NCBI GenBank assembly: GCA_000182565.2
Contig: KQ257461.1
Strand: one strand, 5' to 3'
DNA: 64,000 nt
From: Spizellomyces punctatus DAOM BR117
Lineage: Eukaryota
This document shows positions 1 to 64,000 of the stretch, piece by piece. A program made the position numbers and the translations under genes. Position 1 is the stretch's first letter. Each line of letters opens with the position of its first letter. Under the pieces are notes generated by a model, which was not told where the DNA came from, made no database searches, and saw only the letters and a program-made list of their open reading frames with translations.

Positions 1-12506: not shown

Positions 12507-13043
12507 GTGTGAGAAAATAGCACTAGCCCGCGAAACCTGTTCACCTTAGTCACAGTACAGCAAGTTTCTTTGCCCAGACTCTGCCACGTACATGAAATGA
12601 GGTTCTGGGATACACGGTCTCACGCGATGATTATATGCAGATCCGCATCCAAAACACCCGTTCTTGTTCGGCCGCTGCAATAGGCAGCCGCTTCTCCTCC
12701 AACACTCACCCGCAAGTTAAAAAAACGAAAAGGTTAGAAAACCGTCCGAGCCTGAGTACCTGTCGAATTAAAGCTTGCAGGGGTGGGAAAGGACACCAAA
12801 GTGATCGCATTGTGCAAATGACGTGGTTTTCATGATTCCATACATGGTTAAATTGCCATGGGGCGCATGTGGCGAATTCGATCACCCTAACATGGGTCCT
12901 TGTTCACTCTCCTCCAAGTTGAGGCGAACTCAATCAGGGTCTGCAGACAAGAATCGCAGTATTTTAACATAATTATTGTGAATAACTGATTTCCTAAATA
13001 CGCTGCCGGTAGTCCTGACTACTTATTGTATTAGGTATTGAGA

Positions 13044-14820
13044 TTATGGAACGTGGTCTTTTGGACAGTCCACATCGACTCTCACTCCAACATAACTGGG
13101 AAACCTTGGGACGCCGTCTGGCGTCAACTCTTGGAACCGATAAGTAACAATTGCACCGACAGGAGGTGGATTGCGTCGTTCCTGATCGGACAAACCTGTG
13201 CCGATCTTGAAGAGCTTGCCTGATTCCATGATGCACTGGATCATAAAATAGATTGTACGTGAGTACCTGGAAAAGGGGCTGACAAAACCACTTCCCTCTA
13301 CCTTCAAAGCCCCGGTACTCCCTTTGTGTTTTCCTTTCCCAGGTTCATAACCGAGGACTTTAGCCTCGGCATCAAAAAACGTCTTTACCTTCAACAATGT
13401 AGCCGACCGTTTTCCTTCATAGAGACTGCCTGCTTTCCTCATCATCAGTCCTTCTCCACCTTGTGCTTCCACCTTTTTGAGCATGTCCATCAAATGTGCT
13501 CGATTATCGCATTTCACTTGTTCTACAATGCGCACAATCTTCTCTAGGGCGTTATGTTTTGAATTAACGTACGTTTTGATGGCGTCTATTCGTTCTTCAA
13601 ACGGCTTTTGATGGAGGCTGGGAGTATCAAAGACGTGAAAGAGAACACGCGACCATTGTTTCGAATTTATAGTTTTCACTACTGAAATGGTTTGGGTAAA
13701 CTGACCGCGACCGCAAAAGAGCTCGCCGTCCAAAGACATATCGTTTGGCAGGTCTTTAGGCAAATGTCATTGAACATATCGGCATACGCCAAGGCTATAT
13801 CAATTACACACCTTTTGTGAACCAATCCGGCGCTGTAAACGGATTGCCTAATCGGGAGACAAACGTCTTCTGCTGAGGATCCCAGAGAGCTCGAACGCCA
13901 TCCAGTTTTTCCGACAACCACCATCCAGTTGGATCAGGCCCTGAATTAGAGATATTAGAGTGCTGAAGACAATAGATGCTTCCACAATTGTTGTATACCG
14001 GTAGCAATATTCCAAGGATTAGCGAGCAGTAATTTAGGCGGAACCGCCTTGGTCTTTTTTCCGGGTGGTCCCACTCCACCGTCACCAGCACGTTTACGCT
14101 TTCCGGCTGAGGTACCAGTACTTGGACCTCCATTTGCACTATATCTTGCCAATTCGTACTCCTCGCCCAAGAGTTCTTTCAAGTGTTTACATGTCCTGGC
14201 TGGAGTAGTTTTAGCTTACGATATCCCGATAAGTGCTGGTTTGATGGAGACATGTACCACCATACCGTTAAGAGGCACGGCCCCCTGATTTCTCCAAGCC
14301 GGACAAGTGCCTAGCATAGCAAGTCCAGTTACGTGAGAACCGCGGTCAGGGTGAAACTACAACTCTGAGACTTACAGTAATAATGGTCCGCAGTCCGTTT
14401 TATGGTATAAGTTGCCGAGCTCGTTTTGCTTGACACCTCCGTGGTTTCACCATCTTGAAGGATTTTCAATGGGCGAATGCCATCTATGCACGCCAGCCCG
14501 TCCTCTGCAGGCAATTCCTCGATAAGATCCTCAGGGGCAGTATCGCCATCAAGAACGACCAGAGGCGCGTCGTCTTTGGCAATAGAAAGCTCATCTTGGT
14601 CGCTTTCCTCTTCTGTTTCTGATTCGACCAAGAAGTTCGGGGTTTTGGTGCGTTCGGGAGAAATGGCTGTCGTGGTTGAGAGTACCGTTTGACCTACGGA
14701 GGGATCAGCGTTGGAGTGGCCGTGTGGGTCGTGATTTTGGGGGTGCCGAAATTTGGCCAAGTGCTGGGGATTCTTCTGGTAGCAATTGTCCCAGTACTTG
14801 CATTTTGGTGTGATGTCCAT
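13044..14820 (-). CDS. ATP-dependent DNA ligase (minimal, bacterial/viral/kDNA-like type) with N-terminal PBZ and SWIM zinc fingers
   Basis: PBZ: CKYWDNCYQKNPQHLAKFRHP. Spliced SWIM: YYCTCPAW...RTCKHL. Ligase motifs: SEKLDGVRA (I), LDGEL (III), VFDT (IIIa), GEGLM (IV), LLKVK (V). OB domain with GTGLSD...PRFPSY. Confidence 0.92.
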
Positions 14821-16092
14821 CTAAAGTTGGCGAGTGGAGATGGTTGAGGAAAGGGCGTTGTGGCCGCGAAAGTCGTCTGCTTAGCTGCCCGTCCTCACGG
14901 ATCACGTGCGTCCTCCTGACACCAGCCCTTGGTCCTGTTCATCAGAAAGCGAAGAATACTTTCTTACCATGTGGACACATGTGAGGAGATACTTGATTGC
15001 AAGACGATCTTACGCCACCTGTCTACGAGGTTTGAAAGAACCCAATTACTTGAAATGCAGGAATAATCAATCATCAAAAGGTTTGATTCTTATGCAACAT
15101 TTTGCACACTGATCGTATTATAGATGGGTGAACTCCCGCGAATGCAACCTTTTCGTAGGATGCACATAGAGATAATAAGTGAGGCAGCAAAGGGGAATGA
15201 AATCCTTCCGGCTAAGATTTGAACGCCCACGGAGGAAGAAAACGCTGAATATCCGCTGATCACTTCCTTCGAGCCGCAGAAAGTGTCACATCATGGTGAC
15301 ATGCGGCAGTTAACCAAGCGCAATGCCAATGGAGCGTTCTCCCCTCATAGGAAGCTGGAAGGTCTAGCAGAGTTGCATCAGCGTGTCTCAGCTGATACAT
15401 GGTCCACTTGTACTCTGCACGCCATGAATAACTATCTGCTACCAAGGCCCAGGTTTCCAAGCATCCGTTTTCCACCTGTCAATTCACAACCATTCGGGGA
15501 CCCAATTCAGCACCATGAATGCCATTAACCTTTTGAGCGGATATCCATTTGTTGCAGATCTCGAAATTTCTGTATTCGAAAATGGGATGGATCCCAAGGG
15601 TAAACCCGCGAACGCGGGTCTGATTTCAATTTAAGGTTAACCTTTGATGATGTTTTTTAAAGCTCCGAATCCCCGAATCCCTAGTTCTCTTCGAACCGTC
15701 CAGTGTGGATAAAATGGGTAATTTCTGAACTGATGAAATAAACTCGTCCTTCAAAAGAGATCTAGAGACCCTTGAACATTTTCCTGATCGAATATTATTA
15801 CACTGGCAGCCCAACCAAAATGACACCGCATACCCGTGCATTGGGTGATAATCAAAAGTCTATCGAGTGACACGAGGCATCAATTGGCCGGCTGTGCCTG
15901 GGCTCGCTGCATCATTTTGAGAGTGCTTATTATCCAATGTCCTCCAACAAAACACCACGCAAAGAACACTTGATTGCCCTGTACTTGTTAAAAACATCGA
16001 TAACAAGAGCACAGCAACGTAAGCCTTTGCTAATATCTGCATAGCCACGCGTCATATTCCCTAATAAAGCAAAAATGACGAAGAAAGGCAAT

Positions 16093-16237
16093 AGAAGGCA
16101 AAAGAACAAATTGGAACTTCTCCATCCATCTCGCACATTCCCCACCCATCGTTTTCCTATAGTAGTGGTAGTGGCACAGTCATACAAGCACCTATTTCAC
16201 ACGGTTTTTTCTTTTTCACACGCGTTGGGCATATAAA
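16093..16237 (+). promoter_or_regulatory. Hsp70 promoter: step-type heat-shock element and TATA box
   Basis: GAA triplets at 16094, 16104 and 16114 (10-bp spacing). TATAAA at 16232, about 100 bp upstream of the ATG. Confidence 0.5.
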
Positions 16238-16334
16238 GAGGGCGAGGGTTCGCTTTTCCCCCCTCCTTCCCCCCCGTCTGTCTTGGCCTTACTTGTTCCC
16301 CCCCATTTTTTATTATTGAAACAAGACAAGCATC

Positions 16335-16871
16335 ATGACTTCCAAGGCTGTTGGTATCGATTTGGGTACCACCTACTCGTAAGTAGTACTTGTTGTAGCG
16401 TGGGAGAGCGATGCGAGAGAGCTTGATTGCGCGGAAGGGAATTGCAGGGATTGTGTCTTGTGAACTTGTTTACTGATGTTCTTTTTTCATTCTAGTTGTG
16501 TCGGTGTATGGCAAAACGACCGTGTCGAAATCATTGCCAACGACCAGGGTAACCGTACCACTCCCTCTTACGTTGGTTTCACCGACAGCGAGCGTTTGAT
16601 CGGTGATGCCGCCAAGAACCAAGTCGCCATGAACCCCATCAACACCGTCTTCGACGCCAAGCGTTTGATTGGGCGACGATTTGCGGACGCCGAGGTGCAA
16701 TCTGACATGAAGCACTGGCCCTTCAAGGTTGTCGACAAGGGTGGAAAGCCCTTCATCCAGGTCGAGTTCAAGGGTGAGACCAAGACCTTCACCCCCGAAG
16801 AGATTTCTTCCATGGTCCTCCTTAAGATGAAGGAGACCGCCGAGGCCTACCTCGGTGCTACCGTCAAGGAT

Positions 16872-16906
<35 letters not shown>

Positions 16907-17315
16907 ACAACGTCAGGCCACCAAGGACGCTGGTACCATTTCTGGTTTGAACGTCCTCCGAATCATCAACGAACCTACTGCTGCCGCCATTGCCTACGGT
17001 TTGGACAAGAAGACTTCGGGCGAGAAGAACGTCCTCATCTTTGATTTGGGTGGTGGTACATTCGATGTCTCTCTCCTTACCATTGAGGATGGTATCTTTG
17101 AGGTTAAGGCTACCGCTGGTGACACACACTTGGGTGGTGAGGATTTCGACAACCGTCTCGTGTCCCACTTCAGCGAGGAGTTCAAGCGCAAGTTCAAGAA
17201 GGATCTGACATCCAACCCCCGTGCCCTTCGTCGTCTCAGGACCGCTTGTGAGCGTGCCAAGCGTACCCTCTCCTCTGCCGCCCAGACCTCCATCGAAATC
17301 GACTCTCTCTTCGAG

Positions 17316-17347
<32 letters not shown>

Positions 17348-18392
17348 CCGTTTCGAGGAGCTCTGCCAAGACCTCTTCCGTTCCACCATCGAGCCTGTCG
17401 AGAAGGTCCTCCGTGACTCCAAGATTGACAAATCTTCAGTCGATGAGGTCGTCCTTGTCGGAGGTTCTACTCGTATTCCCAAGGTGCAGAAGCTCATTAC
17501 AGACTTCTTCAACGGCAAGGAGCCCAACAAGTCTATCAACCCCGATGAGGCCGTTGCGTACGGTGCCGCTGTCCAAGCCGCCATTCTCACTGGTGACACG
17601 TCCGAGAAGACCCAAGACCTTCTCTTGCTCGATGTTGCTCCCCTCTCCCTCGGTATCGAGACCGCTGGTGGTGTCATGACTGCTCTCATCAAGCGTAACA
17701 CCACTGTTCCCACCAAAAAGTCCGAGACCTTCTCCACCTACGCGGACAACCAGCCCGGTGTGTTGATTCAGGTGTACGAGGGTGAACGTGCTCGCACCAA
17801 GGACAACAACTTGCTCGGCAAGTTCGAGCTTACCGGTATTCCCCCCGCTCCCCGTGGTGTCCCTCAAATTGAGGTCACCTTTGACGTTGACGCCAACGGT
17901 ATCTTGAACGTCACCGCTGTCGACAAGACCACTGGTCGTTCCAACAAGATCACCATTACCAACGACAAGGGTCGTCTTTCCAAGGAGGAGATTGAGCGCA
18001 TGGTTTCCGAGGCTGAGAAGTACAAGGCTGAGGATGAGGCTGCCGCTGAGCGTATCCAAGCAAAGAACGGACTCGAGTCATACGCCTACAACCTCCGCAA
18101 CACTCTTCAGGATGAGAAGATTGCCGGCAAGCTCGAGGCTGCTGACAAGACCAAGCTCGAGGCTGCCATCGATGAGGCCATCAAGTGGTTGGACAGCAAC
18201 CTTGAGGCTTCCAAGGAGGAGTACGAGCACAAGCAAAAAGACCTTGAGGGAGTTGCTAACCCCATCATGATGAAGATGTACGGTGCTGCGGGTGCACCAG
18301 GTGGTGCTGGTGGCTTCCCTGGCGGTGCTGCTCCAGGTGGATTCCCAGGTGCCGGTGGTGATGCTGGCCCCACAGTCGAGGAGGTCGACTAA
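16335..18392 (+). CDS. HSP70: Cytosolic Hsp70 (2 exons)
   Basis: Exon 1 [15 protein letters not shown] spliced to [24 protein letters not shown]. Contains DLGGGTFD and ends in GPTVEEVD. Strong codon bias. Confidence 0.98.
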
Positions 18393-18876
18393 ACACATAT
18401 ATGCCAACATAGTCTATAAGGGGTTGGGTTACGGTGTTATTTGTGCGAAGAGCTAATTTAGACGTTGTATGGGCGAGAACGCATTTGTTAATGCTGGTGC
18501 TTTTATGGCCCAGACTCGTCCAAACTGCGGGCTTTGATGATGCCCTTCGGATAGTTTGCTTTATTCATTTTGCTTTTAGATGGGGTGTTTGTGAAGGGGT
18601 TGGGTGGGGATGCTTTTTGCATTGGCACTCTTCGTGTACTTTACAGTTGGACAAACAGAAAGGAATATGTATATATAACCCTCAACGAATTGGATTTGGT
18701 TTAAGGCACTTTTTATTTACATTGGAAATGGGATGTGGCATTTGATGACTGCTCTCCCCATACATACCATCAAGATATTTTATGTGCAAGAAAGAGAAAC
18801 ACTGGTCACTACTTATTGTCCTCCTTCACTGCCAACCTAACTATACAGTTCTTTGAACAACGAGATGACAACTTTT

Positions 18877-19297
18877 TTACAACACCCTACACGACTGCAC
18901 ACACATTCGCTTCAAATTGGCAGACCGGTCCTTGTAAATGTTGGGGGGACGTTCCTCGTCTGGGTAAATCTTTTCTACATATGACGACGGGATGAGCGGA
19001 TCATGCAGTAGCATCGACTGTGAGCACTTGACAAGACTATATAGTATCCAAGCAAAACAAAAAATGAGAGTTTATACTTTTGACATGTGTGTGTTCTGGT
19101 TACATTTACAAAAGGTGCGTCCGTTGTGCGTACCTTGAACTTGCTTCCGACACAGGGACACTCTCCAAAGCAAGTTGCTCTTGCAATTTCTCCAAATACT
19201 TTTCCAACCGCACCAGACGTGATTCCTGTTCTACTGGTGTAGGAGTCTTTGGGGGTGGAGTTTTGGGCGGTGGTAGCATATGTGGAAGGGTAAACAT
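18877..19297 (-). CDS. Heterotrimeric G-protein gamma subunit (GGL domain + CaaX), 2 exons
   Basis: Exon 19297-19134 (...LEKLQEQLALESVPVSEASS), intron 19133-19037, exon 19036-18877 (SLVKCSQ..HDPLIP...NIYKD...SCRVL*). Start codon is uncertain. Confidence 0.8.
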
Positions 19298-20732
19298 TCT
19301 CCCTAAAATGTGTTTCTTGATGGGGGTAATTAATGGGGATGGGGGGGAAGATGAGAGTTTTGCAGGTTGGAGAAGGGCGGGACGTAAACAAAATTGGATG
19401 CCGAGTCGCTTCTGCAAGCCCCGTTCAGACCAGAGGACGTAATGCTGTTATGTAGAGTTTTGTCACAGTCTGTAAAAACCTTCCGATTCCCAAGACTGGC
19501 TATGGCACAGAAAAACATACAATAAAGAAAAAACGAGAGCCATTTGTTCTACTTGAGTCCCCATGAAGTCACTTTCAAGAAGGAGGATTAGCTCACAAAA
19601 AACTGCCAACTTGCGCCATATTCCTTTTTGTTTTTCCTATCTTTTTTAGAACTGCTCCAGAACGTGAGTGGTTTTGGGATGAGCTCTTGTGCCCCTTCCA
19701 CGTCACGACAGGGGATAAAGTGTGCGTAGCGCTCTTGTTGAGTTAGCGCGTGTTGAGGGCCTGCTGGGGAGGGGGTTCCGATATTTGGGATTTTCGGGTT
19801 TTCGGCTGTTGGATTTAGTTTTAGTTTATGGGGCTTTTTTTTTTTTTAAAAAATGCCCTTGAAAGTTGTCGGAAGAATGTGGTCATTCAACACGAACGGG
19901 TATGCTGCAAAAGTTCTTTTAGCAAACAGGTTCAAGCCTTTGACGTTTAACGGTTATGGAACGGTGACGAACTTTTCGAATTTTTTTTTTATTATTTTAG
20001 AGAGAGGACAGGACGACCAAGGCCATAAAAAGTTGGGTTTGATTCTTGCTTCCATTTGAAGAGAGTTTCCATGGACCTGTCGCAGATAAAAAAAAACAGG
20101 CTGTTGATCTTTTGAGATAACGCAGTGGACTGTTCAGCTGTTGGTCCTATTTTCACGCTGTGCCCCATGACGTCCAGTTGACCTGGTCAGCTACGTGATG
20201 GATAGGATATGGCCTTTTTGCACAGCATATACACACACATGATACTAGTATAGATTTAGAGAGATACCCATGTAATAAGCTCTTCACAGCCCATTGAGTC
20301 TGCTTGCTATTGAGCGAGAAAAGTTGCTGGCTGAGACGCTGACAATGTGGAATTCGCACGGGATGCACGCCATCAGTAGGCAACGTACGGCGGAGAATGA
20401 GTATCAGCATCCTCTAACAAAAGGAACAAGTCAAGGTCCATCAACCACAATTGCCGGAGAAGGTACAATGCAATGAAAGGACAGCTCCAACCCGCGGTGT
20501 AGCCACCTGCTGCACATGCTTTTCGGGAGTACTGTAAAGCAGTTCATCTGATCTCTGCATTGTATATTCTTTATGCGGAAAAATAACACGACTGAACAAA
20601 ATGGGAGGTGAAAGCGGCCACGGGCGGATGCCACGGCGGTCAATAAATTATAATCCACAGCTTGTACTGGACAACACCGTAGGTATAGACGAATACAAAA
20701 GAATATCACAAGACTGCATAGCTGCAGCATCA

Positions 20733-21428
20733 TTAAGAAACCACTTTTCTAAATGTCAAATTAATTCTTTCCCCAACTTTCCGACTTGTTTTTGGAACGG
20801 CATGTTTCCAGTACTTTTGCATCATTCCTTTCATAATCACTAACGATCCATCAGCTAATACGAGTTCCAATTTGCCCGCCTCACGAGCTGGACCCCCCGG
20901 ATTGGGCTTTACAACAAACTTTCTCGAAGCGCCAAACGATACACTCGCAATAGTAGGTGCCGGTCCAAGCGATTTTTCATTATCGCTATGGAACCCAATG
21001 TAATCGCTCCCATTCCGATATAGATTGCACAATACGCTGTTAAATTTCTCTCCTACTACCTCCTCTACCTTCTCTTTAATCTCTTTGAGAGCATCGGGCC
21101 AGTCCGGGAGCATCGTACCCATTTTACCACTGCCGGAATATGCGTAATAGGTATTATTGTCGGCTATGAAACAGACTTGACGTGGTTGGTCAATCTGCCG
21201 ACCGAAAATAGTTATGGGTATCGTTTTCCAGGGGAGTACTGTGCGGAGAGACGTGAAAAGCGTGGGAGAGGCGGTGGGGGAAAAGAACGATGGGTAGTGA
21301 ATCAGGTGGCCAGTGGCATGTGACAGAGTGTATTGCATGGAAGCGGGTGTTATAGAGGGTGGAATGGTTCGAGGCCGCTTTGTGGTCGCATTGGTGTCAT
21401 TCGTCGTCGCTGACAATCGTTTCGGCAT
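20733..21428 (-). CDS. AlkB-family 2OG-Fe(II) dioxygenase (ALKBH2/3-like DNA dealkylase)
   Basis: Intronless ORF with QPR, YAYSG, NSVLCNLYRNGSDYIGFHSDNE, WKHAVPK and RINLTFR. Confidence 0.93.
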   Translation of the reverse strand: MPKRLSATTNDTNATTKRPRTIPPSITPASMQYTLSHATGHLIHYPSFFSPTASPTLFTSLRTVLPWKTIPITIFGRQIDQPRQVCFIADNNTYYAYSGSGKMGTMLPDWPDALKEIKEKVEEVVGEKFNSVLCNLYRNGSDYIGFHSDNEKSLGPAPTIASVSFGASRKFVVKPNPGGPAREAGKLELVLADGSLVIMKGMMQKYWKHAVPKTSRKVGERINLTFRKVVS

Positions 21429-21708
21429 TCGTTATCAAATCTGTGATCTCGAAAGCAGGTGAAATGCAAGTCCCATTCCTTGACTGCAACACGTGCTTTG
21501 CAATCGCTTACGACATCCAGTGAGGTTATTCTCCGATCGTGACCCAAAACCTTATTTTTGGCCGATATAATTCTACGGATTCTTCGAATCACGTTAACAA
21601 GTTATAGGGATACCGCGGTTTAATAGACAATCACTGCATGGCGTACGTTTGACATCGTCGCCAACATTTTATATCATCGTTTTACGTTGTGGGCACTCCA
21701 AGAATACA

Positions 21709-23430
21709 ATGAGCCATCATTCTCTCCTGTCCAATGCGGCCGAGGTTCCAACCACCGAAGACGTTGACACAGGCCTAACATCCTCAATTGGCCGCCGAGC
21801 CTCATCCCATCTTATCCAACGTAACAAATCCAAAACTGAGGTCGAGGTCGGTGAAGATGATTCCATTCTCAAAACGGCCCCATTGCTCCAACAGGATACG
21901 ACTAGTGTGAGAGGCTACACTTTGAAAACAGTGCACCTCGGCGCTGCATTCTGCTTGTTGTTTACAGCTTTGTAGGTGTTTTTTGAAATCGATCCTGCTT
22001 GCATTCTTTGGCTAATGGCTTTTGTTTTAGTAATGTAGCTCAGGCATACATCACCCTTCTCTTCCCGTCTATTGGTACATTGGTACTCGGCGTCATCTAC
22101 GGGTTCTTTGCAATAGGGTCCCTGGGGGCTCCTCGAGTAGGGGAGCTATTGGGAGCGAAATGGGCAATGTGTGCGGCGTCCTTGCTGTTTGTGGCATTCA
22201 TTGGAAGTCTGAATAGTGGAATGGTATGTCTTCACCTCCGATGCTACATGATTCCTGTGATAACAATATCTGCTCGATTTCGGGTAGAGCCGACTGGTAC
22301 TTTTCTGTTCTCTGCTAGTTGGGCTGGGATCCGGGGTTTTGTGGATAAACCAGGGAATATGGGTAAGTCGTTTGAGCGATCGAACGGGGGGAACGTTGGC
22401 AGGTGAGCTGTCGCTTGACTTTATCAGACACTAGATCATTACTGATGAGTCTACCCCTTTGCCACATAGGATACTTTACCGGGCTCTTTTTCACTATTTG
22501 CAATCTAAACGGCGTCTTTGGCAACCTCCTCGCTATCGCGCTACTCCAAGCCGGCCTCGGAATCAACATTATGATCTGGGGAATGTTCGTGGCAGGCGCT
22601 CTAGGATCAGTTTTGCTCATCTTTGCGGACCCCATGAAGCCGACCACCAAACCAGAACCAGTACCGATTTCAGAGCAGGTCACTGCGGTATGGAACGTGG
22701 CCAAAATGAAGAAAAGTGCGGTTCTTGTGCCGTGTATTTGGTTGCAGGGATGTAATTTGGCGTTTGTGTTTGGGAGGTTGCCAGAGTTGCTTCCTACTGG
22801 GTCGAGTGGGATTGCAGTAGCTGAGGTGTTCTTATGTTATGGCAAGTGAAAGCCCGTTATTGTTGCCTATGCATCCTTCAGGTAGTTTACATTTCTTTTT
22901 CAAATGTAGGGCTCATCCAATGCATTTTCTCATATGTGAACGGCATTATCTACGACAAGTTCGGCTATAAGCCGCTTCTCCGCTCCTTCCTAGGCACTGG
23001 TCTTAGCGCTTACCTTATCCTCCTCTCCCTTCTCCCCACTCTCGAAAACAGTCTACACCAAAAGATCACATCACTATTAGAGCCCTACCTTCTAGTCGGT
23101 GGTATGCTTGGCCACCTGGACACCACCCTAAATACAACCATCAACTTGGCACTTTCACGATCTTACAAACCAGGATCCGAAACCGCTGCCGCATTCGGAT
23201 TCTACAGAGTGGGCTTTTGCGCGGCCATGAGTGCTGTTAGCCTTTGTTCGGGCGGCTTCAGCGTTGGATGGGTCATTGTGTGGAATTTGACATGGACTCT
23301 CATTGCTGGAGTCGTTTATTTTAGATTTGCGGGTGAAGTACAAGGGGGTAGTGCAACTGTTGAGCAAGTGTTACCGACGATGCAAGAACCGTTGGCATCT
23401 GAGAAGGAGACTGTATGGAACAATGAGTGA
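21709..23430 (+). CDS. UNC-93-like MFS membrane protein (multi-exon)
   Basis: LGAAFCLLFTAF-NVAQAY, G..LGVIYGFF, LG...G.LW..QG, YFTGLFF..GNL; multiple TM helices. Confidence 0.8.
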
Positions 23431-23694
23431 TTGAGAATGTTATGGTTTAAAGGAGAAAAGTTTGGAAGTGTTTGTTATACTACTTGAATAGTAAGAGAAT
23501 GGTTAGAAAGATTTCATCATGATTGACTGGGGGAACAGGATCATCGATGAGCAGTGAGCGGTACCGGTCCAACATTCATGCTTTTATTTTTTATTGAGTC
23601 CAACCAGGCACATTTTGGACTCAATTTGGACATTGAACGACATATTCGTGCCTAACATCATCATCCGGGATCATCATCGCGACTTCCAACCATA

Positions 23695-25553
23695 TCAAAA
23701 TCCAAACGCCTCTTTTTCTGCATACTCTTTCAAATCCCACTCACTACCGACCCTGTCTCTACCTCCCCCACCAGAACCCCGTCTCCCCTTCTTCCCCTTC
23801 TTCTTCCCCTCATCAGCAAAAATGTCTCCATGGCTCAGTTCAACATCCCAAGCCTTCCCCTCATCGGCATCGTTCAAAAGCCTACGCAGCCCCGGCCCCT
23901 TATTCCACATTTGCGCTTCCTCCCTTCTGTACAACCACCGAATGACGAGTACGCAAAAGGCTGCAAAGGCAACGAGGCAGGCGCTTATGCCAGGGGCTAG
24001 AGCAGGTTGGGCGGGATCGAGGAGCGACGAGCCAGAGGAGGCGAGGGGTAAGCTGAATGCTTGGCCAAAGGAAAATGTGAGAGCTGCAACGATGGCTCGA
24101 CTTGATTCTCCTTGAGCTTTGTCGAGGGCGTAGGAAAGCAGGCACGGAAACGCAGCAATCAGACCTGCACTAGCTGGAACGAGGCCGATAAAGTAGCGTA
24201 AAGGGCCCAATGAGCTGGGTATGATCGAAATCAAGGCAAAACCAGCCGAGGAAATAAGAAGAGGGATAGTGGTATGAAGGGCTCTATCGCCTGTTCGATC
24301 TGAATTCCATGCACACAGAAAGGCAACGATGCCACCAACGAGATGCGGTAGAGCTGCCACGATCCTCACATGCCGTGTGGTTTCATCTCCATCGCCCATG
24401 CCAAAAGCGGTTGCAGTGACCGTTGCTCCAACGGATACCAGCACATCGCCTGCAACAGATACCCCAAAAAACCCGACAGCAAACAACCAATTTCGCAAAT
24501 CTGTCAAAGCTTCGGTTATTTGCCCAACATCAATTCGGATACGCGGCGGCTTGGGCTTTTGAAGGGATACAGACTGTCGACGGGGGCTACCTCCTTCATC
24601 ATCGGACTCATGGGCACCACTTCCTTCGGTTCTGTCAGTGTCGTGACTACGGGCAATGGCAAGGACTCGATCAGCAGGAGTCAAAAATGTGCATGTTTCC
24701 GGATAATTTGGAAGAAGGAGATAGGTCACTACTGCCAGCGCAATGCTCAAGAGACCGTCCGAAACACACATCCTTGCAACCAAAAAAGACATGATCAATA
24801 CGATCCACTTTTTGCAGCATACACAACATTAGCAAATGTACTTACCATCGCCATGTCTGTAACCCATGCACCCCATCAAATCGAGTACCCCAATCAGCAA
24901 AGATTCCAAAAAACGACACAGCAACCGTCGCAGAAGAGACTATCCAAGATAATCTCGTAGCCCATTCCTCTCTCGTATAAAAGGACACAATGTAAACCAT
25001 TAACCCCGGCAAAAACCTAAAATTTCCAACGTTTTAGTACACAAACGCTGCATTCATCTAAACATCCAACAAAAAAAGGGGATGGCAGAACATTACCCAG
25101 CTTGTAATACCCCGACCAAAACCCTCGTCACAATCCACCCACTCACATCTCTAACCGCCGCAGAACACGCACTCACTAAACCCCATCCACCAACCATACC
25201 AGCAAACCACCGTGCGGGACCGTATTTACGGAAGAGAAGGGTAGATGGTGCAGCGACGGACACGGATGCAAGTGCATATCCGATCTGGGAGAGGATGTAC
25301 GTATGGGGTGTTGTGGGAAGAGATATGGGGATGTCCGCGCCGGTGTGGAATTGTGTAGAGCGGTTCTAAGCATGACGGGAATGTTTCAGAGAGTTGCATG
25401 GTGTTTGTTTTTTTTTCTTTTTTAGGTCGGTTTACCGTTCAACGTAGGTTTACATACCACAACATAACATAGATAAAGCCCAGTAACAATCGGCACCAAC
25501 CGACCATCTAATCGTCGAACCAGTTGCTGTTCCTGAGGATCGTATTCCGGCAT
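23695..25553 (-). CDS. MFS transporter, anion:cation symporter (Dal5/Tna1-like) family, multi-exon
   Basis: MPEYDPQEQQLVRRLDGRLVP...; TR.LVG..QAG; LLPNYPETCTFLT..DR; AWNSDRTGDRALH. Confidence 0.85.
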
Positions 25554-26153
25554 CGTTTTTTCAAAAAAAAAATGGAACTGAACCCGAAAATCCCATGCAA
25601 TAAATGTGAGAGAAAAGACGAGCTAGCTGGTGAATCACCCAGATAAGAGATCCATGTTATTTCGAAAAATGAACACTATTCCCCCCAAAAGTGCAATGAG
25701 GGCCATGTTGCTATTTTTGAATATCATGATCAATCCAAGGTAAGGGAATGGTTTTTTGACGAATTGCGGCGTTTCATAGATACTGATTTTCCTATTGTTG
25801 CTCTGGTAGATCTTGTTTTTGATCTACTATTAAAGTTATTTTGCTGACAAGGTGAGCCGTCAACTGGAAGATCCCAAAAGATGTCTGCCATCATCCAGTG
25901 TACTGGCCACAGTGAATGTCTATACTGTTTGTGCAGCGTTTTATCAAACTCCCAATGCAAGGACAAACAACGTTTCCCAAAAGAATGATTGGCCTTTCAA
26001 AACTAACTGTCACAGAAGATTGAAAACCTATATTAAAGAGTGGGAAAGAACCTAAAAAATAACCCCCAAGTTCATACATGCAAAACAAGGCAAATCATAA
26101 AGAAAAAAAAAAACACAGGCTACAAGAAGAAGAAAGACACTAATCGAACGGTA

Positions 26154-29100
26154 TTACCCAGACTTCCACATCACACTCCATCGATTCTTCATCTTTGAAC
26201 CCATAGATATCGATCTGGACCGCCCTTGCGTTTCCTCCTCCGTTGGGATTGGGGTCGGATTAGGATCTCCATAGTCATCAGGGTTTGGTAACGATTTCAG
26301 AGAGTGTTGTGAAGATACGGATCGATTGCTCAGGGATTCTTCGGATGGGCGGGGGCCCCGGACACGGGTGGGTGGTATGGGAAGGGCTGGTGGGCGTCGA
26401 GCTGAGTCGGGTTGAAGAAGGGCGGAGGATGAAGGGCCGGTTGAGCGGGAAAGGGGATGCGGAGGTGGAGGGTCAGCAGAACTGAGGGGGTCTTCTGAGC
26501 CCCGGCGGGAGTTGGGCCAGGACGTGTCCAAGGAATTCGATGAGTTTAGGGAGGAGGAACTTCGGAAGCGACGACGGCCTGATGCTGAGGCGGGGTCCGT
26601 CAATCCGTTATTGTTGCTGCTGCTGCTGCTGTTGCCGTTGTTGCTGTTGATATTAGTGTTGTTGTTGTTACTGTTATTGTTACTACTGCCAACACCCATC
26701 AGGGTTTTGATAAAACTCCGGCCTCCTCCGCTCTTTTTTCGTGTATGTGTTCGCGGTGAAGGCGGATCTCCAAAATAGTCACTTCTTTCACTTTTCGGCG
26801 TTGAGGCCTCCGTCGAGCGGGATCCGTGTCGCGGAGGTGGAACGGGCATTAAATTGGGAGATGGTGGTGAACGAAGCCCAATGTCAACATGTCCATTCAC
26901 CAAGTCCTCATCCTTCGCAAACAAAGATCCATAGTAACTCAACCCTTCTTCACCTAGTGAATGTAGAATGGTTTGCAAGTCATCAAAGGAGCCACTTGGT
27001 TCCGTCCGTTCAGTTCCTCTTGCTCCGTTTTCTACGCCAGGGAACATGGGCAAATCGATCTGTGGAGGCCGCTCGGCAACGATTCGCGCTGGGCCGCTTA
27101 CATCGCCTCCATTATCCCGCGGCTGATTGACAGTGATATTGGGTATTAGGCCTCGACCTTCCTCGCCGCGCAAAACGGCAAATGCCTCCGCAGTGCTATT
27201 CAGGGATGACTGTGAGGATGCCACTGAGGCAACCACAAATTCCGAATGAGCATTCTCCAAGATCCGCAACTCGCGCACGGTATCATCGACGATCGCGCAC
27301 ATTTGTGCAGACGGATGGTCGACCACAGCGTCAAGATTTTGCATGAAAAATTGATACAAATGTTCCGCATCTCGCCGGGCAACCCGTGCAGGACGCTTAG
27401 AAGGCGGCGAACGTACTGACCCACTCCCAGAGATAGTGGATATCCCATCAATGAAGGACTTCATGGCATCGATATTTGCCTCAATGAAAGAATTGCATTC
27501 TGCCATGTACGGTTCCTTGGATCCAAAGTCCGTCAAATTGGCCAAATTCTGCAGAATCTTTGCAATGAGGGTAAATGTCCGTGCCGTGGTCGCATCAGGA
27601 AAGTCAGGCATGAGCCCGAACAGTTTGGGGTTCAGAATTGCAGGACAAAAGAATCGCAAAAATATGAACCCGCTGATTGCTGCATAATGCACCGGCTGCT
27701 GTCCGCTCTCCCTGCTTTCATCGTTTTTCCATTTTTGGATAGTAGATTGCCGAATGTGAGCAAATATCTCAACAAGTTCTCGGGGACATTTCCGTACAGA
27801 TCCCGAAATAGAATCCCAGAATCCTCCAACGACAGTCCGTAGTCGCTTCCAGTTCCGTGAGAGCAGCTCCGGCTGTTCCACACGAGTTGGATCTACCTCA
27901 CATGATTCCTTCGATGCATATACTTGTCGGACAAGGAGGCCGATTGTATCGGACAGGTACTCCATGCCCACCATCTTCATGTACTGGTCAACAGCTTTAG
28001 TCGCAATCGTATTCCCCCTAAAGATAATGTTTGGGTTTTCGGTGCTTTGGATTTCCCCATCCAGGAACGTCTTGAGTCCCTGCATTTCCTCTTCCCTCGT
28101 TTTGAGGATGTTCATAAATACTTTGGCGACGGCTTCACGCTGCATGCCGCAAACGTTTCCTAAGATTCGAAGGCAGGTCAGGGATGGCTCCGTAACGTGC
28201 TCTATAAAGCGGTGATACTGTGATGCAGGGAGTAGTTCCTGAACGTTGAGACAAAATCCCACTCGGATTGACCCCCTCCATGCACCGTCCTCGGCATTCG
28301 GCCTAGGCAACTGTTTGATGGGGTACCATTGCTCGACACGAGTGCCAGGTTTCGCAGCGTTAAGGTTGATACTGATATAGCCCAAATCTCCATCTCGCTG
28401 CAATCGACTGTGGTTGAAGATGACCATACGCAACCTGGTAAAGTGTGAGCAAAGGTCGTCAAACTCGTACTCGTCACCCCAAAATGGGGCATCACCGCTC
28501 TTTGTCGTTGTCCTTGCTTGTTTGACGTCATCAAATAGGACAATGCAGTATGGATTGAGTCCTCCTAAACCCGGGGTGGACGGAAGTTCCTTGGCCTCCA
28601 GGACAGATAGTTGGAATGATCTTACAGTTAGATATCCTTCCTCGTCGCTGGCGGATGGAGCCGATGGGATCAATCGTTTTTCTCGTGCCATCATGCCTCG
28701 TACACAACAGAACGCAAACTTGCCCAATGCGCTCATCCAGTCCTCCTTTTCGTTGGCTGACTCTGCAATGAGATTGTAGGTCTGTCGGCCTTTTGAAGAG
28801 ACGCTGATGACTTGGAAGCAGTGGGGCCGGTTGAAGTAGCTGTCGTCGAGTCGATGCACTGCACTGTGTTTGACGGAGATGACCTCACGGGGTTTGAGGG
28901 CAGCCTCATTATCAAAACAGTAGAGTTCCTGCTCTTCTTCCATCAAGACAAAGTAGCTGGAAAGATCCCGTGCATCAGTGTCAATCCCATTCGCGATGCC
29001 GCAACAGTTCTATACTTACCGCGACTTCCATCCCGCAATGAAATCTCCTCTCTTCAACAACATTCTTCCCGCCTTCACAGGATTATGTAACATAGAAACC

Positions 29101-30492
29101 GAAACGTTATGCCCCTTCTTCCCGGGTTCATCCACCATATGCGTATCGACAAACTCTTCAATGTCCTCCTCCAAATCAATCTGTTGTAGTCGCTCGGTGA
29201 CGGTCTCTACAGCAAGCATACGAGTATCTCCATAGGTTTTCTCCAGGTACATAGAATCGACAAGAACTTTTTTAACCGAGGCAGAACGTTCAAGTTCTTT
29301 GGTCCGGATCTCATCGTACAGGACAGGAAGAAGCTGGCCATAATATTGCTCTTGAGCGTTTTTGCAGATCTCGCCGCAAACTTGAAGGGCTTCATTAGCA
29401 GCTTCTGCTTTGTCGGCTGCTGCCGCGGCACGGTTCGCCAACTAAAGAACGCCGCCACCAGATACGTTAGGCTTTTCCCAAAATATGCACAGCTTGGCCT
29501 CCAGCGAAATGCGTACCTTGTCTAGCTCTCTTTCCTTTGCTCCCACATTCACTCTAGCCTTCATGTGATTATTCTGGCTTTCTATCGCTTGATTTTGGAG
29601 GACGTCATACTCTTCTTTTGCCTACATAACGAAGAAGATGTAAATCAGGACGCGTTTGACTTCAAATCTCTAGCACAGACGACTCTACCTTTTTCAAGCT
29701 GGCATAGGCATCCTGCAGGTTCTTCAGGTATTCTGCGCCCCTCTCCACTTGCTAGAGCAGAATGAGCTCATATCCTGACGAGATCCAGAATACAATCAAT
29801 TACCATTTTCCGAACAACTTCCATGTCCTTTATCAGTACAGAAAACGGATCCAGTACGTTGTTCTGCATGCTAAGTGCAAGATTCCTCTGTATGGTATCA
29901 AGCATGAGGACGACACTCTTAGTTTTTGAGATTATAGAGTACAGCGACTCACATGGGATTCTGCGATTTTGGTTGTTTGATCCACATAATCGTAGAAGAC
30001 TTGCCATACAGATCTGAAAGCAATGCGGAAACCAATTAGAAAGCTATTCTAGGTTCTAACATTTCAGGAGAACCAATGGACGGCTGTAAAACGCACGTTT
30101 TGACCAATTGTTGCCTGATAGCTTCATCGACAGCTCCTGACGGTACATTCGATGATCCTCCTCGAAACAGCGTGGGTCCCTCTGCGGTTGATGACTTGTT
30201 CGCATTCGAAGCCGTAGCTCTTTGAAACCCTTGGGAAAGTTTGACTGAAAACATACAAATGCGCGTGAGAACCAATGAATTCCTTTTTAAGGTAACATGC
30301 GGACTCTATCACAAAGGTAGTTTTGGCGTATGACAGCTCCAAAAGCCTCCATTTGCAAAATCCCTTGAGCGACTTACATAACCCCTTTGCATACTCCATT
30401 TCCACCTGTGCCCGCTTTTTCAAAAAGCTGGCAAGATCCTTGCATTGCCGCACCGACTCTTCTGTATACTGGAGTACATTCGTGTAGGTCAT
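26154..30492 (-). CDS. F-BAR(FCH)-PH-C2-RasGAP multidomain protein (multi-exon; true start may lie upstream)
   Basis: FCH: CKDLASFLKKRAQVEMEYAKGL. PH: KAGRMLLKR...WKSRYFVL...EKEDWMSAL. C2: LNPYCIV...PFWGDEYEF. RasGAP: IFRGNTIATK, FLRFFCPAILNP, LIAKILQNLAN, KEPYM. Confidence 0.88.
26608..26690 (-). repeat. Coding microsatellite (poly-Asn/Ser)
   Basis: (TTG/CTG)n on the + strand encodes SSNNNSNNNNTNINSNNGNSSSSSNNN. Confidence 0.85.
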
Positions 30493-30768
30493 GCTGGTCA
30501 GACCAGCTTGGTCATATTATAAAGCGATGATCCAACCGGCAAACCCAGAACGACAAAATGCCCCGCAACAAAGAAACTTGTAGCAAAACAACCCAAACGC
30601 AACCGGCGGGAACCCCCCCCCCCCCAGCTGGTTGCACAATGGATAAGTCATGTGATTTATTAATTAACGTTATACACGTGATACATTGATGATTCATCAA
30701 ACTGCTGTCCATCCAACGAGGAATATAGTGTGGAGGTGATTGAAAATGGCACTAGGACCCATTATTAT

Positions 30769-30892
30769 CCGGATTAATCCGGTTAATCATATCGCATAAT
30801 CAGCACCCCCTCTAACTCAAAAACGGTGTGGCATGCATGTAATGTCTTTTTATTAAACTGCGGTGAGGCGCATGCCAAAGGTCTATAAAAGG
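30769..30892 (+). promoter_or_regulatory. Perfect palindrome CCGGATTAATCCGG and TATAAAAG box
   Basis: Palindrome at 30769-30782; TATAAAAG at about 30885 followed by a pyrimidine-rich tract. Confidence 0.5.
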
Positions 30893-31239
30893 GGAGCCTT
30901 TGCTCTCTCTCCCCTTCCTCACCAGTTCCTCGACTCTCAAACCATCTGCGCAACCCTCATCGCGACTGTCGGTCGAATCATGAGAATACAGATGTGGTGG
31001 TGTCGAGGACCTCGACCACCCGACAGCAACCGTGATCAGAACCAGCGGCAACCAATCGGATCCGATAACAAAACCTACTATTATGCTGCCACATTAGTTG
31101 AGCTTGGTTGGTATGTATCGATGGCATTTCTTGCATTTCTTGTCATCGGGTCATCTTCTGACATGCAGTTTTTAGTCTCCAAGCCTTTGTTACTGAACAT
31201 CCTCTGGCTTGTGACGCTGCCCAGTCGATTCGCTCCTGG

Positions 31240-31362
31240 ATGCAAGAGTCTGGCTTCAATGCCATCAAGAGTTCCAGATCAAGGCCTAGTAGGGACCGTG
31301 TGTGGTGGTGGGCAATTATCCGGTTAGAACAACCGTTACGTATTGCGTGTATAATTGCCTAG
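31240..31362 (+). CDS. Putative 40-aa small ORF ending in CaaX (CIIA)
   Basis: MQESGFNAIKSSRSRPSRDRVWWWAIIRLEQPLRIACIIA followed by TAG TAG TAG. Lies downstream of a TATA box and a putative intron (GTATGT...CTGAC...AG, about 31111-31175). Confidence 0.25.
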   Translation: MQESGFNAIKSSRSRPSRDRVWWWAIIRLEQPLRIACIIA

Positions 31363-32230
31363 TAGTAGCTTAGCTTTTCCGAACCGGTTGTCGCCGGTTT
31401 ATTCCCTGGTGTAGTAGCTAGTGCCAGTTTCTGTCACCTCTACACTACAAGCAGATCACCCTTTTGTTTGCCCAGAGGTGCTTGCTGATTGTAAAATGTC
31501 GCACATTGAGCGGTTTTTAATTGTCATGCACTGCCTGATGTCGAGCTTTTGGACCAACACATGTAAACTGATGTGGATGGTCATGAAGGTATAGAGGAGA
31601 AAGACCCGCAGCAAGTCGGTTCTCTTTTGCAGAGTCCATGATCCATCAAGCCTTTTGGCTCATGCCGTACTTATCAGGATTGCCCATCAACCTCACCCAT
31701 CAAGAGGAATCAAGCATTGGTTGGACGGCGCTTTGGCTCGTTGAACCATTTCCATTCATACCCTACTCAATCAATGAACAAACATGACCAAAAGCATCTG
31801 TTGTCAGTCTGTAGCTCATAGCCTGCCTTTAGCAATGAAGGCTCATCCAGTCTGGAATCACATCATAAAGTCGGAATCAGTCGGACGTGGCTTGCATGCC
31901 TACGTCACGCTCATTCTCACTTGTCATTGGCCGAGGAATAGGCCGGTACCTGCGCCACATGGACAATGGAGGGAGGATGATTGCTATGGAAAACTTCCAA
32001 CGGTTTGTCCCCAGCGCGTTTTGTTGAGGACGACGAAACAAGCCAAATCGCAGAGGATCAAAAAGGACATCCCTCCCATCAGCTTCCCTCATCCTCTTAT
32101 TTTATTATCCTCCTCCGCTTTCTTCCTCGGTTCTTGCGCTTGCGAGGTCGTTAGCAACTATTTCACATACCCACGGCATTTTTTTTGCATCCGTTCCCAT
32201 TCTTAACGCACCCCATTTCAACGATACACA

Positions 32231-33892
32231 ATGCTCTCATCCGCACGCGTAGTAACTCGTCCTCTTCTCCGCGCCCAAACCCGCTCATATGCGGTCCTAG
32301 CAGACGCTTACTCGGCCGTGGGGTACACCCGAAAGGGCGACCAACCCCTCCAGGCCCCCAAAGTCAATGCGACAGTGTCAAAGAGCGAGAGTGGCATCAC
32401 TATTGCGAGTGTGGACCATTTGGGCCCTGTGTCGACTTTGGCGCTTGTTGTGAATGCTGGGAGTCGATTTGAGAGTCCGGATGCTCCCGGTGTTGCGCAT
32501 TTCTGGAAGAACACGCTTGTCCGGGTGAGTGTGGGCTTTTACTGTAGGTGGACACGGCTCTTGGGTTTGTCTTCCATGCGAGACTGCCTGGGAGTTGCAA
32601 TTGGCTCGCACAGCGCATGAGTTTGGTTTTATACGGATCAGAAATTTCTTTTTAACGCATATATGTGTCCTTAGAACATTGCTGGTGACAATATCGTGAG
32701 GACGGTCCGTGAGACAGAGCTTCGTGGTGACACCCTGTACACGGAGCACACCCGTGAACAGATTATCCTTGCCTCTGACTTTTTGAGGGACAACCTGTGA
32801 GTCTAGTATCACGCATCAATGTGTATGTTACCCCGACTAAACTCTTTCTGCGACGGTCCAGTGTCGATGCAGTGCCTCTGTTGATTGACAACTTGTTCAA
32901 CAAGCAGTTTTACCCTTACGAGTTCCTTCAACACCGTCCTCAGGTCATTGAACAAGCGGCCGCCTCCCTCGCTGATCCTACAACCAAGGTCCTTGACTCT
33001 CTCCACCAAGCCGCTTTCCGGAACGGTCTTGGAAACTCGCTCTTTGCCAGCGCTCCCGCTGCCAAGGCGCTCAAACGTGCCCACTTGAACGAGTTTGCGT
33101 CCAAGTTCTTTACTGCGGACCGTATTGCCATTGTCGGACACGGTGTGTCGCACGACGATTTGAAACCTCTTGTTGAGGAGGCTCTTGCCAAGTACACTTT
33201 ACCAAAGGGCTCTGCCACTGCGGCTCCTAGCAAGTTCCGTGGTGGTGAAGTGAGGATCGAGGCAGGACCCAAAGCTGAGAGCCACTATGCTGTCGCATTC
33301 CCTTCCCTTGCCTACACGGATGCTCAGTACCCAGCTGCGTTGGTGTTGCGCGCCCTTCTAGACGGATCCAAGCGCCTCAAGTGGGGCAACCCCTCTGGAT
33401 CCGCTGGTTTGTTGGCGTCGGCTGCTACCCCCACGACCTCTGTGACTGCTTTTGAGGCTGGATACTCTGATGCTGGTTTGATTGGCTTTTACGTCCAAGG
33501 ATCTGCCAACGATGTCAAGAACGTTGCCTCCAAGAGCGTTTCTGTGCTCAAGGGCGTAGCTAGCAACGTTCCCTCCGATGCTCTTGCACGGGCCAAAAAG
33601 GTGGCTGTTGTAGATGCCGAGTCTGCATTGTCCCGCGGTGTTGCTGTCCAAGAGATTGGTAAGCGGGTGTTGGCGAGTGGACAGTACCTCTCGACTAGCC
33701 AGCTTGCGGATGCCATTGCCAAGGTTTCTGCAGCGGATGTGCAAAAGGTGTGTTCTTGTGAGAATGGTATGTTGTATGGCTCTGTTCTAATGTTGTGTGT
33801 TTTGATAGGTTGCGAAAGCGGCGATTGCTGCCCGTCCTGCGGCTGTTGCGTATGGAAACCTTCTCAAGCTCCCCTATCTTGACGAATTGTGA
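32231..33892 (+). CDS. QCR2: Cytochrome bc1 core protein 2 (M16 family), multi-exon
   Basis: Mitochondrial presequence; NAGSRFE..PGVAHF; IVRTVRETELRG; LHQAAFRNGLGNSL; YSDAGLIG; C-terminus AYGNLLKLPYLDEL*. Confidence 0.92.
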
Positions 33893-34387
33893 ATGCTATA
33901 TATAAAAATACATGCATGAAATTTTTAAACTTGTGTGGGCGCTTGAATTCTGGGTTTTTGGTGGATGGAGTAGAATTGTCCTTTTAGCGATGGGGAAGCT
34001 ATTTTTTAGTTCGCTTGTTTTCCTGTTTTTTTTTACAAACTGAAATGAACAAATGTGTGGGTGTGCTTTTCTGCTTGTTTCTATGCGATATGGAGAATTG
34101 GTTTTTGCAAGTTCATGCAAGTTTGAATTTGTTAAAGTAGGAAACGACATCCTGTGGTGTTGACCTTTACACTCGACACCAACAACTTTTATTCATACAC
34201 CCCGCCCCTCCTCCAATGGTCCAATTAAAATTACAACTGTATTACTTCTTGTACTACTACAGCTTGTATTGCCGACCGCGCCCACGTGATGTATTAATTG
34301 TGGCAACTGACCTTTTGAACTCGGTTTCGCGCACCTGCGTTTTTCCCCCCATTGCAGCATTATCATCTCCATCTTTATTTGCAAACA

Positions 34388-36255
34388 ATGCTCACCCGCC
34401 TTCTCCTCCTCCGCCGTCCCCCTCGGCCCTTCCATCACCTACAGCTAACACGCACATACTCCACACCCACCGAATCCGAATACAAACTCCACGAACCGCT
34501 TCTCCGCTCCTTGGGACTCAGTTACGAAAACCCTGGCGTCTATCACGGAAAATGGAGCGGAAACGGACCGACGATTGCGTCTGTGAACCCCGCTACGAAT
34601 CGGACGATTGCGACGATTCGGACAGGGACTCCCGAAAATGTACGAGAAGCCTTGGACTCGTTATCTGACGCGCAAAGGATTTGGAAAGGAGTTCCTATGC
34701 CTAAACGGGGAGAAATTGTTCGACAAATGCGGGATGAATTGGAAAGAAACAAAACGGCGCTTGGGACGTTGGTTTCTTTGGAAATGGGAAAGATTTTACC
34801 AGAGGGGTTAGGTGAAGTTCAAGAATACATTGATGTATGTGATTATGCTGTTGGGTTGTCTCGTATGATTGGGGGTCAGGTTTTGCCTAGTGAGAGGGTA
34901 GGACATTTTATGAAAGAGGTTTGGAACCCCCTTGGTAATGTTGGTGTTATTTCGGCGTTTAATTTCCCGGTTGCTGTTTATGGGTGGAATAGTGCTATTT
35001 CACTTGTATGTGGTAATACTGTGTTATGGAAAGGAGCGCCGACCACCACGTTATGTTCGATTGCTGTGACGAGGATGTTGGAGAGGGTTTTGGAGGCGAA
35101 TGGGTTACCCGGTGCCATTTGTTCGCTTGTTAGTGGGGATAAAGAGGTTGGTGAAGCTATTGTGAGGGATCGGAATGTGGATTTGGTGTCGTTTACTGGG
35201 AGTACTGCTGTGGGGAAATGGGTGGGTGGGGTTGTGCAAGAGAGGTTTGGAAAGTGTTTGTTGGAGTTGGGTGGGAATAATGCTATCATTGGTTTGTATT
35301 TTTGTTTGTCTTTCTCTTGTTTCTTTTCGTAACATTTTTTACAATTATTTCTATGTTAGTCATGCCAGATGCAGACCTAGACCTAGCTCTCCGCTCCGTC
35401 CTCTTTGCAGCCGTCGGAACCGCCGGACAACGCTGCACAACCACCCGTCGTCTCTTCCTCCATAAAGACATTCACGACGAGTTTGTAGAAAAATTAGTAA
35501 AAGCATACCAACAAGTCATTGTTGGGGATCCGTTGGATAGTAAAACGCTTTGTGGGCCTTTACATACCCGTCATGCTCTTACGCTGTATGAACAAGGGAT
35601 TCGGGATGTTCAAGATCAGGCAAGTTTTTTTTTGTTTCTTGATTTCGGTGTGTAAACATGTATTTCTGATATTGTTCAAGGGAGGTAAAATCCTTTATGG
35701 AGGAACTGTACTCGACAGACCAGGAAACTTTGTCGTACCCACTATCACAAGTATCGATCCCTCTGCAAGTGTGACTAAAAATGAGATTTTCGTGCCCATT
35801 TTGCATACCATGAAATTCTCGACACTCCAAGAGGCAATTCATTACAATAATGATGTTCGACAGGGGCTGTCAAGTAGTCTTTTTACAAAGTCTTTGGAAA
35901 ATGTGTTTGAGTGGACTGGACCGTTTGGGTCTGACTGTGGGATTGTTAATGTTAATATTCCAACGAATGGCGCTGAGATTGGTGGGGCGTTTGGGGGTGA
36001 GAAGGAGACAGGCGGTGGAAGGGGTGAGTTTCTTTTTGTTGTTGTTTTTGGAGAGTCATATGTTGACTTCTTTTTTTTTTTGATTGTTTAGAGAGTGGAA
36101 GCGATGCATGGAAACAGTACATGAGGCGTCAGACGTGGTATGTGTGCTGCTCGTGATTCATGCATGGTTGATTTTTGGATGCTGATAAAAAGCGATCTAG
36201 CACCATCAATTATTCGGGGGCATTGCCGTTGGCTCAAGGGATAAAGTTTGCCTAA
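34388..36255 (+). CDS. ALDH7: Aldehyde dehydrogenase family 7 (antiquitin / aminoadipate-semialdehyde dehydrogenase-like)
   Basis: [75 protein letters not shown]. Confidence 0.95.
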
Positions 36256-36381
36256 CTAGAAAAGAACTAGGAAAAAGATGTAAAACACAAATGTGTGTAC
36301 TCGATATATTTTGATGTGCAAGGAAACCCAAAATGTCTCAATGTTTTGCAAAAGAGTACACGATAATCTTTTCACTTTTGT

Positions 36382-39206
36382 TTACCAACTACCGCTCATG
36401 CCATTGTTGGGTTGATCACTATCACCTTCCTCGTTAGTGTCCTCATGAGTGGAAACAGGGTCGGTGCTGTCAGCTTGTCCCCATTTGCCCCCGCCATCAA
36501 CACCAGCGTTACCCCATGTAGCATCATCGTCATTGCCACTCGCGACTTGTTGTCCAAGCGGGGCGTACCCATCCGGAAGATCGCCCTCGAGATCCTCTTC
36601 TTTGAGTTCGTCCACAATGCCATTCTCGGGAGAGTCACTATCATCATGATGATTAATAGCCATCCGAGCTATGTCACTTGACAATACTGGTGGTACTTAC
36701 GGTGTTTCCTCATAATCTGGGCGGTATTCATTCAAAAACTCTGGAACAGTCTGCTCGGTTTCTCGCAGGACGCGAACCAGGTCCGTTGCAATATCTGAAT
36801 TGTTGTCATTAAAGAAGCTTGTTGCTGCTCCTTTGTTCCCAACGCGAGCAGTGCGTCCAATTCGGTGGATATAATCTATGCAAAAATGATAGGGTTGGTA
36901 CAAGGGGACTCGATGTGACTCCAAGTATATGTCGGAACTGTACCATCAATATTTTTAGGCATGTCATAGTTGATGACATGAACGACGTTCGGAATACTAG
37001 AAAGGCAAAGCATGGGTGAAAAACGCATTGACCAGATGTTGTGCATCTTTTTACGTACTCTAATCCTCGCGCTGCAAGATCCGTCGCAATCATAATAGGT
37101 TTACGCGCAGCCCTAAAAGCACTCAGTGCATCTTCACGTTCAGCTTGATTCCTCCCGCTGTGGACAGAGGTTACCGGGAACGAGTTGCTAAAGATATCGA
37201 GTTTTGAGATTAAAGTGGTCATCGTAAACCCCATCTTGAGCCAATAAGACTCATTTTGCTCACTTGTGCAAATAGTCGTCCAAGGTATCCGTAGCACGGC
37301 AAGTGTTGACAAAGATGAGTGTTAATCCGGCTTCTTGCTCATAGAGGAGATCAAGCAGAGCTCGCCGCTTGTCAAAATCATCGACTTTGAGGATCTAGTT
37401 AGACATTCAAAAGCATGAGGGATCGGGCAATGAGAGCCTACAAAAAATGTACTTTATACCGTCTGGGTAATATCGGTGGGCACTGTTCCCACTCTTCCGA
37501 CAGTAACAAGTAGGCAATCGCCCAAAAATTCTCGAGCAATTCTGCGAACCTGTGCGAGTCGTGATGAGCATCGATACACACTGGATCAACCAAGTAAAAT
37601 CAGCTAAATCTTACATTTTTCGGAAAGGTGGCGGAAAACAAGGCCGTTTGACGAGACTCCAAGTCGGCCGACATGTGCTGTTGGACGATCCGACGAATTT
37701 CCTGTTCAAAACCCAGCTCGAGAAGACTGGTCACAGAAAAGAGTCAGTCTCAACACAACACACAAGATACGTAAACGCCAAGAACATTACCGATCCGCCT
37801 CGTCAATCACCAGCCATCTGGCAAACCAAGTAATGAATACGTGCACACACGACACAAACCCTGAAAATCTTACTTGACATATTGCAAAGAAACTCTGTTT
37901 CTATCAATCATGTCCAGGAGCTTGCCCGGAGTAGCAGCCAGGATGTGGCATCCACGCTCCACATTTTGCATGAGCGAACGCGTGTTGGCGCCCCCATAGA
38001 GTACGGCAGGTTTGATCCAGGACTTGTAACTACCGAGACAAACGATATGTATGTATGTGAGATATGTGGGTCGTAGGCAAGTATTTGAGTGAAATGAGGT
38101 TTCATGTACGCGACCCAACGACATACAGACGAGGCAAACGGAATGCATCTGATACGTACCTAAACTTGCGACACTCATCAAAAATCTGACAGGCCAACTC
38201 ACGAGTTGGGGAAATAATCAATACCAAAGGTTCTGAAAACAAAAATAAGAATAATCAAAAAATATTCTTTGCACGTAATTAACAATGAAAATGAAAACAT
38301 ACTTGCATGACGATCAAACATGGACGTGGGTTTGGGACAGAGCTTTTCTTTACCCAACAAGAGCATTCGGTTGATTATAGGAATCAGATAGGCTGCCGTC
38401 TTTCCACTTCCTAAAATAAAGGTGAATTAATGAAAATGTTAAATCCCGATCTGCTTACGCGTCGCGATCATGTCGGATTACCATACCTGTCTGAGCGCAG
38501 GCCATCAAGTCACGGCGACTCGCCAGAATGGGAATAGCCGCCTTTTGAATCGGAGTAGGCTTGTTATATTTCATCAAACTTGTAATATTGTACTTGAGTC
38601 CCTCGTGCAGCTTAATGTCGTCAAACTTTAAAAAAAAAAAAGTTGAGCCTGGCGGTGGTGAAAAGAGGATTGCACATGGGCGAATACTTGCGCTTTCAAG
38701 CAACGGGGGAACGTCTTCTCCAGCAACTTTAATGGGGACATGACCCAACTGTTCAAAGTTGATTCCCGTATTGACCTTGTTTTTCTCATACAACTAGAAA
38801 AAGTTTAGAGACTTGTGAGTAAGTGATTTGCTAGAATGATAAAAGAGAGAAAGATGGCAACCGCCGCAGTCGCCCTACTGGATGGGGCAGCACACAAGAA
38901 TGTACACTTTAACATTTGCAGTCAGTAAGAACATACCTCTTGCTCTAGGGTCTCGTCCACTTCGCCTTCTTCCCACCGCCTGGCAGTACCAAACCAGACT
39001 CGTGCCTCTTCATCCACAGGCGGAAGATCAGAGCCTGAGCCAAACTTGTGCGTGCGCGTTTCTGCCGCGGGAGCGACAGGCTCTTGGTCAGGTTCCTCGG
39101 TGTGTCCATTTTCCAATCCGTTTTGCATATCGCTAGCAGGTCCCCATCCTTCAGTGCCATTGGTCTCCGTAGAACCTGGCTGGTCCCATCCATTTTTGTA
39201 TGACAT
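36382..39206 (-). CDS. DEAD-box RNA helicase, Ded1/DDX3/Vasa clade (many exons)
   Basis: Q motif PTPIQK, AQTGSGKT, SPTREL, TPGKL, DEAD, FSATF, ATDLAARGL, HRIGRTAR. Acidic C-tail ends in W. Confidence 0.92.
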
Positions 39207-39425
39207 TTTGTTCTGCGTTGTTGAGCAGTCTTTTGAGTAGGATACAAACGTTGAGCGAGGATAGTTGAGCAGAGGGATACAAACGTCAAAAAAAAAAAAA
39301 GAAAACCTACTCGTAGCTAAAAAGAAGGCAAGAAGAACAAGACGCAAAATGGCTGGGAATAAAAAGCAAGCAAGAGGCTTCAAGAAGGGGCGCAGTTGAT
39401 GAGCAGTTTAAAAAACAAGCGTGTG

Positions 39426-39903
39426 CGTGGGAAAATAAAGAGAGAGAATAACAAGAGGGCGTGGGAATATCCAATATATGATTACATAATTTGACAGATC
39501 ACATGACGACACGTGAGAGGAAGAGAAGGCGATTTGAGGGAGTGTTTGTGGAATGGGTTCCCTCGTCAAGAGCAATAGACATGAGGGAGAGTGCAATGAT
39601 TGCATTTGAATATATCTCATACATATGCATATGGAATATCTCATGTGCATATGGGCATTTGCATATGGACAATTGCATATGGGCATTTGCATATGGAACG
39701 ATTGCATATGGACAGTTGCATATGGAAGACTATGATTACATCGATATGATTATAAAAGTCATGTTGCTAAAGCATCTCCCACTCTTCAAATCTCTCGCAG
39801 TCCAAGTGTTGGATCACGTGTCAATCTGATTTGCCGTGTTAATTAAGAGAGGCTATGGGAGAGGGCTAAATTGTCTTGAATAAGTTACTGACATTTGTGG
39901 GAA
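39426..39903 (+). promoter_or_regulatory. CSL-type motifs and E-boxes in the helicase/FAS divergent promoter
   Basis: CGTGGGAA at 39426 and 39460, TGTGGGAA at 39896; CACGTG near 39510 and 39815. Confidence 0.4.
39625..39730. repeat. ~14-bp minisatellite TGCATATGG(R)CAWT, ~7 copies
   Basis: tgcatatgggcatt tgcatatggacaat tgcatatgggcatt tgcatatggaacgat tgcatatggacagt tgcatatggaag. Confidence 0.9.
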
Positions 39904-40613
39904 TACAATCATCCCATGTCCATTTATACTTATCTTTAGCCATGCATGCATGTATAGCATGTATGTGCATATGTCCAATGCGTACATGTCCATGTGTGTG
40001 TGTGTTAGTGTGATAAAGAAGGCAATCGATGACTCTATAAATCGATGTCCGCTTGAACGCTTGAACGCGTGTTTTTACTGCGCATTTCACACTTGTTGTA
40101 CATCCACACATCATATAGGATTTGGAACACTTCTAACGGATAAAGTGTTCAATTGCTCACGTTGTGGAAAAAAGGACAACTGATATTTATGCAAATACGA
40201 GTTTATTGTGTTTTTTATCCTTGTATCGATTGTAAAAGCCACAGGAACGATTCGGGATTGGATAGTTGGTTGTTCATGGGTTTATTAGTTGAACCCGACA
40301 CACAGTACAACAAAAGAATATAAAAAAGCTCTAGACCTTTTTGTTCCCCCAACTGTTTTTGTTTCTTGCTTTGGCGTAGTTGCTTCCTGTGTTTTCTTTC
40401 CTTGCAACTGTCTTTTGCTTGACGTTCAACTCGCTGTTTTGTTGGACAGCCATCTTTTTTAGATATTATATCTCTCATCCGCGGATATATGGATAGATAC
40501 CTTGTTTGATATTCTCTATTATACATTGGAAAGAGTGCCCGCATCCTAGACGCTACCGCTTGTAACGAACAGCTCTTCTCTTTTTTTTACATATTCCGAT
40601 CATCAAAAGCATC

Positions 40614-43600
40614 ATGTCGTCGCTGTCTACCTTTCACCCTCTCTCGATGGAAACAGCGGCTTCCGCTGCCGCTGCTGCTACAACGGCTGCAGGACATGCT
40701 ACTCGGCCGCTCGTCATGACACAGCACACCACCAAAGTCGCCATTCCCGTCCCGCTACCTCTCTGGCCTATTGCTGAAAACCTAAAGGAAACCTTTCCGA
40801 CTCGTGACGCTCCAGAAACAACCGAACTCGAGCTCTTGAGTGACATTCTTGAATTTGCACTTGGAAAGGCATCGAATCAGGATACCTTTGAGGCTCTGCC
40901 GCTTGTAGCTGTCATCTTTCGCCATCTACAGGCTCGTCTCTTGAAGCAAAATGACATTCATGCTGTCACCCGGGATCTGGCCCCAGAGACTCGCGCAGCT
41001 ATATTGAAAACATACTACCTCGCTCTCGTCGCTCTCAAACGTCACGGTTTGGTCTCTTCGGCAGAAATCAAACCTCCCGCATCCGCCTTGTTTGCGGCTG
41101 CAGAAGCGGGTCGCGCAAACCTCTTGGCCGTTTTCGGCGGACAGGGAAATGTCGAGGAATATTTCAGCGAACTCGTGTCCTTGTACACAACCTACGAGGC
41201 CTTTGCCCGGCCCTTTATCTACCAGGCGGCCCTCACCCTTGCAAACATTTCCAACTCCCCAGAAGCCCAGGCAGAGCATTCGGCTAAAATGGATGTGATT
41301 AGCTGGTTGGAAAAGCCAGAGACTCGTCCCAGTACCGAGAGTCTCTTGGCTACTCACCAGTCGCTCCCATTGATTGGATTGACGCAATTGACGAATTACT
41401 ACATCACGTTCAAAGTTCTCGACAAGACGCCTGGAGAGCTTCGGAGTCTTTTGGCTGGAACAACGGGTCACAGCCAAGGCATTGTTTCTTCGGTCGTTGT
41501 TTCGTCCTCAGAGACGGAAAAGGAATTTGTCGAAAATACGCAAAAGGCCCTAGTGCTCTTGTACTGGTTGGGATTGCGCTCCCAGCGGGCATGCCCTGCT
41601 ACGACCTTGGATCCCAACATTTTGCAGGATTCACTGGCCAACAATGAAGGAGTTCCTACGCCCATGTTGGCTGTGACGGGTATGTTTACATGTTTTGCCA
41701 CTATTAAAAAGTTACCTCGAAGAAAACCTCACACACTTCTCTCTGCAAGGTCTGCGCAACAGCGATGTCCAACAACACGCCGATACGACAAACTCTTTCC
41801 TTCCCCCGGACCGTCGGGTCCACCTCTCTCTCATCAACGGACCTCGCTCCACCATCTTTACCGGTCCCCCACAATCCCTGTACGGCCTCAACGTCTCTCT
41901 CCGCAAGCTCAAAGCCCAAACCGGCCAAGACCAATCCCGCATTCCCTTTTCGCAACGCAAAGTCCGGTTTTCATCCCGCTTTTTACCAGTCGCTGTCCCC
42001 TTTCACAGCGAATACCTCAAACACGTCCCCAACGCCCTTCAATCCGATATCGAATTGCACAACCTTGCATTTGATGCTAAAAAGATGCGGATACCCGTTT
42101 ATCATACCCATACCGGAGAGGACCTTCGTAACACGACGGATCTGACAATGTCCCTCGTCAACCAGATTTGCGTCCAACCCGTTCATTGGGAAAAAGCCAC
42201 CAACACCCAATCCATTTCCCATGTCCTTGATTTTGGACCAGGGGGTGCATCTGGGGTTGGATTCCTGACGCATCGTAACAAGGAGGGTACGGGTGTTCAG
42301 GTTGTGTTGGCGGGGTCGTTGGAGAGTGGAATGAGCGAGTTGTTGGATCGGTCGTATTTGTTTGATGAAGATGTTCATGCGGTAAAGTTTGCTCCTAATT
42401 GGGCCGAAAAGGTGAGCAGTCTGTCTGCCTTTGTGTGTGTGAGTTTTTATTAAATCCGGTCATTAGTACCGTCCCAAACTCATTCGCATCGCGAGTACCG
42501 GCGAAATTCACGTCGACACGCCTTTTAGCCGTCTCCTCGGCAAGGCCCCCCTCATGGTCGCCGGCATGACACCTTGCACCTCCAACGAACATTTTGTCGC
42601 AGCTTGCATCAATGCTGGTTTTCACGTTGAACTCGCGGGGGGTGGTCAACACACCGAACCCTACCTCCGCGACCGTGTCCAAAAGATCATGGAAAAAATT
42701 GAACCCGGTGAAGGCATTACTCTCAATATCCTCTTTCTCAACCCGCGTCTCTGGGGATTCCAGTACCCAGCCGTGCAAGCCATGCGGAGGGAGGGTATCC
42801 CCATGGAAGGCGTCTGCGTCGCAGCGGGTGTCCCATCCCTAGACGTTGCAGACCAAATCATTAAAAACCTCAAAGCAGCCGGACTCCGTCACGTTGCTTT
42901 CAAACCCGGGAGTGTCGAAACCATTCGTCGTGTCATTTCCATTGCAAGGACCAACCCCGATATGCCCATCATTCTGCAATGGACAGGAGGACGAGGGGGT
43001 GGACACCACTCTTTTGAAGATTTCCATCAACCCATGTTGGAGACCTATGGCGCCATTCGACGGGAACCCAACTTGATTTTGGTCGTTGGAAGCGGGTTTG
43101 GTGATGCCGTTGAGACATTACCTTACCTAACCGGTGAATGGAGTCAAAAGTTTGATCACCCACCCATGCCCTTTGATGGTCTTTTATTTGGCTCGCGTGT
43201 CATGGTCGCTAAAGAAGCCCTTACCTCTCCCGCTGTCAAGGAACTCATTGTCAAGGCACCAGGGATCCAAGATGAGACCCTCTGGGAACGTACTTACAAG
43301 GGCGACATTGGAGGGATCTTGACCGTGAAATCCGAATTGGGAGAACCCATCCACAAGATTGCCAACCGCGGCGTCAAATTCTGGAAAGAAATGGATGATA
43401 CCTTTTTTTCACTTTCCCGCGAAAAACGTCTACCAGCCCTCCTCAAAAAGAAGGACTACATTATCGAGCGTTTGAATGCTGATTTCCAGAAACCCTGGTT
43501 TGGCCAATCTGATGGTCGACCTTGCGATCTCCATGAAATGACGTACACTCAAGTCATTCGCCGATTGTTTGAGCTCTTGTGGGTTCCTTCCCGGTGGATT

Positions 43601-46600
43601 GATTCAACCCTCCGAGACACATTTGGTGATTTCTTGCGACGGGTTGAAGAACGATTCGTCAAGGGCGAAACCTTGTCCATGCTTCAATCGTATAGTACAC
43701 TCGATCACGACCCCGCATCCTTTATAGAAGCCTTTTTGGAAACCTTTCCGGAAGCCTCTCATCAAACCCTTACCCAAGAGGACGTGTTTTATTTCCTGAC
43801 GATTTGCTCGTACCCCTTTCGTAAACCCGTTCCGTTCATCCCCATCATTGACGAAAAGTTTGAGTTTTGGTTCAAAAAGGATTCGCTTTGGCAAGCTGAG
43901 GATGTTGATGCTGTTGTTGGGCGCGATGCAGGTCGAGTGGCCATTTTACAAGGGCCTGTTGCCGTCCGTCATTGCACAAAGGTTGATCAACCCGTCAAGG
44001 AAATCCTGGGAGATATTTACGCTGCCCACATTGATGCGCTACGTAAATTGTATTATGGTGACAGCAATGTCGCGATTCCTGTTGTAGAGTACTTGGGTGC
44101 CCGACCAGCTCCCCCCACTCACACCCTCGATGGCATCCGTGTCACAGAACTCAACGAAGGATCCATCATGTACGAAATCACTCGTAACGCCCAAGCCATG
44201 CCCTCCACTCCCGACTTTATGCAATTCATCTCGGGACCGGATCATACCTGGCTTCGAGCCCTCCTTACCTCGGAAGCCATCGTCCAAGGTAAACACCTGG
44301 TCCCAAACCCAGTCACAAAGATCCTCCGCGCCCGTCCTGCGCAGACCTTGTTTGTGAAATATGATGCGAGACGTCAACCAGTGCTTTTGACGCTGCATGA
44401 TCGGGATGTGGATCGTATTACTCCTGATCGACACCCGGCGGTGGTCATAACTGCTGAAGGAGATCGTATCAAAGTCGAATTGTTTGTCAAACGGGACAAG
44501 GAGTTTGTGGCATTAGAGTTGTTGTTCCGGTACAAGCCTTGGCAAGGTCATAATCCCATTCATGAGATTATGGAGGTATGTGTTCTATTGGTCTGTTTAC
44601 ATTAGTGCAAGTGTATCTAATCTCGGGTATCATTTATAGGGCCGTAACCAGCGCATCAAGGATTTCTACAGCAAGCTCTGGCATGTTGATCCCTCCGATT
44701 CCCATCTAACACCCAAAGACACGTTCCGATCCGTCTACAAGGTCCAATCCACCAGCGTACTCGATTTCGCTCAAGTGATTGGCAATCAGGCGGAACTGTA
44801 CGTGACTGGCAAGGACCCCAACACACCCGCTCCCATGGACTTTGCCATCGTGGCTGGATGGCGATCTCTTGTTTCCGCCATCCTCCCCAAGGAAATCGAT
44901 GGGGATCTCCTCCGACTCGTTCATCTTTCCAACCAGTTCCGTATGTTGGATCCCCATGATACTCTTCGTGCCGGGGACGAAATCACTACGGAAGCCGTGA
45001 TCGAGTCCGTGATTATTACTGAAGCCGGCAAAGCTGTTGAAGTCAAGGCGACGCTCATCAAGAACCAACGGCCACTCATGGAGATTGTGAGCACGTTTTT
45101 GTATCGGGGTACTTTTACTGATTATGAAAACACCTTTCGGCGAACGACTGAAAAGCCTGTGCAGGTGGTCTTGTCGTCCAACAAGGATATCCAAGTCCTT
45201 CAATCCAAAACATGGATTAAATGGAATACGGATGCCCCACAGTTGACACCAGGAGCTATTTTGATTTTCAGATTGGAGACTTTTGCCCAAAATGCCGATG
45301 CGACTGTCTATGCCCATGTCCAGACGACTGGATCAGTGTTTTTGAAAACGACACGGGAAACGATTCAAGTTGGTCGTGTTGATTATCATGCTACCCATGT
45401 CCACGGCAATATTGTACTGGACTACCTTACCCGCCACGGCTCCTCCATTGAACAACCCGTTTTCTTCAAATCGGGGGGATACTCTATCCTTCCTGACCCC
45501 AAAGTCTTTCCTGCGACCGTCACCGTCCCACTTTCCAACGGTGCCTACGCCGTAGCATCCGGGGATTTGAATCCAATCCATACCAACCCTTACTTTGCTG
45601 ACCTGGCCAACCTTCCCGGAACCATTACTCACGGCATGTGGACATCGGCTTCTACACGCAAATTCGTTGAAATCTTTGCGGCCAATAATCGACCTGAGCG
45701 GGTCAAAGAATACAATGTCGTGTTCCTGAACATGGTTCTCCCTGGCGACCAACTTGAAACCAAATTATACCACGTTGGTATGAGTAACGGCAAGAAACTC
45801 ATCAAGGTCATTACCCTCAACTCAAAGGGCGTCAAAGTCCTTGAAGGAAGTGCCGAAGTCGAACAACCCGCTACTTCCTACGTGTTTACTGGACAAGGAT
45901 CCCAAGAAGTCGGCATGGGAATGGATCTATACGAAACCTCTGCGATTGCCAGAGAAATCTGGGACAGAGCCGACGCACACATGCTCCAAACTTACGGTGT
46001 CTCCATCCTCTCCATCGTCCGAACAAACCCCACATCCCAAACAATCCACTTTGGTGGACAAAAAGGTGCATCCATTCGTCGGAATTTCATGTCCATGACG
46101 TATGATGTTGTTCAAGATGGGTTGTTGAAGAGTTTACCTCTCTTCCCCGGTATCACGGACCAAACGCCTTCCTATACGTTTTCGCATCCGAATGGGTTAC
46201 TCTCTGCCACGCAGTTTACTCAACCCGCGCTCACCTTGATGGAAATTGCGTCGTTTCAGGATATGAGAGCTAATGGACTCGTGCAGCAGGATTGTCCCTT
46301 TGCTGGACACAGGTATGTTGGTTAGAGAATAAGACGTCCACAAGCGCTGCTTGTTTAATGTTTTTTTTGTTGTCTAGTTTGGGCGAATACGCTGGACTCG
46401 CATCCGTTGGACAGGTCCTTTCAGTCGAATCCCTCGTCGACGTTGTCTTTTACCGTGGCATGACCATGCAAGTCGCCGTCCAACGCGATGACCAAGGACG
46501 ATCCAATTACGGCATGTGTGCCGTGAATCCCATCCGGGTTGGATCAACCTTTTCCGAGCAAGCCCTCGTGTTCATTGTAGAAGCCATTGCACGCCGCTCG

Positions 46601-49600
46601 GGTGATTTATTGGAGATTGTGAATTACAATGTAGAGAATTTCCAGTACGTCCTAGCGGGTGAATTGACCAACCTCGAGACTCTCCGAGTGGTCTTGAATA
46701 AGGTCAAGGGGTTAAATGTCAATTTCATTGAATTGGGGAAAACGAAATCGGTGGAAGAGATTCAAGGGGTTTTGGATGGGATTGTCGAAGATGGGTTAGC
46801 ATCTGCTCGCAAGAAACGTGCTGCATCGAACGGAATTCTCTCTCAAGAACGCGGGGTTGCGACTATTCCCCTCGCAGGCATCGACGTCCCCTTCCACTCT
46901 AGTTTCCTCTTGAACGGCGTCGTCCCCTTCCGCGAAATCCTTCGCAAAAAACTAGAAGCAAAATTCATCAACGTGGCCCTCCTCGTTGGGAAATACATTC
47001 CAAATTTAACAGCCGAACCCTTTAGTCTCTCCAAAGACTACTTTCAAACCGTCTACGACCTCACCCACTCGTCCCTCCTTCAGCAAGTCCTATCCGATTG
47101 GGACGAAACCCTAAACACCACAGCGGCCCAACAACAACAACTGGGATACATCCTCCTCATTGAACTCTTGGCCCATCAATTCGCGAGTCCCGTTCGCTGG
47201 ATCGAAACCCAAGATCAATTGTTCCGGGCCTTCAAAGTGGAAAGGTTGATTGAAGTGGGACCTTCACCCGTTCTTTGCAGTATGGCCGGACGAACACTTA
47301 AAATCAAATACGAGGCATATGATGATGCTGTTACGCATCGTCGTGTGCAATTGTGTACCACCAAGGATCGTAAAGAGATTTACTATGATTTTAGAGATGA
47401 GGTTGTGGATGTCGTCGAAGAGGATAAGGCGGCTGTGGAGCAAGTGCCAGTCAAGAGTGCGGCTCCTGCGCCGGTGGTACCTGCTCCAGCTGCTAGGACC
47501 GCCGCTGCTGTGACGTGAGTGGTTTTGTTATTATTGTTGTTTTTAATCTTTGTTGTTGGTGTTGTGAGTCTTATTACTCACTCTTGTTTTGTTCTAGTGA
47601 TGAACCGATCACAGCTCAAGAAATCCTCTTGGTGCTCATTGCTCAAAAACTCAAAAAACCCCTCTCTGACGTCCCACTCTCAAAATGCATCAAAGATCTC
47701 GTGGGTGGCAAGTCTACCCTCCAGAATGAGATCCTCGGAGATCTTGCCGCAGAATTTGGCAACGTTCTCGCTGATAAGGCGGAGGAGCTCCCTCTTTCTG
47801 AGGTCTCAATGGCACTCCAGGATGCACATGGAGGCGCTTTGGGCAAGACCAGTAATGGACTGGTGAACAAGATGGTCGGATCAAAGATGCCGGGTGGGTT
47901 TGGTATGGGACAGGTCAAGGCGTACCTTACTAGTGCCTATGGGTTGGGACCCAAGAGAAGTCAGGGCGTGCTGTTGCATGGGTTGCTATCGGAACCTGCG
48001 TCACGGTTGGCTAACGAGACGGATGCAAAGGCGTGGATTGACACTGTCGTCAAGAGTTATGCCGATAAAGTGGGTATAACCCTCGGTGGAACAACGGAAG
48101 GTCCATCTCAAACTTCGGGCACGGTCGTAACCATTGATAGCAAAGAATTTGATAAACACAAACTAGCCCTCGACCTCCTCGTCCGACAGCAACTTGAAAC
48201 ATTTGCTAAATACCTTGACTTGGACCTCCTCGCCGAAGCCCGTACAGCTGCTACCGAACGCGACGCCCGCGACGCCCTCCAAGCCCAACTCGACCATTGG
48301 ATCGCTGAACACGGTGACGTTTATGCCGAGGGGATTAAACCCTCTTTTGATCGTCTCAAAGCCCGAGTATTCGATTCCCATTGGAACTGGGCAAGACAGG
48401 ATGCACTCCAACTCTACTATGACATGATCTTTGGTCGTATCTCGAGCGTTGATAGGGAATTGATGAACCAGTGTATTCATTTGATGAACCGCGCTGAAGA
48501 TGCAGAGAGTTTGGTCACTTTTATGGAATATTACCTGGAGAATTGCCCAGAGGCTCGTGGAGAAAACTTTGTGCGCGCCAAGGCTCTTAGCAAGATTTTG
48601 TTGGAGAATTGTAGGGAGGCTCTCAAAGCCGATCCTGTATACAAAAACCGTAAGTTTCCGTGTGTTAATGGTAAAATGTGGGAATGCGAAACTCACCGTC
48701 TTGTTTTGCACAGTGGCCTACCGCCCAACCCGTCCTAAAACCCACATCAAAGAAAATGGCGAACTGGTCTACAATGAAGAGCGCCGTAAAGCAAGCAACA
48801 TGAAGGACTATGTTGAGGAAATGCGCGCAGGAAGTGACCTGACACGGATCCCCGATAGTCAAATCCTGGTTTCCAAATTCGAGCAACTGGCTGCGTTAAT
48901 GAAATCAGCACCAGAACTGAATGGAGCGACGAAATCCCAAGTGGATGCCATCTTTGCCGAGATTCAACAGAATCTGCCTCCACGGTCTGGATTCCAGGGT
49001 CGTCTCCCGTTCGTGTTCCTCAAGCGACGAAATCCTGTGGATCCCAGTCAATGGGAACCAGATGCGGATCTGAGCACAATTTACCTCGATACTTTGGCCA
49101 AAATGGCTAACGAGGGAATATCCTTCAAGGGTCGACACGCATTGATTACAGGGTGCGGAAAGGAGTCGATTGGCGTGGATGTCCTCAAGGCTCTCCTTTC
49201 GGGTGGTGCCAGGGTCATTGTGACAACCTCCCGATTCAGCAAATCCTCTACAGAATTCTACCGCTCCATCTACGAACGCCATGGCTCAAAAGGTTCCCGT
49301 CTCGTCGTGGTCCCCTTTAACGGCGCATCCTTCCAAGACACAGTTGCCCTCGTCGAATACATTTACGATACAAAAGGGGGTCTGGGATGGGATTTGGACT
49401 TTATCATCCCTTTTGCGGCTATCCCTGAACAAGGCCGCGAAATCGACGGGATTGATTCTAAATCTGAGTTGGCGCATCGTATCATGCTCACCAATTTGTT
49501 GAGATTGATGGGACAAGTCAAGGCTAAGAAACAGGTCATGAAGTACGATACGCGGCCTGCAGTGGTTGTTTTGCCATTGTCGCCTAATCATGGTACATTT

Positions 49601-52600
49601 GGGAATGGTAATTTCTTGTGACTACTAAATCAGTCGTAAGATGGATATTGATTGAATTGAACCTATTGTTGTAGATGGGTTGTACAGTGAATCGAAAATC
49701 GGACTTGAGACATTGTTCAACAGGTTCCATTCTGAGAGTTGGAGCAGCTATCTGACCATTGTTGGTGCCGTCATTGGGTAAGCTTACTACTCTGCAAGCT
49801 GCTGACCATTCTGCACCGTCACTCACTTACTCTACTTTTCAGATGGACCCGCGGCACGGGTCTCATGTCCGCCAACAACATTGTTGCTGAAGGCATAGAA
49901 TGGCTTGGAGCTCGCACCTTCTCCACCCACGAGATGGCCTTCAACCTCATTGGTCTCCTCCATCCAGATATTGTCAAACTATCCGGGGTAGACCCCATCT
50001 GGGCGGACCTGAACGGTGGTCTACACTTTGTTGCAGACTTGAACCGGATTTCATCCCAGTTGCGTCGTGACTTATTGGAAACATCCGAGATTCGCCGGGC
50101 GGTGGCTCGAGAAGCCGCCATTGATCGTCAGGTCATGAATGGCCCCGTTAAACATGAACAAGTTCTCGTGACCCCTCGTGCGAATATGAAGTTCAAGTTC
50201 CCAAGCTTGGATGCGCAAAAGTTGACCCATTTGCGCGGAATGTTGGATCTGGAGAAAGTTGTTGTCGTGACTGGCTTTGGAGAGGTGGGGCCATTTGGAG
50301 GGTCTCGTACTCGTTGGGAGTTGGTAAGTGCCAGCATCTTCATCAGTTTATCAAACACAATTCTGAACCATAATCTTCTTTTATAGGAGGCTTACGGCGA
50401 GTTGTCCCTCGAAGGATCAATTGAGATGGCTTGGATGATGGGATTCATCAAATTCCATACCGGCCCGCTAAAGAAGCTCGCAACCTATTCTGGTTGGATT
50501 GACGCTCAGACGCAGGAACCTGTCAAAGATCACGAAGTGAAAGCAAAATACGAGAAAAAGATCTTGGAGCATAGTGGTATTCGATTGATTGGTATGCATT
50601 GTACAATACCCTTGGGGGCCTTTTACGCCGTGAAATAACCAGGCTCCCTTCAATAGAACCCGCTCTCTTTAATGGTTACGACCCAGAAAAGAAAATGTTC
50701 CTCCAAGAGATTGCTGTTACATCCGACATGGCACCCATTGAAGTCAGTAAGGAAGAAGCTGAAGCCATGAAACGACAACATGGTGCCGCTGCCGTGGTCG
50801 AGCAACGGGGCGAACAATACTTTGTTCGCTTGCAAAAGGGTGCGACCTTGTATGTTCCCAAAGCTTTGCGATTCGATCGTCTTGTAGCTGGACAGGTACG
50901 ACAATGGGCTACAGCCTAAAGCAGAACATGTTCAAAGTTTACTCATTGGGATGGTTTCTTGAAACTAGATTCCTACTGGATGGGATGCAAAGCGGTACGG
51001 AGTGCCAGATGATATTGTCTCACAGGTGGATCCGATCACGCTCTATACATTGGTGTCCACTGTGGAAGCACTGGTCACTTCGGGGGTTACTGACCCGTAC
51101 GAGTTTTACCAATATGTCCATGTGAGCGAAGTTGGCAACACGTCTGGTGGTGGTATGGGCGGTATGCGTGCCATGCAGAGGATCTTTAGGGTAAGTTCGT
51201 CCTAATGGGTGGGATTTTGAAACAGACCGGGTTTTGATGAATCTTCTTTCGTATAGGAACGTTTCCTGGAGAAGCCGGTGCAAGCGGATATTCTTCAAGA
51301 AAGTTTCATCAACACCATGCCCGCTTGGATCAACATGTTACTCCTCTCCTCATCAGGGCCGATCAAAACGCCCGTAGGAGCTTGCGCAACGGCAGCAGAA
51401 TCCGTCGAAGTCGCCGTCGACACCATTCTCTCTGGTAAAGCCAAAGTGGTTCTTTGCGGTGGATATGACGACTTCCAAGAAGAAGGATCCCATGAATTCG
51501 CCAACATGAGGGCCACGTCCAATTCTGTTGAAGAATTTGCTCGAGGTCGTGAACCCCGGGACATGTGCCGTCCTGCAACGGACACTCGAGCAGGATTCAT
51601 GGAAGCTCAAGGTGCTGGTATCCAGGTCCTCATGACCGCTGATCTAGCCATCAAGATGGGTGTACCTATTCGGGGTATCATTGCTTGTACCAATACCGCT
51701 ACTGACAAGAATGGACGATCGGTTCCCGCACCTGGTCAGGGTATCTTAACCACCGCCCGTGAAGCTCCCGGAAAGCACCGCTCGCCACTTTTGAACTTTG
51801 AATACCGTGCTAAACAGCTGCGGAGGGAGCGAGAACACATCAAACAATGGGTTGCAAAAGAGTATGAAGCATTGGCTGACGAAGTTGAGGAAATTAAAAA
51901 GAGCGGCGAGGAAGTCGATCAGGACTTTGTCAACGAGCGAACAGCCTTTATTGAGAAAGAAGGAAAACGTAGAGAAAACGTTGCTTTGTCCACATGGAGT
52001 CATGATTGGTGGAAGAATGATCCAGCGATTTCACCCCTCCGCGGGGCTCTTGCCACCTTTGGTTTAACCATTGACGACATTGGTGAGTCGTGTCAGGACG
52101 ATAAACTTCGTATTGGATGTAAAAAGCTTACACTCTGTCAATGATCATAGGTGTCGCTTCCTTCCACGGAACAGGCACAAAAGCCAACGACTACAACGAA
52201 TCCTCTGCCCTCAACCAGCAATTAACACATCTCGGTCGTAGCCGTGGCAATCTCATCCCTGCCGTCTTCCAAAAGCACCTGACTGGCCATCCCAAGGGTG
52301 CAGCCGCGGCATGGATGCTCAACGGTGTACTCCAAGTCCTCGAAACGGGCATCGTTCCCGGCAATAGAAACTTGGACAATGTAGAGGACCGCCTCCGTCA
52401 ATTCAAATACATTCTCTATCCCAGTCGATCCATCAAAACCGACGGTATCCGGGCCGGTTTATTGAAAAGTTTTGGATTCGGACAGGCTGGTGGTGAAATC
52501 CTGGTCATCCACCCCGACTACCTCTTCGCGGCGCTAGAGGAACCAGAGTTCAATGACTACCTTGCCCGTAGACAAAAGCGCGAGACAGCATCGTACCGCT

Positions 52601-53289
52601 ACTTCCACGAGATGCTAACGGGTGCTGCACCGTTTGTCCGTGTCAAATCAGCTGCGCCCTACACAAATGAACAGCAGTCGGGAGTCTACTTGAACCCGCT
52701 TTCCCGTGCTGCATATGACAAGTCTTCTGGGTCTTGGAACTTTAATGCTCAAAGTAAAGCGCTTGCCAAGCCCGATGTGTCGGTGACCAAAGCTTTGATC
52801 GAGGCATCAGCGCAGTTGGGCGAAGCTGCCAATGGACGTGGACTTGGCATAGGTAATTGCCTTGAATGTATTTGATGTTCGGCATATCGATCACATTTCT
52901 CATTTGTCTCTCCTATGTATCACCCAGATGTTCAATTGTGCTCTGAAGTCCCGGCAGACAACGAAACATTCCTTGCTCGTAACTTTACTGAGCAAGAGCG
53001 CGCATACTGTTCCAATGGCAGCTGTCCTCAGTCCAGCTTTGCGGGTCGGTGGGCAGCCAAAGAAGCGGTCATTAAGGCTGTCAGCAGCGCTGCAGGAACC
53101 GTGGTATGGACCAAGGGCGCAGGAGCTCCCCTGAATGAGATTGAAGTTCTTCGAGAGGATGGCATGGCTCCTGTTGTCGTCTTCCATGGTGAGGCCAAAG
53201 ACGCCGTGGAGAAAGCGGGCGTCAAGGAAGTCAAGGTGACCATTAGTCATAGTGGCTCGTATGCTGTGGCCATGGCGGTCACCCAGTAA
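40614..53289 (+). CDS. FAS: Single-chain fungal type I fatty acid synthase (AT-ER-DH-MPT-ACP-KR-KS-PPT), multi-exon
   Basis: [24 protein letters not shown]...THGMW. MPT: FAGHSLGEY...[61 protein letters not shown]...ISHS. Confidence 0.97.
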
Positions 53290-53545
53290 GATGTAAATGG
53301 AACTGGTGCGCTAGAAAAAGATCCCTCTTTTGTAAATAAAATAAATATGATTTTGTTAAACGTATTCTTTACTCGCAAAACCTCCTCAATGGTAGACTTC
53401 AGACTCTAAATGGGCAAGGCAAAAACATAGGGTGGGGACCTTCAATCAATGTCATTTGTGCATTAACCAAGACAAACATGGGAATTCAAAGTGAAAACAT
53501 AAAACTAGTCTAACAAATGAGAAATAAAAAAATAACAGCGACAAT

Positions 53546-56500
53546 CTAGAGCAAACGGTAAGTCGGCTGCCCGGGAACAGCATTATCAGCCTTCTTTGCA
53601 TCTTCTGCGTCGTAAGGTGGCGCTGCGGCCGCCTTTTGATCTACCAGTTCCACCGACGTGACTTTCAAGACAGCCAATTCCCGTCGGATGTAGTCTAGGT
53701 TGAGTTGGAGGGTCTCCAATTCGTTGAAGCTCAATTTTCGGTCAAAGGCGACCGGTCCTTGAGCTTCCACGGCTTGCTTTATGCTTGCAACGAAAGGCAT
53801 AACTGCCTTGTTCTTCATCAAGCCCTTGGCAATGAGAGCTTGCTTCTCATTGCCCTGGAATTTGCCAGTTGACTAACAAGCAACGTGGTAAGTATTCCCT
53901 TCAAGGCAGCACATCCCCACCACGCCCCAGCTTACCTCATCCCAAGTCTCCTTCAGAACTGCCACAGCTTCATCCTGCCATGCAGGGAAGCTTGAAGCTA
54001 CGTACAAACGGAGTTTGCCAATCTTTTCCACCTTGTCCACTGCGCCTTTCTTTTGCTTCTTACGAGCGGCTTGGTCTTCCGCTGATCGGACCTTTGAGGC
54101 CATGCCGCGGATGTAGGCAGCAGCGGCAAGCAAAGACTCATTGGGTTCCGCAGTTTGCTTAGGCCATAAAGCCTTCTTGATGGACTCGGGCTACAACATA
54201 AGATGTATACTATCAGCGACGCGCTGACTCCTTCAGGAACAGGGCATGTTACGTACCTTCTTGAGCAACGTGCTCCAGATGTACTCACTCCAGTGCGGTG
54301 TTATCGGCGCCAACATGAGGGCTTGAACCTCAATGTACCGCACAATGAGATCCTCGTGCATTCCCTCATACGTTTCACCCTCGAGGGCCATGGATCCGAC
54401 TCCCTGTCCAGTCGTCGCTTTTCGGTACTCTGACCGGGCATTGCTTAACTCGTAGAAGGCCAACTTCAAGGCATCACGGTACAGCATACTGGTGTACGCC
54501 TTTTCAACTTCCCCAATAAACTTGTTGATCTCAGCCTCGAACACCGTGTCGTTCCACGAGTAGGCACCTTTGCGCATCTTTCCCTCTGCGACTTGAGTAA
54601 GGACTTCCTCAACCCATTCCCTTTCGGTGAAGAGCTTAAGGATCGCGTCATCTGCAGTTTTCTCGAGGAAATTGGCGTCTTCGACACCATCCCCAGCATC
54701 GGCTAAGGCAAAGCGAGTTGCGTCTGCGCCATAGACCTTCAGAGCATCACGCAGGGTCATAAAGTTACCGGTCGACTTGGACATCTTCTCGTTATTCAAC
54801 AGCAAGTGTCCATTGGCCCGGACTCCCTTCGGCCATGACTCCTTGGGGAAAATCGCGGTATGGTTGTAGATGAAGAAGGACAAATGGTTGTTGACCAGGT
54901 CCTTTCCTGACACACGCAGGTCTAGCGGATAGAAATACTTGAACTCCCGCCGCATGCGATCCAATGTTTCCTGAGGAACGGTAGTGTCCGCGGGTTTGGG
55001 CCCGTCTAGCAAGATGTAGTCCCAGACGTTATCTGTCATCTGTTCTGCCTTGACGTTGGCCGCTCCTGGCTTTGAGCCGTCCAACGTACCGCCTATGCAC
55101 ACGATGAGTATACATATCCCAAGTTCTATGAAACCTTCCAAATACGAAATACGTGATGTGACATACCGTGCAGGAGGTGGGATACCGTGTAATACGCCAT
55201 ATATATAGTTGAGTCGCTCAACGACTCAATCAGATACTGGGGATCCCATGGCAAGCGACTTCCGAGACCGAAGCTCCGGGAGCATGCCCACTGACCGAGC
55301 CAATCCAAGGTCTTTTCAAATTGATTACGAGTCTCAGTGCTAAAAGTCTCCATGTTGGCCAAGCATCTATGCAAAAGAATAATAATCAGAACTCGCTGTT
55401 GCTACATGTTCGTACTGTCAAAGGACTTACTCCTCAGCCAACTTCTTCCAACTCTCTTCACCATAGTCCATGTACCACTGTGGAGCAAGTGTGACGACGC
55501 ACTCATCACCGCTTCGACTTACGACCAGTCCCTCTGGTTCACAATAAGGGAAAGCAACTCCCTGCTCGATGAGCTGTGCGCGAATGAGTGTTTTCGCCTC
55601 TTGAACGGACCTTGCAAATTGAGGTAAACAGATGAGATTGATGCTCGAATCTAGTGCATAGCTCTTCCAAGCTCATGTGTCCAGACAATTCATACATGAC
55701 CGGTCATGATTACTTACTTTCCGGCAAAGTCTCCAACAATCATGGTCCCTTGGTAGAAACCTTCCTTGTAAACCTCCGCTTTGGCCTCTGCCAGCTGGAC
55801 TTTGTCCTTTTGGCTATTGATCTTGAGTTTCTTGACAGCTGCTTCAGCAGCTCGGTCTCCATAGTTCGGTGTGCGAATGATGGAAGGAAAGCTGTCAAAG
55901 AATGGTTCCACCCACTTTGGCTGCACGTTGTAGTATGCAGCTTTCTTCTTCAAGTCTTGAAGGGTGATATAATCGTCGGGGGAGTCGGAGGGGACTGAAG
56001 TAACGACACCGGTACCCTGGACAAAAGTAAGAATCACCCAGGACAAACATCCTACAGAGACTACGCTTTACCTTCGTCACTAGCACACCTTCCATGGGAA
56101 GGGTGTACACCTTCTCATATTTGGACAAAGGAGCATTCAGCGGTACGCCGATCAGATCAGACCCCTTCAGCTCGCCAAGCTTTTTGATAACACCAACTTC
56201 TTGGAACAACTTTTGGAAGGCCATGTTTCGGGCTGACCGCTCTGTGCAAACCCAGGCCTCCGAGTCGTTAACCGCGTATATGCCGTACGTGATGTCGACA
56301 CCAACATAACAGTTGGTTTGGCCATACATGGTTTCCGGTCGGAGAGTGGCAGCGACAAGGTACAGTTTCCTGTTGCCAAGAGCCTCCAGGATCTGTGGCG
56401 AGGTCAACGCTTTGCCAACTGGTACTCCCTTTACTTCATCGCGCTCCGCCTCAGGAGTATCAATCAGGTCCTTCAGTAACACTTGCAACTTGATTCCCGT

Positions 56501-57431
56501 GTACTCTTGCACCCCAACACCTTCTCCTGTCGCCCGATCGTGGTCCATGCAAGGCTGACCATCAAGGGGTGAGTAGATGGTATATCTCTCTCCAAATTTG
56601 ACTTTCGCCGGGTTGGAACTGCGAAGTTTGTTGAATTGCCAGCGAACAAATGAGTCGAAGTATGGATTGATATCAGTTGTGAAGAAAGAACGACGCCAAT
56701 CGACAGAGAGACCGAAGGCCTTCAGATCTTCAATGGCCATTGGCGGGAAGTAGTAAAGCCAATGCTTACTATCGGCAAAGTTCTTTATTTCTTCATTTGG
56801 TATGCCCATGGAGCGCATGATTTGGAATTGGTATTTCAGACCAGTTGATTTGGCGTTCGCTTTTCCATGCTTCTTGGTGATCTTGGTCGGGTCCGTCGGG
56901 GCGGCCGCCGCCACCACGGGTTTGGCCTCCTCCTTAGCCTCATCTTCCTCTTTGAATCCCTCAAAATCCGGTCCAAACATATCAATCTCCTTCTTCAGCT
57001 TATCCGCACATGCTTTGATAGGCATTCCCGTCACGTGAAATCCGAATGGGAACAAGACTCGCTTGCCCTTCAAACGTTCGTAGCCTGACGCAAATTCAAG
57101 CTTTGAGAGGGAAAAGGAATGTCCCAAGTGCAACATGCCATTCATATATGGGAAAGGAAACGTGCCCATGAACTTGGGCGGTACAGGTTCGCCTGGTGCA
57201 GGGGCATTCACTTCGAATGGTCTTTCAGAATCCCATTTTTGCTGTGCCCACTCCTCAGCCTTTTGCAGGGCCTCCAGCTTTGCGGTACCCTATATAGCCG
57301 ATTCAAGCATGTCAGTCTTCCCAGCCGTATAAGAGCGAACCTAACTAGACATTCCAAACCTTTCTCTCTTCCGCGACCGTTACATGACTGGTCGTAGAAG
57401 TGACCGTCACTGGGGTCGTATTTGGGGCCAT
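53546..57431 (-). CDS. CDC60: Cytosolic leucyl-tRNA synthetase (multi-exon)
   Basis: [48 protein letters not shown] (editing domain), KMSKS. Confidence 0.97.
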
Positions 57432-57886
57432 TTTACAATTGATTTGAGCAGCGGTTGCAAGAAAACGTCTGCCTGTGGGTGGCAGGTCGCTCTTAAATGT
57501 ACGAAGGCAACGGCCAAAAGTGGTTAGCCGGTACAAAACGGCAGAACGTTCGGGCGTGTCGTAGATGCCCAAAAATGTAACTGATCAGCAGCAAGTGGGG
57601 ACAGCTCTACTCCGTGAGGATTCCGAATTAAAGGCAAGCGAAGACTGGAATCTCAAGGAAGATCACACTGTCATTGGACGAGCTCCTACAATTACCAGCT
57701 GCTTTTGGGAAAATCCCATCTTCGACTGCTGTTGCCGTGGTAGCAAGTGACTCATGTCTCGCATGTCTCAGTCACTCAAATGCAGCATTCATTTTGTCCT
57801 TTTCGGGATGTAATTGAGGGATGGTCATTTTGGTCTATTGAGATAATGCGTACGATTTACATTGGCAATCCCCGCTACCCATTAAT

Positions 57887-58801
57887 CTAAAACTCAGCAA
57901 GCATTTTATGCACTTGTTCGTAATATGCAGGTTGCAAATATTCTTTCAGCTCTTGCTTCGTTAGCCAAGCGAAATCTTGGGCAAACCGCTTGTTGGGTTC
58001 GATCTTGCCCGAAAGTATATGTGCTTTCATATAAAATGTCTGCAAAGGATAATGCTGTAAGAGCAGGTTCTCGAGTGGAAATTAAGGTACAACATACCTT
58101 CTTGTCTTGTGCAGCGATGTGTCCGACTGGTGTACGTCCGACGACCCAGGTCTCGAGACTGCTCCCTACCTCGCTGTGTAGATGTCGTGTTGCCCCCTGT
58201 ACCGGGATGACGTTAGCACCTCTACCAAGGGCGCATTCTTGACCAAAGAGGGCCACTGAACAATAAGTGAACAATAACACACCTCATGCAAAACCTCTTC
58301 GCCTTCTAAAGGTCCAGCCGGGAATTCCCAACTCCCGTTGTCCGCCTTCTTCACCACCAAATACAAAGTTCGTTCTAATGCTCGGTCCAATGATTTAACA
58401 TCTCCTCCTTTATCCGCCTCTGTCACCCGTTCCGCCGTTTCCAGGCCTGCTAACTCCTCGTCTCTTGGTTGTACCAACGGCGTTCGCCCACCTTCTAACC
58501 GTTCGGCAGCAGCTGCTGCTGCATCTTGGGCATCCAACCACCGCTGCTCAGCAGTACTTCCCTTTTTGAAGTAGAACTCGCGGTGGAAAGGACGAGATTC
58601 GGCTTGCTCAAGTGACTCTCGGTATGTGTAGTAGGCATGTTCGAATTCGGTGAGTTTGCGGAGGATGACTGGGTTGCGTTTTAGGAGAATCCCCACATGA
58701 ATTTTGGACGGTGCTGCAGTAGCAAGGTACCGCTTAGCAAAGTTACATGTTCTTGAGAACGTTTGTCGTGCTTGTATGTGGAGCATTGTGGATTGGAGCA
58801 T
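57887..58801 (-). CDS. MRPL46: Mitochondrial ribosomal protein mL46
   Basis: GILLKRNPV...FE.AYY; RVTEADK..DVKSLDRALERTLYLVVK; WEFP; last exon FYMKAHI...DFAWLTKQEL. Confidence 0.9.
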
Positions 58802-58947
58802 GTGCTGACAACGGAGATCTTACAGTTTCTGCACTTGCCCAAGAGGGTTGTTAGGGTGTTCTTTGACTGTGCCGCTCATTCATGACAACCAGCGTGAGCT
58901 GCTGCTGACGAAATCCGATCAGCGGAAAGCCACGCGGTTGACCAACC

Positions 58948-59917
58948 ATGTCATCACCAAAGCTGTTGAAGCCAGAGGATATCGCCACAGCTGTGAGATG
59001 GACTCCCCAAGTGTCCTTCGCTCCTTTATCTCAGCCGCGGTGGTTGGGTCTTGCTGAGGCTTCATTTGACGATCCAAGCGGACAGTCACGGAAATGGGAG
59101 GTTTGCGAGCGAATACATAAAGGTCCCATTACGGGCAAGGCGAAAGATGTGGATGGTAAATAGCCGGAGGGTCCTTTTCAGCTTGATTTACATGTCTTGA
59201 GTCTTTACCTTCTGGGAAATTGTATGAAAGCTGTTGATGTGGTTGCCACAATACGTGCCAGTGCCTCCCAGCAGACGAATGGTTTTCCGACCGAGGATAC
59301 CATTCTCTTGGTATTGCAATTCAGACCTCCTACCGGCGGCTGGACGTTGGAGTTTCCGTCAGGTGGGGACCACTTTAAATAGCACTCTAGCGGAGCTGGT
59401 TGTTGTCTACACGCTGCCGATGTTGATCCTGAGACATGCGGATGCAGGCCTGTTAGATAACGGCGAAACGCCGGAAACGGCCGCGCTCCGAGAACTTCAA
59501 GAGGAAACTGGATACACGGGTACTGTAGTGGCTGTTGGTCCGTCTATTACCTATGAGCCGGGGATCACCAGTAGTTGCTCAAAAATGGTAACCGTTGAGG
59601 TAACAATCAACAGCTGCGGTCAGTCCCCAGTGTATTTAGATACTAATATCGTTGGGGCAGGTCAACCCGGAAGACCCACTTAACGCAAAGCCTGTTATAC
59701 GTCGCGATGCAGACGAATGGAGTTTGAACCCAGTCGCACTGCCCGTTAACAAACTTCTTCAGACACTACATAGTAAGAGTCAAGCTTTCTTCATCATCGG
59801 GCTTGGATATTAAGTCTATAGTGTCCAGAATTGCAAGAGAGCTGCCCTAATCTTCGTATCGACTCGCGGCTGTACTGTTTTGCAGCTGGATTGCATTTTG
59901 CTGGGAGGACTCGATAG
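58948..59917 (+). CDS. Nudix hydrolase, ADP-ribose pyrophosphatase (NUDT5/Ysa1-like)
   Basis: DPSG..RKWE..ER, QFRPP....LEFPSGLLD, Nudix box GETPETAALRELQEETGY, C-terminus IDSRLYCFAAGL. Confidence 0.9.
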
Positions 59918-60417
59918 CTGCCAATGTGGTCTCCAGAACAGCATGTCCGCTATTCTTATAGTCTGATAAGATCGGCGGAAGAAGTGTTTCCGGAAGTTTC
60001 TGCTTGATCGTTTGAATAGAGCTGCATTGGAAGACCGCCATGCGCGGTCAGCGGATATAGATCACAGAAAGGCTGGAAGATAGCGCCGAAAGTGGTTGGC
60101 CAAGCATACATCGCTATATAAAGTCGAAAATAACAATGTTATATGTGCATTCCTGTCTTGAAAAGATAACCGATTACAATACCGCCTGTCCTCCTACCCT
60201 CTTGGATGGTTTCCTTGCAGTTATCTATCTGCTTATGTAAGATCTCGTCCACGTGCGACTGCTCCCCGGCCTTTCGCCATCTTGTTTCAACATCACGGTG
60301 TCTTTTGTAGAGGAACTTGCTTCGATCACCGAGCGCAATCTCTGGTCGAACTCTGGAGAGCTTGTAGACGAATATCAGATAGAATATATATTTCATTCTC
60401 GTGCATAAGAATTAGAT

Positions 60418-62868
60418 ATGGCTGATAACGGTCGTCAACCTCTCCTGGGGTTCAACCGCCGCATTGACGAAGAAAGCAACATATCCAGTGATAAAGATCG
60501 TCGTAGAAAGATCATATTTGGAGTATTTGGTGTATCTTTGATTCTCTTGATTGGCTTTACCTTGGGAGCCACGATTTATGCACGACATGGTTCAAGTGAG
60601 TGTACCCGCCGTTTTAGGCCAAGGCCAAGGGCTATTTTTTATCGTTGACCTATTTCTAGGAAATCCAAGCGGAAAGCGCAATGTTATTCTCATGATATCT
60701 GATGGTGCGTATACTTGATGCTCGATGCCATCGTATGCCTTTTTTTGATTTCTCCTTGGTTAGGTTTCGGCCCTGCTTCGGAAACTCTAGCCCGTAATTA
60801 TCATCAATATACCAATAATCTTCCTGTTGGTACACAACTACCGCTGGATACTATTCTTGGTGAGTGATGTCCTTTCTATTTCAAAGAGTACTGGCTGACC
60901 TCCTCTGCTCCTATCAGTCGGTTCGTCGCGGACGCGTAGTTCCAATAGTTTGGTCACAGACTCGGCAGCTGGCGCGACAGCGTTTGCGTGTGGATTGAAA
61001 ACTTATAACGGCGCCATCGCTGTGGTAAGAGGCGTTGCACATAAAATGTCGCCTCAGTCGGATTTTCATACTTTCAACTGTGTAGGATCCTGAATCCAAA
61101 CCATGTGGTACCGTTCTCGAGGCTGCAAAAGAACAGGGCTATCTAACGGGCTTGGTCGTGACCTCCCGAATTACACATGGTATATTTGTGAATACCTGGG
61201 GGAATTCTCTTGCAACCCTGGGACTTGACATTTTGTATAATTTTAGCTACCCCAGCTTGCTTCGCTGCACATGTCGGTAGCAGGGCATCGGAGGTAAGCA
61301 TTATTTATCTTGACGCATATGCTCTGGGCGTGTTATTCATGATAATCCATGAGAACAGAATGACATTGCTCTTCAAGAAATCGGAAATTACGCACTTGGT
61401 CGCAGGGTGGACCTCATGTTTGGAGGCGGCAATTGTCAGTTCAGGCCCAATTCCGATCCTAAAAGCTGTCGCGCGGATGGACTTGATGTATTCTCAATGG
61501 CAAAGAATGCTGGATGGAGTGTGCTGGATGATCATCAACATTTTCAGTCATTGAAAGCATCGGACGCTAGGTAAACATTGTGTCCAAATTGTCGCGTCGT
61601 TTGAGCATGAATCTGACGTATAGTGAACATTGCAGACTTCCATTAATGAGCTTGTTGGCGGTGGATCACATGCGTATGTTGAAACGTATTGGATTCTCAC
61701 GCAATTTGTGCTGAGGTTGATTGACTGTCTATAGCCTATGAGATTGATCGCGACCCTGAGAACACGCCGTCGTTGAAAGAAATGGCCGTCAAGGCTTTGG
61801 ATATCCTTACTCACGCATCTGATAAAGATGCGAAGGGCTTTTTCCTTATGATTGAGGGCAGTCGAATTGACATGGCGGGACACAAGTAGGAACCTTTTTT
61901 GCATTTTTTATGATATGCGAGTAAACATATATTGACACATCTCGTATCGCCTTTCTTTAGCAATGATCCAGCTACTCATGTTCGTGAGATCCTTGCATAT
62001 AATGAGGCCATCGCGGCAGTCAAGGCATACGTGGATGAACACCCTGACACTGTCATGATATCAGTTTCCGACCACGAAACAGGCGGTTTGTCGGTCGGAC
62101 GACAAGGTGATCCGCGCAAGTATCCCGAATACGCTTGGAAGCCTGACGCTCTGACCGGAGTTAAGAAATCTACCGAAGTGTAAGCAGCAACTACCTGTCC
62201 CTGCCTGTCATCATGTTTAGTCATTGGTGACTTGCTGATTTATATTTTGTGCTGTTCTATAGCATCGCTCCAGCAATTGTGGCGAAACAAAATGACACTT
62301 CTTTCATAACTGAGACCGTACTGAAAAACTGGATGAACGTGACTGACGCTACTACGGACGAAATCGAAAATCTCACGAAGACCACCTCTGTCGGTGACCT
62401 TACCAATGCCCTCGGGGACATTCTGAGCAAAAGGGCCCAGTTGGGATGGTATGTAGAACGGCGATCGGGTTCATATTTGATCTATAGTTTTGCTGATGAA
62501 CGTTACGATTAGGGCTACCCATGGACATTCTGCCGTTGACGTTAACCTGGTAAGCTCACAGCAGAAAGAACCAATTATATCCTCGCGGTTCTAAAGGCGA
62601 GGTTAATTCCTACAGTATGCCTACGGTTTAAATGCGGCTAGACTCGCCGGCAATCATGAGAATACAGAGATCAGCGATTTCATTGTCAGGCAATTGGGTC
62701 TAAATCTTGAGGCCATCACCATCAAATTGAGAAGGTATTGTGCAGTATGCCTCGCTCCCTCCCTATCGCATGCTAATGCCGCTTGTTTTCGGAAGCCAAA
62801 ACATTGGACAAGCATCTGTACGGCATGAAACGGGACCCTTGAAGATTAGACATTATCATACGGACTGA
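60418..62868 (+). CDS. PHO8: Alkaline phosphatase (Pho8-like, type II membrane anchor), many exons
   Basis: N-terminal TM helix; RNVILMISDGFGP; VTDSAAGATAFA; ITHATPA; GFFLMIEGSRIDMAGH; SDHETGG; GHSAVDV. Confidence 0.93.
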
Positions 62869-63007
62869 AGCTTGTAGATGACCAAGTTAGATTATCTTTC
62901 ACATCGGACTTGTAGCTTACTCATCATAATATATTTTAAAGACGCATGAAACAGGATGTAGCCAACGTGTGGCCAATAAATATGATCTAATTACAAATGA
63001 CATTCCC

Positions 63008-63566
63008 TCACGCAGGAGGGAAGTTTGGTGGAGGTTCGGTTCGCAGCTGCGAGAAATATTGTATAAAATCAGGGCCAATCAAAGCAGTAGCATTTTCAGT
63101 GGACGGACGTTCGTACCTCCCAAACGGCCCGTGACGGTCTCTCATTTATCTTTTTATCATACTTTGTTTCTTCCCTTTCTCGGATCAAGCGCTATCAAAA
63201 GACCACTGGAATTCAGCACCGCACTAGCTAAATCCCTGACCAAGTGTCCTACCTCTGCCTCCTTTCGGTTCTTTCCCTTCATTCGCAAACAGAAATTGAA
63301 TTCCTCTCGCGCTTCAGAGCAGTCTCTCCAACTTCCATATCTGTAATAGTGCTTGACCTGAGGTAGTACGGCTATAAACGAAGGTGTGATTGGTATACAC
63401 TCCCATTCCAGCGTACAGAAAATCAACGACTCTTACTATAACACAACTGCATCTTATCAAAGGCAGCCCAAACGCTGCAAGTATATTTCTTTGACTCATC
63501 GGCCTGAACAGTCGTCGAGTCAACGGAAGTGGCGCTTGAAGCCGGCGAGTCGATCTGGGTCGTCAT
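63008..63566 (-). CDS. Emi1/DUF3128-like twin-Cx9C small protein (4 exons)
   Basis: CSVWAAFDKMQLCY / QVKHYYRYGSWRDCS...FNFCL / RPSRAVWE/LRTEPP. Confidence 0.8.
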
Positions 63567-63689
63567 TTGTGATTTGCGAATTGAACTCGTCGTTCTGGTG
63601 AAGTTTTGGGCAGAGGTGACTCACTCCTGCTGAGCACGTGACTTTCCAAGTTTTGGAGGAACTTGGACTCGCTTTCATTCATTTGAACT

Positions 63690-64000
63690 ATGGGTCGCAA
63701 GCAAACAACACAGCATGTCCTTGAGGAATTGCCTGTACCAGGCGATGGACAATGCGTAGCCAAAGTTGTAGAAAACAGAGGAGGTGGCAACTACGTAGTT
63801 CAAGTACCGGCGGAAGTGAATTGGACGGATGAACCCACATTGTTAGTCTCACTACCGTCGAAATTCAGAAAGCTGATCTGGGTCAAACGAGGTAAGGCCC
63901 TTAGGTTTGAAGCAGTTAGGGAGACCGGCAATTATGAATACATGCTAACAAATCTATTCTAGGCAGTTTTGTCATAATACAAAGGGAGGAAGGCAAGACA
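63690..64000 (+). CDS. EIF1AD: eIF1A-domain protein EIF1AD (partial, runs off window)
   Basis: VAKVVENRGGG...LLVSLPSKFRKLIWVKRG-SFVI. Confidence 0.85.

What the first reader, a model, noticed from the sequence alone, without database searches (positions are those of the whole stretch)
13044..14820. PAR-binding (PBZ) + SWIM finger fused to a minimal bacterial/viral-type DNA ligase
Seen: an N-terminal PBZ motif, an acidic linker, a SWIM finger, an NLS-like KRKR/KKTK and a compact adenylation+OB ligase lacking the DBD of LIG1/3/4. The gene has spliceosomal introns, so it is a resident gene. Known: PBZ fingers (APLF, CHFR) bind poly(ADP-ribose), and animals recruit LIG3 to PARP-marked breaks through XRCC1. 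Inference: a single-protein, PARP-guided nick-sealing enzyme that may stand in for XRCC1-LIG3 in this lineage, possibly built on a horizontally acquired ligase.
Basis: partly seen in the sequence, partly recalled or inferred. Interest (0 to 1): 0.72.

Follow-up and report, generated by a model that had tools for sequence, protein, structure and literature searches.

The report
Chytrid PBZ–SWIM–LigE DNA repair ligase

Summary
Window 13044-14820 (minus strand) is a six-exon, five-intron gene. Its 487-aa product equals SPPG_06617 of Spizellomyces punctatus. Pfam finds a PBZ finger, an ATP-ligase adenylation domain and the Lig E-type OB domain, and no LIG1/3/4-type DNA-binding domain. The closest solved structures are bacterial Lig E enzymes. 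The "SWIM" part is a conserved CxCx15CxH module, but it fails Pfam's SWIM model and matches no solved fold.

The kind is known. Eukaryotic ligase E with PBZ fingers was described in bdelloid rotifers and Mortierella (PMC10665377). The window gene lies in a different, unstudied subgroup with N-terminal PBZ plus SWIM. That subgroup also occurs in other early fungi, hemichordates, a choanoflagellate and Amoebozoa. Its nearest bacterial relatives are SWIM-LigE-WGR proteins of Myxococcota and Planctomycetota. Relatives are fused to PBZ, WWE, macro, WGR, BRCT and PolX domains. This points to PAR-linked strand-break repair.

Not shown here: cDNA splicing, PAR binding, a PARP in this genome, or replacement of XRCC1-LIG3. 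The gene is old in fungi, not a recent transfer. Interest is moderate.

The parts
13044..14820 (-). Whole CDS of SPPG_06617 (487 aa). Six exons: 14820-14376, 14310-14266, 14199-13999, 13940-13812, 13753-13302, 13235-13044. Stop codon TAA at 13046-13044.
   Evidence: sequence and frames; the scripted splice is identical to P0001; database protein of 487 aa.
14737..14808 (-). PBZ (poly-ADP-ribose-binding C2H2 zinc finger), residues 5-28. Motif: C7-x5-C13-x6-H20-x5-H26.
   Evidence: Pfam PF10283, E 1.6e-11, above the cut-off. Aligns to both APLF PBZ fingers. pLDDT 82-90.
14473..14628 (-). Acidic, disordered linker, residues 65-116 (19 D/E of 52).
   Evidence: composition; pLDDT below 50 for most of residues 33-95.
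14132..14472 (-). SWIM-like zinc module, residues 117-186 (three strands then helices; C149, C151, C167, H169). It spans exons 1-3 and introns 1-2. The Cys149 codon is split by intron 1 (T at 14376, GC at 14310-14309).
   Evidence: splice phases. (conservation; 38-46% identity to the bacterial modules). (pLDDT 93-97 in the full model, 87.5 alone). UniRef name 'SWIM-type domain'. Against: no Pfam SWIM match and no PDB fold match.
14311..14375 (-). Intron 1 (65 nt, GTAAGT...CTAG).
14200..14265 (-). Intron 2 (66 nt, GT..AG).
14042..14131 (-). Basic linker, residues 187-216, with KRKR...KKTK (7 K/R of 30). Possible bipartite nuclear localisation signal.
   Evidence: composition; pLDDT 57-61. The NLS function is inferred, not tested.
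13941..13998 (-). Intron 3 (58 nt, GT..AG).
13383..14041 (-). Adenylation (nucleotidyltransferase) domain, residues 217-397. It includes introns 3 and 4.
   Evidence: Pfam PF01068, E 5e-14. Invariant E241 K242 D244 G245 R247, R260, D282 G283 E284, D316, G375, K395 in 129 aligned homologues.
13906..13908 (-). Codon AAA of Lys242, the predicted AMP-accepting lysine in motif I (SEKLDG).
   Evidence: sequence; invariant; aligned to the same motif of Lig E 4d05.
13754..13811 (-). Intron 4 (58 nt, GT..AG).
13080..13343 (-). Lig E/Chlorella-virus-type OB domain, residues 411-476. It includes intron 5 (13236-13301, 66 nt).
   Evidence: Pfam PF14743, E 4e-29. (intron).

Best explanation
The gene encodes a nuclear, ATP-dependent DNA nick- and break-sealing ligase of the Lig E family.

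Shown here: the core (residues 217-487) has every catalytic motif and the Lig E fold.

Inferred mechanism:
- Lys242 is adenylated by ATP. AMP is passed to the 5' phosphate of a nick, and the 3' OH attacks to close the strand.
- Three modules sit ahead of the core on flexible linkers. The first is an N-terminal PBZ finger. It would tether the enzyme to poly(ADP-ribose) made by a damage-activated PARP at strand breaks.
- The second is an acidic disordered spacer.
- The third is a SWIM-like zinc module that has travelled with this ligase core since before the split between the bacterial (Myxococcota/Planctomycetota) and eukaryotic members. It most likely supplies the extra DNA or nick contact that the missing DNA-binding domain gives in LIG1/3/4.
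- A basic stretch probably acts as a nuclear localisation signal.

The enzyme is best seen as an accessory single-strand-break or base-excision-repair ligase that reads the PAR signal itself. It is a member of an old eukaryotic subfamily, not a chytrid invention.
For: Gene model and identity.

Domains.

Catalytic residues are invariant in 129 homologues.

Closest solved proteins are Lig E enzymes. By sequence: 4d05 E 6e-60, 8u6x 2e-58, 6gdr 3e-48, against Chlorella virus ligase 2e-13. By fold: 6gdr, the DNA-bound form, TM 0.91 on the target, rmsd 2.1 A. AlphaFold mean pLDDT is 85.5, with the core at 94-99.

The PBZ finger aligns to both APLF fingers with the Cys/His ligands and both tyrosines kept.

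Domain fusions. I scanned 142 of the 150 best library representatives found with this protein. Of these, 27 carry PBZ, 22 BRCT, 18 WGR, 2 WWE, 1 a macro domain and 4 DNA polymerase beta/lambda-type domains. These are PAR readers, a PARP break-sensor domain and a gap-filling polymerase.

Precedent. Rotifer AvLigE-B, a LigE with PBZ, is radiation-induced and nuclear, and its depletion lowers nick sealing 1.6-fold (PMC10665377, passages and sections 7 and 9 read). A chytrid PARP1 (B. dendrobatidis) is active and is stimulated by 5'-phosphorylated nicks and gaps (PMC13507078, passages).

PBZ and the ligase are linked. PBZ and the first half of the SWIM-like module lie in one exon. The four zinc ligands are spread over exons 1-3, with one Cys codon split by intron 1. 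PBZ can therefore hardly be a separate gene. Orthologues annotated independently have the same layout.

The SWIM-like module is 38-46% identical between fungus and bacteria.
Against: - No ligation, PAR-binding or localisation data exist for this protein or for any SWIM-bearing member.
- Whether S. punctatus has a PARP could not be checked. No genome was held, and no paper was found.
- RNA support is thin. 12 reads were laid from about 6% of one RNA run, mostly over the 3' exons, and no splice joint was listed.
- The finger departs from APLF at two positions. YG becomes YW, as in 13 of 74 PBZ motifs in the stored set. YRKNP becomes YQKNP, as in 5 of 74. This could change PAR affinity.
- The SWIM assignment rests on the motif, a source's name and an Atlas lead at scores 0.88-0.89. 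Pfam SWIM does not match. A profile of the module finds no PDB sequence. The fold searches give nothing: Foldseek best E 0.95, VIA best Z 2.4.
- The DNA-binding role of the module is pure inference.
- Basidiomycete orthologues carry SWIM but no PBZ. PAR reading is therefore not essential to the subfamily.
Confidence: 0.6

Rival explanations
1. One reading: this single protein replaces the XRCC1-LIG3 pair in a lineage that lacks them, and is the main single-strand-break ligase.
For: The protein combines a PAR reader with a ligase. In animals that job is split between XRCC1 and LIG3 (established knowledge). No LIG3-type domains are in this protein. Relatives fused to BRCT, or to a PolX polymerase, look like condensed XRCC1-type assemblies.
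Against: Presence or absence of LIG1, LIG3, LIG4 and XRCC1 in S. punctatus was not testable. Bdelloid rotifers keep ligases 1, 3 and 4 beside LigE (PMC10665377, sections 7 and 9). Hemichordates carry the same N-terminal PBZ-SWIM-LigE layout. That animals as a group have LIG3 and XRCC1 is my recollection. Dictyostelium has both LIG3 and XRCC1, and its LIG3 carries a macrodomain (PMC8529158, passages). Coexistence is therefore common.
Confidence: 0.15
2. The ligase is active, but the PBZ finger is not a PAR reader here. It would be a diverged finger binding DNA, another nucleic acid or a protein, or a relic. Recruitment would depend on the SWIM-like module or on other partners.
For: There are G-to-W and R-to-Q changes relative to the APLF fingers. 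Basidiomycete and bacterial members work without PBZ. A 2026 review states that no PBZ domain has been identified in Fungi, so no fungal PBZ has been tested (PMC13720257, passage).
Against: The Pfam score is twice the cut-off. The zinc ligands and both tyrosines that align with APLF's are kept. The YW variant recurs in chytrids and in a hemichordate, so it is under selection. Fusion of the same ligase family to WWE and macro domains points to the PAR signal specifically.
Confidence: 0.17
3. It is a recent horizontal acquisition, a contaminant or a mis-joined gene model. PBZ would belong to a different gene from the ligase.
For: The catalytic core is bacterial-type. The nearest non-eukaryotic relatives are Myxococcota and Planctomycetota proteins. 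RNA reads did not show the splice joints.
Against: There are five GT-AG introns of 58-66 nt. GC matches the window. The neighbours are HSP70, RasGAP, FAS and a tRNA synthetase. The gene sits in a chytrid clade of 10 rows (95/87). The same layout is annotated independently in Gaertneriomyces and other chytrids. A zinc-ligand codon is split by intron 1, and PBZ shares exon 1 with the SWIM-like strands.
Confidence: 0.03
4. The enzyme acts on RNA, or on DNA ends in another compartment such as the mitochondrion, as kinetoplastid ligase K does, rather than in nuclear break repair.
For: Some homologues give weak Pfam RNA_ligase matches, for example P0010 at E 7.7e-6, below the cut-off. Ligase K of kinetoplastids is related to ligase E (PMC10665377, section 7).
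Against: P0001 itself has no RNA_ligase match even at E<=10. The N-terminus is a zinc finger, not a presequence. A basic NLS-like stretch is present. The fusion partners are nuclear DNA-damage modules.
Confidence: 0.05

Closest known systems
AvLigE-A/B of bdelloid rotifers and MvLigE of Mortierella verticillata (eukaryotic DNA ligase E with PBZ fingers; Nicolas et al. 2023, PMC10665377)
   Same: Same Lig E-type core (PF01068 + PF14743). It is fused to PBZ fingers and is a resident, intron-bearing eukaryotic gene. The proposed role, damage-site recruitment of a ligase, is the same. The paper's text also mentions three animals with N-terminal PBZ.
   Different: In those proteins PBZ is C-terminal, flanked by PST repeats, and there is no SWIM-like module. 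In my stored set, 33 of the 34 SWIM-less PBZ proteins have PBZ C-terminal. All 28 SWIM-bearing PBZ proteins have it N-terminal, and 0 have SWIM with a C-terminal PBZ (n = 379). On the tree the two types fall in separate groups: 8 rows at 84/93 and 28 rows at 89/91. Neither 'SWIM' nor 'Spizellomyces' occurs in the paper. No experiments exist on the SWIM type.
Bacterial Lig E (Psychromonas 4d05, Alteromonas 6gdr, Neisseria gonorrhoeae 8u6x)
   Same: About 40-42% identity over the whole two-domain core. It has the same minimal scaffold without a DNA-binding domain or latch, and the same fold.
   Different: Canonical Lig E has a signal peptide and works in the periplasm, in competence and biofilm (search listing; PMC8455567, passages). 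The window protein instead has 216 N-terminal residues of PBZ, linker, SWIM-like module and basic stretch, and is eukaryotic.
Leaderless SWIM-LigE-WGR ligases of Myxococcota and Planctomycetota
   Same: They share the SWIM-like module (38-46% identity, same CxC...CxH) directly ahead of the same core. PMC8455567 had already noted that leaderless Myxococcales Lig E sequences group with a few fungal ones (passage read).
   Different: The bacterial proteins carry one or more C-terminal WGR domains and no PBZ. 0 of 5 such genomes gave a PARP catalytic match, and the control genomes were silent too. Their neighbours are unrelated bacterial genes.
LIG3-XRCC1 of animals (and Dictyostelium LIG3 with a macrodomain)
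   Same: Functional analogy only: a ligase brought to PARP-marked breaks. Dictyostelium LIG3 is itself fused to an ADP-ribose-binding macrodomain (PMC8529158, passage).
   Different: There is no PARP-type zinc finger, no DNA-binding domain, no PF04679-type OB and no BRCT in the window protein. LIG3 is a distant structural match only: 3l2p Foldseek E 2e-12 against 5e-30 for Lig E.
APLF / CHFR PBZ fingers
   Same: Same C2H2 spacing and the CxY...CY.KNP.H....F.H signature.
   Different: Here there is a single finger rather than the tandem pair of APLF. It has W for G and Q for R at two consensus positions, and it is attached to an enzyme rather than a scaffold.

Membership tests
Lig E-type minimal ATP-dependent DNA ligase | Two-domain core: PF01068 adenylation domain plus PF14743 OB domain, with no LIG1/3/4-type DNA-binding domain. 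| tested here: met
   PF01068 E 5e-14 and PF14743 E 4e-29. No other ligase domain was found, even at E<=10.
Lig E-type minimal ATP-dependent DNA ligase | Nucleotidyltransferase motifs with the catalytic lysine (KxDG) and motifs III, IIIa, IV and V. | tested here: met
   E241 K242 D244 G245, D282 G283 E284, D316, G375 and K395 are invariant in 129 homologues. K397 is in at least 90%.
Lig E-type minimal ATP-dependent DNA ligase | Closer to solved Lig E enzymes than to any other ligase class. | tested here: met
   4d05 E 6e-60, against Chlorella virus ligase at 2e-13. Lig E entries rank 1-4, and 6gdr has TM 0.91.
Lig E-type minimal ATP-dependent DNA ligase | N-terminal leader peptide for periplasmic export (canonical bacterial Lig E). 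| tested here: not met
   The N-terminus is a PBZ zinc finger. No signal-peptide predictor was run. Leaderless members are already known (PMC8455567, passage).
[quoted passage not shown] | Profile match above the curated cut-off, with the C-x5-C-x6-H-x5-H ligand spacing. | tested here: met
   44.4 bits against a cut-off of 22.7; ligands and spacing.
[quoted passage not shown] | Binds poly(ADP-ribose). | not testable with these tools
   This needs a PAR-binding assay. The tyrosines aligned with APLF's are kept. Their role in adenine stacking is my recollection.
SWIM zinc finger (PF04434 / PROSITE SWIM-type) | CxCxnCxH signature after a short beta sheet and before a helix. | tested here: met
   C149, C151, C167 and H169. 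The model has three strands followed by helices.
SWIM zinc finger (PF04434 / PROSITE SWIM-type) | Match to the Pfam SWIM profile at its cut-off. | tested here: not met
   no match for P0001 at E<=10. 1 of 7 members (P0068) reached E 0.87, 9.6 bits against a cut-off of 19.6. UniRef names the protein 'SWIM-type domain'; that this name comes from the PROSITE rule is my recollection.
SWIM zinc finger (PF04434 / PROSITE SWIM-type) | Fold like a solved SWIM domain. | tested here: inconclusive
   no PDB sequence hit at E<=10, Foldseek best E 0.95, VIA best Z 2.4. The Atlas's nearest named clusters are small phage proteins partly carrying PF04434, at scores 0.88-0.89, which is a lead only.
AvLigE/MvLigE-type PBZ ligase E (PMC10665377) | Lig E core fused to PBZ in a eukaryotic nuclear gene. 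| tested here: met
AvLigE/MvLigE-type PBZ ligase E (PMC10665377) | C-terminal PBZ, no N-terminal extension, and the same clade as the rotifer and Mortierella proteins. | tested here: not met
   rotifer and Mortierellaceae proteins have the catalytic K at position 28-32, and PBZ, where my pattern found one (6 of 8), lies after the core; the two types fall in separate groups (84/93 and 89/91).
AvLigE/MvLigE-type PBZ ligase E (PMC10665377) | Radiation-induced and nuclear. | not tested
   No expression data under damage were available. RNA reads were sparse.
LIG3 (with XRCC1) | PARP-like zinc finger, DNA-binding domain, PF04679 OB domain and C-terminal BRCT. | tested here: not met
   none of these domains is present.

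The most novel reading that the evidence does not exclude
PBZ-SWIM-LigE may be an ancient ligase of the fungal, animal and amoebozoan stem, possibly older, that reads poly(ADP-ribose) directly.

Its SWIM-like zinc module would be a previously unrecognised nick- or DNA-clamping element. It would replace the DNA-binding domain of LIG1/3/4 and would be shared with WGR-bearing ligases of Myxococcota and Planctomycetota.

In early-diverging fungi this protein would be the first identified reader of the PAR signal.

PBZ would have been joined to Lig E cores at least twice independently: N-terminally with SWIM, and C-terminally without it.
Probability: 0.35. Interest if true: 0.65.

Novelty: new variant of a known kind. 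Interest (0 to 1): 0.48.

Why it matters
Ligases that carry their own PAR reader are a compact alternative to the scaffold-based XRCC1-LIG3 arrangement of animals. So far one type, from rotifers, has been studied.

This gene represents a second, wider and older type that nobody has tested. It offers three things.

1. A concrete candidate for how the PAR signal is read in fungi that have DNA-dependent PARPs. This holds at least for chytrids and Mucoromycota.

2. A conserved zinc module of unknown role, attached to the smallest known ligase scaffold.

3. A set of natural fusions (PBZ, WWE, macro, WGR, BRCT, PolX) that together point to this ligase family working in strand-break repair.

From memory, not checked here: S. 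punctatus can be transformed, so the predictions should be testable. The gene itself is already in databases with automatic domain labels, so the gain is interpretive rather than a discovery of new sequence.

Tried and rejected
- RNA evidence. No RNA holder was listed for the stretch. Laying RNA run X7 gave 12 reads, 7 of them only partly on the stretch, and no joint reached the listing threshold. RNA run X8 gave 0 reads, and X1 is a colinear genomic contig. Splicing is therefore neither shown nor refuted.
- Own genome. None is held, so PARP, PARG, LIG1/3/4 and XRCC1 could not be searched.
- Papers on Spizellomyces and PARP. Searches for Spizellomyces with PARP or ADP-ribos found 5 and 3 papers, none bearing on the point (PMC8021618 and PMC12220480 checked by passages).
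- PBZ-only word search (residues 1-40). It returned only the query itself, which is uninformative.
- Pfam SWIM at E<=10: see the membership test.
- Searches with the SWIM-like module. The profile against PDB sequences gave 0 hits. Foldseek gave a best E of 0.95. VIA wide gave a best Z of 2.4.
- Docking of the module on the core. The complex-prediction job (core 217-487 with module 112-186) was never accepted because the queue was full. It never ran, so it gave no result either way.
- Bacterial neighbourhoods of 4 SWIM-LigE-WGR loci show no conserved partner.
- PARP catalytic domain in 5 such bacterial genomes: 0 of 5. The 14 control genomes were silent as well, so this is not evidence of absence.
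- Deep phylogeny. Eukaryotes and bacteria are not reciprocally monophyletic and the basal nodes are open. I therefore reject any statement on donor or direction.
- Literature on a SWIM-ligase fusion. PBZ + DNA ligase + SWIM found 0 papers. SWIM + ATP-dependent DNA ligase found 9 papers, none relevant by title or abstract. 'ligase E' + PBZ found 17 papers, and of the 12 listed only PMC10665377 is relevant by title and abstract. Supplementary tables and Fig. 2 of PMC10665377 were not seen; they may already draw this architecture.
Full report
OBSERVATION. The stretch 13044-14820 is a protein-coding gene on the minus strand. Reading the frames gives six exons: 14820-14376, 14310-14266, 14199-13999, 13940-13812, 13753-13302 and 13235-13044. 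They are separated by five GT..AG introns of 65, 66, 58, 58 and 66 nt. A script that joins these exons gives 1464 nt and 487 codons. The product is identical to a database protein found with exon 5 alone: P0001, 'uncharacterized protein SPPG_06617 [Spizellomyces punctatus DAOM BR117]', which UniRef names 'SWIM-type domain'.

DOMAINS. Pfam finds three domains on the spliced protein:
- PBZ (PF10283), residues 5-28, E 1.6e-11, 44.4 bits against a cut-off of 22.7.
- DNA_ligase_A_M, residues 235-397, E 5e-14.
- DNA_ligase_OB_2, residues 411-476, E 4e-29.

No LIG1/3/4-type DNA-binding domain was found, even at E<=10. The PBZ exon aligns to both fingers of human APLF (2kqb, E 4.5e-12). The four zinc ligands and the CxY and CY tyrosines are kept, while W replaces G and Q replaces R at two consensus positions. 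Those variants occur in 13 and 5 of the 74 PBZ motifs in my stored set. A hemichordate finger reads almost the same, CKYWDNC.

Residues 65-116 hold 19 acidic residues of 52, and residues 187-216 hold 7 basic residues of 30 (KRKR...KKTK).

Between these two linkers lies C149-x-C151-x15-C167-x-H169. This is the SWIM signature, but Pfam's SWIM model does not match P0001. Only 1 of 7 members tried matched, at E 0.87.

The zinc ligands are spread over exons 1, 2 and 3, and the Cys149 codon is split by intron 1. PBZ lies in the same exon as the strands of this module. The PBZ and ligase parts can therefore hardly be separate genes, although cDNA proof is missing.

RESIDENT GENE. CDS GC is 0.494 against 0.484 for the window. 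The neighbours are a protein kinase, HSP70, an AlkB-like oxygenase, RasGAP, an M16 peptidase, an aldehyde dehydrogenase, a long fatty-acid synthase, a class I tRNA synthetase and MRP-L46.

RNA evidence is weak. No RNA holder was listed. Laying one RNA run of the same species label, about 6% of it read, gave 12 reads, mostly over 12954-13492, and no joint reached the listing threshold.

FAMILY. By sequence the closest solved proteins are bacterial Lig E enzymes: 4d05 E 6e-60, 8u6x 2e-58 and 6gdr 3e-48. Chlorella virus ligase follows at 2e-13.

An AlphaFold model built on 129 homologues has mean pLDDT 85.5. By region:
- PBZ: 82-90.
- Residues 33-95: mostly below 50.
- SWIM-like module: 93-97.
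- Core: 94-99.

Foldseek ranks Lig E entries first. The DNA-bound 6gdr superposes with TM 0.91 on the target at 2.1 A. All catalytic motif residues, including K242, are invariant in the 129-row alignment.

A search of the whole 1.84-billion-protein library gives 15,510 hits at E<=1e-3 and 1,199 at E<=1e-30.

I scanned 142 of the 150 best representatives in Pfam; the other 8 already had ids. The fusion partners at E<=1e-4 were:
- PBZ: 27.
- BRCT: 22.
- WGR: 18.
- WWE: 2.
- Macro domain: 1.
- DNA polymerase beta/lambda-type palm and thumb: 4.
- HHH_8 alone: 1.

These are the three classical PAR or ADP-ribose reader folds, the break-sensing domain of PARPs, and the gap-filling polymerase of base excision repair. 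As a set of natural fusions they argue for strand-break repair linked to ADP-ribosylation.

Named examples:
- Salpingoeca rosetta: two PBZ, SWIM, LigE.
- Capsaspora owczarzaki.
- Pelomyxa.
- The hemichordates Saccoglossus and Glandiceps: PBZ, SWIM, LigE.
- Cymbomonas: WWE, BRCT, SWIM, LigE.
- A diatom: WWE, U-box, BRCT, SWIM, LigE.

TWO PBZ ARCHITECTURES. The stored set holds 379 proteins. It is biased, being the best hits to P0001 and P0227. In it:
- 251 have a CxC...CxH motif within 200 residues upstream of the catalytic lysine.
- 28 of those also have an N-terminal PBZ, and 0 have a C-terminal one.
- 33 SWIM-less proteins have a C-terminal PBZ, and 1 has an N-terminal one.

The C-terminal type includes bdelloid rotifers, Mortierellaceae, dinoflagellates and Balamuthia.

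A careful tree was built from 51 named cores. All unnamed rows and the two long branches L013 and L015 were left out, and Rhodocyclaceae Lig E served as outgroup. It gives:
- A 10-row chytrid clade holding the window protein, support 95/87.
- A 28-row group of four fungal phyla, hemichordates, Salpingoeca and two Amoebozoa, 89/91.
- A 10-row group of SWIM-LigE(-WGR) proteins from Myxococcota, Planctomycetota and two bacterial MAG proteins (P0082, P0103), 89/93.
- An 8-row SWIM-less group, 7 of 8 with a C-terminal PBZ (Pfam or pattern), 84/93.

Capsaspora and the two algal rows are unresolved. Earlier trees agree in outline and show that the deep nodes are weak. I conclude that the gene is old in fungi, that PBZ was probably joined to Lig E cores twice, and that the direction of any bacterium-eukaryote transfer is open.

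THE SWIM-LIKE MODULE. The module is 38-46% identical between the chytrid and the bacterial proteins. Thirteen columns are invariant in 12 sequences. It is found full-length in MAGs of Polyangiaceae, Kofleriaceae (contig of 3.68 Mb), Planctomycetia and Gemmata, and in Archangium. There it sits among ordinary, unrelated bacterial genes.

Modelled alone it reaches pLDDT 87.5: three strands, a short helix, then two helices after the CxH. It matches nothing solved:
- Profile against PDB sequences: 0 hits at E<=10.
- Foldseek: best E 0.95.
- VIA wide: best Z 2.4.

The Atlas's nearest named clusters, with ligase families excluded, are small phage proteins partly carrying PF04434, at scores 0.88-0.89. 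That is a lead only. I therefore call it 'SWIM-like'. The signature is met, the Pfam profile is not, and the fold test is inconclusive. Its role as an added DNA or nick contact is my inference. It rests on its fixed place 42-171 residues (median 67) ahead of the catalytic lysine and on the lack of any other DNA-binding element.

WHAT IS KNOWN.
- Nicolas et al. 2023 (PMC10665377; outline, sections 7 and 9 and passages read) described eukaryotic ligase E. In bdelloids and Mortierella it has C-terminal PBZ fingers. It is radiation-induced and nuclear, it accounts for about 35% of nick sealing in irradiated rotifer extracts, and it is radioprotective in human cells. They state that PBZ is absent from most other eukaryotic ligases E, apart from Thecamonas, Mortierella and three animals with N-terminal PBZ. 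'SWIM' and 'Spizellomyces' do not occur in the text.
- Pan et al. 2021 (PMC8455567, passages) noted that leaderless Myxococcales Lig E sequences group with a few fungal sequences 'of unknown function'.
- A 2026 review of fungal ADP-ribosylation (PMC13720257, passage) says no WWE or PBZ domain has been identified in Fungi and that the readers are unknown. The chytrid and Mucoromycota proteins here carry PF10283. The Mortierella case was already in print.
- PMC13507078 (passages) shows that a chytrid PARP1 is active on nicked and gapped DNA.
- Dictyostelium LIG3 carries a macrodomain (PMC8529158, passage).
My results agree with that.

MECHANISM AND LIMITS.
- Shown: gene structure, domain content, catalytic residues, Lig E fold, family distribution and fusions.
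- Inferred: ATP-dependent nick sealing through Lys242, PAR-dependent recruitment through PBZ, nuclear import through the basic linker, and DNA contact by the SWIM-like module.
- Not testable here: whether S. punctatus has PARP, PARG, LIG3 or XRCC1. The 'stand-in for XRCC1-LIG3' idea therefore remains a hypothesis. It is weakened because ligase E coexists with ligases 1, 3 and 4 in bdelloids, and because the same layout occurs in hemichordates.
- The docking job for the module and the core could not be run.

VERDICT. This is a new, unstudied variant (N-terminal PBZ plus SWIM-like module) of a known kind (PBZ-bearing eukaryotic ligase E). It is widespread and ancient rather than a chytrid speciality. 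Interest is moderate, 0.48.

Noticed in passing
window 20733-21431 (-): An open frame with a strong 2OG-Fe(II) oxygenase (AlkB-like, PF13532) match, E 1e-32. This is a possible alkylation-damage repair enzyme about 6 kb from the ligase. No link between the two is shown.
   Followed up: no
window 40566-52875 (+): A run of open frames on one strand holds the domains of both fungal fatty-acid synthase subunits: FAS_N, SAT, the Fas1 helical domain, MaoC, acyl transferase, ACP, FAS_I_H and ketoacyl synthase. It looks like a single fused FAS gene with introns.
   Followed up: no
window 10917-12545 (-): A 542-aa open frame next to the ligase gene is rich in Pro and Ser and has no Pfam match at E<=1e-5. 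Its function is unknown.
   Followed up: no
L006, L008, L009, L002, L007 (loci): Myxococcota and Planctomycetota genomes encode SWIM-LigE-WGR ligases among unrelated genes. 0 of 5 of these genomes gave a PARP catalytic-domain match, and the control genomes were silent too. The WGR domain there may therefore sense breaks without any PARP.
   Followed up: partly
L007:4670-5968 (+): A reverse-transcriptase (RVT_1) open frame lies directly upstream of the ligase gene in a Kofleriaceae genome.
   Followed up: no
proteins P0154, P0155, P0191, P0250 (one search hits): These are natural fusions of a complete PolX (beta/lambda-type) polymerase with the Lig E core. The polymerase is N-terminal in three and C-terminal in one. 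That would be gap filling and sealing in a single polypeptide. They come from unnamed metagenome sequences.
   Followed up: partly
proteins P0168 (Cymbomonas), P0202 (diatom), P0242 (metagenome): Lig E cores are fused to WWE (with BRCT, and once with a U-box) or to a macro domain. Together with PBZ, that makes all three classical ADP-ribose reader folds attached to this ligase family.
   Followed up: partly
proteins P0001 (chytrid) and P0371 (Saccoglossus): The N-terminal PBZ fingers share the unusual signature PKCKYWDNC, with W in place of the consensus G. This suggests one origin for the N-terminal PBZ-SWIM-LigE layout in fungi and animals.
   Followed up: partly
one search hit list: About 50 Basidiomycota orthologues carry the SWIM-like module but none carries PBZ. 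No Ascomycota protein appears among the 120 listed hits.
   Followed up: no
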